From: a virus | DNA: 41,918 bases | Reading direction: 5' to 3' (one strand) | Virus record (IMG/VR): IMGVR_UViG_3300045988_009872 | Shown here: positions 1 to 41,918 of the stretch, one piece after another | Numbering within the stretch: the stretch's first letter is position 1 | How the letters are laid out: the number at the start of each line of letters is the position of its first letter | Made by a program: the position numbers and the translations under genes | The notes under the pieces: model-generated | Database searches by the model: none | What the model was told of the DNA's origin: nothing | The model's input: only the letters and a program-made list of their open reading frames with translations

Positions 1-55
1 TTGGTGGAGGCGGCGGGAGTCGAACCCGCAACCGAATCCGCAAAAGCATTGATAT
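1..55 (-). repeat. att core, left copy: displaced 3'-terminal fragment of a tmRNA-like gene
   Basis: The same 55 nt recur at 41864-41918. The reverse complement reads GCGGG-TTCGACT-CCCGC-CGCCTCC-A-CCA. That gives a T-stem/T-loop, a 7-nt acceptor strand with U70 (G3:U70 Ala identity), discriminator A and an encoded CCA. The preceding ~25 nt cannot form an anticodon arm, so tmRNA is favoured over tRNA-Ala. Phage DNA follows from position 56. Confidence 0.8.
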
Positions 56-73
56 TACAAGGTTTTTTTAACT

Positions 74-96
74 CATCTGCAATTCCATCTGCAATT
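74..96 (+). promoter_or_regulatory. two tandem CATCTGCAATT repeats (candidate integrase arm-type sites)
   Basis: CATCTGCAATT occurs at 74-84 and 86-96. The same motif occurs three more times at 41710-41743, beside the other att copy. Confidence 0.45.
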
Positions 97-416
97 TATT
101 TTTCGAACTTCCGCATGACGCTATTATAGACGCGCTCGTTTACAATTTTCAAGCTGTCCATCAGTTCGTCCATGATCTCCCACGCTTTGTCCGGCGAAAC
201 ATCTGCCACTGCGCGCAAAAAATCGCTGTCGCCGTATGTTTCGACGTTGACCGGCGCGGGTGCTGCGGAGTATGCCATTGGCAAAGCCCTCTCTCTGATG
301 CCGCTTTGCTGGCCACGGATGGCATACAGCACGGCAAGGCGCTCATAGTTTGTCCAGCTCGATTCTTCCGTTTCGAGGCGAGCTATCCAGCGATTGACCT
401 CATTCTCGTCGACCAT
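96..416 (-). CDS. hypothetical protein (106 aa)
   Basis: ORF track. It is the last gene of the minus-strand accessory cluster. No motif was recognised. Confidence 0.55.
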   Translation of the reverse strand: MVDENEVNRWIARLETEESSWTNYERLAVLYAIRGQQSGIRERALPMAYSAAPAPVNVETYGDSDFLRAVADVSPDKAWEIMDELMDSLKIVNERVYNSVMRKFEK

Positions 417-431
417 AGGGGCGCACCCCCT

Positions 432-839
432 TTAGCCCTCGATCGTGTCCATGCAACGCTGGATGGCTCTGCGGATGCTTTCGTCGTCGGCGTTGTCCAG
501 CATTTCCTGCAACTGGCGTTTCATGTTGTCGATGCCGCCGTCGCGGGAGTAGTGGCCACGGACGTAGTGCGTGCCGCGTCTCGCATTGGACATGTCACGG
601 TCATAAGCGCCGCGCATACCCGACTGCCAGTCTCCGTCGCGGGAATAGCGGCGAGAATAGTCTTCATCGCGGGAATAGCCGTCGTCCTCCAACATCTCGA
701 TTTTATCGATGTTTTTGATGGTGTCCGTCAGCTTGTGCGCAATTTCGAGATCGCCCGCGCCAAGCTCACCCTTACGTGCCAGCTCGTCGAGTTCGTCGCA
801 CAGCATATTACGCAGATCATACATTGCTTTCTTGCTCAT
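432..839 (-). CDS. hypothetical protein with helical N-terminus and Tyr/Ser/Arg/Asp-rich centre
   Basis: ORF 432..869 trimmed to the ATG at 839, which lies 7 nt after GGAG. The centre carries YSRD-type repeats. No family was recognised. Confidence 0.55.
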   Translation of the reverse strand: MSKKAMYDLRNMLCDELDELARKGELGAGDLEIAHKLTDTIKNIDKIEMLEDDGYSRDEDYSRRYSRDGDWQSGMRGAYDRDMSNARRGTHYVRGHYSRDGGIDNMKRQLQEMLDNADDESIRRAIQRCMDTIEG

Positions 840-852
840 GTCCATTCTCCTT

Positions 853-1275
853 TCACGCGATTCTCTCAACCGTCAGGTTCGAGTTGGCGAAGTTGACGGC
901 CTGATTGCTGGTGTTTTCCATTGCGACCGTCAGGAAGCAGCCTTTCGGGACGCAGACTTGCGCGGAAACGTAAATGTTAAAGTAGTTCCCTACCGCCGCA
1001 GGCGTGACAGTCGCCGTTGCACTGGTCAGCGGCTCTCCGTTAATGGCAAGCGCCGCCGTGATGGCCTCAACCGTGCCTCCGGTGGGAATAGCGATGTTGC
1101 CGCCAAAGGAGACCCTAAACAGAGCGCGGTTTTGATTGGTGAGGCCGCGCAGCGTGATTTGGCCGCTTCCTTCTCTATGCACAATACACGCTTTCCCGCT
1201 TACCGCTGTAGCATCCAAAGGAACGCTTTGATTTGACGCAACAGTTACAATGTTGTTATTTACATATTCTGCCAT
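853..1275 (-). CDS. hypothetical beta-rich protein, possibly BclA-C-terminal / DUF3992-like jelly-roll
   Basis: ORF trimmed to the ATG at 1275 (AAAGGAA upstream). It has an alternating beta-strand pattern and ends in NLTVERIA, as exosporium/appendage jelly-roll domains do. This is similarity by recollection only. Confidence 0.5.
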   Translation of the reverse strand: MAEYVNNNIVTVASNQSVPLDATAVSGKACIVHREGSGQITLRGLTNQNRALFRVSFGGNIAIPTGGTVEAITAALAINGEPLTSATATVTPAAVGNYFNIYVSAQVCVPKGCFLTVAMENTSNQAVNFANSNLTVERIA

Positions 1276-1280
1276 AAATA

Positions 1281-1946
1281 TCATTCCTTTCGTTTACAAA
1301 TTCTTTTTGGCTTTTCAAATATTTCCTCGCCCGTCCATCCTCTCGAATGTCTATGATATGCAAGCGCTCTATCAAAATTAAGCAAGTCGCACCACTCGGC
1401 TATTGTCTTGGAATCCCCTTTATAAGTAACATAAACATTGTCTCGCCTGTTTCTACATTGCCATTTATTGTTTATCCAACGACAATTTTCAGGGCAATAG
1501 CCTTTTTCATTGTCTTTTCTATCAAGCGATAAAGTTTCATTATACCCATTGGCTATCGCCCAATTATAAAAACAAGAAAAATCGTTTGCCCATTCGGAAC
1601 ATACCGAAACGCCCCTACCGCCATATCTGCCGAAGTCTTTTGAACTCTGATTATTGCATCGGCATTTCATGCCATGCCATATACGATAAAGACGCGTATT
1701 TTTCATTCCGTGCGTTTTATGCTTATCTCCAGATAGTTTACCGGCCATACATCCACAACTATTTATCCTCCGGTCTTTTAACTGGTCAGAACGAACGCGA
1801 ACATACTTTCCGCAATCACACTTACAAAGCCATCTTCTGGTGTCTTTGTTTATACTATATCCCTCTCGCTCATTTGCCGGAATGAAACGGACAACAGTTA
1901 AATAGTTTATGCGCTGGCCTGTGTAATCTACTTTTGGTGTTTTCAT
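1281..1946 (-). CDS. HNH_3-like / Zn-finger nuclease-like protein (homing-endonuclease-like)
   Basis: Motifs seen: CKCDCG...SCGC, RLYRIWHGMKCRC, YGGRGVSVCSEW and LDRKDNEKGYCPENCRW. RBS is GGAGGA. The gene lies in a visibly AT-rich island (about 1285-2230). Confidence 0.6.
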   Translation of the reverse strand: MKTPKVDYTGQRINYLTVVRFIPANEREGYSINKDTRRWLCKCDCGKYVRVRSDQLKDRRINSCGCMAGKLSGDKHKTHGMKNTRLYRIWHGMKCRCNNQSSKDFGRYGGRGVSVCSEWANDFSCFYNWAIANGYNETLSLDRKDNEKGYCPENCRWINNKWQCRNRRDNVYVTYKGDSKTIAEWCDLLNFDRALAYHRHSRGWTGEEIFEKPKRICKRKE

Positions 1947-1964
1947 AAGGTACGTCCTCCTACA

Positions 1965-1992
1965 ATAATTTAATTAAGCTTAATTAAATTAT
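1965..1992. promoter_or_regulatory. 28-bp perfect palindrome (operator) overlapping the -10 of the minus-strand promoter
   Basis: The sequence ATAATTTAATTAAG|CTTAATTAAATTAT is a perfect palindrome. A third half-site, CTTAATTAAATT, lies at 2034-2045. The minus-strand promoter is TTGAAA (2011-2016) -17- TATAAT (1988-1993). A plus-strand promoter candidate is TTGATT (2007-2012) -17- TAAACT (2030-2035). Confidence 0.6.
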
Positions 1993-2059
1993 ATCACACT
2001 TTTTTCTTGATTTCAAGAAATAATTGTGTTAAACTTAATTAAATTTTAGGAGGTGTGTT

Positions 2060-2221
2060 ATGGCCCAAAACGAACTAAAGAACAGAGCGCGTTTCTCTAC
2101 CACCATAAGCTTCGAGACAGAGCGAGCGCTAAAAGAGTATTCAAAGGAAACCGGTGTTCCAATTAGCAAAATTGTTGACAAAGCAATTCGCCAATATTTA
2201 GAAAGCAAAGGAAATACTTAA
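2060..2221 (+). CDS. ribbon-helix-helix (CopG/Arc-like) DNA-binding protein, 53 aa
   Basis: Below the ORF-track cutoff. RBS TAGGAGGTG at 2047-2055. Translation: MAQNELKNRARFSTTISFETERALKEYSKETGVPISKIVDKAIRQYLESKGNT. The beta-strand followed by two helices is typical of RHH proteins. Confidence 0.65.
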   Translation: MAQNELKNRARFSTTISFETERALKEYSKETGVPISKIVDKAIRQYLESKGNT

Positions 2222-2229
2222 AAAATACA

Positions 2230-2253
2230 GCGGCGAGGCAATAGCCCCGCCGC
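2230..2253 (-). terminator. intrinsic terminator between convergent genes
   Basis: Hairpin GCGGCGAGG / CCCCGCCGC. On the minus strand it is followed by TGTATTTTT. Confidence 0.6.
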
Positions 2254-2334
2254 GTTGTTGTCAGTATCGGCACGGGGCCGACCATCTCGGTAGCGTCACC
2301 GATATGGTGACCGAGAAGCTATGCTATGCAGTTG

Positions 2335-3069
2335 TCAGCAGCCGCAGCCCTGATTGCAGCCGCAGCCGCCGTAACCGCTGCCTGCCCACGGGTTACAGGT
2401 AATGTAGGCAGGCGAAGGGCACGGACGAAGCTGAGAGATCAGATAGTTGTTCTGCGCGGCCTGAGATGCCGCCAGCTTCAGATTCTGATTCTCGGTCTGG
2501 AGGTCGGACAGTTTGCTCTGCGTCAGGAAGTCGAGGATGGCGCGGCTGTTCTGGTTGTTCGCGTCAATAATGTCGCGCGTGGCGTTCTGTACGGTGTTGC
2601 GCGTGTCGCACGCCTGCGTCGCCATGTCGTAGCGCACCTGGGCGATAGCTGCACGGTTTTCGCAGCAACACTCAGCGGCCTGCATCTGCATGGCAGTCAA
2701 CTGCTGCATGAGAGCCGCCTGCTGGTTACTGCGGGAAAGCTCAGCCTGTGCAAAGCCGTTGGCCATTGCCATGTTGGTGCCGTTGACAAGCTGCGCCTGC
2801 TGGTAAAATCCGTCGCAAAGGCCCTGATTTACACTGTCGATCTTACGCTCGACATTAGCAAAATCAGAGGTCAGCACATAGCCATCGACCACGCCGCCGG
2901 AATTGCCAGCGTTGTTGCCCCAGCCGTTGCCGCCCCAGCCAAAGACGGCAAAAATGAGGAAGAGAATAATGAGCCATGCGCCGTCACCGCCCCAGCCGAA
3001 ACCGCCGCCGTTGTTGGTAGGCGAGACCGGCATGGTCAGCATGGGAGCGCCGCCATCGGAAAGAGACAT
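2335..3069 (-). CDS. membrane-anchored Gly/Trp-rich, Gln/Asn-rich, Cys-cluster protein
   Basis: YjcZ-like N-terminus GGGFGWGGDGAWLIILFLIFAVFGWGGNGWG. A long Q/N-rich helical region contains AECCCENR. The C-terminus is GSGYGGCGCNQGCGC. Confidence 0.7.
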   Translation of the reverse strand: MSLSDGGAPMLTMPVSPTNNGGGFGWGGDGAWLIILFLIFAVFGWGGNGWGNNAGNSGGVVDGYVLTSDFANVERKIDSVNQGLCDGFYQQAQLVNGTNMAMANGFAQAELSRSNQQAALMQQLTAMQMQAAECCCENRAAIAQVRYDMATQACDTRNTVQNATRDIIDANNQNSRAILDFLTQSKLSDLQTENQNLKLAASQAAQNNYLISQLRPCPSPAYITCNPWAGSGYGGCGCNQGCGC

Positions 3070-3173
3070 AGTATCACTCCTTTGAAAGATTTTTATTCAT
3101 CAAATCGTGGCCACGATGTTGATTTTGCCAAAAGTTGAACAAACACTTTGCTTAAATCTTGCTTAGACTTTGC

Positions 3174-3380
3174 TTATTGCATCAGACTTTGAAACTGCTT
3201 TGCCATCTGTTGCAGCTGGTTTAACTGCGCCTGAGAGAGCTTACCGCTCTGCAAAAGTTTTTCAACCTCCGCTTTGGGGTCACCATGAAAATTTGCCTTG
3301 AATTGCTGGAACTGCTGCAGCATCTGCATGAAGCCGTTCCCTCCGCCGAGCGCTCCGAAAAAGGGATTATTCATCGCCAT
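3174..3380 (-). CDS. small Gln-rich hypothetical protein
   Basis: ORF track. It overlaps the upstream gene end by 14 nt. Confidence 0.5.
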   Translation of the reverse strand: MAMNNPFFGALGGGNGFMQMLQQFQQFKANFHGDPKAEVEKLLQSGKLSQAQLNQLQQMAKQFQSLMQ

Positions 3381-3801
3381 CGTCCTCCTTGTGCTTCTTC
3401 TTGCCCTTTATTTCGCCCACAAGCGCCGCCAGACGGTCGAACTCATCGCGGGTGACAAACTTATCATCCATTTTTTTAGTATCATGAGGTTTGTTTTCAG
3501 CGTCTTCCGTGTAATTAAACGTCCTCATTGGAATAGGCGTGCCGCTTGCGTCTCGCTCCTTGATGTGGAAAACCATCGAGTTTGTTTCAAAGATAATTAC
3601 TCGAGAATTTGGGGCGACCATAAACCCATTTGCTTCTTCTTTTCCTCCGCTAATCCATACAACGCTTGTCTGCATTTGCTGCGGTTGAGCCGTTTGCGCA
3701 GGCATTTGTGGCTGCATCATCTGTTGCTGCCGCATCTGCATGAGGTTGTCCGGCATCGGCGGCGGATAATAGGGGTTGAAATAGGGATATGCCATGTTCA
3801 T
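3367..3801 (-). CDS. hypothetical protein with Pro/Gln/Met-rich N-terminus
   Basis: ORF track. It overlaps the upstream gene end by 4 nt (3798-3801). Confidence 0.55.
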   Translation of the reverse strand: MNMAYPYFNPYYPPPMPDNLMQMRQQQMMQPQMPAQTAQPQQMQTSVVWISGGKEEANGFMVAPNSRVIIFETNSMVFHIKERDASGTPIPMRTFNYTEDAENKPHDTKKMDDKFVTRDEFDRLAALVGEIKGKKKHKEDDGDE

Positions 3802-4181
3802 TCCTCCGTTTCTTTTACCCAGTAATAAAGCGGGATTTCGTTCTCACTGTTCCAGCTGTCGTAGATCGTCCCATCCTGCACGCACACTACATGTCCGGAG
3901 AGGGCGAGAATATACGTACCGTGCGGGTGGTCATCGGCAAACCTCCCGACCGTGTAGCAGTCCGGGCAAGTGTCCGGCATGATGTAGCGCCGATAGCCGA
4001 GAGACCGCAGATACGCGCCCCAACAGGCATTTGCATTGGGAAGATCGCCGTCTAAGTATCCCTGTATGCACAGAGCTAAATAGATCTCGCCCCAGTCTTT
4101 CCCGGTCGCCTTGCAAATCGCGCGCACGGTGCAGTCGCTGACGTTGCGTCCGTTTGGATTCGGGTTGAAATAGCTATACAT
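3798..4181 (-). CDS. hypothetical protein, possible papain-like Cys peptidase fold
   Basis: Trimmed to the ATG at 4181 (MYSYFNPNPNG). Candidate Cys/His/Asp triad: DCTVRAI, SGHVVCV, YDSW. The assignment is weak. Confidence 0.55.
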   Translation of the reverse strand: MYSYFNPNPNGRNVSDCTVRAICKATGKDWGEIYLALCIQGYLDGDLPNANACWGAYLRSLGYRRYIMPDTCPDCYTVGRFADDHPHGTYILALSGHVVCVQDGTIYDSWNSENEIPLYYWVKETEE

Positions 4182-4296
4182 GGAACATCTCCGCAAAGTA
4201 AACGTATGTTCTCAATTCGTCAGGGTCAGGAAAAAGCGCGAGAATGTCCATCGCCATTTGCTCGGTAAATCCACAAGCCAAAAGTCGTTCGTACAT
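4174..4296 (-). CDS. small hypothetical protein (40 aa)
   Basis: Below the track cutoff. RBS is AGAAGGTG. Its stop overlaps the next ATG by 8 nt. Translation: MYERLLACGFTEQMAMDILALFPDPDELRTYVYFAEMFHV. Confidence 0.4.
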   Translation of the reverse strand: MYERLLACGFTEQMAMDILALFPDPDELRTYVYFAEMFHV

Positions 4297-4353
4297 CTCG
4301 CGCACCTTCTTTCTTATTCTGTTTTTATGATGCCATAAAATTCGTTTGCCAAA

Positions 4354-4381
4354 TGGTCATCGTTTGGTCATTATTTGGTCA
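4354..4381. promoter_or_regulatory. three TGGTCA direct repeats with 11-bp period
   Basis: TGGTCA occurs at 4354, 4365 and 4376, between divergent transcription units. The helical phasing suggests regulator binding sites. Confidence 0.5.
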
Positions 4382-4402
4382 AAAAATATTTCAAAAAAGC
4401 TC

Positions 4403-4431
4403 TTGACATACCACGCATTGCGTGGTATTAT
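4403..4431 (+). promoter_or_regulatory. sigma-A-type promoter with operator palindrome in the spacer
   Basis: TTGACA (4403-4408), a 17-nt spacer, then TATTAT (4426-4431) preceded by TGG. The inverted repeat ACCACGCA-T-TGCGTGGT (4410-4426) fills the spacer. Confidence 0.7.
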
Positions 4432-4475
4432 AATCACGTAAACAAAAGAGGGCAACAGCCCAGGAGGATATAAAA

Positions 4476-4745
4476 ATGAAGCTTACCGATGGAAAGAAGA
4501 CCGTGGAGATCAAGATCCAGCGTTGGAACGGTTCCGGCTATGACCCTGATTGGAGCGCCGATTACTTTAACGCAGGCTCCCTCCCGTACGATGAAGAGAC
4601 CGACACCTACACCGTCGAAGATGTAGATTACTGCATCGAGACCGCGAACAAAACAAACGAAGACGGCGCTTGCGGCAAGTACGACGAGAACGGCGATCTT
4701 GTCCGCGACGAAGACATGTTCGTTTTTGTCGAGGAGCTGAATTAA
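4476..4745 (+). CDS. small very acidic protein (89 aa)
   Basis: RBS AGGAGG at 4462-4467. Hand count gives 23 Asp/Glu against 8 Lys/Arg. No family was recognised. Confidence 0.7.
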   Translation: MKLTDGKKTVEIKIQRWNGSGYDPDWSADYFNAGSLPYDEETDTYTVEDVDYCIETANKTNEDGACGKYDENGDLVRDEDMFVFVEELN

Positions 4746-4759
4746 AGGAGGAGTTTACC

Positions 4760-5137
4760 ATGACCGATAAGCAGTTTTACAGCATCTTTTCGGACGCGCT
4801 CTCGAACGAGGGCGCGCCCCGCGAAGCCTTTGTCTCCGATTGGGCCCTTAGTTCCATTTGGGACGACGATAATCAAGATGTTCCGGAGGAGCGTATTGCC
4901 GAGGTCGGTGGTATTTGGGATGTTGCTCATCTATCGATCTGCGACATCCGCCAGTATACGGGGCTGTCTCAGGCGAAATTTGCAACTCGCTTTTGCATCC
5001 CTCGCCGATCTATCGAGGACTGGGAGTCCGGTGCAAGGCACTGCCCCGACTATCTGCGGTTGTTGCTCGCACAGGCCGTTGGATTGTACAACGATCGTCG
5101 GTTTTGCGGCCAGATCAATTCTCGCCATGCGGACTAA
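4760..5137 (+). CDS. HTH (XRE/antitoxin-like) DNA-binding protein
   Basis: ORF 4670..5137 trimmed to the ATG at 4760, after AAAGGAGGAG. The HTH reads QYTGLSQAKFATRFCIPRRSIEDWESGARHCPDYLRLLL. Confidence 0.7.
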   Translation: MTDKQFYSIFSDALSNEGAPREAFVSDWALSSIWDDDNQDVPEERIAEVGGIWDVAHLSICDIRQYTGLSQAKFATRFCIPRRSIEDWESGARHCPDYLRLLLAQAVGLYNDRRFCGQINSRHAD

Positions 5138-5717
5138 AAAATGTGTAACCTGCGGCAAGATTTTTTCCACCGATCGCGCAGAGCAGGCGAAGTGCGAGGA
5201 CTGCCTTGCCGCATCCCGGTCAACCACCCTGCGCACGCGAACCTGCCACACCTGCGGGGCCAACTTCATCGGAGGGCCCAGAGCCAGCTACTGCCCAACC
5301 TGTCGGGCAGAGCGGCAGAAGGCCCAGAAGCAAAAGTACCGGGCCACCGGTTTTTCCCGGCATCTGGGAGATATCGATAACTGCGTGATCTGCGGTGGAG
5401 AGTATGTCATCCAATCTGGCTTGCAAAAGTATTGTCCAAAATGCGCCCCGGATGCCGTCCGCGAGATCGACCGCGCGCAGTCAAAAAACTGGAATACCGC
5501 ACACGATTACTACATAAAACGCCGCAAAAAATCCCGCAGCGGCGTAAAGGTCTGTGTTGTCTGCGGCCGGGAGATAGTGCCCGGTACCCCTACCGTCACC
5601 TGTTCCCCCGAGTGCGCCGCCGCCCACCGAAAAGAGGTTCAGAAACGCGCGGACGCCAAGCGCCGGAGCGGGACGAAATCAAAGCAAAACGAAGTCAAAA
5701 AAGAGAGCACCGATTAA
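5127..5717 (+). CDS. protein with four CxxC...CxxC zinc-ribbon units and a Lys/Arg-rich tail
   Basis: ORF 4830..5717 trimmed to the ATG at 5127, which overlaps the upstream gene end. Four pairs of CxxC motifs are present. Confidence 0.6.
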   Translation: MRTKKCVTCGKIFSTDRAEQAKCEDCLAASRSTTLRTRTCHTCGANFIGGPRASYCPTCRAERQKAQKQKYRATGFSRHLGDIDNCVICGGEYVIQSGLQKYCPKCAPDAVREIDRAQSKNWNTAHDYYIKRRKKSRSGVKVCVVCGREIVPGTPTVTCSPECAAAHRKEVQKRADAKRRSGTKSKQNEVKKESTD

Positions 5718-5731
5718 CCTCGGTGCTCTCT
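5702..5731. terminator. bidirectional terminator between convergent genes
   Basis: Perfect 12-bp stem AGAGAGCACCGA / TCGGTGCTCTCT. The flanking A6 on plus equals a U-tract on the minus strand. Confidence 0.7.
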
Positions 5732-5959
5732 TTGCCCATCCGCGATTTTTTTGTATGCTCGCCTGCGGCAGCGGTTGACCGCCTCCGGCGACAGGTGCAG
5801 CGCTGCACACACTTGCGCGTAGCTCTTGCGCCGCACGTCGCACTCGATAATGCACGCCGCCTCGTCCTGCGGCAGCTCGAAGGATAAGATATACGCCACG
5901 GCCCGCTTGGGGGCCATAGAGGATAATTGCGCGCGGATTGACCTGTGCTGACTGTCCAT
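5714..5959 (-). CDS. small sigma-70 region-4-like HTH protein
   Basis: The C-terminal 60 aa (ILSFELPQDEAACIIECDVRRKSYAQVCAALHLSPEAVNRCRRRAYKKI) resemble sigma region 4. The start is uncertain (ATG at 5959 or 5917) and neither has a good RBS. Confidence 0.5.
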   Translation of the reverse strand: MDSQHRSIRAQLSSMAPKRAVAYILSFELPQDEAACIIECDVRRKSYAQVCAALHLSPEAVNRCRRRAYKKIADGQREHRG

Positions 5960-6036
5960 GCCCGTGTAGGGCTTGCAGAGGCGCTTGCGCGTGGGCTTTC
6001 GCCGCCCGCTCCTTCCTGTGCCCGAATCGGACACCG

Positions 6037-6645
6037 TTATTTTGTTGCTCTCTGGATCATCGTCACGACTTCCTGCCGCGTGATAAGTCTCTGCGGCGCG
6101 CTGCCGTCCGTAATGCCAGCCGCCTTTGCCGCCGCCCAGTCCTTCGCCGCCCACGAAGAGACGGGCTTGGTGCCGAGCTGCGATAAATAGCTGTCCATCA
6201 TCTTGTTAAACGTTGCCTGATCCATGTACTCCTCCATTTCCGGCGGGTACTTCCCCGCCAAGATCATGCTCCCTGTGTATCGCATATGGTCGTCCCATTG
6301 AAAATGCGGCTTGTCGGGGAATTTCTTCCAGTCGCCCCCCCACGAAAAACCGACTTGCTTGCCGATCTGCCCGCAGCGGGCGAAGAACGACGGATCGTCG
6401 TACTCATGCCCCTTGACGTTTTTGCAGATGTCGAACGCCAGCCCCGCCTTAACGCCGTGGAACGTCGGCCTTGTCGCGTTTTTCGCCGCGTAGCCCATGC
6501 GCGCAAGATAGCGCTGATACTCGTCATCTCGCACCGTCTCCGTCACCAGAACCGGAAGCCCCGCTTCCTTGCAGAGGTCGAGGAAGATGACACAGTTTGC
6601 GCGCACGTCCGCCCGCAGGTCAGCAATGTCCCTACTGTGATACAT
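6037..6645 (-). CDS. endolysin: peptidase M15 (VanY / L-Ala-D-Glu peptidase-like) with SLH-like C-terminus
   Basis: ORF 6037..6846 trimmed to the ATG at 6645 (AAGGGTGA upstream). Motifs: GLAFDI, SWGGDW..FPDKPHFQ, and a C-terminal ITDGSAPQRLITRQEVVTMI. Confidence 0.85.
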   Translation of the reverse strand: MYHSRDIADLRADVRANCVIFLDLCKEAGLPVLVTETVRDDEYQRYLARMGYAAKNATRPTFHGVKAGLAFDICKNVKGHEYDDPSFFARCGQIGKQVGFSWGGDWKKFPDKPHFQWDDHMRYTGSMILAGKYPPEMEEYMDQATFNKMMDSYLSQLGTKPVSSWAAKDWAAAKAAGITDGSAPQRLITRQEVVTMIQRATK

Positions 6646-6877
6646 CGCTGTCACCCTTGCCGTCCTCGTCCTTGCTTTTGTTGTAGCTGGACGTCGACAC
6701 GCCGATGAGCGCGCCGATAAACAGCGCCACGGCGCTGATGGTGGTCGTGACCTGCTCGGTGTACCCCCACCCCCACACACCCGCGAGGGCGGCGTAGAGG
6801 CCGGAGCAGGCGGGCAGTACGATGAGCACGAGCCACTTGAGCACATCGTACACCTTGTTATTCAGTTCAAATTTCAT
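6632..6877 (-). CDS. holin (phi LC3/LL-H-like)
   Basis: Trimmed to MKFELNNKVYDVLKWLVLIVLPA after AAAGGAGAAG. Two TM segments, and the gene overlaps the endolysin start. Confidence 0.8.
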   Translation of the reverse strand: MKFELNNKVYDVLKWLVLIVLPACSGLYAALAGVWGWGYTEQVTTTISAVALFIGALIGVSTSSYNKSKDEDGKGDSDVSQ

Positions 6878-7115
6878 TGTTCTTCTCCTTTCGTTTCCGT
6901 CCAACGATAATTTCTACCAGTGTCAACAGCCCAGTAAAGGCTTCAATGATGCCGCCCGTACCCAGCAGGTACGGGAAGAGGTTGTCCCACTGCCACCCTT
7001 TGATGCTGTAAAAGATGACCGTGTAGATCACAAAAGCGGCGATGAAAATGCCAACGATAATCAAAATGATGTTTCTCGTTCGCAATTTCGATGCCTTTTT
7101 GATAAGGCGCTTCAT
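6867..7115 (-). CDS. small two-TM membrane protein (second holin-like, XhlB position)
   Basis: ORF 6867..7361 trimmed to the ATG at 7115 (ATGA overlap with the XhlA-like stop). Translation starts MKRLIKKASKLRTRNIILIIVGIFIAAFVIY. Confidence 0.7.
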   Translation of the reverse strand: MKRLIKKASKLRTRNIILIIVGIFIAAFVIYTVIFYSIKGWQWDNLFPYLLGTGGIIEAFTGLLTLVEIIVGRKRKEKNNEI

Positions 7116-7414
7116 CCGACCGCCCCACTCAGCAGCCACGCGATAAACGCGCCCGCCAGCGCCGCGAGAGCCTTGTCGACCAAACTGTCCCAGCGTTTCC
7201 CCGCCTTGCCCGTGATGGTCTTCACGTCCTCCTTGATCTCCTTGACGTCGCCTTCCACGGTCTCTTGTTTTGTGGCCAAGACCTCGACCGACGTTACCAG
7301 CCTGTCGAGCGCCACCTGATGTTCTGTGAGTTCGTTGATTCGGTGCGTGTTGCTCTTGCACCTCGATTCGATAAGCGCAATTGCCGCGTCGTCATAATGC
7401 TTTGCATTATCCAT
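7112..7414 (-). CDS. xhlA: XhlA-like lysis-associated protein (coiled coil plus C-terminal TM)
   Basis: Architecture and position match PBSX XhlA. The C-terminus is LAALAGAFIAWLLSGAVG. Confidence 0.6.
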   Translation of the reverse strand: MDNAKHYDDAAIALIESRCKSNTHRINELTEHQVALDRLVTSVEVLATKQETVEGDVKEIKEDVKTITGKAGKRWDSLVDKALAALAGAFIAWLLSGAVG

Positions 7415-7438
7415 ATCCCGCTCCCTTTCTGCGGCGTA

Positions 7439-8239
7439 TTACACCGCCTTGAAATAATTCCCCACCAGCTCGTGCGGAAGGTATTGCAGCGTGATCTTGC
7501 CGCCTGCCTGCTCGCCCGTGCGCTCGCAGAGGTAAACCTTGCCGTCCTCGCCGTCGAGGTAATACTTGCCGTACTCGTACTCCATGCCGCGGCTCGCCGG
7601 GATGGGGTCATCCTGCGTGCCCGCGTGCTCGGCGTCGATGACCGCCCAGAGAGCGGGCGTCTTGTCCGGCGTTCGGTCGGCCTGAGATGTATGCGCCTGA
7701 CGACACTTGTACACCTTGCCGCCGTAGCTTCTGCGGTCGCCCTCAGCGTAATCTACGGGGTACGCCCATGCTGTGATGAGTTCCGGCACGCTCGCCGCCT
7801 CGCCGTCGCTCAGGCTGACCGCCGCCTGCTCGATAATGGGGCGCAGCTTCACCGCGCGAGCGTATGTGACCGGCTCACCCGCAAGGGCGGTGACGGTCGC
7901 TTTGGCGCTCTCGGTTTCCGTGGGCTTGCCCATCTTGATCGATACCGTGCCGTCGCGGTGGTCAGTGATGGCCCCCGACAGGCTGTACGCGCTGTTGTCC
8001 CACTCGTTGACGACTTCCTCGGTCTCGCCCGTGGGCTGGCCGTCGTTGTCGTATTTGGGAACGGTGTCGCGCTGTACGATGCTCCACGGCGTGTTGTCGG
8101 GCAGCAGCGCCGCCGCGTCCGTGGTGGTCATCGTCAAGCGGATGTTCTTCACCTCGCGCTCGTTCCATTCGCGGTCTTTTAGGATGCCCGTGATGGTCGC
8201 GGGGTACTCAGTGTTGTTGACTTTGATGTATGTTGCCAT
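7439..8239 (-). CDS. tail-fibre-associated protein with CBM5/12-like carbohydrate-binding motif
   Basis: GGKVYKCRQAHTSQADRTPDKTPALWAVI resembles a chitin-binding type-3 motif. A second, weaker copy lies near the C-terminus. Confidence 0.65.
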   Translation of the reverse strand: MATYIKVNNTEYPATITGILKDREWNEREVKNIRLTMTTTDAAALLPDNTPWSIVQRDTVPKYDNDGQPTGETEEVVNEWDNSAYSLSGAITDHRDGTVSIKMGKPTETESAKATVTALAGEPVTYARAVKLRPIIEQAAVSLSDGEAASVPELITAWAYPVDYAEGDRRSYGGKVYKCRQAHTSQADRTPDKTPALWAVIDAEHAGTQDDPIPASRGMEYEYGKYYLDGEDGKVYLCERTGEQAGGKITLQYLPHELVGNYFKAV

Positions 8240-8258
8240 GTAATCACTCCTTTATCTT

Positions 8259-9704
8259 TTAGAAACAGAAGCCGAAGGCCACGCCACGCGCACTGTGCGC
8301 GATGTTGTAGGAGGCGCCGTAGCTGTTGACAATGCAGAAATTTGTGGAGTTGCTGCCATACGGAGAGCGCTCCCACCAGATGTACGCGTTTCCGTTGTAG
8401 CTCTTCACGTGGCTGTTGCCCGCCTTGTAGTAGTCGTACTGCGCGCCCTCGCCGCTCTTGGAATAGGTGCTTCTGCCGAAAATCTCGACCTCACTCAGCA
8501 GGAACAGCTTGTCCGCCGTGGTGTTGATAGTGGCGCTCTGGTTGCCCGCCGAGGTCAGCTTGTTCACCTCGCGGATGCCGCTTTGCACCTCAGTCGGCAT
8601 CAGCGCCAGAATGGCAGGCAGATGTGTACTTCGCATGGCACAGCTCGTCCAGCCGCCGCTGTTGGTGTTAGAGCTGTTCATGTTTTTTATCTCGCCGTAG
8701 CAGTCATGTAGCTGGAAGGTCAGCGGTGCCTTGCCTGAGCCGTCTGAATAGTCATCGTGGTTCTTGCCGATGATGTCGATCTGGTAGTCCACGCCGTTGA
8801 TGGTCATGGGCTTTTGGTCTGCTACCTTCCACGTTTCCGGCACTTCGTTGTTGTGGCACGCCGCGATGATCTGCTCCCATGTATTGTTGGCAAACACAGG
8901 GTCGTAAGACGGCTCAAAGTTGATGTCATACCCCGTCCCGCCGATAAGCGTCCTGCCCTTTTTGATGCTGTACACAGTACCATTGACGAGGCACTTCCCG
9001 CCCTTGACGGTGTAGGCCGTGCCGTTGATGAGGGTCTTGTGTGCGGTGAGGTTGATGGTGACAACGTTGCCGCTGTCGTCCACGAGGGTATTGGAGGGGA
9101 GGATGATGCAGGGGCGGATTCCGTAACTCTTTGTTACGGAATCACTATTGTAGGAATATCCGCTTACCAATCCGGCCGCATCACTATATTGCAAAGTGCT
9201 TATGGATCGGAGCCACCCCTTGGTGAGGGTTCCGTTATAAGTGGCAAGGTAGGCAGAGTTCTTGGTAATACTCTCTGCGAATCCGTCTAAACCCGCACCA
9301 TCCGCCGGAAATATATTTCTAAAGTTGAGTTCATAACCGCTAAGAAGAAACACTTTGCAGGACAGACCGTTTGCGCCGCTCTGCACGCTTCCGCCTTTTC
9401 CACCTTTGAGATATGGAATCTTCACCTGTTTGATCGCATCACGGATGTTGGCGTCAAACAGATTCAGGAACGTGCTGTTTAAATAGGAGTGAATAGAGCT
9501 GTTTTCGTACAATAACTCAGAATTACTATTCCACTGTCTCATCTCATAGCAATCCTTCATCAGCAGCCACGTTCCGTCGCAGCTTGCGTCATACAAGCTG
9601 CTCGGCTTGCCCTGATGCACCACGAGGAATTCCTTCCGCACACCGCCGACGTTGAGGTACACGGACGAGCCGACCGCCAGTGTGCTGATCGCTTTGTTCG
9701 CCAT
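8259..9704 (-). CDS. tail fibre / receptor-binding protein (DUF6273-like)
   Basis: Trimmed to the ATG at 9704, after AAGGAGGGAG. FLLS..E motifs recur, and a 14-aa motif (GTxYxxKxG) is repeated three times. Confidence 0.7.
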   Translation of the reverse strand: MANKAISTLAVGSSVYLNVGGVRKEFLVVHQGKPSSLYDASCDGTWLLMKDCYEMRQWNSNSELLYENSSIHSYLNSTFLNLFDANIRDAIKQVKIPYLKGGKGGSVQSGANGLSCKVFLLSGYELNFRNIFPADGAGLDGFAESITKNSAYLATYNGTLTKGWLRSISTLQYSDAAGLVSGYSYNSDSVTKSYGIRPCIILPSNTLVDDSGNVVTINLTAHKTLINGTAYTVKGGKCLVNGTVYSIKKGRTLIGGTGYDINFEPSYDPVFANNTWEQIIAACHNNEVPETWKVADQKPMTINGVDYQIDIIGKNHDDYSDGSGKAPLTFQLHDCYGEIKNMNSSNTNSGGWTSCAMRSTHLPAILALMPTEVQSGIREVNKLTSAGNQSATINTTADKLFLLSEVEIFGRSTYSKSGEGAQYDYYKAGNSHVKSYNGNAYIWWERSPYGSNSTNFCIVNSYGASYNIAHSARGVAFGFCF

Positions 9705-9714
9705 GTCTCCCTCC

Positions 9715-11328
9715 TTAGCCGAACAGCCAGTTGATGGCGTAGTTCTCCGTCGGGTCTGTCTCAACGTTCACGAGTGTCTGCTTGGTAATGTTGCCGCTCG
9801 CGATGTAGTCGCTGCCGCGCGTCGCTGCCACGATGCCGCCCGAGCCGTTGCCCTTGAGGAGGGAGGTGGTGCTCGGCACGTTCACGGACGGAACATTTAC
9901 CGCGCCCGTCTTGCCGTTGACGCTCGTCACGGGGTACGGCGGCGGGTTGTCGAGGGAATACTGCCGCTCGTTTGCAACGTCGGAAAGACCAACGTCACTT
10001 TTGCTGACGCTCTGCAATGCACTGTCTGCCTTGCCGAGGGACGTTTGCACGTCCTGCGCAAGGTCGCTCTTAGCAACCGTAGACTTAAAGGCCAGCGCGC
10101 CCAAATCGGCAAACCACTTGGCGATTTTGCCAAACAGCACAGACAGCTTTTCGCCCGTCGCAACGTTTACCCGCGTGGCAGCTGCCGTGAACGCTGCCGT
10201 GACGTTGCTGCCGTCGCCGGTCTTGTCCAGCTTATTGGCGAGCGCCGAGTACACGCCGCCAGACTGCACGGGGTTTGCGCTGCCCTGCGTAGGCGTTGCG
10301 TCAGTAGTTACTTTGACGTCCTTGATAGCATTGTCAACGTATGCAAACACGTCTTGATGCTTGCCCTGCGGGTCGTAGACGCTTGCAAGCATATCGCCCG
10401 CACCTTGACCGTTCGCGCCGTTGTAGACCTCGAAGTCAAACGTCGTGCCGTCCGTCAGGGTGATGGTATAGACGTCGCTTGTGCCGGGGGCATGTGTTCC
10501 GCTCTTGAGCGCGATGCCGGAAATGCCGTTGCCGGGTGCGCCCTTTGGGCCGGGAGCGCCCGTCTCGCCGCGCGGCAGGCCGAAGGCCAGCTTGTAAACA
10601 TTGTCCACGAGGGACTTGCTCACCGTGGCGGGCTTGCCCGTCTCAAGCGTGACCGCCTCGACGATCATGTTGACGATGGCGTCGCGCGCCGCCTGCGCGT
10701 CGGTCTTTGCGGTCTCCGCCGCAGACTTGGCAGATGCCGCGTCCTCGGCGCTCTGAGCGGCCTGTGTGGCTTTCTGCCCCGCAGCGGTCGAACTTTCCGC
10801 CGCCGCGTCCTTTGCGCTTTCTGCGGCTTCCTGTGCCGATTCCGCCGCCGTTTTAGCAGCCTGTGCTCCGGTCTGCGCACTCTCCGCCGCTTTCTGCGCG
10901 TTGGCCGCAGCGGTCTGTGCATCCTTTGCCGCCGTCTCAGACTTGGCAGCATTGTCCGCCGCCGTCTGCGCGGCCCGCACCTTCTCGTCAACGCCGGTCG
11001 CAGATGCAGCAGCCGCAGCCGCAGAAGATGCCGCTGCCTTTGCGGACGCGTCCGCCGCAGCAACCTTGTCGTCGATGCCCTGTGCAGCGCCCGCGGCCTT
11101 TTCAGCCGATGCAGCCGCAGCGTCAGCCGATGCCTTGGCGCTGTCGGCATACTCCTTGACGCCCTGCACCTCCGCTGCAACGGAATCCTTGGCATACTGC
11201 ACGACCTGAGAGCCTTTCAGCTTTTTCGCCTCGCCGCTCTGCTCAAGCACAAAAAGGTCTTCGTTGGTAATCTGTAACGCTTGCGTGAGGTCGGAAATTG
11301 CTTTATCAACAATTGCTTTATCAGCCAT
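9715..11328 (-). CDS. tail fibre protein with Ala-rich coiled-coil repeats and a short collagen-like segment
   Basis: A long AAxSAQ/AAKDA repeat region is followed by GETGAPGPKGAPG. Confidence 0.8.
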   Translation of the reverse strand: MADKAIVDKAISDLTQALQITNEDLFVLEQSGEAKKLKGSQVVQYAKDSVAAEVQGVKEYADSAKASADAAAASAEKAAGAAQGIDDKVAAADASAKAAASSAAAAAASATGVDEKVRAAQTAADNAAKSETAAKDAQTAAANAQKAAESAQTGAQAAKTAAESAQEAAESAKDAAAESSTAAGQKATQAAQSAEDAASAKSAAETAKTDAQAARDAIVNMIVEAVTLETGKPATVSKSLVDNVYKLAFGLPRGETGAPGPKGAPGNGISGIALKSGTHAPGTSDVYTITLTDGTTFDFEVYNGANGQGAGDMLASVYDPQGKHQDVFAYVDNAIKDVKVTTDATPTQGSANPVQSGGVYSALANKLDKTGDGSNVTAAFTAAATRVNVATGEKLSVLFGKIAKWFADLGALAFKSTVAKSDLAQDVQTSLGKADSALQSVSKSDVGLSDVANERQYSLDNPPPYPVTSVNGKTGAVNVPSVNVPSTTSLLKGNGSGGIVAATRGSDYIASGNITKQTLVNVETDPTENYAINWLFG

Positions 11329-11557
11329 CAGTTACCTCACTTTCTTCGTCAGGCTTCTCCGACGCTTCGACTTGAATTCTCAGCGCGGCAAGCTCGCGTT
11401 TGTCCTTTTCGTACTCCGCAACCTCGCGCTGCAAGATCGCATAAGCCTGTCGCAGATCCGTCTGCACGCTGCTGATTTTGCCAGCCTGAGAGGCAGCAAT
11501 CAGCACTGTGTCAAGCGTCCCAAATGCTCTGTCGAGTAGTTGCATTGCCTGTTCCAT
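11321..11557 (-). CDS. small coiled-coil hypothetical protein
   Basis: ORF track. Tightly packed between tail genes. Confidence 0.55.
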   Translation of the reverse strand: MEQAMQLLDRAFGTLDTVLIAASQAGKISSVQTDLRQAYAILQREVAEYEKDKRELAALRIQVEASEKPDEESEVTDG

Positions 11558-12280
11558 CTAAACACCCCTTCTCCATCCTGAGCCTGTACCGACCCACGGA
11601 ATGCCTTTGTAAAATTTCGAACCGTCCGAGCAGTAAAGGATACCTTGCCCAAATGCGCCGCCCTGAGAGAGCCACACGCGCCCTGTCGTATCTTCTACCC
11701 ACACGGCGTAGAGCGTGTACCCCTGACCGGGAGAACTCGTCATGCCGCTATACAAAACGATACTGCCACCCGGAGAATATACCGTGCCGGAACCGTCCGA
11801 GTTGAGCGACCAGCCCGCGAATGTATAGCCCGACCGCGACGGCGTTGTGCTCGGTAGATATATCCTTACATACCCTGTGTTGTTGGTCTCGCTGCCGTAC
11901 TGCGTGCTCGGCACGCCGCTGCCGCCGTTGGCGTTGAATGTGACGTATGCGTAATACGTTTTTGCCGGTGGCGGGGCGGTGGTAAATGTGCCATTATCTC
12001 TGTACTCGCTGAATGCCCAGCCACCCGTGGTGCGGTACAGCATATCCGCCGACCACGCATAGGTAACGCCGGGTTCAAGTCCCGTGATATCTAACGCCCA
12101 CGTGTTATAGCCGCCGCTCGTCTGCTTAGAATTAATTGTATAGGTGGTGGCTCCAAGTATCGTGACTTGCAGCCGTCTCGCGTAATCGTAATCTTCCGAG
12201 CCGCCTGTGAACTCGCCAGTTAAATATGCTTTTGTGCCGTCTCTGCTGTCCGGCGTGATCGTTACGCTTAAAGTTGCCAT
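11558..12280 (-). CDS. tail protein with FN3-like N-terminus and Listeria-Bacteroides repeat domain
   Basis: VTFNANGGSG...GYTFAGW...LYAVW is the Flg_new/List_Bact repeat signature. Confidence 0.7.
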   Translation of the reverse strand: MATLSVTITPDSRDGTKAYLTGEFTGGSEDYDYARRLQVTILGATTYTINSKQTSGGYNTWALDITGLEPGVTYAWSADMLYRTTGGWAFSEYRDNGTFTTAPPPAKTYYAYVTFNANGGSGVPSTQYGSETNNTGYVRIYLPSTTPSRSGYTFAGWSLNSDGSGTVYSPGGSIVLYSGMTSSPGQGYTLYAVWVEDTTGRVWLSQGGAFGQGILYCSDGSKFYKGIPWVGTGSGWRRGV

Positions 12281-12281
12281 A

Positions 12282-13361
12282 TTAGCTCACCAACTGCACA
12301 TACAGCTGCCCCGCAGCGCCGGTTCCAGAGGGCGCGGAAGGGCCGTAGCTCGACCCGCCAAGGCACAGCGCGCCAGCGAGCACGATGCGGTTGTTTTGCA
12401 GTGTGATCGCGCCGCCCGTGCCAGCCGAAAGAAACAGATTGCCCGCTGCCTGAATTTGAATGCCACCATACGTCGTTTTGATGCCGAGCCCGATGCCCGT
12501 CGTCGTGTATGCGATCTCGAGCGAACCAACTGCCGTGTTGCTGTTGGCAAGCAGTTCCACCGTCTGCCCGCGCAGCTTCTGCGCCGTGATAGAAGTGCTG
12601 TCAATGTACGTTGCGATCGCATTGTCGACCTCGCTTGCGCTCAGTCCCGCGTTGCTGTCAACGTAAGTCTTGGTCGCGTAAGACGATCCATCCTTTAAGT
12701 CACCCACGGAAATGCTGCTCGCCTGAATCTGGTTAGCCGTGAGCTTGCCGGAGATGTTGGCTGCGTCAACATACAGCGTGCTTGTCTCGATGCTGCTGCC
12801 CTTGATCTTAGTCGTGCCGCTCGCGTCGGAGATAGTCAGGCCGTCCAGCGTGGTTTTGACCTCGGTGTATTTGCCGTCGATGCCCTCGACCTTGAGCATG
12901 ATTTCTTCGCTGGTCTTGGTGATGAGGGAGCGAGCTTTTGCAAAATTTCTCTCGATCTGCCGCTGCGTCGGCGATTTGTACGGGTACTCGTCGTCAATCT
13001 CGTCCGCGTCCGGCGCGGAGATGTCCGGCGCGAGCATCGGATCAAACGTCATGTCCAGCGCGATGAGCGGCACGTAAATCCCGTCTACCGTCACCGCGTC
13101 GCCAAGCTCTACCGCAGGATCAAGCAGTGCCTCGCTGCCTTCGTAGCCGATGTGCTTGTAGCCGGAGACTTTGGCGAGGATTGCCGCCGCCATTGCATTC
13201 GTGCCGTCCGGCTGCAAGGCCGTCAACGTCCGTCCGGTGTCCGATCCGGACACACCAACCACATCGCCGTTCTCGTCGAGCAGCTCGACTTTAGTAATGG
13301 GCTGCGACGCGATGCCCGGGGAAAACTCCGCCAGCCGCCGCCCTAAATAGGTTTTGTCCAT
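12282..13361 (-). CDS. tail-associated (Tal-like) minor structural protein
   Basis: Its size, its position after the distal tail genes and its N-terminal region are typical of siphovirus tail tip proteins. Confidence 0.65.
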   Translation of the reverse strand: MDKTYLGRRLAEFSPGIASQPITKVELLDENGDVVGVSGSDTGRTLTALQPDGTNAMAAAILAKVSGYKHIGYEGSEALLDPAVELGDAVTVDGIYVPLIALDMTFDPMLAPDISAPDADEIDDEYPYKSPTQRQIERNFAKARSLITKTSEEIMLKVEGIDGKYTEVKTTLDGLTISDASGTTKIKGSSIETSTLYVDAANISGKLTANQIQASSISVGDLKDGSSYATKTYVDSNAGLSASEVDNAIATYIDSTSITAQKLRGQTVELLANSNTAVGSLEIAYTTTGIGLGIKTTYGGIQIQAAGNLFLSAGTGGAITLQNNRIVLAGALCLGGSSYGPSAPSGTGAAGQLYVQLVS

Positions 13362-13372
13362 GTTGCCCCTCC

Positions 13373-14077
13373 TTACACGAGGATGCGCACGCCACCAAAG
13401 GTGATGGCGCCGCCGGTCTCCGTGATAAGATAATTAGTTTCAGCGGGCATAGAGTTCAACCCGACCAGCAGCAGCTTCCCCTCGTCCGTGATGGTCCAAT
13501 TTCCCGCGTTGGCGACCGCAATACGCCCAAGCGCCTCGCGCATCGTCATGTCTCCCTCGCTGTCCACGGGATATTGCACCGGGAACGCCGCATCCAATAC
13601 CGTGCGGCTATCCACTGCAACGCCCATGCGCGCCGCGATGTCGGCGACCGCCGTCACCGCAGGCATCGGCCATGTTTCCGCGTCATAGCTGCTGTCGAGC
13701 CATGTATCTTCCGCCTTGAGCATCGCATCATACCCATGCACACTCAAAACGCCCGTGACCCGGTCGGTCTTGCGCGTGGAAAAGAAAAACACGCCTTTGG
13801 GAATCCACTCGCTCACCTGCTCGCCGAGTACCAGCCGCGCAAATACTTCGATTTTTGCCTGCCGTGGAATCGCGCCTTTTGGGTAAAACTCGACGTCGAT
13901 CTGCCGCGCCGAACAATTCCCAATGCCAAAGGTGGAATACAGCCCGCCATACACTCGTAAACTATTTTTTACGATGTCCGCTTGACTATATTCCACCCCC
14001 GCAATGCTTAATTTGGTTTCTACACGATGATTTCGGTCAGCAAGCAGTGTTAAGTATAAATCACTTACGCTGTGCAT
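13373..14077 (-). CDS. distal tail / baseplate-hub-like protein
   Basis: Second gene downstream of the tape measure. Called by position. Confidence 0.6.
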   Translation of the reverse strand: MHSVSDLYLTLLADRNHRVETKLSIAGVEYSQADIVKNSLRVYGGLYSTFGIGNCSARQIDVEFYPKGAIPRQAKIEVFARLVLGEQVSEWIPKGVFFFSTRKTDRVTGVLSVHGYDAMLKAEDTWLDSSYDAETWPMPAVTAVADIAARMGVAVDSRTVLDAAFPVQYPVDSEGDMTMREALGRIAVANAGNWTITDEGKLLLVGLNSMPAETNYLITETGGAITFGGVRILV

Positions 14078-14442
14078 TAAATCTCCCTCAACTGTACCGC
14101 GCCGCCCTTATAGCGCCGATTACCATCCACGCTGACCAGAGCGAACGCGGCTTCCAAGTCGCTTGTTACGCGCATGGTCTTTACTGTGCCCGCGCCGCTA
14201 TAAGGGTCGGTAAACGTCACGCTTACGGTATCCCCCATCAACGCATTGTAATATGCCGTGGATTCGGCTTCCGTCATCGGGAAAAATGATGTCTCCACAA
14301 TGTATCTGTCCTTCGAGCGGGCCGCGTGCTCCGTGTCATCCATTGTTGTGATGACCTTACTATAGCTCACCTCTCGCCGCACGTTGTAGGTGGACACCTT
14401 CTCGTGTACATCCAGCGTGCCGAGCTTCAGCATGATATCCAT
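14077..14442 (-). CDS. tail component protein
   Basis: Immediately downstream of the tape measure and adjacent to both neighbouring genes. Confidence 0.6.
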   Translation of the reverse strand: MDIMLKLGTLDVHEKVSTYNVRREVSYSKVITTMDDTEHAARSKDRYIVETSFFPMTEAESTAYYNALMGDTVSVTFTDPYSGAGTVKTMRVTSDLEAAFALVSVDGNRRYKGGAVQLREI

Positions 14443-15948
14443 TTACACCCCCATTGCTCGTTGGAGCTGCCTGTTGTATTTATATGCCGTCTCGCCGATT
14501 ACCTTCCCGTCAAGCACAGACTTCACAACGATGTTGATATCCCCGCCCATGCCGCCGAGGGAAGATAGCGCGCTGCGCATCTGACCGCCGAAAGATTGCT
14601 CCGCGCCGATCTGCGCCGCGCCGAAGTCCAGACCGCCAGTGATGCCGCGCTTAATGCTGTCATACTCGTTGTCCCAGCCCTCACCAAGACCCAGCGCCAT
14701 ATTCTCGCCGATTCCCGCAAACACGCGGGACGGAGAATGGATCCCCAGCTTGTTTTTCACACCTGAAACAATTCCAGAGAAGAAACTGCCGACTTTTTCC
14801 TTGATCCAGCTGCCCATTGCCTTGATGCCTTCCCACAAGCCCTTCACAATCTGTTTACCGACATCTACGATATCGGGGAGCGAGGAAACGAAGGTTTTTA
14901 CAATGGTCGCCATCATGTCAAGCACCGACCGAACGATTTGCGGCAAATTCTCAGCAAGGCCGCTGACGATCGCCAATACCATCTTCATGCCAAGCTCAAT
15001 GACCTGCGGCAATTTTTCGACGGCATAGCCAACAAATTTCTCAATCATCTCCGGCCCTTTTTCCTGCACCACAACGCCGATGTTTTCAAGAATTTTCTCA
15101 ACGACCGGCAGAAGGTTTTCCGCAACCGTCACGGTGCTTCCTAAGAGGTTCGTGGTGAGTTCCGCCATGTCGGCGTTTTCGTCACCCAGCCCCGTGATAA
15201 AGTTGCCATACGCCGCTTTCATCGACGCGATAGACCCTTGGATCGTCGTGCTGGCTTCCAGCTGCGTTGTGCCCGTGATGCCCATTTCCGTTTGCACGGT
15301 ATGGATAGCGTCAACGATATCCGCGTAACTATCGATGGTGTAATTGGTGTAATTGCCCTGCGCGGCGTTTAAGGCGTTCGCATCGTCCAAAAGACGCTGC
15401 ATTTCCTCCTTCGTGCCGCCATAGCCGAGTTTGAGGTTATCTAACATCGTGTAGTTCTGCTTGGCGAATCCCTGATAAGCGTTCTGGATAGATTCCATGC
15501 TCGAACCCATCTTATTTGCGTTGTCCGACATGTCGGTAATGGCCAGATTTGCCTTTTCCGCTGCCGCATCCGTGTCGTTGCCCATCGATTGCAGCAGGGA
15601 CGCAGAAAACGCCGTTACGGTGGTCATGTACTCGTTGGCGCTCATGCCCGCCGTCTGGTATGCGTTCGCGGCGTACTGCATGACGGTATCGGCAGAGGAC
15701 TTGAACAGCGTTTCCACGCCGCCGACCAGCTGCTCATACTCACCGTAATTTTCTACAGCCTGCTTTGTAATTGCGACCGCAGCTGCACCAGCCGCCGCAA
15801 TCGCAGCGCCGCCGACCTTTGCCGCCGTAGCAAGCCCACCTTTCAGTTTCCCTGCAAGCGTTTCCGCTTTGCTGCTCGTCTCTGAAAAGCCCTTGTCTAC
15901 GTCTCCGTCGTCTACGCTGATTTTGACAAATAAATCAAGTAGATTCAT
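14443..15948 (-). CDS. tape measure protein
   Basis: Ala/Gly-rich helical protein with a membrane-like segment, in the canonical position after the chaperone pair. Confidence 0.9.
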   Translation of the reverse strand: MNLLDLFVKISVDDGDVDKGFSETSSKAETLAGKLKGGLATAAKVGGAAIAAAGAAAVAITKQAVENYGEYEQLVGGVETLFKSSADTVMQYAANAYQTAGMSANEYMTTVTAFSASLLQSMGNDTDAAAEKANLAITDMSDNANKMGSSMESIQNAYQGFAKQNYTMLDNLKLGYGGTKEEMQRLLDDANALNAAQGNYTNYTIDSYADIVDAIHTVQTEMGITGTTQLEASTTIQGSIASMKAAYGNFITGLGDENADMAELTTNLLGSTVTVAENLLPVVEKILENIGVVVQEKGPEMIEKFVGYAVEKLPQVIELGMKMVLAIVSGLAENLPQIVRSVLDMMATIVKTFVSSLPDIVDVGKQIVKGLWEGIKAMGSWIKEKVGSFFSGIVSGVKNKLGIHSPSRVFAGIGENMALGLGEGWDNEYDSIKRGITGGLDFGAAQIGAEQSFGGQMRSALSSLGGMGGDINIVVKSVLDGKVIGETAYKYNRQLQRAMGV

Positions 15949-16186
15949 GTTTCACCACCAATCCGCACCGCGCGACCACATCGGCGGTAATCTCTTCGCA
16001 CGTTCTGTTGTCCTGCTTTTTCGGCTCAATAATGTCCGCATATCGCGCCTTGATGTAGTTCCCGCCCGCGTATCGCGCCGTGTTTTCGGCCACAATGCGC
16101 AGCGCGTCGGTCACATAGATGCGGTACGCCTCGGTTTTCGCTTTTTCATTGAGCCGCGCTGTGCAGTATCGCAGGAACGGCTTTAT
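15935..16186 (-). CDS. -1 frame extension of the tail assembly chaperone (gpGT-like)
   Basis: The -1 frame is open from upstream of the chaperone stop (16183-16185) to a TGA at 15935-15937, overlapping the tape-measure ATG. It translates to KPFLRYCTARLNEKAKTEAYRIYVTDALRIV... The slip site is not resolved. Confidence 0.5.
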   Translation of the reverse strand: MKPFLRYCTARLNEKAKTEAYRIYVTDALRIVAENTARYAGGNYIKARYADIIEPKKQDNRTCEEITADVVARCGLVVKHEST

Positions 16187-25395: not shown

Positions 25396-25960
25396 TCATC
25401 ACCACCTCGCACTTTTATTTGCTACCAGCCCCCGCCCCTTGGCCTTACATAGCAGTCTTTACCCGCCCCGAGGGGCACATCTGGTGCGGCATTGCAGTCC
25501 TGCCCTGCTTTAGCGCTTCAGGGAAAGTCCCCGTCACTCGCTGTGGTCTCCCCTTACGGGGCACCTATGCCGTATATCTCCGCAACGAGCCGGTCGGCGC
25601 TCCGGCATCTCCAACAGCATGAGCATTTGCGTCCTCACGTCCGGGCGGAAGCTGCCTGTTCTGCCCTTCGTTGCGGTGCTGCCGTCTAAAACTGCCATCA
25701 CCATGCGCAATCACGGTGACGTGCTGGAACTCCGGTAGCGTAGTTTGTGGGCATGTCCCCGCTGGGCCACATCGTCGAGAGGTGCGCGGGGTCCTGTGCC
25801 GCATGAGAGGCGCGACCTCTCGGCCCTGATCGTGGGCTGCATCGTGCGTGCGGCAAATCGCGGGGGGGCGGTGTGAAAAGATAAAAAGCACCGCGCCCCG
25901 CTATGGCGCAGGAGGCTGAACGCCATAAATGAGAGAACCGCAAAGGCTTTTACACCTCTG
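25396..25960 (-). ncRNA. long GC-rich structured 5' leader / candidate ncRNA upstream of terS
   Basis: About 565 nt with no credible ORF. All three minus frames are open with Arg/Pro-rich translations. Stable hairpins lie at 25860-25901, 25903-25926 and 25550-25561 (GUAA tetraloop). Four GGCAG repeats are present. Confidence 0.5.
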
Positions 25961-25967
25961 CGATTCT

Positions 25968-25976
25968 ATTATCTCA
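25968..25976 (-). promoter_or_regulatory. candidate late promoter (extended -10, TGaGATAAT)
   Basis: The minus strand reads TGAGATAAT with a poor -35. This fits an activator-dependent late promoter downstream of the RinA-like gene. Confidence 0.35.
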
Positions 25977-26004
25977 TAAGCAAATGGCTTTTTAAGGCCA
26001 ACCT

Positions 26005-26316
26005 TTAATCATCAAGCAGCCCGTAATTCCGCGCGACGCACTTGATGAAATCCGTATGCCATCGTCTCGCCGTCCGGTCGGAACAGTTAACCGCCATCGC
26101 CGCACCTTCGAGTGTATGGGTCTTGTCCCAGAACACAAGGCGGATAAATTTCAAGCGCTCTTCGCCGTCTTTCATTGGCCTTGTTTCGCTCACCGCTTTT
26201 CGCACAGCGTTGTTTTCTAACAAAGCCACTCCATGCAACTCCTGCTCTCGATCTGGGTCGTAGCGGCGGATAATGGCTTTTACATAGCCCCACCAACTAT
26301 ACCGAGGTTTACTCAT
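26005..26316 (-). CDS. RinA-like late transcriptional activator (sigma region-4-like HTH)
   Basis: The C-terminus LKFIRLVFWDKTHTLEGAAMAVNCSDRTARRWHTDFIKCVA resembles RinA/ArpU-type activators. It is the last gene before the packaging module. Confidence 0.6.
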   Translation of the reverse strand: MSKPRYSWWGYVKAIIRRYDPDREQELHGVALLENNAVRKAVSETRPMKDGEERLKFIRLVFWDKTHTLEGAAMAVNCSDRTARRWHTDFIKCVARNYGLLDD

Positions 26317-26789
26317 GGCGCGCCAGCTTTCTCTTCACCCCACGCCCACAGGTTGCGCCACGGGTGGGATTCTGCGTAATTGGCGCGCTGCTCAGCATTG
26401 CTCCATTGCTGATGCATATAATCGCGTTCTTCTTCAACCTGTCGGCAGCCAACCGTCATTCTCGATACCTCTGCATTCGCCCGCCCAAGCGCCGCCTCAG
26501 TGTTATTGAGTTTGTTTTCCAAGTCGGCAACTTCTCGCTTCGATGCCTGCCACGCTCTCCAATACTGCTGCCTCTGATCGTTCAAATGCTGAGCCGAGTT
26601 TTTGGCTGAATCAAAGTCCGCTTTCAGCTTCTTGATCTCGTTGGCATTGTTGATGGCTTCGCCGTTCATCTGGCTGATCTGCTCGGTCAGGGTGGCGTTT
26701 CCCCGCTTTAATTCCTGCACGTCTGCCTGCGCGTCCTCCACCATCTTTGCCATCTGGTCTTTGATGTACTTCTTTACGTTGATGCTCAT
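26313..26789 (-). CDS. coiled-coil hypothetical protein
   Basis: Trimmed to the ATG at 26789, after GGAAGGAG. Confidence 0.6.
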   Translation of the reverse strand: MSINVKKYIKDQMAKMVEDAQADVQELKRGNATLTEQISQMNGEAINNANEIKKLKADFDSAKNSAQHLNDQRQQYWRAWQASKREVADLENKLNNTEAALGRANAEVSRMTVGCRQVEEERDYMHQQWSNAEQRANYAESHPWRNLWAWGEEKAGAP

Positions 26790-26950
26790 AGCTTGGCTCC
26801 TTCCATTTTCATCTGTTCTTCCCATCCCCGGTCGCTCACGATGCTCACGACCTTGCAGTCGCCGTATCGCTCGATGTCCATTGCAATTCGCTCCTTGATG
26901 CCCTGCGCGTCAGCGGCGGGGACGTTAGCTTTAATCGTGATCGTCAGCAT
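26786..26950 (-). CDS. small hypothetical protein (54 aa)
   Basis: Below the track cutoff. ATGA overlap with the downstream gene. Translation starts MLTITIKANVPAADAQGIKERIAMDIERYGDCKVV... Confidence 0.4.
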   Translation of the reverse strand: MLTITIKANVPAADAQGIKERIAMDIERYGDCKVVSIVSDRGWEEQMKMEGAKL

Positions 26951-27173
26951 ATACGTTACCTTTCACGTGCTCTTTCCACCACAGATATTCTTTGCGCTCT
27001 CGTCGATATTCAAAAATCAGGCTTTCCGCCTTGCAAATATCGCGGAATCTGTTGCTTGCTGCAATCCATGCAGTCTCAACCAGCCACCATAAAAAGCATA
27101 ACGCTGCAAGAATCGCTGCAATGCCGCCAATCGCTATAAAGAACATTCCAACGCCTTCAACAAAAGATTCCAT
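26931..27173 (-). CDS. small membrane protein (one TM)
   Basis: Hydrophobic segment FFIAIGGIAAILAALCFLWWLV. Confidence 0.6.
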   Translation of the reverse strand: MESFVEGVGMFFIAIGGIAAILAALCFLWWLVETAWIAASNRFRDICKAESLIFEYRRERKEYLWWKEHVKGNVYADDHD

Positions 27174-27176
27174 TCG

Positions 27177-27476
27177 TTATCCCTCCTTCGGCTCTCCGTA
27201 ACTGCAAAAATCATCCGGCTCTACGCAAACAGGCTCGCCGGAATACCCGCGTTTGTTCTCTTTCGGTTCAGTGTGCAAATAGCACAGCCCGTTCGGGTGG
27301 TTGCGATAGTGCTCGCAGTCCTTGCACCGCGTCACGACCACAGCATCGACGGTGGGGGCTTTTTCGATCAAGCCAAGTAAGCCGTTCCAACCAGCACAAT
27401 ACACCGCAGGGACAACATCTCTGCTGCACCGCCCCACGCCCAATTCATCAACATCAATCAGCCTCATCGCTGTCAC
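27177..27476 (-). CDS. Cys-rich hypothetical protein
   Basis: ORF track. Contains CKDCEHY. It shares the APTVD/APAAD motif with the neighbouring gene. Confidence 0.55.
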   Translation of the reverse strand: MTAMRLIDVDELGVGRCSRDVVPAVYCAGWNGLLGLIEKAPTVDAVVVTRCKDCEHYRNHPNGLCYLHTEPKENKRGYSGEPVCVEPDDFCSYGEPKEG

Positions 27477-27759
27477 CTCCGTCCATCTTCGCGCCGCATG
27501 CAGGACAGTAGTTGGTAAATTTAGCGATCAGGTTATATCCCCGTTTGCACTCTGGGCAGATAATAATTCCACTCTCATCTTCAATCCACTGTGCGTGCAC
27601 CACTGGCGCAACGTCAGCGGCGGGGGCATCCTCGATCATGTCGATTGCGTCACCGGTGCCGCACGCACGGCATCTTACTCCGTTGTAGCTATTGCAGCCT
27701 ATGCAATAAACTTCTTTGATGCGATTAATTGTCGCCTCGCGGCTTATGAATTCAGCCAT
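27454..27759 (-). CDS. zinc-ribbon hypothetical protein
   Basis: Contains CIGC...CRAC and CPEC...CPAC pairs. Confidence 0.6.
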   Translation of the reverse strand: MAEFISREATINRIKEVYCIGCNSYNGVRCRACGTGDAIDMIEDAPAADVAPVVHAQWIEDESGIIICPECKRGYNLIAKFTNYCPACGAKMDGGDSDEAD

Positions 27760-27928
27760 TGTCAGCCCTCCTGTTCCATGCTTCGATTGCTAATAGATGA
27801 TTCAGGTACCAATGTGTTCTCGGTTCGATTGGACAGTCTCTATTTGGGCAGCATGCCCGAAAGCAGTGACCGTTTCTCTGCATAACGCCCTTGGCTCCGC
27901 AAAACGGGCAGGGTTTTAATTCAAACAT
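27752..27928 (-). CDS. Lar-family-like restriction alleviation protein (58 aa)
   Basis: Below the track cutoff. Translation: MFELKPCPFCGAKGVMQRNGHCFRACCPNRDCPIEPRTHWYLNHLLAIEAWNRRADNG. The LKPCPFCG...AIEAWNRR pattern is typical of Lar-family proteins. Confidence 0.55.
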   Translation of the reverse strand: MFELKPCPFCGAKGVMQRNGHCFRACCPNRDCPIEPRTHWYLNHLLAIEAWNRRADNG

Positions 27929-27934
27929 CTTCCA

Positions 27935-28662
<728 letters not shown>

Positions 28663-28675
<13 letters not shown>

Positions 28676-28953
28676 TCCTTTACCCCGCGAAGCGACACCG
28701 ATGCATCATCCGTGCACGGGATGATCTGGATTGCTCCCAGCACGGTCATTTCCGGAATCATCACGGTAAAACGGCAGTTGCCCGGTGCTTTCGTCCCGTC
28801 CTGTGCAAGCTGCTCAACAGCGCACGCGCCGTCCCAGCTCCACAGCTTACGCACCTCGACCATGGTAACCTCGGAGCCGGTTCTCTCCTTGATCTTGCCG
28901 AAAAACACGCCTGCGCGGTCGCAGCGAACGATATAGTCCTGATTGTTGTTCAT
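28663..28953 (-). CDS. hypothetical protein
   Basis: ORF track with an AGGAGGAA RBS. Confidence 0.6.
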
Positions 28954-28976
28954 GATAAAATTCCTCCTGATTTTTG

Positions 28977-29168
28977 TTAAAATTTGAAGCTCTCTCTGAG
29001 TTTGATCCCGTTTACCTCTGCCTCCGCCGTAAAGTAGCGGTGGCGCTCGTTGATGTACACGCCGCGCCCGTGCGCAGTCGTCTCTTTCGTGGTAACGCTC
29101 AGGATGCCGGCGCTGCCCTGAAATGCGGCAGGCTTCCAGCTAAATGGTTCTCCGATGTACATGGTCAT
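28977..29168 (-). CDS. small hypothetical protein
   Basis: ORF track. Its start overlaps the upstream gene stop by 4 nt (29165-29168). Confidence 0.5.
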   Translation of the reverse strand: MTMYIGEPFSWKPAAFQGSAGILSVTTKETTAHGRGVYINERHRYFTAEAEVNGIKLRESFKF

Positions 29169-29833
29169 TCCTCCCTAATGTCTCCGCCCCATTGCTCCGC
29201 CATAGCTTTGGCGATGCCTGGAAAAGTCTTTGCGCGGTTTTTCGCCCTATCCGTGGTAAACATACCTTTATGCTTTTCCCCATGCTTATGGCTGTAGCTA
29301 CCGCTCGGACACCATGTTGCTGCCGGTTCAACAATATTGGTCGGCTCTAACGGCTGGACACCACGCTCCCACAGCAAGGTTTTTTTGCTGAACGGGTGCC
29401 CGTATTGATAAGGCTGTATGGCTTGGGTTGGCTCTGGATACTCAAAGACTTTACTCGGCGTCGGATTCTCAATCACAACTTTTCCACAATCCGCTGCCAA
29501 AATAGCTAAAAACAGCGCTTTGCCGCACAACCCCTCATAATACCGCTTGATATTGAGCTTGCCGCCCCTATACAAGTGCCGCGCTCCGGCGTTGCTGGTT
29601 TTGGTGCAGGGCGGGAAAGCAATAATCATATCCCACCGTCCCACATCATGGGTCTGTCCGTCCATTGTGGTCACTTGCCCCCCCTCAATGGCCTTGAGCG
29701 CATCGCCCAGGATATGCCACTCCGGATGCCCGCCAGACGGTTCCTGGATGTCACAAGAGTATGCCTCGTGCCCCAATGCGCGGAACGCCTTACACACTTC
29801 CTGCGATTCCTCGCAGGCAACTAAAACCTTCAT
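29165..29833 (-). CDS. phage-type DNA cytosine-C5 methyltransferase-like protein with atypical motif I
   Basis: FPPCTKTS matches motif IV (PC) and VIENP matches motif VI. The N-terminus VLVACEESQ replaces the usual FxGxG/ACEFSG. The C-terminus is RAKTFPGIAKAMAEQW. Confidence 0.6.
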   Translation of the reverse strand: MKVLVACEESQEVCKAFRALGHEAYSCDIQEPSGGHPEWHILGDALKAIEGGQVTTMDGQTHDVGRWDMIIAFPPCTKTSNAGARHLYRGGKLNIKRYYEGLCGKALFLAILAADCGKVVIENPTPSKVFEYPEPTQAIQPYQYGHPFSKKTLLWERGVQPLEPTNIVEPAATWCPSGSYSHKHGEKHKGMFTTDRAKNRAKTFPGIAKAMAEQWGGDIREE

Positions 29834-29834
29834 C

Positions 29835-30911
29835 TCAATACCTCACTCCGATGTAATCCAGAACCCGACCGTAGCCGAGGCCCTTTTCGTTTGGCTTCCA
29901 TAGCCCATCCGTGTCCCATTCGCCGCCGCCTATGCAAAAGTCATAGTGCTTCGGGTGCGTGCGCTTCATGCGCTCGAAGCGGTTTTCGCCCTTTTCAAGG
30001 TGCGCCCCGAAACCGCAGAACATGCACCCTGTCCTCTGGCATCCCGTGCAGTGTAGTTTGCAGTCGATCAGCGTTTCGGTGTAGTCGTTCTCGCCGTCGC
30101 TGGCCACGATGTCGCCGTATACGCTGGCGATAGGTAGCTCTCGGTCTACGATGAATCGCAGCACGTCCTGCTCCGTCCAGAAACTCATGGGCTTGCCCAT
30201 CGGGCGCTTGCTATCAAAAGCGTTACACCCTGTCGCAAGCCATTTTTGAAATCTCTGCCGCCCCTCGTCCGCCATTGTCGCAACGATGGGTTTTTCTTGT
30301 GCCGTTCCTTCATACCTGTGTGCTGTGTTTTTCTTCATGATCCGGCAACACTCGGAGGATACGAGAAACGGTGCATCTAAAAGGAACCCCCAGTTATCAC
30401 AGTTGTACGCAGACGGATTGCCGTCTCTATCCAACAATTCTCCACGAAGCCGAGCCATTCGCGTGCCGTTTCCGCTCTTTCGAGCCAGCCAAACGCAATT
30501 TGCCACCTCTTTGCTCACGATGCTGTACCCGTACTTCGTAACCACCTGCCGAATGTTCATCTTCGGACGCAAGCGGTGGAGGTTGACGGTCACGCGCGGG
30601 AACTTCTCCCGCAGCCAATCCGCGTATGTGTTCACAAATTTCTGGATCTCTGGATATTCCAACCCGGTGTTCACAAACACCAGATGCAGCTCCCACGGCG
30701 GCACCCTGAAGCTCGACAGGTAACGCGCAACCAGATATGCAAGTACCGTGCTATCCTTGCCGCCTGAAAACGACACGTAGCACTTTCCATCCCATGCGGT
30801 GTACCACTGGTCGAGCTTTTCGTAGGTTAGGATTTCTTTGTCGTCCAAATCGAGGGCTAAAAGCTGTTTCGCCGCCTCCTTCGGAATCGGCTGATTGCTA
30901 TACCCTTCCAC
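29835..30911 (-). CDS. PAPS-reductase / ATP-pyrophosphatase family protein with C-terminal Cys cluster (IbrA/DndC-like)
   Basis: PP-loop SFSGGKDS. C-terminal cluster CKLHCTGCQRTGCMFCGFG. GTG start after GAGGGA. Confidence 0.7.
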   Translation of the reverse strand: MEGYSNQPIPKEAAKQLLALDLDDKEILTYEKLDQWYTAWDGKCYVSFSGGKDSTVLAYLVARYLSSFRVPPWELHLVFVNTGLEYPEIQKFVNTYADWLREKFPRVTVNLHRLRPKMNIRQVVTKYGYSIVSKEVANCVWLARKSGNGTRMARLRGELLDRDGNPSAYNCDNWGFLLDAPFLVSSECCRIMKKNTAHRYEGTAQEKPIVATMADEGRQRFQKWLATGCNAFDSKRPMGKPMSFWTEQDVLRFIVDRELPIASVYGDIVASDGENDYTETLIDCKLHCTGCQRTGCMFCGFGAHLEKGENRFERMKRTHPKHYDFCIGGGEWDTDGLWKPNEKGLGYGRVLDYIGVRY

Positions 30912-31152
30912 GGCGTCCCTCGCATTCTCCGAACAGTTCCCGGAACGTCATCCCCGTCAAATCTTCCAGCGCCAGCAGCAGCCGCACCGTTGTATCGCGG
31001 TCGCCGCGCGCCCATGCCGACACCGTAAACTGCGACATGCCGAGGGATTGCGCCAGTTCGGTTTGGTTATAGTTCATCTTTTCTAACGCTTCCTTGAGCG
31101 CCGGATAGACGCAGAACTCAAACGGCGTTTTCGGTCTCGCGATTTTGCTCAT
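30898..31152 (-). CDS. HTH DNA-binding protein (paralogue 1)
   Basis: HTH region QTELAQSLGMSQFTVSAWARG. Similar along its length to the next gene. Confidence 0.65.
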   Translation of the reverse strand: MSKIARPKTPFEFCVYPALKEALEKMNYNQTELAQSLGMSQFTVSAWARGDRDTTVRLLLALEDLTGMTFRELFGECEGRRGRV

Positions 31153-31385
31153 GCGCGTACCTCCCCGAAAGCCTCTTCAAATGTCAGCCCCGTCACCGCA
31201 AGAATCGCCTTAATCACGCGAATGCTGAATTCGTTCTTCCCCGTTGTCCATCGCCACGCGCAGAGCGGGGAAACGCCGAGCTTCTTGCTCAACTCCGGCG
31301 GCGTAATACCGGATGCCTGCAACGCTTCCCTGAGCCGCGGGTATACGACCGTCTTAAACGGCACGTGGTTCGTGTTCTCACTCAT
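31149..31385 (-). CDS. HTH DNA-binding protein (paralogue 2)
   Basis: HTH region PPELSKKLGVSPLCAWRWTTG. It shares PF..VYP.L.EAL and LTGxTFxExFGE with the neighbour. Confidence 0.65.
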   Translation of the reverse strand: MSENTNHVPFKTVVYPRLREALQASGITPPELSKKLGVSPLCAWRWTTGKNEFSIRVIKAILAVTGLTFEEAFGEVRA

Positions 31386-31824
31386 TTTCCTGCACCTCTC
31401 CGAGCAGCGTCCCGACGGTCACGCCCAGCGCTTCGGCGATGTACTGATACGTTAGCAGGAAGCTCATGCACTTTCCGGTCTCAAGGTTTCGGATGCTGTT
31501 GCGCGATACGCCCGACTTTTCCGCCAGTTTCTTCACGCCAAGCCCCCGCATGGTTCTCCATTTGCGGATGTTTGCGCCGACTTCCTCCGGCGAAAGCATC
31601 CCATCCTTTGACGGCGGAGATTCCGACAAAATATCACTTACGGAAATATTCAGTGCTTCGCTGATCTTATACAGCGTCGGCAACTTCGGGTAGTGCTCGC
31701 CCTTTTCCAGTTTCCCGATATGCCCCTGCCCGCATTCCACCATTTCGCCAAGCCGGAACTGGCTGACGCGGCGCACTTCGCGAATATTCTTGAGCCGTTC
31801 GCCCAACTCTTTTTCTGTTAACAT
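31378..31824 (-). CDS. double XRE-type HTH protein
   Basis: Two HTH_3-like units are present: LGERLKNIREVRRVSQFRLGEM and VGANIRKWRTMRGLGVKKLAEKSGVS. Confidence 0.75.
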   Translation of the reverse strand: MLTEKELGERLKNIREVRRVSQFRLGEMVECGQGHIGKLEKGEHYPKLPTLYKISEALNISVSDILSESPPSKDGMLSPEEVGANIRKWRTMRGLGVKKLAEKSGVSRNSIRNLETGKCMSFLLTYQYIAEALGVTVGTLLGEVQENE

Positions 31825-31840
31825 CTTTTCTTGCTCCCTT

Positions 31841-32038
31841 TTATTTCAGATTTTTTAGCCGCTTTTGCTTAAAACTGCGCGCCGTGCGGAAGTCGTCTCC
31901 CGCTCGATATGCTTCTTTCTGCGCCTTGCGGCTCTCCTCGCATTTGGCTTTGTCTGCCGCATAGTACGGGCAATGGCTTTGACATCCCGGATGCCTCACA
32001 GGCGGCTTGCAGATGTGGCAATGCTCAAATGCTGTCAT
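31841..32038 (-). CDS. small Cys/His-rich protein
   Basis: ORF track. Contains HCHIC...HPGCQSHCPYY. Confidence 0.5.
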   Translation of the reverse strand: MTAFEHCHICKPPVRHPGCQSHCPYYAADKAKCEESRKAQKEAYRAGDDFRTARSFKQKRLKNLK

Positions 32039-32039
32039 C

Positions 32040-32486
32040 TCACACCTCGCGGATCGTGATGCCGAACTTGTCCTGCATCAGTTTCTTTTTCAGCAGGTAG
32101 TCCTTCGTCTTCGTGCCCTTTGCGTCCTCGACCTCGCGCAGCCAGTGCACCGTGCCGTTGCAGTCCGGCTCGGTCGCCCGCTCGTAAACAAAATCCGCTC
32201 GGTAGACCATCGGCTTGATACGTTTTCCCTCGATGGTCGTGTAGCCCTCCACGAGGGTGAAATTCGCTTGCAGCCGCAGGTCGCGGATTTTGCCCATCGC
32301 ACGCAGCACTTTCAACTCGCCGAACCGCGCCGCCTCGCGCTCGGAATCAAACTTGATGCCATCGCGCACGACCTTGCGGTTTCCGTACTTGCTTTTTTGG
32401 GGCTTCTGCGTGCCTGCCAGCTTGTCAAGCACCTGCTTCTGCGCCTGCGGCCCCAGCCTTGCGAGGTCAGCTGATGTCAGCGCCAT
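32040..32486 (-). CDS. DUF1064-like (RecU/PD-(D/E)XK-like) nuclease
   Basis: Trimmed to the ATG at 32486, after GGAGGAGG. Signature KYGNRKVVRDGIKFDSEREAARFGEL. Confidence 0.7.
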   Translation of the reverse strand: MALTSADLARLGPQAQKQVLDKLAGTQKPQKSKYGNRKVVRDGIKFDSEREAARFGELKVLRAMGKIRDLRLQANFTLVEGYTTIEGKRIKPMVYRADFVYERATEPDCNGTVHWLREVEDAKGTKTKDYLLKKKLMQDKFGITIREV

Positions 32487-32850
32487 CGTCGGCCTCCTCC
32501 TTGCCGTCCGCGGGGTCATCCCGCAGGCCGACCGCAATATGCATCACGTTCTTCTCATCGACGCGCTGGTGAATCTCGTATTCCCCAAGCAGCGGGTTCA
32601 CCTTCGGCCTTTCGAGGTGAAGCGCCTTCATGCGTGGGATATCTTCTCCCGTGTCGGGGTCCTTCACTGCCTCGCCGTAGGCAAGCGCGATCTGGATAAT
32701 CCAAACGTCGACCGCCATGCGCAGCTGGTTCAACCCCTTCATATCCTCGTGCAGCTTCGCATTCGCTTTCATCAGCTCGCCGACTTTTTTCTGATATCTG
32801 CCGAGCTCGTGCTCAAGCCGTTTTACCTTGTCTCTGTTTCTTTCGCTCAT
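32467..32850 (-). CDS. hypothetical protein (coiled-coil N-terminus)
   Basis: ORF 32467..33084 trimmed to the ATG at 32850 (ATGA overlap). Confidence 0.55.
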   Translation of the reverse strand: MSERNRDKVKRLEHELGRYQKKVGELMKANAKLHEDMKGLNQLRMAVDVWIIQIALAYGEAVKDPDTGEDIPRMKALHLERPKVNPLLGEYEIHQRVDEKNVMHIAVGLRDDPADGKEEADDGADIS

Positions 32851-33053
32851 CGGTTCTCCGTCCTTTCGTAGTGCAGCGTCAGCGCCCGAGCGATCGGGCA
32901 GCGCCGCCATTCTTCGTTGGCGCAGTAGCGCCGTGTATATTCGTCCAGTTCCTCTTTTGACAGCTTGACTTGGGCGCCCTCGCAGTTGAGATAGTCGCGG
33001 TAGTCCCGCGAGTAAAACGGGCACTTGAAAATGCCCCCGCGATACCCGCTCAC
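32847..33053 (-). CDS. small Cys-containing hypothetical protein
   Basis: ORF track. Its start overlaps the DnaC-like gene end by 4 nt (33050-33053), and its stop forms an ATGA overlap with the downstream gene start at 32850. Confidence 0.55.
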   Translation of the reverse strand: MSGYRGGIFKCPFYSRDYRDYLNCEGAQVKLSKEELDEYTRRYCANEEWRRCPIARALTLHYERTENR

Positions 33054-33874
33054 GGCGCACCGCCCTCCAACACCGACTTGACATACCGCAGACGCTTATT
33101 CGCCTTGTCCCGTCGCAGGTTGTCTCCCTTAAATACCAGCGGCGTGCACATCTCGATCACGCGGTCATAAATACGCTGATAGTCCATGTTTTTCGGCTTA
33201 CACAACTCATCAAGCGTCAGGTTCGTGGTGACGATCAGCGGCTTTTTCGCCTTGTAGCGCTCGTCAATGACCGTGTATACCGTTTCCATCGCATACTCAC
33301 TGCTGCGTTCCGCGCCGAGATCATCGATCACCATCAGCGGGTAATAGTGCACCTGCTCGATGATCTCCTGCTTGTCGTATCCTGCGTTGAGGATTCGCGG
33401 GAAGCTCGTAATCATCGCCGGAATTCCGCGATCAATCAGCTCGTTGGCGATGCAAGCCGCCGCGAAGGTCTTTCCGTTGCCGGTGTTTCCCCACAGCAGA
33501 AGCCCATTGTTCTCGCGCCGCATATCGTCCCACGCGTCGGCATAGCGCTTGCATTTGACGATCTCGTCACTCATCGTCGCCGTGTCGAACCGGCACGCCG
33601 TCAGGCTCTTATCGCGGATACCGTCAGCACGCAGCGTTTCGATGCGTAGTCTCTTTTCGCGGTCAGCGCGGGCTTTCTTCTCCGCCTCGTACTCTCGCGC
33701 CGCGCAAGCGCACTGACAGCCGACAAGGCGGACGTTCCCGCCGATGGGGATGCGGCACTGCTTCGGCGTATTGCAATGGCCGCAGTACAGCAGCCCGTCT
33801 TTCTCGTAGTCGACCAGATCGCGCACAGGCTCGGCCTTTTCCGCGATGCTGTCGATCAATGCGTCAACGTTCAT
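33050..33874 (-). CDS. DnaC/IstB-like helicase loader ATPase
   Basis: Walker A GNTGNGKTF, Walker B VIDDLG, and an N-terminal Cys cluster. Confidence 0.85.
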   Translation of the reverse strand: MNVDALIDSIAEKAEPVRDLVDYEKDGLLYCGHCNTPKQCRIPIGGNVRLVGCQCACAAREYEAEKKARADREKRLRIETLRADGIRDKSLTACRFDTATMSDEIVKCKRYADAWDDMRRENNGLLLWGNTGNGKTFAAACIANELIDRGIPAMITSFPRILNAGYDKQEIIEQVHYYPLMVIDDLGAERSSEYAMETVYTVIDERYKAKKPLIVTTNLTLDELCKPKNMDYQRIYDRVIEMCTPLVFKGDNLRRDKANKRLRYVKSVLEGGAP

Positions 33875-34677
33875 AGGCTTCCCTCCGTGTTGCCGTAGTC
33901 GTAGACAAACGGCTTATTTTGCGGCGCTTTGCCGCCCTTGTCCTGCTCTCTGGCAAGCCAAGCGGTGATGAAACGCTTAATCCCTCCGCGTGTCTTTCGC
34001 TTGGTAGGGTTCGCGTCGCACCACCCTGCCATGTTTCTGAGCTGTTGTAGAACGTCAACGCTCGGATAGAGCTGCGACCATTTGGCCCTGTCGTTCTCCG
34101 AAACGTCGAAAAAAGTCCCGTCATTCAGCGGCAAAGAAATCACCGGCGGCGCGTCAGCCGCTTGCGGCTCAGCGCATAATATGTACTCTTCTTTACTCTT
34201 CTCTACTCTACTTTTCTCTACTTTACTTTGTCGTTCGATGTCAGCATTTTTTGAAAAAATGTTTACATTTTTCGCAGAAATGTAAACATTGGGCAAAATT
34301 TGGGCAACATCAACCAGAAGGATGTTGTAATCGACTTCGAGAGTTTTACGGCGGCTGACTGCCTCGAAGTACCTTTCCTGTATGCCTTTAGAGGTCAATA
34401 CGTGGTACTTGTCATACTTCTCTTTGTCGAACATCCCTCGCCTGATAGAAGCCTCTATTATTTCGGAAACGACGCTCCCACCCAACCCGACCTTGCGGGC
34501 GAACAAAAGCGCAACCTCCTCTGTCCATTCAATGTAGTAACCCGCCTTACCGTAAATCTCTTGCAGCAAGTGAACGACTACACCAAATCCTGTCAAGCCA
34601 AATTCTGCCTCTATCAGTTCAAACTTTGCGTTTAATGTGACATCAAGCGGAAAGTAATCGATCCCGCTCTTTGCCAT
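33871..34677 (-). CDS. replication initiation protein (DUF4373/Lin1244-like N-terminus, DnaD-like)
   Basis: The N-terminus GIDYFPLDV...ELIEAEFGLTGFGVVVHLLQEIY is typical. It lies upstream of the loader. Confidence 0.75.
   Translation of the reverse strand: MAKSGIDYFPLDVTLNAKFELIEAEFGLTGFGVVVHLLQEIYGKAGYYIEWTEEVALLFARKVGLGGSVVSEIIEASIRRGMFDKEKYDKYHVLTSKGIQERYFEAVSRRKTLEVDYNILLVDVAQILPNVYISAKNVNIFSKNADIERQSKVEKSRVEKSKEEYILCAEPQAADAPPVISLPLNDGTFFDVSENDRAKWSQLYPSVDVLQQLRNMAGWCDANPTKRKTRGGIKRFITAWLAREQDKGGKAPQNKPFVYDYGNTEGSL
34184..34290. other. candidate replication origin inside the initiator gene (iterons plus 11-bp inverted repeat)
   Basis: AT-rich tract. TACTCT occurs at 34184, 34194 and 34204 (10-bp period), with further TACT at 34209, 34219 and 34224. 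A perfect inverted repeat AATGTTTACAT / ATGTAAACATT lies at 34258-34268 and 34280-34290. Confidence 0.5.
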
Positions 34678-34688
34678 AGACTACTCCC

Positions 34689-35102
34689 TTAAAACGGTAG
34701 ATCGCCGTCGTCCTCACTGATCACCGCAAAGTCGCCTGCGGCGCTCTCTGTGGCGTATTGCGGTGCGGCTGTATCGGCGCGCTTACTGTCGCCAAAGTAG
34801 ATATTGTCGGCGATGATCTCGGTGTTGCGGCGATTGTTGCCGTCCTTATCCTTCCAGTCGCGGACGGTGAGCTTGCCCTCGACCACGACCATGCGGCCTT
34901 TGCCGAAATACTGGCAGACAAACTCAGCCGACTGTCGCCACGCGACCACGTCGAGGAAATAGGTTTTCTTCTCTCCGGTTGCTTTGCTCTTGAAATCGTC
35001 GTCGACGGCAACGGTGAAGCTCGTGACCGCCGTTCCGTCCTGCGTGCGTCGCAGTTCCAGATCGCGCGTAATGCGACCCATGATGCAAACTCTGTTTAAC
35101 AT
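34689..35102 (-). CDS. ssb: single-stranded DNA-binding protein
   Basis: Trimmed to the ATG at 35102, after GGAGGA. OB-fold sequence MLNRVCIMGRITRDLELRRT... and an acidic tail DDGDLPF. Confidence 0.9.
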   Translation of the reverse strand: MLNRVCIMGRITRDLELRRTQDGTAVTSFTVAVDDDFKSKATGEKKTYFLDVVAWRQSAEFVCQYFGKGRMVVVEGKLTVRDWKDKDGNNRRNTEIIADNIYFGDSKRADTAAPQYATESAAGDFAVISEDDGDLPF

Positions 35103-35395
35103 GATTCGTCCTCCAAATAGTTTTTCTTGAATACAGCCATAAAAGTATCGTGTCCATAAAGTTCTTCGAACCGCTTCTGACACTCGCGTTTCAGCCGCAT
35201 ATCCAGCTCGTGACCGTCTTTCCCGTGCACGCCGTAATCGGCCATATTGTGCCAGTCGGCACGCAGCCACACCCAGCAGCCCCAAATATCGGATAGCTGC
35301 CGACGCCCACCACCGTAAATGTGATGCCGCGCGAGGTTCGTTGAGAATCCTGAGATATAGCATTCTCTCTTGTCCTGCATGATGCTTTTAGTCAT
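35096..35395 (-). CDS. possible HNH/Zn-binding nuclease-like protein
   Basis: Trimmed to the ATG at 35395 (ATGA overlap). Contains CYISG...HHIYGG...WHN..H. The assignment is weak. Confidence 0.45.
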   Translation of the reverse strand: MTKSIMQDKRECYISGFSTNLARHHIYGGGRRQLSDIWGCWVWLRADWHNMADYGVHGKDGHELDMRLKRECQKRFEELYGHDTFMAVFKKNYLEDESC

Positions 35396-35913
35396 CTGCC
35401 CCATTCCTCCTTCAATGCGTCAAGTTGCTGCGGGGTCAATGTCTCAATACCCAACTCCTTGCAGTCCTGTACGATGTTGTCGATCAGGCGCGCCATTTGC
35501 TTTGTGTCAAAGGTGGACGAGCCGTAATACAAGACCACATTCTTGCAGCCCTCTATTTTGCTGTCCATCACTTCCGTCTGCCAGCCGATACCGTTTTTGT
35601 TCCAGCCATCGCACAGCTTCTGCACGGCCTTCTCACGCACGCAGACGGTTTCTGTGTTGCCGCCAACGTCCCGCACCTCTCGGCGGTAAATCTCGCTCTT
35701 TGGCGTTCCTGTGGATTCTGCAAGCTTATCCAGCAACACCCATGAGTAAGCATTGGCATCGAGGCTCCGTTTCTCACGGTGCTTTTTGACGGTCACATCA
35801 ACGTCTACCTCGTGCAGCTCGTCATACAGTATGCCGACGTTTTCCCGCGTTGCGATGGTGAGCAAATACCCACCATCGCGGGCAAGGGTCAAATCATGCA
35901 GTCGGGCTTTCAT
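35392..35913 (-). CDS. NinB/Orf-like recombination mediator
   Basis: RSLDANAYSWVLLDKLA parallels lambda NinB RSLDQNRKLWACLGDV. Confidence 0.55.
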   Translation of the reverse strand: MKARLHDLTLARDGGYLLTIATRENVGILYDELHEVDVDVTVKKHREKRSLDANAYSWVLLDKLAESTGTPKSEIYRREVRDVGGNTETVCVREKAVQKLCDGWNKNGIGWQTEVMDSKIEGCKNVVLYYGSSTFDTKQMARLIDNIVQDCKELGIETLTPQQLDALKEEWGR

Positions 35914-36535
35914 TTGCTTTTCTCCTTGCCATCATGCAAGCCCAGCAGAGCGGCGCTTTATAGGTCTTTCGCGCGTTCTCCGCGATCTCTGCGACCGTGT
36001 ACGACTTGCCGCCGTGCGTCACCGGGTAGATGGGCTTGCCGCAGTCCTTGCAGGTGTTTTTCTCAACATCGCGCTTGTACTGTGCATTAAATGCGTCCAT
36101 TTCTGCCTTGCTCGGTTTCTTGCCCTGCTGATGTTCGTACTCGTCCGTGTCAGCGTCCTTCGTGTCATCGATGCAAAACAAACCGTTCAACGCATACTTG
36201 CGTGCGTAGCTCGATGCCGTTCCGGTGATTTGGCTATCGTCCATGCCTTTCTTCTCGTTCGGCTCTCTGGCAAATGCTGTGGCGGTCACTGCATTGTCGC
36301 TCTCGCAGTCGTGCAATTGAGCCTGTGCGACCACATAAAACCTACCGCTTACCTCACGAATATCGTCCAGCAGCACCAGTGCCGTCTTGTGCTTCGCACA
36401 GATGGGCTTGACCGCTTCCAGAATGTCTTCACAGCTGCGGTACTTGTACTTGCCAAAGCTGTTGTACTGTCCCTTCGGGGCTTTCAGCTCCTGCTGGATT
36501 GCAGAGAGCTTTTCATAAATCCCATGGTTCTCCAT
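35894..36535 (-). CDS. ERF-family single-strand annealing protein
   Basis: SFGKYKYRSCEDILEAVKP and TASSYARKYALNGLF are typical ERF motifs. Confidence 0.8.
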   Translation of the reverse strand: MENHGIYEKLSAIQQELKAPKGQYNSFGKYKYRSCEDILEAVKPICAKHKTALVLLDDIREVSGRFYVVAQAQLHDCESDNAVTATAFAREPNEKKGMDDSQITGTASSYARKYALNGLFCIDDTKDADTDEYEHQQGKKPSKAEMDAFNAQYKRDVEKNTCKDCGKPIYPVTHGGKSYTVAEIAENARKTYKAPLCWACMMARRKANESPTA

Positions 36536-36728
36536 CAGGTAACTCCTCCATTTTCAGCGGGCACCAAATACCGATGCCGCGTGTATCTGCGATGTATTCG
36601 CCGGTTCTCCGGCACTGGTTGCGCGAGTACGTTTCAAGCAACGGGCAGAACATACATTTAACCTCTTTGTTCGGGAAGTAGAGGTCTACCGTGCAGTGAG
36701 TGTACTCGCTTACGCCGTCAGTCTTCAT
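36513..36728 (-). CDS. small Cys-rich hypothetical protein
   Basis: ORF track. Confidence 0.5.
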   Translation of the reverse strand: MKTDGVSEYTHCTVDLYFPNKEVKCMFCPLLETYSRNQCRRTGEYIADTRGIGIWCPLKMEELPDGEPWDL

Positions 36729-36876
36729 CGCTTACCTCCGTTATCCATTCCTCGCCGCAGAAGGGGCATACCTGCACGAAACGTCGGTAATACCCGCGCT
36801 CGCCGTCGAGGTTCTCTTGCTCGCGGTAAATGGTCGGGTGTTCAAAATCCGCGCCGCATGATTCGCATTGATACAT
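36718..36876 (-). CDS. small zinc-ribbon protein (52 aa)
   Basis: ORF 36718..36987 trimmed to the ATG at 36876 (TGATG overlap). Contains CESC...CPFC. Confidence 0.5.
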   Translation of the reverse strand: MYQCESCGADFEHPTIYREQENLDGERGYYRRFVQVCPFCGEEWITEVSDED

Positions 36877-37406
36877 CACTCGTCGACCTCCAAATACGCC
36901 ATCGCGCTCTGCACGCCGAAGATGCGCGCCGCCTGATGGTCGTTGAAAAACACGTCGATGTGGTTGCCGTTCACACCGCCGCCGCAATCCTCCGCGATAT
37001 AGCTGTGCTGTGTGCCGTCCGGCCAGATCAGCAGGACGCGCGAACCGTATGGAATAACCTTCGGGTCAACCGCGATCGTGCGCCCTTCGGTGGCCAGCGC
37101 GCCGGTCGCGGTGTAGCCGCTCGCCCACTTGCCGCAGCAGCAGCGTCCGGGGCAATAGGCCGTCAGCGTAAATTCGCCGAGAAACACGTCATTGCAAACG
37201 GCGCTCTCCGTCGCGGGAATGTCCCACGCGGGATCATACTCCTCTACGATGGGCGCTTCTTCCGGTTCCGCATCGACCGCCTGCGCGCTGGTGGCGAGGA
37301 TTGAGATCACGATCAAAAGGATCGTTGCGCCCAAGCACGCCGCCGCAAACAGCGCCGATTCATCGGCCTTGCGCTGCTCTCTCGTGCGCTTGTCGTGCCG
37401 TCTCAT
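36876..37406 (-). CDS. membrane-anchored 3D-domain (MltA/RlpA-like DPBB) protein
   Basis: N-terminal TM LFAAACLGATILLIVISILA. The 3D domain reads FTLTAYC...TATGALATEGRTIAVDPKVIPYGSRV...AEDCGGGVNGNHIDVF. The ATG at 37406 is coupled to the upstream stop, with an alternative GTG at 37415. Confidence 0.75.
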   Translation of the reverse strand: MRRHDKRTREQRKADESALFAAACLGATILLIVISILATSAQAVDAEPEEAPIVEEYDPAWDIPATESAVCNDVFLGEFTLTAYCPGRCCCGKWASGYTATGALATEGRTIAVDPKVIPYGSRVLLIWPDGTQHSYIAEDCGGGVNGNHIDVFFNDHQAARIFGVQSAMAYLEVDE

Positions 37407-37558
37407 CGCCTGCACCCCCTGTCGATGTAGGGCAGCAGGTCATACAGCGCCTTGCATACCGCGCACGCGCCGATGACAGAAAGCCCCGTCGTAAAGTCGC
37501 AGCCGTTGAGCGCGATCACCGCAGCGGCGATGCTACCGAAAAACAACGTGTCGATCAT
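37403..37558 (-). CDS. small membrane protein (51 aa)
   Basis: Below the track cutoff, with ATGA overlaps at both ends. Translation: MIDTLFFGSIAAAVIALNGCDFTTGLSVIGACAVCKALYDLLPYIDRGCRR. Confidence 0.45.
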   Translation of the reverse strand: MIDTLFFGSIAAAVIALNGCDFTTGLSVIGACAVCKALYDLLPYIDRGCRR

Positions 37559-37800
37559 TTCGCGCCTCCGATCAGCATGAGCTTTTCCGCGTCCGTAAAT
37601 TGCAAAACTCGGTCAAGCTCCCAAATTTCCTCTAACGTCCAGCGGGAACGCCCTGTCATTCTGTTACAAATTTGCGTTTCCGATAAGCCGATTTCCTCGC
37701 CCAGCTCCTTGCCGGTACGAATTAACGCCCGTCCCATCGCGCCGCGCACGGCTCGCTCAAGGTCATTTCGCCGTCGCGTTAACTGTTGTGGCTTTAACAT
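37555..37800 (-). CDS. HTH protein (early)
   Basis: Trimmed to the ATG at 37800, after AGGAAAAGG. HTH region GKELGEEIGLSETQICNRMTGRS. Confidence 0.6.
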   Translation of the reverse strand: MLKPQQLTRRRNDLERAVRGAMGRALIRTGKELGEEIGLSETQICNRMTGRSRWTLEEIWELDRVLQFTDAEKLMLIGGAK

Positions 37801-37836
37801 CTTGCCTTTTCCTTTCTTCCGTGCTACAATAAGCAC

Positions 37837-37910
37837 GGACACAATATCTTGTGGTGAGATTCGTCCCACCCGCCCCGCTCGATGCTGCAACATTGGGCGG
37901 GGCATTTTTT
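37837..37910 (+). ncRNA. candidate ~70-nt antisense sRNA (OOP-like) opposite the early transcript
   Basis: Promoter TTGCCT (37802-37807) -17- TACAAT (37825-37830). Terminator hairpin GCCCCGC/GCGGGGC (37872-37903) followed by T6 (37905-37910). There is no plus-strand ORF. Confidence 0.55.
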
Positions 37911-38136
37911 ACTGCCCATCGCTGGATTCAAACAGCTCGTCCACGGTCACGCCGTACATCTTCGCCAGCTTCTTGTGGTACTTGCGCAGCGGTCGCCAGT
38001 CGCCAAGCTCCCAATGCGTCACGCAGGATAGGTCAACATTCAGTTTCTTCGCCACCTGCGCGCGGGTCAGCCCGGAGCGTTCTCGCAGCTCTCTCAATGT
38101 CAATTTTTGCGTCCTCCCTTCATTGTGAGTTATCAT
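37909..38136 (-). CDS. Cro-like HTH regulator
   Basis: HTH region LTLRELRERSGLTRAQVAKKLNVDLSCVTHWE. The likely true start is the TTG at 38103, 9 nt after GGGAGGA. The ATG at 38136 has no RBS. Confidence 0.75.
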   Translation of the reverse strand: MITHNEGRTQKLTLRELRERSGLTRAQVAKKLNVDLSCVTHWELGDWRPLRKYHKKLAKMYGVTVDELFESSDGQ

Positions 38137-38151
38137 TGACTGCGGCGGGGA
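38134..38151. repeat. left arm of an 18-bp perfect inverted repeat (CATTGACTGCGGCGGGGA)
   Basis: Its reverse complement is found at 38545-38562. It contains the -35 of the 38136-38164 promoter. Confidence 0.9.
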
Positions 38152-38170
38152 GATTTGCTATACTGCCATT

Positions 38171-38545
38171 AGCCCTCTTTGGGCAACTTCAAAGGAGGTG
38201 GTTTTCGTGACCAACCTTTTGATTTTGCCTGTTCCCTTCCTGCCGGGTCGCAACAGCGGTGCCAAAGCGCGTTAAACTGGCTAAATGTAGCAACTGATAC
38301 GGCGGAGCACTCAGTGAAGAGGTTAAAACTCACGGTGATATGCCAGTAATCATATCCCACCGTATCGGGTACTCCCGATTGCTTACCAGCGAGAAGGCAA
38401 TGCGCAGAACCAAAACTGCGAAAGTGGTAAGGCTCCAGAAGAACTTGTAGCACCATTGCAAGCGGCGAAAGCCTGCACGGAGTAAAGGGTAAACAAATTT
38501 GGACATTGGCCGGTGGGAATGGTGCTCCCACCGGTCTTATGTTTT
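38171..38545 (+). ncRNA. candidate ~375-nt structured RNA in the cI/cro intergenic region
   Basis: Promoter TTGACT (38136-38141) -17- TATACT (38159-38164). Terminator hairpin 38508-38536 followed by a T-rich tract. GAAA tetraloop hairpins at 38416-38427 and 38464-38473. Perfect hairpins at 38337-38356 and 38364-38379. Only a 22-codon ORF (38207-38275) follows an SD that is buried in a hairpin. Confidence 0.5.
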
Positions 38546-38562
38546 CCCCGCCGCAGTCAATG
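38545..38562. repeat. right arm of the 18-bp perfect inverted repeat
   Basis: TCCCCGCCGCAGTCAATG is the reverse complement of 38134-38151. Confidence 0.9.
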
Positions 38563-38596
38563 CCCCCCGAAACCTCATAAACGTGAGAAATCACAC

Positions 38597-38625
38597 TTGA
38601 CACTGCCCCGAAAGCGTATTACAAT
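38597..38625 (+). promoter_or_regulatory. near-consensus sigma-A promoter upstream of the CI-like gene
   Basis: TTGACA (38597-38602), a 17-nt spacer, then TACAAT (38620-38625). Confidence 0.7.
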
Positions 38626-38721
38626 GAAATCGCCAAAAGACATTGCAAAAAAGCCGCTTTTATGGGGGCTGGGTTTTGTGTACCCTTTTCCGGTGGGCTT
38701 AGGTATATGATACCTCACTTT

Positions 38722-38755
38722 ATGGGGTAAGTCAATACTTGATACCCCATTTTTT
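38722..38755 (+). terminator. terminator-like hairpin in the repressor leader (attenuator or sRNA 3' end)
   Basis: 8-bp stem ATGGGGTA/TACCCCAT (38722-38750) followed by T5-6. It lies about 30 nt before the CI-like start. Confidence 0.5.
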
Positions 38756-38782
38756 GGGTTTTGGCGAAACCCACAAATTGAG

Positions 38783-39136
38783 GTGTGCGTTTTGATAAGA
38801 TATGATAGAATTCAAGAGCTTGTGAATCTTTGTGGGAAAAAGAAAAGCTTCCTTAGTGAAGCAATGGGATTCTCGTCGAGGTATTTAATTGATGCCAAAA
38901 AGCAAAACACAAATATCGCCGATGAACCGTTGCAAATTCTCGCAAAAGAACTTAAAACCACGCCTGAATATCTCCGTGGTGAAACGGACGACCCGGGCAT
39001 AAAAGAAGCCCGCGCCACAAAGGGCGAGGGCTTGGATGGTAAAATCGCTCAGTTTATTCGCTCTGCGTCTGCGGAGGAATTGGATGAGATTTACCGGTAT
39101 ATTGATTTTTTGGAAAGCAAGAGGAAAAAACCGTAA
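38783..39136 (+). CDS. CI-like XRE-family HTH repressor
   Basis: HTH region LCGKKKSFLSEAMGFSSRYLIDAKK. Divergent from the Cro-like gene. The start is ambiguous: GTG 38783, TTG 38792 (8 nt after GAGG) or ATG 38804. Confidence 0.7.
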   Translation: MCVLIRYDRIQELVNLCGKKKSFLSEAMGFSSRYLIDAKKQNTNIADEPLQILAKELKTTPEYLRGETDDPGIKEARATKGEGLDGKIAQFIRSASAEELDEIYRYIDFLESKRKKP

Positions 39137-39211
39137 CGGTGATCAAAACGATCTCAAAAGGAATCGCATCGGCAGCTATTGAACAAATAATAGCTCGCAA
39201 GGCGTGACATC

Positions 39212-39430
39212 CTACCCGCCGTTTGTTTCTTCTACCTGCACATGAGTTTCTCGAAATGGAGTGCTCTGTGCGGCGACCTGATTGCTTGCTTTGATTGCCT
39301 GATCTAAACAGGCCGGAAGATATTCCGCGCTGTCGGCAGAAAGCCCAGACGCGCTGATTGCGTCCATGCACCGGTTTACTGCGTCAACCATTTTCGCGTC
39401 TATGTACCATGCTTTCGTTAGCTCTTTCAT
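39212..39430 (-). CDS. small hypothetical protein (72 aa)
   Basis: Trimmed to the ATG at 39430, 7 nt after GAAGGAGG. Confidence 0.55.
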   Translation of the reverse strand: MKELTKAWYIDAKMVDAVNRCMDAISASGLSADSAEYLPACLDQAIKASNQVAAQSTPFRETHVQVEETNGG

Positions 39431-39572
39431 GGCATAAGCCTCCTTCAATAAATCTTATAAGCTGGTTTTTTTCTTCTGGTGCAAGCGATAGCGCGGAATA
39501 AAGCACCTTCTCTCGCATTATTTCAATATCCGTTTTGCTTATTGTATCATTTTTTACGCCATTACACAACAT
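39384..39572 (-). CDS. small hypothetical protein (62 aa)
   Basis: The ATG at 39572 follows GGAGGG. Its last ~15 codons overlap the next gene out of frame. AT-rich DNA. Confidence 0.45.
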   Translation of the reverse strand: MLCNGVKNDTISKTDIEIMREKVLYSALSLAPEEKNQLIRFIEGGLCHERANESMVHRRENG

Positions 39573-39664
39573 TTTGTGTCCCTCCAAATAAATTATATTA
39601 ACGGGGCTATATGTCGATTATTGCACTTTGTGCAGTCGAAAATATAAGAAAGTCGAGATTTGAG

Positions 39665-40099
39665 ATGAAAAAGCTTTTATACATTGCGTTGTCTGCGGTC
39701 CTCATGCTCGGAATGTTAACCGCATGTGGTGAGCCAAAGCAGGACGAGCCAGAAACCGACCCGGCAACCCCGCCTGATCTCGTTGGAGAATGGAAGCAGA
39801 CAAACAGCGATGCAGAGGACGCATGGCAGGCCGCTACTATTTCCGGAGATGCCATTGAGGTGTATTGGGTATCTGATAACGGAGACACAAAAGCCCTCTA
39901 TTGGGCCGGTTCTTTCGATGCCCCTACCACGGCGGATGAGCCGTACACCTGGGAATCGGAAAATGATAAAGACCAGACCGATATGGCAATTCTCGCCAGC
40001 GGCGATGACACCAAGACGTTTACCTATCAGGGCGGCGTAATCAGTTACGAAGTGTCTGCCATGGGAGTTACGCAGACCGTAAAACTTGAGAAGCAATAA
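39665..40099 (+). CDS. secreted lipoprotein (candidate superinfection-exclusion protein)
   Basis: Trimmed to MKKLLYIALSAVLMLGMLTAC with lipobox LTAC. It lies between the repressor and integrase genes. Confidence 0.8.
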   Translation: MKKLLYIALSAVLMLGMLTACGEPKQDEPETDPATPPDLVGEWKQTNSDAEDAWQAATISGDAIEVYWVSDNGDTKALYWAGSFDAPTTADEPYTWESENDKDQTDMAILASGDDTKTFTYQGGVISYEVSAMGVTQTVKLEKQ

Positions 40100-40106
40100 G
40101 TAACTA

Positions 40107-40147
40107 AAGGCACTGCCGCCCTCTGCAACAAACGGCAGTGCCTTTTT
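40107..40147 (+). terminator. intrinsic terminator after the lipoprotein gene
   Basis: 12-bp stem AAGGCACTGCCG/CGGCAGTGCCTT followed by a T-run. Confidence 0.8.
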
Positions 40148-40311
40148 GCAGCCAGCGGGAAGCGGTCGCCGCTGCATGTCTTGACCATACTCCGCTTTAC
40201 CTTGGCAATTCAACACCGAAACATTGCAATAAGACAGCGCTCGACACGGTTCGACAAGCCCTCATCTTGCGACTTTGCGGCGCAAAAATCGAAAAAATTA
40301 AGGTGGCGTAA

Positions 40312-41918: not shown

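Follow-up and report, generated by a model that had tools for sequence, protein, structure and literature searches.

The analysed window, a 41,918-nt (41.9-kb) stretch from a temperate phage of gut Clostridia, carries an accessory operon at bases 4382-5733. Examination of the sequence, the list of open reading frames and a scan for promoters and terminators resolves it into three plus-strand genes with one promoter and one terminator. Gene 1 (4476..4745) encodes an acidic 89-aa cargo protein, gene 2 (4760..5137) a 125-aa HTH regulator and gene 3 (5127..5717) a 196-aa basic zinc-ribbon protein, as read from their translations together with Pfam and PHROGs matches for gene 2 and a family search for gene 3. 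The intergenic gaps are 14 nt (gene 1/gene 2) and -11 nt (gene 2/gene 3), gene 3 overlapping the stop of gene 2 by 11 nt and being translationally coupled to it. A convergent terminator hairpin at 5700..5733 (14-bp perfect stem, -26.4 kcal/mol, z = -6.6) holds the stop codons of both gene 3 and a small minus-strand sigma-70-region-4-like gene (5714-5959/6154), which lies between the endolysin gene and the operon. The operon shares its strand with the integrase, repressor-like HTH and lipoprotein genes and runs opposite to the late genes. A preliminary description of this DNA had recognised the plus-strand promoter, the acidic gene and the HTH gene, all of which stand, but had ended the operon at 5137, short of the coupled gene 3 and the terminator at 5700-5733. 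Its placement of the operon just past the lysis cassette also needs amending, as the region-4-like gene intervenes after the endolysin gene and minus-strand genes resume beyond the other flank (96-4305).

The core promoter (4403..4431, plus strand) reads TTGACA-17-TATTAT, with the -35 box TTGACA at 4403-4408, the -10 box TATTAT at 4426-4431 and an extended -10 TG at 4423-4424. In the promoter scan it matched at 11/12 positions plus the TG and was the best-scoring site within 3700-6300, bearing out the promoter first described. Its 17-nt spacer is filled by the perfect inverted repeat that had been seen there, with the core ACCACGCA-T-TGCGTGGT at 4410-4426 and arms of 9 bp when the flanking T and A are counted; the resulting operator palindrome T-ACCACGCA-T-TGCGTGGT-A (4409..4427) overlaps the extended -10. 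The perfect site CCACGC-N3-GCGTGG occurs a single time in the 41.9-kb window, namely at this operator. LexA control of the palindrome was rejected on comparison with the Firmicutes SOS box, GAAC-N4-GTTC, which it does not resemble, and a leftward promoter running from 4455 to 4427 (10/12 matches) and overlapping the -10 region was set aside on inspection because its -35 is lost in other groups. Just 5' of the -35 lies the A/T-rich tract AAAAAATATTTCAAAAAAG (4382..4399, plus strand), which looks like a UP element and may act as one; all groups of related promoters have a comparable tract 5' of their -35. With its near-consensus boxes and the inverted repeat in its core, the promoter agrees with published acr-aca promoters, which have consensus -35/-10 boxes and an inverted repeat within the core promoter (PMC9410906).

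The 5' UTR carries a GC hairpin, GGGC-AACA-GCCC (4450..4461, plus strand), that abuts the Shine-Dalgarno sequence AGGAGG at 4462-4467. A hairpin of 3-6 bp lies upstream of the Shine-Dalgarno sequence in 8/8 diverse relatives that were folded, directly abutting it in most, and the stems differ among relatives (GGGC/GCCC, GCCGC/GCGGC, GGC/GCC and GAGGU/ACCUC); these hairpins derive from single-sequence folds, as MAFFT with RNAalifold misaligned them and predicted zero pairs. Upstream of the promoter, the three TGGTCA direct repeats that had been reported there, phased 11 bp apart, are present at 4354-4359, 4365-4370 and 4376-4381 on the plus strand (starts 4354/4365/4376, period 11). Any hexamer occurring three times at period 11 was obtained in 1/200 shuffles of the window, so that the TGGTCA triple is non-random. 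The TGGTCA repeats are restricted to the closest relatives. The same phasing recurs with other sequences among the related loci (designated by L numbers), as ACGTCA three times in L008/L176 and TGCCCT twice in the L030 group, and phased repeats are absent from the upstream regions of L026, L048, L001 and L184. Cassette copies with other surroundings lack the TGGTCA repeats, which are therefore assigned to the flanking DNA, outside the mobile cassette, and the second regulatory input first suggested for them is putative.

Translation of 4476-4745 confirmed the 89-aa product with 23 Asp/Glu against 8 Lys/Arg, which corresponds to a net charge of -15.5 and a pI of 4.05. This acidity is conserved, with a pI below 4.5 in 94% of the members of the family, for which close homologues number more than 199 and clustering at 50% identity gives 373 clusters. 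The protein had no match in Pfam, PHROGs, PADLOC or NCBIfam and none among PDB sequences, and tblastn against INPHARED phages and PLSDB plasmids likewise gave no match, a result to which the low-complexity filter may have contributed. AlphaFold modelled the protein with a pLDDT of 96.9; a fold search of this model against the PDB returned nothing below E = 3, BFVD returned only unnamed homologues, and the solved structures of Acr proteins, Ocr, ArdA and Ugi matched it neither in fold nor in sequence. The search for known Acr, anti-defence or mimic relatives that the preliminary description had proposed therefore came back empty (PADLOC, PDB fold and sequence). Its characterisation of the protein as DNA-mimic-like holds for the charge, which is conserved in the family, but not for likeness to solved mimics in fold or sequence, and since no solved anti-CRISPR or mimic resembles the acidic protein, it is the charge that supports the "DNA mimic" reading. 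In its small size and very high, conserved negative charge it is similar to Ocr, ArdA, Ugi, AcrIIA4 and AcrIC5, but it has no counterpart in fold or sequence among solved structures.

The acidic family also occurs alone, is found without this HTH in about 50 loci, and lies among the early genes of other phages (L009, L015, L079 and others). One fusion, P0240, a single cluster representative considered as a protein sequence, joins the acidic domain to an HTH of the same type as gene 2. AcrIIA1 and AcrIIA15 likewise unite an autorepressing HTH and an inhibitor in one protein (PMC10901769), whereas P0240 has the reverse domain order and no sequence or fold relation to them, and the window encodes the two parts as separate genes. 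In two further fusions, P0187 and P0225, the acidic domain is linked to DUF3849, and because the literature searched, including the polyvalent-protein paper, does not mention DUF3849, these fusions give no functional information. A putative member of 1577 aa with nine "repeats" (P0250) was discarded as a spurious repetitive match.

The second gene was confirmed to encode an XRE/antitoxin-type HTH protein, in which residues 1-56 form an acidic N-terminal domain of three helices and an XRE/HigA2-type HTH lies C-terminal to it. Its match to HTH_3 is weak (20.6 bits, below the cut-off of 23), as are those to MqsA and HigA-2; PF01381 is found in many of its homologues, and PHROGs returned phrog_25567. 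The closest structure to the HTH is the C-terminal domain of HigA2 (rmsd 1.6 A over 54 residues), so that the nearest structural relative of gene 2 is the antitoxin of a toxin-antitoxin system. The model also superposes on the 434 repressor, C-proteins and others, and these superpositions, together with PF01381 in the homologues, establish an XRE/HTH_3 domain. Aca2 is among the fold matches, a likeness that is only that of the generic HTH fold, and a comparison with PDB sequences at E <= 1, which covers the Aca families with a solved structure, gave no Aca protein. The gene 3 product contains four zinc ribbons with 16 Cys in CxxC pairs and has a net charge of +21.7. Its homologues are found after the HTH gene in the L030 group, before it in L106/L135/L139/L176 and before the acidic gene in L073. 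The zinc-ribbon protein was considered as a partner or toxin of the acidic protein and rejected, as each is found without the other. Inspection of the translations by eye showed no signal peptide or membrane segment in any of the three operon products.

The architecture of the operon was further investigated by comparison across about 185 related loci. The promoter with a CCAC-N7-GTGG palindrome is present in 126/131 loci that encode the HTH family, and among the distinct upstream regions of loci carrying the acidic gene the palindrome occurs in 30 of 31 where the HTH is present and in 0 of 48 where it is absent, counts that overstate the number of independent events because related loci are evolutionarily linked. 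The spacer measures 17 nt in all related promoters listed. While the CCAC-N7-GTGG frame is kept, the inner bases of the operator co-vary on both arms, giving five perfectly symmetric variants of the inner triplets (GCA/TGC, CAA/TTG, CAT/ATG, CGA/TCG and CCA/TGG) and near-symmetric ones in L059 (inner ACA/TGT) and L071 (CAC-TAA-T-TTA-GTG). Operator conservation and the pairing with the HTH thus back the architecture far beyond what one locus allows. Between promoter and HTH gene, the related loci carry cargo of at least nine unrelated families, many of them small and acidic; five families are small with a pI of about 4.1, and none of the cargo families is in Pfam or PHROGs. In these loci the HTH family is the constant anchor, and the unannotated cargo genes are swapped. 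The acidic gene is also found with other regulators, each having a spacer palindrome of its own: L011 and L065 encode short XRE proteins, L175 a 64-aa protein that appears RHH-like by eye, and L071 a DarA_C-HTH fusion.

The genomic position of the cassette varies widely. It follows the lysis genes in the window, L176 and L178-182, lies between early genes and the terminase in L001-6, adjoins resolvase/Rep3 in L174/175, is the last element of the prophage in L184/L185 and, in L184, lies 170 nt from the ssrA attachment site. The cassette lies at the prophage end, on the strand of the integrase and lysogeny genes, a placement equally typical of non-defence lysogenic-conversion genes.

A further element of the related loci is a solitary unit resembling a type I-C CRISPR repeat, which precedes the HTH gene by about 100-150 nt in 24 HTH-family loci. 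It takes the form GTCG-stem-loop-stem-GTGGATTGAAAT, has its own promoter and terminator and often an extra hairpin. Similar units also accompany the acidic gene, at a distance of 0.2 kb in L011 and of 2-3 kb in L028, L090, L008 and L176; those of L008/L176 have the handle and terminator and no obvious stem. Type I-C repeats (PMC4521832) and RNA anti-CRISPRs share the form of the unit, the latter being clustered with acr genes (PMC10651486). A stem-loop with handle after a promoter, without cas genes, is present in the 24 sister loci, L011, L028 and L090. The arrangement is comparable to RacrIC1-AcrIC5 and other RNA anti-CRISPRs (PMC10651486) in that 24 sister loci have a solitary I-C repeat-like unit, equipped with a promoter and a terminator of its own, directly before the HTH gene. 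It differs in the frequent extra hairpin of the sister units, which had no match in Rfam, and in the window itself, where the 41.9 kb hold no CRISPR-repeat-like unit and only one chance-level match with one mismatch, inside a coding gene. The units could alternatively be crRNA-like regulatory RNAs (bioRxiv 10.1101/2024.10.29.618823).

Considering these observations together, we put an even chance on the reading that 4382-5733 is an acr-aca-type accessory operon, complete in itself, with an anti-defence payload and autorepression by the HTH protein. The acr/aca layout proposed in the preliminary description is upheld as an architecture, by the 126/131 loci, the 30/31 against 0/48 regions, the co-variation of the operator arms, the swapping of cargo and the type I-C repeat-like units of sister loci, but not as kinship in fold or sequence to solved Acr proteins. 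Like the Aca-controlled operons of Aca1 and Aca2 (PMC9410906, PMC6765145, PMC13551039), the operon places a small cargo gene first and the HTH gene downstream in a single transcription unit, has near-consensus -35/-10 boxes with an inverted repeat in the core promoter, and belongs to a set in which one regulator family serves many unrelated cargo genes; Aca2 itself figures among the fold matches of gene 2. Unlike them, it has one palindrome rather than two, a zinc-ribbon gene after the regulator and a gut Clostridia host, and its regulator bears the HTH at the C-terminus behind a novel acidic three-helix domain and has no sequence relation to an Aca protein of the PDB.

From this arrangement we infer repression of the operon promoter by the HTH protein and the timing of expression. 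Host RNA polymerase would fire the near-consensus promoter on DNA entry with no need for a phage factor, yielding in order the acidic 89-aa payload, the HTH protein and the basic zinc-ribbon protein. With rising levels, the HTH protein, presumably dimeric, would bind the palindrome between -35 and -10 and switch the promoter off, and the expected outcome is a pulse of expression at entry followed by a low, autoregulated level in the lysogen. The hairpin at 5700-5733 would stop operon transcription from entering the convergent lysis operon. The payload may act by binding, and so blocking, a host defence or some other host protein that handles DNA. The functions we infer for the acidic and zinc-ribbon proteins are putative throughout; the acidic protein would have an anti-defence role, possibly as an inhibitor of type I-C CRISPR-Cas, which we propose, from the association with type I-C repeat-like units in related loci, as the best-supported candidate target of the payload.

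The operon could instead be a lysogenic-conversion moron with a non-defence role, in host physiology or phage exclusion, in which the HTH protein is only a local regulator. It has the features of a moron, namely its own promoter and terminator, a place between phage modules and flanks that differ among related phages; its orientation opposite to the late genes and on the strand of the integrase, repressor-like HTH and lipoprotein genes is consistent with such a role, as are the placements of the cassette in L184/L185, where it comes last in the prophage with the ssrA attachment site 170 nt away, and in L176 and L178-182, where it has the lysis genes on one side and the integrase region on the other. 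The absence of a signal peptide or membrane segment from the three translations inspected by eye, the swapped payloads being mostly tiny acidic proteins, the CRISPR-repeat-like RNA before the HTH gene in 24 loci and the occurrence of the same gene pair between early genes and terminase in L001-6 argue against a non-defence role, which we regard as unlikely. The moron and anti-defence readings are nevertheless compatible, because prophage anti-CRISPR loci are morons too.

We consider it quite unlikely that the acidic protein serves in host takeover or as an antirepressor by attaching to a DNA-binding protein outside the defence systems, such as a nucleoid protein, a repair enzyme, RNA polymerase or a phage repressor. 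Ugi, p56 and Gp46 are small acidic phage proteins that inhibit non-defence DNA-binding proteins, and the conserved charge of -15.5 over 89 residues and the presence of the family among early phage genes (L009, L015, L079 and others) would suit this role. However, the protein has no fold similarity to solved inhibitors of this kind, and the co-located type I-C repeat-like units point to CRISPR. A further point against such a role is that the operator is confined, in the window, to the operon's own promoter, which leaves the module unconnected to the lysis-lysogeny switch. Finally, a HigBA2/MqsRA-like toxin-antitoxin pair, with the small protein as toxin and the HTH protein as antitoxin and autorepressor, is highly improbable: the gene order, the N-terminal extension before a C-terminal XRE HTH, the promoter palindrome, the HigBA2 and HigA2 C-terminal domain structures as closest relatives and the weak MqsA and HigA-2 matches all recall such systems, but in HigA2 the N-terminal region that binds the toxin is disordered, the upstream protein of the operon is extremely acidic with no RelE, MqsR or other toxin fold, and the pairing is not obligatory, each gene occurring without the other, the acidic gene in about 50 loci lacking this HTH and the HTH being preceded either by one of at least nine unrelated first genes or immediately by an RNA unit.

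Returning to the acr-aca reading, its wider form, in which the promoter-operator-HTH frame is a portable counter-defence platform, the acidic protein a new type I-C inhibitor, and the other cargoes (at least eight), the zinc-ribbon protein and the RNA further inhibitors, is advanced tentatively, as a proposal somewhat more likely to fail than to hold. The anti-CRISPR regulators and inhibitors characterised so far are, to our knowledge, nearly all from Proteobacteria and a small number of pathogenic Firmicutes, with very few from the abundant gut Clostridia. If the proposal is true, anti-defence genes could be sought by way of the HTH family in a clade where hardly any are known, and the gains would be a new family of regulators whose operator code is readable (CCAC-N7-GTGG plus matching inner triplets), about ten candidate inhibitor families, one of them with a new fold, and a set of RNAs mimicking type I-C repeats. 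The frame may also be regarded as a compact, self-limiting expression module, and should the payload prove unrelated to defence, the operon would still be a clear example of a cargo-swapping, autoregulated moron.

A direct reading of the sequence bore out the preliminary description of 4354-5137 as an acr/aca-like arrangement in which an operator-bearing promoter precedes a very acidic small protein and an HTH protein. The plus-strand promoter combines a -35 element TTGACA (4403-4408) with a -10 element TATTAT (4426-4431) 17 nt away and a TG at 4423-4424; with 11/12 consensus matches in addition to this TG, it is the top-scoring site of a consensus scan within 3700-6300. Its spacer is filled by the palindrome ACCACGCA-T-TGCGTGGT (4410-4426), whose arms reach 9 bp when the flanking T and A are counted and which is the single perfect CCACGC-N3-GCGTGG site in the entire window. 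Gene 1 (4476-4745, +) encodes the acidic protein, 89 residues with 23 D/E and 8 K/R (pI 4.05, net charge -15.5), and gene 2 (4760-5137, +) encodes a 125-residue HTH protein weakly matching HTH_3, MqsA and HigA-2. While this content stood, three elements of the operon's surroundings had been overlooked: a third gene, a terminator hairpin and a convergent minus-strand gene. Gene 3 (5127-5717, +), whose first 11 nt are shared with the end of the HTH gene, encodes a zinc-ribbon protein of 196 residues (net charge +21.7) whose 16 cysteines are arranged as CxxC pairs, and the operon is closed by a hairpin at 5700-5733 (14-bp perfect stem; -26.4 kcal/mol, z = -6.6) containing the stop codons of both gene 3 and the convergent gene.

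The convergent gene (5714-5959/6154, -) is small, sigma-70-region-4-like and located between the M15 endolysin gene and the operon. A small gene is always found 3' of the endolysin gene and convergent on the cassette, in the window (5714-5959, -) and in related loci (L176:5762-5962, L178:6283-6486 and L179:5705-5953); its product resembles sigma-70 region 4 or GerE in the window and L176, and is possibly a phage transcription factor. An opposite-strand promoter-like site was also observed at 4455-4427 (-) (TTGCCC-17-TATAAT, 10/12 matches), which shares its -10 region with the cassette promoter and from which leftward transcription would cross the operator; inspection of other groups showed no conservation of its -35.

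Comparison across related loci revealed a conserved regulatory frame. Every related promoter listed has a 17-nt spacer with a palindrome inside, and a CCAC-N7-GTGG palindrome lies upstream of the HTH gene in 126 of the 131 loci encoding this HTH family. Among distinct upstream regions of acidic-gene loci, the palindrome is present in 30/31 with the HTH gene versus 0/48 without it, a comparison that is not a probability because the loci are related. Since it lies between -35 and -10, the palindrome is not transcribed from the cassette promoter, and it would most simply be read as the operator of a dimeric protein. Between groups the inner triplets of the two arms vary yet remain complementary, with perfectly symmetric pairs GCA/TGC (window), CAA/TTG (L030 group), CAT/ATG (L008, L176), CGA/TCG (L153) and CCA/TGG (L141), and near-symmetric operators in L059 (inner ACA/TGT, one outer mismatch) and L071 (CAC-TAA-T-TTA-GTG). 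Recognition-helix starts read from the translations differ by operator type (PRRS, PTRT, PRRT, PKRT, PRRN, PVRN), a correspondence that is no more than suggestive. In L176, the operator-bearing promoter occurs twice in one operon, before the acidic gene and before the next (116-aa) gene (L176:3920-3960 and L176:4345-4385).

The HTH protein was modeled (pLDDT 88) as a C-terminal HTH joined to an acidic three-helix N-terminal domain, the latter giving no structural match in a fold search of the model. For the C-terminal HTH, the best superposition was with the C-terminal domain of HigA2 (1.6 A rmsd across 54 residues), followed by Aca2, restriction-modification controller proteins, HipB and the 434 repressor. 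Binding to a structured 5' UTR has been reported for Aca2 (PMC13551039). A short GC hairpin precedes the Shine-Dalgarno sequence in 8/8 diverse 5' UTRs folded, directly abutting it in most and with stems of differing sequence, but nothing ties this hairpin to the HTH protein.

The acidic protein belongs to a family with more than 199 close homologues, none of them named, that forms 373 clusters at 50% identity; most members are 70-120 aa long and carry the domain N-terminally. Among the invariant residues are T4, D5, W17, D25, D29, F31 and C53, and pI is below 4.5 in 94% of 225 members. The AlphaFold model (pLDDT 96.9) consists mostly of beta strands; compared with PDB folds it gave nothing better than E = 3, and PDB sequences gave no match, which sets the protein apart from all solved Acr, Ocr, ArdA and Ugi structures. 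The earlier "DNA-mimic-like" wording is based on the high negative charge. A moron function other than anti-defence, or a host-takeover or antirepressor role for the acidic protein, is a less probable alternative.

The cargo of the frame is exchangeable, the interval from this promoter to the HTH gene being occupied across loci by at least nine unrelated protein families: the acidic family (77 loci), a pair of 68-aa and 109-aa proteins, small acidic proteins (about 70, 71, 97 and 108 aa; one reaching 157 aa in L135), proteins of 148 and 185 aa, and the zinc-ribbon protein. None of these families matched Pfam or PHROGs. The acidic gene also has alternative small regulators as partners, with a palindrome specific to each inside a 17-nt spacer; these are short XRE proteins (L011, L065), a 64-aa protein that is RHH-like by eye and matches only phrog_13890, of unknown function (L175), and a DarA_C-HTH fusion at the end of an acidic-gene operon (L071:7245-7589; Pfam DarA_C, E = 8e-13). 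DarA_C is Pfam's "Defence against restriction A C-terminal", here joined to the same HTH type. Elsewhere the acidic gene stands alone (L028, L052-58) or lies among same-strand, apparently early-region genes of other phages; the acidic domain is joined to the same HTH type in one cluster representative (P0240) and to DUF3849 in two others. A toxin-antitoxin pair is unlikely, since the acidic first product does not resemble a toxin, the acidic and HTH genes each occur without the other, and one regulator family stands behind many unrelated genes.

The window is a temperate phage, with a tyrosine integrase at 40705-41718 (+), two HTH genes and a lipoprotein gene also on the plus strand, and replication, packaging, structural and lysis genes on the minus strand. 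The same layout is seen in related phages (L176, L178-182), where the lysis genes and a small region-4-like gene share one strand and run up to the plus-strand cassette, which is followed by 6-8 small minus-strand genes and then the integrase. In L184/L185 an integrated prophage ends with the acidic and HTH genes, which 170 nt separate from the 3' end of the host's tmRNA gene; in L001-L006 the pair lies between early genes and the small terminase, in phages with different portals; and in L174/L175 the acidic gene adjoins resolvase and Rep3 genes. These differing positions indicate that the cassette moves between genomes and positions, and it keeps its own promoter and terminator.

Several other features of these genomes were recorded. 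The block of small minus-strand genes between cassette and integrase is conserved (window 96-4305; L175:4482-5658; L176:1159-3833; L178:1433-4809) and includes Q/P/M-rich proteins, a membrane protein with a Cys-rich tail (phrog_16490), phrog_21718, phrog_3754, an HNH endonuclease (1281-1946) and, in relatives, DUF7841; the composition of its proteins recalls spore-coat proteins. Rfam matches above the gathering score were a FuFi-1 RNA (38382-38540, +; 122.8 bits) and a skipping-rope RNA (25581-25675, -; 45.2 bits), and a 246-aa protein (27935-28675, -) consists almost wholly of G/S/Y/D repeats (GSGYGDG) over residues 1-90.

The TGGTCA triple at 4354, 4365 and 4376 (period 11), proposed earlier as a second regulatory input, is non-random, with a hexamer recurring three times at this period in 1/200 window shuffles; its presence and phasing are confirmed, and it lies outside the mobile cassette. 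The repeats are limited to the window's closest relatives and are absent beside cassette copies in L184 (by host DNA), L026/L048 (by a terminator hairpin) and L001, with other spellings at the same place and phase in L008/L176 (ACGTCA, three copies) and the L030 group (TGCCCT, two copies). A second 11-bp-period array, three copies of CTTTGCTTA at 3146-3178, lies upstream of a leftward gene (2335-3069). Given this array and the cassette copies lacking TGGTCA, the repeats may serve the divergent leftward genes. Adjoining the second array is a perfect 14-bp palindrome, ATCGTGGCCACGAT (3104-3117), and the two may form another regulated promoter.

In 24 HTH-family loci (L105, L110-112, L130, L136, L137, L140, L144, L145, L147-150, L154, L155, L163-167, L171-173), the stretch of roughly 150 nt preceding the HTH gene holds an RNA unit, about 100-150 nt upstream, instead of a protein gene (e.g., L140:2860-2965; L154:2790-2920). 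Each unit comprises its own promoter, GTCG-stem-loop-stem (in many with an extra hairpin), the handle GTGGATTGAAAT, about 30-45 nt and a strong terminator; Rfam returned no match for any of them. Type I-C CRISPR repeats have exactly this GTCG-stem-loop-stem-handle form, e.g., GTCGCTCCCTTCACAGGGAGCGTGGATTGAAAT (PMC4521832). Further units occur 0.2 kb upstream of an acidic gene (L011:1895-2030) and 2-3 kb from others (L028:8190-8330; L090:9140-9300, with two degenerate repeats adjoining each other; L176:940-1060 (-); L008:2960-3080 (-)), and these five keep the I-C handle while being otherwise mutually unrelated in sequence. The 11-mer GTGGATTGAAAT occurs 29 times in 1.6 Mb of loci against a calculated chance expectation of about 0.8, spanning at least four unrelated sequence contexts; the window itself yielded no such unit. 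Solitary phage repeat units downstream of promoters are RNA anti-CRISPRs that cluster with acr genes, and RacrIC1 and AcrIC5 share one transcript (PMC10651486). The units are candidate RNA anti-CRISPRs, and could alternatively be crRNA-like regulatory RNAs (bioRxiv 10.1101/2024.10.29.618823); either identity would amount to action against CRISPR.

Overall, the account with the best support is an acr-aca-type accessory operon under autorepression. The regulatory architecture is given high confidence, an anti-defence role of the payload moderate confidence and a specifically anti-CRISPR role less. The payload is a candidate inhibitor of host defences, among which type I-C CRISPR-Cas is the leading candidate target.

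Follow-up and report, generated by a model that had tools for sequence, protein, structure and literature searches.

A probable cassette array of small structured RNA genes in the late-operon leader of a gut prophage

The spacer between the regulator-like gene and terS

The window analysed here is the whole 41,918-nt stretch of the IMG/VR record IMGVR_UViG_3300045988_009872, a gut prophage, and its region of interest is the spacer which separates a small regulator-like gene (ACT) from terS. An earlier note made from the sequence had described a 609-bp spacer between the late regulator and terS, and its coordinates were confirmed. The GC content of the spacer is 0.62-0.65 against about 0.52 in its flanks. 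The following features were delimited within it and at its borders, in the order of the minus strand and with coordinates of the window:

26005..26316, minus strand: ACT, 103-aa regulator-like gene directly upstream of the spacer (ORF call and phrog_36)
25396-26004: spacer, 609 bp, between the regulator-like ORF and terS
25968..25995, minus strand: promoter-like site, TTAAAA, 16 nt, TG-A-GATAAT (extended -10; consensus scan)
25860..25963, minus strand: module L, three conserved hairpins, H1 25938-25963, H2 25902-25927 and H3 25860-25901 (folding and relatives)
25797..25855, minus strand: module TLS-A, 59-nt cloverleaf (fold and alignment)
25757..25791, minus strand: module H, CCCCGC...GCGGGG hairpin with the junction motif GGGGACAT at its end (compensatory changes)
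25678..25739, minus strand: module s, bulged hairpin; outer stem GCUACCG/CGGCAGC, inner stem GUCACCGUG/CAUGGUGAU (alignment)
25581..25675, minus strand: skipping-rope RNA RF02924, divergent subtype with a 28-nt insert hairpin (Rfam covariance model)
25482..25573, minus strand: module M2, 92-nt cloverleaf with its ACCA end at 25482-25485 (fold and alignment)
25412..25476, minus strand: module B, terminal element; hairpins GCCCCUCGGGGC at 25465-25476 and CUGCUA..GGCC..GGCU..UGGUAG at 25422-25455; GGGGCGGG present twice as a repeat
25393..25408, minus strand: terS ribosome-binding site GAGGUGGUG (25400-25408) and GTG start codon (25393-25395; sequence reading and ORF call)
25024..25395, minus strand: terS, small terminase subunit, first late gene (Pfam Terminase_2, E 2e-23; phrog_51, E 1e-31)

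A protein-coding spacer was considered and ruled out. Its three overlapping minus-strand ORFs, one per frame (108, 81 and 71 aa), had no match in Pfam or PHROGs, and the spacer alignments of relatives contain indels of 1-4 nt that do not keep to triplets, in agreement with the earlier statement that no credible ORF is present.

The ACT product matches phrog_36 'transcriptional regulator' (E 7e-7), and the Pfam scan returned no family at threshold for it. Its match to the RinA family TIGR01636 stays below threshold (E 2.5e-4, 21.2 bits for a cut-off of 31.9), and it is on this sub-threshold match that the putative 'RinA-type' label rests. Staphylococcal phages place a RinA-type late activator, together with its promoter, immediately before terS. 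The present locus is similar to theirs in its order of small regulator gene, promoter-like site and terS and in the weak RinA-family match, but differs from it by a match below the family cut-off, by the small-RNA modules, about 570 nt in all, which separate terS from the promoter-like site, and by the replacement of the regulator, in relatives, with a 72-aa XRE-type HTH gene that has its own palindrome. A search for the region in cultured or annotated phages found none, and only two unannotated fecal-virome records were retrieved.

Modular composition of the spacer among related phages

The spacer was compared with about 400 related viral loci, against which its BLAST alignments break at fixed points into L/TLS-A/H, s with skipping-rope RNA, M2, and B. 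In the architecture table, made of 60 terS-anchored loci (A, TLS-A; S, skipping-rope RNA; M, M2; tGln, tMet and tTrp, tRNA genes), this phage reads 'ACT L A H s S M B terS', and its relatives display many combinations such as 'ACT L A H tGln B terS', 'L tMet B terS', 'tGln tTrp B terS' and 'L A H M .. B terS'. Among related phages, the modules are found independently of each other. L and B are constant boundary elements, L at the 5' end and B immediately ahead of the first late gene's ribosome-binding site, and the cargo enclosed between them is variable, consisting in this phage of TLS-A with H, s with skipping-rope RNA, and M2.

In sister phages the slot from L to B is occupied by tRNA genes, among them those for Gln, Thr and Met, and by aberrant tRNA-like genes, some on their own and others combined with the modules; in one of them (L028) a tRNA begins 3 nt after H. 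About half of the islands contain tRNAs according to ARAGORN, and 17 matches to the Rfam tRNA model were obtained in 20 representative loci, tRNA being the only Rfam family found in the slot of these 20 relatives. Calls of a 77-nt 'tRNA-Trp' made by ARAGORN in relatives were left unconfirmed by the Rfam tRNA model and were treated as aberrant tRNA-like genes. Within the present window ARAGORN called no tRNA gene, and the Rfam tRNA model gave no match in 25200-26200 even at E <= 10.

With regard to folding energy, the leader as a whole gave a z-score of -1.53 (8 of 100 shuffles as good) and the plus strand one of -0.80, the only parts folding better than their shuffles being L (-4.64; 0 of 200 shuffles as good), TLS-A (-3.33) and M2 (-2.83). 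Consequently, the evidence for structure is comparative, not thermodynamic. The earlier description of the region as hairpin-dense holds for the hairpins that were listed, which are real, but not for the region as a whole, which is not beyond chance. The Rfam check proposed at that time recovered skipping-rope RNA RF02924 and returned nothing for GOLLD, ROOL, raiA, introns, ribozymes or riboswitches, whether at gathering threshold in the window or at E <= 10 in 25200-26200.

Individual modules and the roles proposed for them

The sequence TGAGATAAT at 25968-25976, already picked out as a candidate late promoter, was recovered as the extended -10 of a promoter-like site by consensus match only. 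Sequence conservation among the relatives begins at this -10, and the about 25 nt upstream of it exist in two versions which track the regulator gene (ACT or the XRE-type HTH gene). One helix of the alignment pairs the -10 region with downstream sequence and, if real, would imply read-through from upstream. The earlier suggestion of a transcribed leader is plausible, given a spacer that does not code for protein, shows structure on the minus strand and follows the promoter-like site.

The three hairpins of L were recovered both by RNAalifold and by single folds of relatives. Two of them had been noticed before and proved real and conserved, namely the stem with a U-rich loop at 25860-25901, which is H3 with its 12-bp interrupted stem, and the 6-bp hairpin at 25903-25926, which corresponds to H2. 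Variation in the stems of L is all one-sided, pairing being kept via G-U on the minus strand only, and L is found without TLS-A in two relatives (L050 and L079).

Stable conserved hairpins directly downstream of a promoter-like site, in an element which forms a constant boundary of the array, are what would be expected if the region, or at least L, were a cis-acting antitermination leader acting through the 25-kb late operon. The put RNAs of HK022 bring about processive antitermination and make RNA polymerase terminator-resistant. L resembles them in its stable stem-loops just downstream of a promoter-like site and ahead of a long operon, but it has three hairpins where put has two and is missing from the islands of many relatives among the 60 terS-anchored loci. 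Moreover, L has no similarity to any Rfam family, terminator-like sites in the late operon are not in excess (19 against 25.1 expected from shuffles), none was called at 19953-20023 where internal terminators had been claimed, and antitermination leaves most of the spacer, that is the cargo and B, unexplained. This role, compatible with the cargo model and not exclusive of it, is regarded as rather improbable.

A second reading of the same hairpins takes the spacer as a riboswitch-like or attenuator leader, in which a terminator CUGCGCC/GGCGCGG with its U-run (25891-25911) would compete with H2 and H3 as antiterminator and gate the packaging genes. A terminator-like hairpin with a U-tract was indeed called at 25911-25891, overlaps both H2 and H3 and is the minimum-energy fold of this phage's transcript when cut at the U-run. 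The truncated transcript of most relatives, on the other hand, folds into H2 and not into the terminator, and uncompensated variation in the terminator's 3' arm contrasts with the conservation of H2 and H3. With no conserved terminator/antiterminator switch and no Rfam riboswitch match, the riboswitch-like control put forward in the earlier note is very unlikely.

The first cargo module, TLS-A, consists of a 7-bp closing stem UGCCGCA/UGCGGCA around the hairpins GCA-CGA-UGC, GCCC-ACGAUCA-GGGC and GAGAGG-UCGCG-CCUCUC, so that the GAGAGG/CCUCUC stem seen earlier is real and conserved as one arm of a cloverleaf. Without an Rfam match, it is present in more than 114 IMG/VR loci, also standing alone in other contexts, and 99.1% of the cells are paired among its 51 distinct copies. 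Owing to the close relatedness of the copies of TLS-A and M2, whose mean column identity is 85-91%, there are few double-sided changes; those of TLS-A amount to 27 cells against 5.0 in shuffles, a control which ignores relatedness and in which 0 of 500 shuffles reached this value, and all lie in the 6-bp arm. The stem CCCCGC/GCGGGG, also listed before, is the stem of H and is upheld by compensatory double changes at three pairs, in L064 and L078. The fold of H has a z-score of -0.70, which is not significant, and H alone precedes tRNA-like genes or M2 in five loci (L040, L042, L044, L072 and L083).

The skipping-rope RNA was matched over model positions 1-80 of 80 with 45.2 bits for a gathering score of 36.7 (E 1e-7), and relatives of the same subtype also exceed the Rfam threshold (45.7 bits in L124, 49.2 bits in L341). 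Its closing stem displays double compensatory changes in relatives (CGCAACG/CGUUGCG to CGCAGUG/CACUGCG), as does its insert hairpin (GUGAG/CUCAU to GCGAG/CUCGC in L124, L148 and L160), and its fold z-score taken alone is not significant. Compared with RF02924 as described (Weinberg et al. 2017, PMC5737381), it shares the full-model match and the closing stem with three hairpins, but differs by two non-standard pairs in the first hairpin, the insert and an extra 5' bulged hairpin. Skipping-rope RNAs are reported typically to carry a Rho-independent terminator at their 3' end (PMC5737381); here no terminator-like site follows 25581, and M2 begins 7 nt downstream. That paper also associates skipping-rope with a nearby-encoded protein domain, said to be related to DUF3800-associated genes (PMC5737381), and among 20 early-region proteins no Pfam match to DUF3800 was obtained at E <= 1e-3. 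In unrelated phages, skipping-rope RNA lies inside tRNA arrays and directly adjoins ROOL (L375) and drum (L349).

Module s always accompanies skipping-rope RNA. Its fold z-score of -1.74 is not significant, and its 12 distinct aligned copies contain compensatory changes such as CCGUG/CAUGG to CUGCG/CGCGG in L341. The UCACCGUG/CAUGGUGA stem reported earlier is real and conserved, and the four GGCAG repeats do exist, two of them in the first skipping-rope hairpin and one as the 3' strand of an outer stem.

The second cloverleaf, M2, has the closing stem (A)CGGCAU/AUGCCG(C) followed by ACCA, with an A.C mismatch at the first closing pair in this phage, and the arms GGUGCCCC-GUAA-GGGGAGACC, AGCG[..GGGG-ACUUU-CCCU..]CGCU and GCAG-GGCAGGA-CUGC. 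The CCCC-GUAA-GGGG hairpin noted earlier is accordingly real and conserved as one of its arms; the alternative pairing of its CCCC with a downstream ACGGGG did not hold, those G's being paired in the consensus with the CCCU of another arm. M2 has no Rfam match and occurs in more than 117 IMG/VR loci with both flanks variable. Among its 90 distinct copies 98.6% of the cells are paired, six pairs are changed on both sides against 0.7 in the same kind of shuffles (0 of 500 reach this value), and arm 2 underwent a whole-hairpin swap with the fold kept. Substitutions tolerated through G-U in both M2 and TLS-A fit the minus strand only.

M2 is similar to a tRNA by its cloverleaf with a four-way junction, 7-bp closing stem, unpaired base and 3' CCA, and by its flanks: an NCCA end together with ..ATAT before the module is found in 72 of the 90 copies, and the same flanks are found on real tRNA genes of those islands. 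TLS-A shares the four-way cloverleaf and has this likeness in part only, CCA following it in 6 of 51 copies and being absent from the copy of this phage. Both differ from tRNAs in lacking D-loop and T-loop sequences as well as any anticodon-loop signature, and in having arms linked by single nucleotides. The enzymes of tRNA processing also cut tRNA-like structures, for example stable RNAs C and D of the T4 tRNA cluster and mascRNA. Recognition of the present cloverleaves by RNase P is something we infer, given that neither has D- or T-loop sequences or a tRNA call by ARAGORN or Rfam.

The tRNA-bearing slot of the relatives, with its aberrant tRNA-like genes, and the ..ATAT flank and NCCA end shared with tRNA genes could also be explained by decaying tRNA pseudogenes and recombination scars of a tRNA island, devoid of function. 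However, M2 and TLS-A keep their pairing and invariant loops despite variable flanks and differing contexts, and compensatory changes as well as the arm 2 swap preserve the fold, so little credence is given to this explanation.

Module B, present in 60 of 60 terS-anchored relatives, stops 7-24 nt short of the start codon irrespective of which gene comes first. Its fold z-score is -0.20, not significant, and one of its pairs is changed from C-G to U-A in 14 of 137 distinct copies. The first genes after B encode TerS of two PHROG types, a 143-aa protein, a ParB-like nuclease and phrog_872.

The location of the region directly upstream of terS, and the presence of B with its two GGGGCGGG repeats in all relatives having this TerS, would agree with a DNA site bound by TerS (pac), whose repeats and GC-rich palindromes would be protein-binding sites and not RNA structure. 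Nevertheless, the first late genes that follow TLS-A, M2 and B are of at least five unrelated kinds, among them phrog_51- and phrog_606-type TerS and the ParB-like nuclease, and therefore their sequence does not track TerS specificity. The substitutions which keep pairing via G-U on one strand only fit RNA and not duplex DNA, and the cargo modules are dispensable in many relatives. TerS recognition, also among the roles listed in the earlier note, is thus hardly probable for the modules.

As for one large ornate RNA of the GOLLD/ROOL kind, about 565 nt long, the spacer is long, GC-rich, rich in multi-stem junctions and in the right niche, other phages having skipping-rope RNA beside ROOL and drum in their tRNA arrays, but the absence of any Rfam match to GOLLD or ROOL, a whole-region fold no better than chance and modules which are separate and in other orders among relatives point to a mosaic instead of a single leader RNA, and this possibility can practically be set aside.

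The leader as a probable carrier of small RNA genes

The observations on the modules and their arrangement in relatives are best accounted for if the spacer is the promoter-proximal leader of the late operon and at the same time a cassette array of genes for small structured RNAs, equivalent to a phage tRNA island, a reading based on sequence comparison to which we assign a probability of roughly 0.68. The array would be transcribed together with terS from the promoter-like site, under the adjacent regulator. The tRNA-shaped modules would then be freed by host tRNA-processing enzymes, with RNase P acting at the 5' side and trimming of the 3' side to the CCA end, the remaining terS mRNA would start at or near the B hairpins, and the released RNAs may act in trans.

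Phage tRNA islands are known to harbour GOLLD, ROOL, drum and skipping-rope. The present array is similar to them in its slot with tRNA genes in relatives and in its structured non-coding RNAs, but it holds no tRNA in this phage, its RNAs are small (59-95 nt) and it lies inside a packaging-operon leader, bordered by the conserved elements L on the 5' side and B on the 3' side. ROOL and GOLLD are encoded 'often near tRNA islands' of phages (PMC12286853). The locus would represent a compact form of island inside the packaging-operon leader, with cargo freely exchanged among related phages. Skipping-rope RNA, which takes up only 95 of the 609 bp, is grouped by this locus with tRNAs as cargo of one class, and the range of hypotheses about its function is narrowed accordingly. 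TLS-A and M2 add two widespread structured RNAs unmatched by Rfam 15, each in more than 110 IMG/VR loci and with tRNA-gene-like flanks.

A broader proposal, which is put forward as tentative and rather doubtful, is that the stretch from L to B may be a horizontally shared small-RNA expression cassette in the late-operon leader of many gut Firmicutes phages, and that M2, TLS-A and the aberrant tRNA-like genes of relatives may be new tRNA-mimic families, matured by the tRNA-processing machinery and acting on host tRNA-directed processes. If so, tRNA-cleaving defence nucleases could, for example, be diverted to them as decoys, or they could modulate translation at a late stage of infection.

Natural variants such as 'L A H tGln B' and 'L A H s S M B' offer ready comparisons for the contribution of each RNA. 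With respect to annotation, long 'empty' spacers before terS in gut phages merit scans for RNA genes.

The spacer upstream of terS

The spacer lies between a 103-aa regulator-like ORF and terS, terL being the next gene after terS; the locus has the following features, whose RNA elements are read on the minus strand:

25024-25395, minus: terS (Terminase_2, E 2e-23)
25396-26004: spacer, 609 bp
25412-25476: module B, a two-hairpin element before the terS RBS (137 distinct copies)
25482-25573: M2, the second cloverleaf (92 nt)
25578-25752: unit of bulged hairpin s and skipping-rope RNA
25757-25791: hairpin H, with three compensatory double changes
25797-25855: TLS-A, a 59-nt cloverleaf (7-bp closing stem enclosing 3-, 4- and 6-bp hairpins)
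25860-25963: hairpins H1, H2 and H3, forming module L with the promoter-like site
25968-25976: TGAGATAAT, extended -10 promoter-like site (consensus scan; -35 weak)
26005-26316, minus: 103-aa regulator-like ORF, bordering the spacer

GC content of the spacer is 0.62-0.65, compared to ~0.52 in its surroundings. Three overlapping minus-strand ORFs in the three frames (108, 81 and 71 aa) gave no Pfam or PHROGs match, in agreement with the earlier note, which saw no credible ORF here, and no tRNA gene was found in the window. Elsewhere in the window, a 246-aa ORF without Pfam match (27935-28675, minus) carries a long Gly-Ser-Gly-Tyr-Gly-Asp repeat region, with local GC up to 0.77.

Folded as one piece, the 568-nt leader reached -239 kcal/mol (z -1.53, 8 of 100 shuffles as good) and its plus strand z -0.80; the leader as a whole is no more structured than expected by chance. 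Stronger values were obtained for the three promoter-proximal hairpins (z -4.64), for 63 nt at 25795-25857 (z -3.33) and for 100 nt at 25478-25577 (z -2.83), while in the remaining modules folding energy alone was not significant.

A mosaic slot shared with tRNA genes

Relatives were collected by TerS-anchored searches (27 genomic and 80 viral loci). When the spacer was compared to them by BLAST, match breaks recurred at fixed points, giving these blocks:

25985-25753: 24 distinct copies
25752-25578: few loci; contains the skipping-rope RNA
~25582-25477: many loci without block 25752-25578
25476-25396: nearly all loci

The slot between L and B is occupied by tRNA genes in many loci. ARAGORN called tRNAs (Gln, Trp, Thr, Met, Ile and others) upstream of terS in about half of the relatives, with 3 nt between the end of the first block and the tRNA start in one locus (L028), and the Rfam tRNA model gave 17 matches across 20 representative loci, in which no other Rfam family was found. 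Many module combinations appear in a 60-locus architecture table (ACT, 103-aa regulator-like gene; A, TLS-A; S, skipping-rope RNA; M, M2; tGln, tMet and tTrp, tRNA genes):

ACT L A H s S M B terS: window
ACT L A H tGln B terS: relatives
L tMet B terS: relatives
tGln tTrp B terS: relatives
L A H M .. B terS: relatives

B was present in every locus, always as the final module, and L, where found, leads. This splitting into variously combined modules, together with the whole-leader z of -1.53, argues against the single ~565-nt RNA proposed in the earlier note. As to architecture, the spacer is read as a cassette array with a probability of about 0.7; any specific function for its RNAs is far less secure. 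The promoter-like site would yield a transcript of the array together with terS, from which RNase P, along with 3' processing, would excise tRNA-shaped modules; the freed RNAs might then act in trans.

In some relatives (L038, L051, L070 and others), B and terS are separated by an insert of 170-310 nt; that of L038 holds a short ORF rich in Lys/Arg, preceded by an AGGAGG site, and those of L051 and L070 a long polypyrimidine/polypurine tract.

Conservation and pairing of the modules

The extended -10 candidate was recovered as promoter-like, its -35 being weak; conservation among relatives sets in at the -10. The ~25 nt upstream exist in two versions that follow the identity of the upstream gene, one accompanying the 103-aa ORF (match to the RinA family no better than below threshold) and the other a 72-aa XRE-type HTH gene (HTH_3, E 1e-11), after which the perfect palindrome ACTCACTTATAAGTGAGT, just before the -10, looks like an operator. 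The HTH gene replaces the 103-aa regulator just upstream of L in L066, L070, L071 and others.

H1, H2 and H3 were found again both by RNAalifold and when relatives were folded singly, and every variant in the L stems is one-sided, with pairing maintained via G-U on the minus strand. A terminator-like hairpin was also called at 25891-25911 and is the minimum-energy fold for the truncated transcript of the window only. An attenuator in L is not supported: H2 and H3 are what truncated transcripts of most relatives form, and the terminator 3' arm varies without compensation, which tells against the riboswitch-like control suggested previously.

In B, one stem pair changes from C-G to U-A in 14 of the 137 distinct copies. 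In loci outside the TerS-anchored set, B precedes genes for a 143-aa protein (52 loci), a ParB-like nuclease (39), TerS of the window's type (27), phrog_606 TerS (19) and phrog_872 (9), ending 7-24 nt before the first gene whatever its type; M2 and TLS-A are similarly spread over first late genes. Therefore, TerS-specific recognition (pac), another role offered in the earlier note, is argued against, and the placement of B suggests a 5'-UTR element that serves first late genes generically.

TLS-A was found by pattern scan in more than 114 IMG/VR loci, its core being solitary in other phages. In the 51 distinct copies, pairing holds in 99.1% of cells, and 27 cells are altered on both sides (5.0 in shuffles), all within the 6-bp arm; CCA follows in 6 of these copies and is absent after that of the window. 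H ends in GGGGACAT, a motif also present upstream of tRNAs and M2 in other architectures.

M2 occurs in over 117 IMG/VR loci, its flanking sequence being variable on both sides. Its 90 distinct copies have 98.6% of cells paired and six pairs altered on both sides (0.7 in shuffles), and in some the hairpin of one arm is swapped entire. Covariation is thin because module copies are closely related. NCCA follows the 7-bp closing stem of M2 in 72 of the 90 copies and ..ATAT precedes it, both flanks being common to the genuine tRNA genes of the islands (the RNA gene sets filling the slot); mainly on this basis, tRNA-type processing is inferred. D-loop and T-loop sequences are absent from M2, and neither ARAGORN nor Rfam called it a tRNA.

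Other tRNA-shaped elements were observed in the islands. A 72-nt tRNA-like gene (L040, L043, L047, L054, L058, L064, L073, L083, L085; e.g. L064 2517-2585) shows the usual acceptor stem, D-arm and T-arm and ends in ACCA, with a loop bearing AGGAGGU, which resembles a Shine-Dalgarno sequence, instead of the anticodon arm; it scores 45-55 bits with the Rfam tRNA model and is skipped or labelled tRNA-??? by ARAGORN. Directly 3' of M2 in L031 and L066 lies a 124-134-nt element, ACCACACAAGCGGGCGAGG...GGTGTGGTACCA, in which ACCA comes after the closing stem; it is a possible third structured RNA with a CCA end. ARAGORN also called 77-nt genes as 'tRNA-Trp (cca)' (L038, L042-L044, L059, L060, L072, L079, L085, L087, L089); their D-arm is oversized and, unconfirmed by the Rfam tRNA model at gathering score, they look like aberrant tRNA derivatives.

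Skipping-rope RNA and the tRNA-island niche

The sole Rfam match in the spacer at gathering thresholds was skipping-rope RNA (RF02924; 25581-25675, minus; 45.2 bits against a gathering score of 36.7, full model covered), and no other family appeared even at E <= 10. This motif is considered to have a probably sophisticated function; a 3' terminator usually accompanies it, and it has been associated with a protein domain encoded nearby (PMC5737381). Hairpin s and the skipping-rope RNA are kept together in 12 of 12 distinct copies, with compensatory changes in both; two of the GGCAG repeats listed in the earlier note lie inside the first skipping-rope hairpin and one is a strand of an outer stem.

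A search with a degenerate pattern recovered canonical members in unrelated phages, Rfam-confirmed and located within large tRNA arrays; among ~50 pattern-selected contexts, not all Rfam-confirmed, tRNAs lay within 700 nt in ~7. Skipping-rope RNA adjoins ROOL (249.5 bits) in L375 (3757-4439) and drum (75 bits) in L349 (6259-6456), each in an array of 10 or more tRNA genes of an unrelated phage. In L344 (5261-5338 and flanks) it (57.2 bits) is apparently nested in a tRNA scaffold, whose acceptor strands are GGCGCAA/TTGCGCC, with GCCA next, and whose T-arm, GCTGGTTCGATTCCAGC, is canonical. Near that of L393, ARAGORN called a tRNA whose anticodon is CTA and gave it the label Pyl; it is of the amber-suppressor type, and such tRNAs occur in recoded phages.

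ROOL and GOLLD are often near phage tRNA islands (PMC12286853). Since skipping-rope, ROOL, drum and GOLLD are all tied to phage tRNA arrays or islands, the spacer is a small version of this known niche that lacks tRNA genes.

A further structured RNA, FuFi-1 (RF02986), was strongly matched at 38382-38540 on the plus strand (122.8 bits; gathering score 59.6), within the early/lysogeny region; an integrase gene lies at 40705-41718.

Follow-up and report, generated by a model that had tools for sequence, protein, structure and literature searches.

A FuFi-1 RNA gene with a conserved mini-ORF occupies an inverted-repeat-bounded slot in a prophage switch region

The window, by which we mean the whole 41,918-nt stretch of viral DNA that was analyzed (IMG/VR record IMGVR_UViG_3300045988_009872), includes a lysis/lysogeny control region in which a Cro-like gene on one strand and a gene for an HTH regulator on the other flank a 429-bp segment bounded by an inverted repeat (IR) (table 1). 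The two arms of the IR are exact reverse complements, and our recomputation of the 18/18 match agrees with a preliminary description of this DNA that had been made from the sequence alone; they are also the only two matches to the arm in the window, even when three mismatches are allowed, and shuffled sequences average 0.02 matches. The same description had proposed a self-contained RNA gene, equipped with a promoter and terminator of its own and located in the control region, and had dismissed the long minus-strand ORF (38169–38603) as a gene; both proposals hold, and the ORF breaks up in relatives below ~90% identity. The Cro-like gene probably does not start at the CAT inside the left arm; the likely start is the TTG at 38103, which has a GGGAGG Shine-Dalgarno (SD) sequence at the usual distance.

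Table 1. Positions of genes, promoters, RNA domains, and repeat arms in the switch region of the window
Feature	Position	Strand	Remarks
Cro-like HTH gene, first early gene	37909..38103	-	Pfam HTH_31, HTH_3; PHROG repressor families
IR left arm, CATTGACTGCGGCGGGGA	38134..38151	.	Contains the -35 hexamer and spacer start of the RNA promoter
RNA-gene promoter, TTGACT-17-TATACT	38136..38164	+	Extended TG in spacer; 10/12 consensus positions
5' stem-loop, GCCC-UCUUU-GGGC	38172..38184	+	GCC..GGC hairpin in all lineages in alignment
SD consensus, AAAGGAGG	38191..38198	+	Near-invariant in 67 unique homologous 5' regions; 8 nt before start codon
Mini-ORF, 22 codons, MTNLLILPVPFLPGRNSGAKAR	38207..38275	+	GTG 38207 to TAA 38275
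Middle domain	38240..38381	+	Only in ~380-nt forms; covariation
Middle-domain helices	38240-38247/38374-38381, 38256-38258/38268-38270, 38295-38305/38357-38367, 38337-38341/38352-38356	+	
FuFi-1 RNA core (Rfam RF02986)	38382..38540	+	cmscan, model positions 1-175 of 175
Conserved hairpin, GCAG-AACCAAAA-CUGC	38404..38419	+	Invariant in 22-sequence alignment
Internal hairpin loop, GCACCAU	38450..38456	+	5' partner of kissing-loop interaction
16-mer, GGGUAAACAAAUUUGG	38487..38502	+	Invariant in 22-sequence alignment; unpaired in Rfam model
Intrinsic terminator	38508..38544	+	11-bp stem 38508-38518/38526-38536, then U-rich tail TTATGTTTT
Terminator loop, AUGGUGC	38519..38525	+	3' partner of kissing-loop interaction
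IR right arm	38545..38562	.	Directly 3' of terminator T-tract
Promoter of downstream HTH regulator gene, TTGACA-17-TACAAT	38597..38625	+	Faces minus-strand promoter
Candidate early-lytic promoter, TTGACT-17-TATCAT	38707..38735	-	Points through whole RNA gene to Cro-like gene
HTH regulator gene, 117 aa	38783..39136	+	Weak match to phrog_8 (4e-5); downstream of RNA, same strand

The preliminary description could match the segment to no RNA family; an Rfam scan (cmscan) identifies it as FuFi-1 (RF02986) with a score of 122.8 bits against a gathering threshold of 59.6 bits (E = 1.9e-26). The same scan returned no match other than FuFi-1, and in particular none to the P4 CI, P1/P7 c4, P22 sar, or lambda OOP RNAs. 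The core shows no differences from the published motif: the full model is matched at twice the gathering score, the highly conserved hairpin of the family (GAACCAAAAC, GCAGAACCAAAACUGC) is present at 38404–38419, and the hairpin, the 16-mer, and the 3' Rho-independent terminator are common to both, as is a complex covarying structure. On this evidence, we identify the 429-bp segment as a complete FuFi-1 RNA gene whose 3' 160 nt are canonical FuFi-1. The main text of Weinberg et al. 2017 describes FuFi-1 as an orphan family for which it proposes no function, reports that self-cleavage was not found, and singles the family out as one of the few orphan bacterial RNAs suggesting a demanding biochemical function; that text mentions neither an antisense placement in a switch region nor flanking IRs (PMC5737381). 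In the literature after 2017, as far as it is searchable, we found no function or testable context for FuFi-1.

A comparison set of ~200 related loci underlies what follows. In the core, 95.3% of the alignment cells are paired, compared with 35–42% in slid controls, and 38 of the 48 pairs are changed on both sides; because the structure contains many G-U pairs, it can be placed on the plus strand. The covariation analysis therefore supports the structure in the core, and the same is true of the middle domain, where 92.5% of cells are paired (33–52% in slid controls) and 20 of 25 pairs are changed on both sides. In the terminator stem, 10 of the 11 pairs are changed on both sides across relatives. 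The terminator loop is predicted, with strong covariation, to kiss the loop of an internal hairpin as part of a conserved tertiary fold: this interaction (helix 7) is paired in 95.4% of cells, and five of its seven pairs are changed on both sides. The short hairpins that had been picked out by inspection fare unequally in this analysis. The GAAA hairpin at 38464–38473 is real (GGC-GAAA-GCC) and covaries, and covariation likewise supports the hairpin at 38337–38356. The supposed GAAA tetraloop at 38416–38427, however, is no conserved hairpin, as CUGC at 38416–38419 pairs with GCAG at 38404–38407 around AACCAAAA, and the local hairpin at 38364–38379 is not a conserved pairing since 38374–38381 pairs with 38240–38247 instead. 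A pseudoknot within the middle domain (CUGGC/GCCAG) looks plausible by eye in some subfamilies where the alignment is inconsistent, and we make no claim for it.

The RNA gene extends well beyond the Rfam match. Positions 38136–38544 form a predicted single transcription unit composed of a sigma-70 promoter (hexamers TTGACT at 38136–38141 and TATACT at 38159–38164), an RNA of ~370 nt, and an intrinsic terminator adjoining the right arm of the IR. The plus-strand promoter with its -35 hexamer in the left arm and the terminator hairpin at 38508–38536 had both been noted from the sequence and are confirmed here, the former with 10/12 consensus positions and the latter with an 11-bp stem and tail. 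The promoter is found at the same relative position in all aligned lineages, and the predicted transcription start lies at ~38171–38172. Homology in loci that are 69–80% identical runs from 38191 to 38553, past the Rfam match, and the transcript is accordingly put at ~370 nt rather than 160–175 nt. From 5' to 3', the full RNA is predicted to consist of a stem-loop, an SD and mini-ORF, the middle domain, the FuFi-1 core, and the terminator. In the 5' stem-loop, the fourth pair changes from C-G to U-A in some lineages, and the hairpin is poorly aligned in A1. The published FuFi-1 model covers only the 3' ~175 nt, whereas the RNA described here and 104 of 111 relatives add the 5' stem-loop, SD, and mini-ORF, and the long forms have an extra ~140-nt covarying middle domain. 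The current Rfam model probably truncates the biological RNA.

An SD followed by a mini-ORF of 12–36 codons (MTxLLxLPVP…) precedes the FuFi-1 core in those 104 loci, and the placement of a consensus SD and a 22-codon ORF with a GTG start at 38207–38275 in the preliminary description proved accurate. Conservation across the family is confined to the first ~11 residues, and many of the mini-ORFs end at codon 13. The start codon is TTG in 24 cases, ATG in 18, and GTG in 12, and the two cases with TTA have an in-frame ATG 3 nt upstream. Pro8 is encoded by all four CCN codons and Leu7 by TTG or CTG, the pattern xxΦΦxLPVP is kept in divergent lineages despite many nucleotide changes, and the indels (+12, +3, and -3 nt) preserve the frame. 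The mini-ORF therefore behaves as a conserved coding sequence, and these patterns lead us to infer that it is translated. A conserved protein-coding frame in homologs had been named as something that would speak against an RNA element, and one is found in part, namely that of the mini-ORF. The additional proposal that the SD and GTG are buried in a stem stands insofar as the region can fold this way, with 88% of cells retaining the potential to pair; covariation of this stem, however, is lacking. A long-range pairing of codons 2–8 with the invariant 16-mer, suggested by RNAalifold, was rejected as a conserved helix: it is broken in L002 and uncompensated in L149 and L122 variants, and its sides, both invariant, offer no covariation. 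In 67 of 95 sequences, which are not independent of one another, the 16-mer finds its best partner within the RNA at the ORF start, and the pairing may be regarded as a possibility suggested by folding. As a separate observation, the complementarities of the RNA to possible trans targets that were noted are at chance level.

FuFi-1 scores of the relatives range from 79 to 144 bits. Genome matches with 80–142 bits were found in Lachnospiraceae, Lachnoclostridium, Marvinbryantia, Eubacterium, Acutalibacteraceae, and Allofournierella contigs, and a profile of the FuFi-1 3' domain (nhmmer) together with BLAST added Faecousia and Oscillospiraceae contigs. The family is characterized by occurrence in Firmicutes or Fusobacteria, and the hosts of the relatives, like those of the published motif, are Firmicutes (Clostridia). 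A BLAST search with three family members against 50,697 GenBank phage records matched no cultured phage and only the metagenomic record MT835537. One cultured genome, that of Allofournierella massiliensis An912, carries two tandem FuFi-1 copies. In addition, we observed a second orphan RNA, skipping-rope, in the same prophage.

The RNA gene is placed between the predicted early-lytic promoter (38735–38707, minus strand) and the Cro-like start at 38103 and is oriented in the opposite direction; therefore, transcription from the two sides is predicted to converge and to overlap over ~530 bp. Since the promoter downstream points back through the RNA gene, the latter would be antisense within the early-lytic leader, and the first early gene starts ~30 nt from the -35 of the RNA promoter, a distance too short for a promoter of its own. 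This convergent layout recurs across lineages. We defined an antisense promoter as one with at least 10/12 consensus positions located at most 500 nt downstream of the terminator and found a near-consensus promoter of this kind in 22 of 30 lineages, compared with a background of 12%; under these criteria the other eight do not have a strong antisense promoter. In most lineages the RNA is followed by an HTH repressor-like gene in the same orientation. Moreover, in lineages without shared flanks FuFi-1 is found at the same relative place, inside the early leader in antisense orientation and ahead of a repressor-like gene.

Comparison with related phages shows that the same flanks and arms can enclose FuFi-1 variants, a ~150-nt RNA-like cargo, a gene for a 43-aa protein (phrog_5079), or another ORF, that the arms are found with every cargo type, and that each cargo type has a promoter first and a terminator last. 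To judge from these comparisons, the IR brackets a promoter-to-terminator slot that is refilled with differing cargo. The left arm always overlaps the promoter of the RNA gene in its -35 and spacer, the right arm is always found between the terminator and the opposing promoter, and in six lineages or more both positions are occupied by IRs of unrelated sequence. Changes in the arms are matched between them (A/A in L005, T/T in the second L193 cassette, and G/G in L232). The arms are spaced 153–415 bp apart, without helical phasing, and are reduced to 11–12 nt in the L003 clade. In marking the slot's boundaries, the IR is a selected feature.

What the repeat does can be read in several ways. 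The perfection of the 18 bp, the different cargo of sister phages, and the fact that homology to distant phages stops at the arms (at 38562 in L001; 38128–38560 in L022 and L093; 38135–38559 in L033 and L016) are all compatible with a MITE or an invertible DNA switch with terminal inverted repeats, both of which had been proposed earlier, and the IR does enclose a promoter as in an inverton. However, genuine copies of the 16-mer arm core in related phages occur in this context and orientation only, the other matches being chance occurrences inside coding regions of unrelated phages; the ~100 related loci are collinear and all in one orientation, and scans for a flipped junction and for an empty hairpin with adjacent arms (an ancestral or solo site) each gave zero matches. 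The flanks (...GAGTTAT/arm and arm/CCCCCCG) have no target-site duplication, and the only recombinase linked to the slot would be the prophage integrase 2 kb away. With no flipped, empty, or dispersed copies found, inversion and MITE readings are unsupported, and we consider them very improbable. The constant positions of the arms and their joint changes fit better with two DNA sites for one regulator, the left site repressing the RNA promoter and the right one blocking or looping the early leader. Bacillus phage phi105 reportedly has asymmetric operators in inverted orientation hundreds of base pairs apart. The earlier suggestion that the arms are operators of the neighboring repressor is not upheld, since identical arms adjoin two unrelated families of the left-hand, first early gene and at least five different right-hand HTH repressor-like genes and arm sequence does not covary with the specificity of the adjacent repressor or Cro; this speaks against the neighboring repressors specifically and leaves room for a DNA-level role of another protein. 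Given also that the window holds no third arm copy and that the spacing lacks phasing, two regulator sites seem unlikely to us; such sites would concern the repeat only and are compatible with any role of the RNA. Alternatively, the arms might pair in the minus-strand early leader as an 18-bp clamp that loops out the antisense cargo and possibly gives rise to an RNase III site just ahead of the first early gene. In the window, as in the L003 and L096 lineages, the predicted early leader does include both arms, a predicted fold of 38700–38095 (minus strand) forms the clamp (-214 kcal/mol, z = -4.0), and a clamp would be independent of cargo and arm spacing. Nevertheless, the short arms of the L003 clade count against it, RNase III substrates are generally said to have ~20 bp, more than the 18 bp here (PMC3181467), and the coincidence of the left arm with the -35 would be unexplained. 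Transition mismatches in the arms, tallied by hand, number ~10 versus ~8 by strand with no G-U bias on either; this absence of strand bias, which agrees with DNA sites, means that an RNA stem is not favored, and it does not separate the RNA and DNA readings. We regard the clamp as distinctly unlikely. Duplexes formed by the flanks beside the IR are ~1.5 standard deviations better than shuffles, and an outward extension of the IR stem that would sequester the start codon of the Cro-like gene together with its SD was considered and rejected, as it rests largely on shared TTGACA and TGAG words.

As a whole, these features are best explained, we tentatively suggest, by a convergent, antisense RNA on the lysogeny side of the switch that has a further activity. 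Possibly, though with somewhat less assurance, the RNA is made in the lysogen and damps leaky early-lytic expression as a convergent partner. Such damping would operate through transcriptional interference and through base pairing of the RNA with the lytic leader, to which it is fully complementary, possibly with the help of RNase III; once the lytic promoter fires strongly after induction, it would in turn occlude the RNA promoter. The 5' stem-loop, strong SD, and mini-ORF might load a ribosome at the 5' end, which could stabilize the RNA or couple its folding to translation. Because any promoter-to-terminator cassette could interfere, this would explain why the slot tolerates other cargo. 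However, an antisense role alone requires no structure or loop sequences conserved across lineages, and as cis-antisense pairs are complementary by construction, the mechanism leaves the most striking features unexplained; the invariant loops and kissing terminator imply that the RNA has an additional, sequence-specific activity, for example in binding a partner. More doubtful is the full version of this proposal, in which FuFi-1 would be the 3' domain of a bifunctional 300–380-nt transcript with a mini-ORF (MTKLLxLPVP…) serving as the antisense, lysogeny-side arm of a convergent bistable switch in many Clostridia prophages, carried as a swappable cassette in an IR-bounded slot, and in which the mini-ORF would be a ribosome-loading or nascent-peptide sensor tying RNA stability or folding to host translation. 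The earlier idea that the RNA regulates immunity may hold and is compatible with where the gene lies; the RNA is no relative of the P4 CI RNA or P1 c4. The new points, namely the placement in the switch antisense to the early leader, the mini-ORF, the kissing terminator, and the swapping of cargo in an IR-bounded slot, turn an orphan motif into a subject for direct experiments on lysis–lysogeny control in the abundant, little-studied prophages of gut Clostridia.

Other readings of the RNA have to be set against this antisense proposal. The order of SD and mini-ORF, structured RNA, terminator, and same-strand HTH gene in most lineages is that of a cis-acting leader, in which ribosome occupancy or stalling on the Leu/Pro-rich mini-ORF, or a ligand of FuFi-1, would set the terminator and hence read-through to the repressor-like gene. 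Known regulatory leader peptides have a similarly conserved start with variable length, as seen here in the first 11 codons, and codons 2–8 can pair either with the SD or with the 16-mer beside the terminator. Yet these alternative pairings lack covariation, the terminator loop belongs to a conserved tertiary fold, and the RNA does not lie in a 5' UTR free of intervening promoters: the HTH gene has a strong promoter of its own (38597–38625), and the opposing promoter (38735–38707) also lies between it and the terminator. Sister phages, moreover, replace the RNA by unrelated cargo ending in a terminator, and the main text of Weinberg et al. rates FuFi-1 an improbable riboswitch because it is rare in 5' UTRs (PMC5737381); attenuation is thus improbable. 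Unrelated cargo in the slot sits better with a stand-alone "moron" RNA, whose trans activity or protein binding would benefit the prophage or host (e.g., in phage defense or host manipulation) in a permissive slot where convergence is incidental. The invariant loops and 16-mer, together with a kissing-loop, multi-stem architecture typical of demanding RNA functions (PMC5737381), the tandem copies, and the accompanying skipping-rope RNA are all in its favor; the same relative place in lineages without shared flanking sequence is not, and a co-occurring partner protein was looked for and none was found. We consider such an RNA to be on the unlikely side, though a serious contender. A long, highly structured RNA with a sequestrable SD, 5' and 3' parts that may pair, predicted overlapping antisense transcription, and a prophage location also recall a type I toxin–antitoxin-like mRNA, with the mini-ORF as a toxic peptide silenced by mRNA folding and antisense RNA. 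The mini-ORF, however, is no conserved small hydrophobic membrane-active ORF: it lacks a hydrophobic segment of transmembrane length, has Pro at positions 8 and 10, and varies in length beyond its conserved start with many stops at codon 13, which makes a toxin extremely improbable.

Several characterized systems resemble parts of this arrangement. The P4 CI RNA, P1/P7 c4, P22 sar, and lambda OOP are small RNAs of immunity regions that restrain lytic or antirepressor functions; they are at most ~100 nt long and act via defined short complementary sites. To our knowledge, none of them has a translated mini-ORF, and they are not conserved structured RNAs across many phage lineages. In coliphages 186 and P2, lytic and lysogenic promoters converge and transcriptional interference operates in the switch, with an overlap of tens of base pairs that is not known to hold a separate RNA gene. 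The face-to-face pair of promoters at 38597–38625 (plus) and 38735–38707 (minus) is similar, but here the overlap contains an entire gene for a structured RNA. A likeness in possible mode of action is offered by prgQ/prgX of pCF10 (Enterococcus faecalis), where an RNA of a few hundred nucleotides with a 5' small ORF and a terminator is convergent with, and complementary to, the leader of the opposing operon in a two-state switch; Qs RNA has roles as mRNA, leader, and trans regulator, and a convergent overlap of 223 nt involves transcriptional interference and RNase III cleavage (PMC3181467). The overlap here is longer (~530 nt), there is no sequence or structural homology, and neither an Anti-Q-like short RNA nor a PrgX-type regulator is evident; in addition, the prgQ peptide is the precursor of a secreted pheromone inhibitor whose active part is C-terminal. 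The resemblance therefore concerns a possible mode of action, not family membership. Finally, the near-perfect SD (GAAAGGAGG) close to the 5' end is reminiscent of STAB-SD sequences, which stabilize Gram-positive mRNA by binding the 30S subunit, and could likewise block 5'-to-3' decay by RNase J1 (PMC4113751); here, the SD differs in being followed by a start codon and a conserved peptide.

A scan of the window against Rfam 15 identified a FuFi-1 RNA (RF02986) with a score of 122.8 bits (gathering score 59.6), in a match that spans the entire model, terminator hairpin included. That the window RNA is FuFi-1 is close to certain. The preliminary description had proposed an RNA element between the Cro-like and CI-like genes that it could not match to any RNA family; the element is a genuine RNA gene and belongs to an existing family, and the inverted repeat (IR), promoter, terminator, SD and mini-ORF reported there were all located in the window sequence. 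Even when three mismatches are tolerated, the IR arm sequence matches the window only at its own two sites, and shuffled sequences average 0.02 matches. The window element typifies an orphan family that was already known, so the core finding is not new. Weinberg et al. (PMC5737381) noted that the properties of FuFi-1 point to a sophisticated biochemical function, considered a riboswitch unlikely, observed no self-cleavage and left the function unassigned; no other paper in the literature searched names FuFi-1.

Features of the FuFi-1 locus in the window
Feature	Position	Strand	Basis or remark
IR arms	38134-38151 and 38545-38562		exact 18-bp inverted repeat
RNA promoter, TTGACT-17-TATACT, extended TG	38136-38164	+	consensus scan
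SD AAAGGAGG	38191-38198	+	
Mini-ORF, GTG to TAA	38207-38275	+	
FuFi-1 core	38382-38540	+	Rfam match
Terminator with T-rich tail	38508-38536	+	consensus scan
Opposing near-consensus promoter, aimed back through the RNA gene	38735-38707	-	downstream of RNA terminator

Viral contigs were scanned for an invariant 16-mer of the core (38487-38502) and for the arm core, a separate 16-mer inside the IR arm, and genomes for the invariant 16-mer plus one base, giving ~270 loci in the combined scans. In loci that are just 69-80% identical to the window, homology spans 38191-38553 and sets in ~190 nt upstream of the Rfam match. In all lineages, a promoter at the equivalent relative position precedes a short GCC…GGC stem-loop, which lies at the predicted 5' end, and the SD comes next. 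There are two size classes, ~380 nt (the window type) and ~298 nt, the latter lacking a middle domain (38240-38381), and some variants with insertions within the core still score 79-106 bits as FuFi-1. The FuFi-1 RNA is thus predicted from sequence conservation to exceed the Rfam model in length.

A profile search with the 5' region found 132 copies (67 unique), and 56 unique sequences were aligned in a common register for comparison of the mini-ORF. The spacing between SD and start codon is 6-9 nt, and the start is TTG in 24 sequences, ATG in 18 and GTG in 12; the other two have TTA at this position, with an ATG in the same frame 3 nt upstream. The encoded peptide follows the consensus M-[T/S/K]-[K/N/Q/E/A]-[L/F/I/M]-[L]-x-[L]-P-[V/A]-[P/L], in which Pro8 is encoded by CCT, CCC, CCG or CCA, Pro10 by CCC, CCA or CCT and Leu7 by TTG or CTG, and divergent lineages retain the pattern despite many nucleotide differences (MKAMFSLPVPF, MKAILNLPALLI, MSQCLTLPVPLI, MSQFLNLPAPLL). 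Individual loci have an in-frame 12-nt duplication (MTKLLTKLLTLPVPD… in L148), a start codon shifted by 3 nt with the frame kept (L026 and L115) or one additional codon (L014). With this coding signature, the mini-ORF is very probably translated. The SD-ORF module lies on the same strand 64-262 nt upstream of 104 of the 111 FuFi-1 cores that have sufficient upstream sequence. Mini-ORFs are 12 to 36 codons long, many with a stop at codon 13, and conservation is restricted to the first ~11 residues. Because the peptide is conserved solely at its N-terminus and the tail is variable, it would fit a nascent-peptide or ribosome-loading element, not a folded protein. The SD and start codon, previously placed in a stem, are able to pair with codons 2-5, an interaction that 88% of cells retain but for which the alignment contains no covariation.

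The FuFi-1 core was evaluated in a 22-sequence alignment, with pairing partners slid by 1-3 columns as control. In it, 95.3% of cells are paired compared with 35-42% in the slid controls, and both sides have changed in 38 of 48 pairs, so that the fold is strongly supported by covariation. The loop of an internal hairpin (GCACCAU, 38450-38456) is complementary to the terminator loop (AUGGUGC, 38519-38525), and every lineage has this complementarity, each with different sequences (95.4% of cells paired; compensatory changes in five of seven pairs). Therefore, the terminator belongs to the tertiary fold. The same two loops are likewise complementary in the Rfam consensus, and Weinberg et al., the original FuFi-1 authors, may have been aware of this. 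The middle domain contains four covarying helices (92.5% of cells paired versus 33-52% in slid controls), one of which, 38240-38247/38374-38381, closes the domain immediately downstream of the conserved ORF portion. The frequency of G-U pairs assigns the structure to the plus strand.

The window represents a prophage end that encodes an ERF recombinase, a Cro-like HTH protein, other HTH regulators and a tyrosine integrase, and in most lineages a repressor-like HTH gene lies downstream of the RNA on the same strand. A divergent upstream gene begins too near the -35 of the RNA promoter, at a distance of ~30 nt in the window, to have a promoter of its own there. Opposing promoter sites in L003, L029 and L096, three related loci, match at 11 or 12 of 12 positions, and such a site lies within 500 nt in 22 of 30 representative lineages compared with 12% of background windows. 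Given a divergent gene with no room for a promoter and an opposing promoter, the RNA gene would lie reversed inside the early-lytic leader, and the RNA and early-lytic units are predicted to converge, overlapping across the entire RNA gene. Near-consensus promoters at 38597-38625 (+) and 38707-38735 (-) stand face to face with a ~70 nt overlap, and the minus-strand -35 has on either side the direct repeats TGATACCTCACTTTATGGG and TGATACCCCATTTTTTGGG (38708-38726, 38740-38758), probably the true switch operators. A strong terminator-like hairpin (37872-37903, plus strand; 13 bp then ATTTTTT), oriented against early transcription, separates the Cro-like gene from the next early gene.

At least six lineages, whose arm sequences are unrelated, have an IR at the same two positions, with one arm over the -35 and spacer of the RNA promoter and the other between terminator and opposing promoter (arm length 18 nt in the window family, 28 nt in L096, 34 nt with five transitions in L057, 24 nt and imperfect in L031, 16 nt in L223, 11-12 nt in the L003 clade). 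The two arms vary jointly (A/A in L005, T/T in the second L193 cassette, G/G in L232). Within the window's phage family, arms and flanks are constant and the cargo is variable: identity is 72-96% for the Cro-like gene on the left and 75-96% for the right-hand switch region over the stretch that is shared (~38545-38717 and beyond). This cassette slot may contain full FuFi-1, a FuFi-1 variant, a deletion derivative, a ~150-nt GC-rich RNA-like unit without Rfam match (L121-type loci), a 43-aa very basic protein (MAKNSVRTSKTVASKASKALSSGKTSKTTKTIAASALSNRRSK, phrog_5079; L124, L198 and L217, viral contigs of sister phages) or another ORF (L120-type loci), always with promoter first and terminator last and with the arms 153 to 415 bp apart. 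Two deletion derivatives keep both arms, one missing the equivalent of 38306-38461 (L084) and the other the -10 and the RNA 5' half (L135). The arms are also the limit of homology to more distant phages. Immediately right of the right arm lies a small hairpin (CTCA-N6-TGAG, 38574-38587), with a stem conserved and a loop variable among sister phages; it may serve as a protein site or act as a hairpin in RNA.

A generic mobile insertion, one of the options in the preliminary description, is argued against by the other matches to the arm core, which are chance occurrences in coding regions of unrelated phages, by the empty-site scan, which found no empty site, and by the window sequence, which has no target duplication beside the IR. 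Its option of an invertible segment is likewise not supported, as the flipped-junction scan found no flipped copy. Nor are the arms probably operators of the adjacent regulators, since the same arms are combined with first genes of two unrelated families and with at least five different HTH genes. The IR could be a DNA site for a protein other than the adjacent regulators, or it could act as an RNA clamp in the minus-strand leader, in whose predicted fold the arms form an 18-bp clamp enclosing the antisense cargo; however, a hand tally of arm mismatches found no G-U bias on the minus strand.

We tentatively propose that this RNA represents the lysogeny side of a convergent promoter pair, and that it would restrain early-lytic expression via transcriptional interference and antisense pairing, with the 5' stem-loop, SD and ORF loading a ribosome that would stabilise the RNA or gate its folding; as a whole, we doubt this scheme somewhat more than we trust it. 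Working analogies are the Qs RNA of pCF10, which is mRNA, leader and trans regulator with a 223-nt convergent overlap, interference and RNase III cleavage (PMC3181467), and, for the SD and ribosome loading, STAB-SD, in which 30S subunit binding stabilises mRNA (PMC4113751). The mechanism would account for the gene position and the interchangeable cargo; it leaves unexplained the invariant 16-mer, the AACCAAAA loop and the elaborate fold, features that suggest an additional specific partner. Judged by the searchable literature, the elements that appear to be new are the complete transcript including a conserved mini-ORF, the middle domain, the antisense position of the gene within the early leader and the recurrent IRs bounding a cargo slot, and together they bring FuFi-1 function within experimental reach.

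Other orphan RNAs and unusual carriers were also observed. The window encodes another orphan RNA, skipping-rope (RF02924; 25581-25675, minus strand; 45.2 bits, threshold 36.7), which was described in 2017 together with FuFi-1 (PMC5737381). It immediately precedes the terminase genes, small (25024-25395) and large (23757-25031), on the minus strand, and in L096 skipping-rope and FuFi-1 are both present, 4.4 kb apart. A short contig assigned by binning to Gastranaerophilales (Melainabacteria), a group outside Firmicutes and Fusobacteria, has a FuFi-1 match of 79.8 bits (L226:1917-2092); this contig may be a mis-binned phage. The cultured Allofournierella massiliensis An912, a possible experimental system, has two tandem FuFi-1 genes (L270:3023-3846), each with SD and mini-ORF, and a 6A RNA (RF02925) ~1.2 kb from them.
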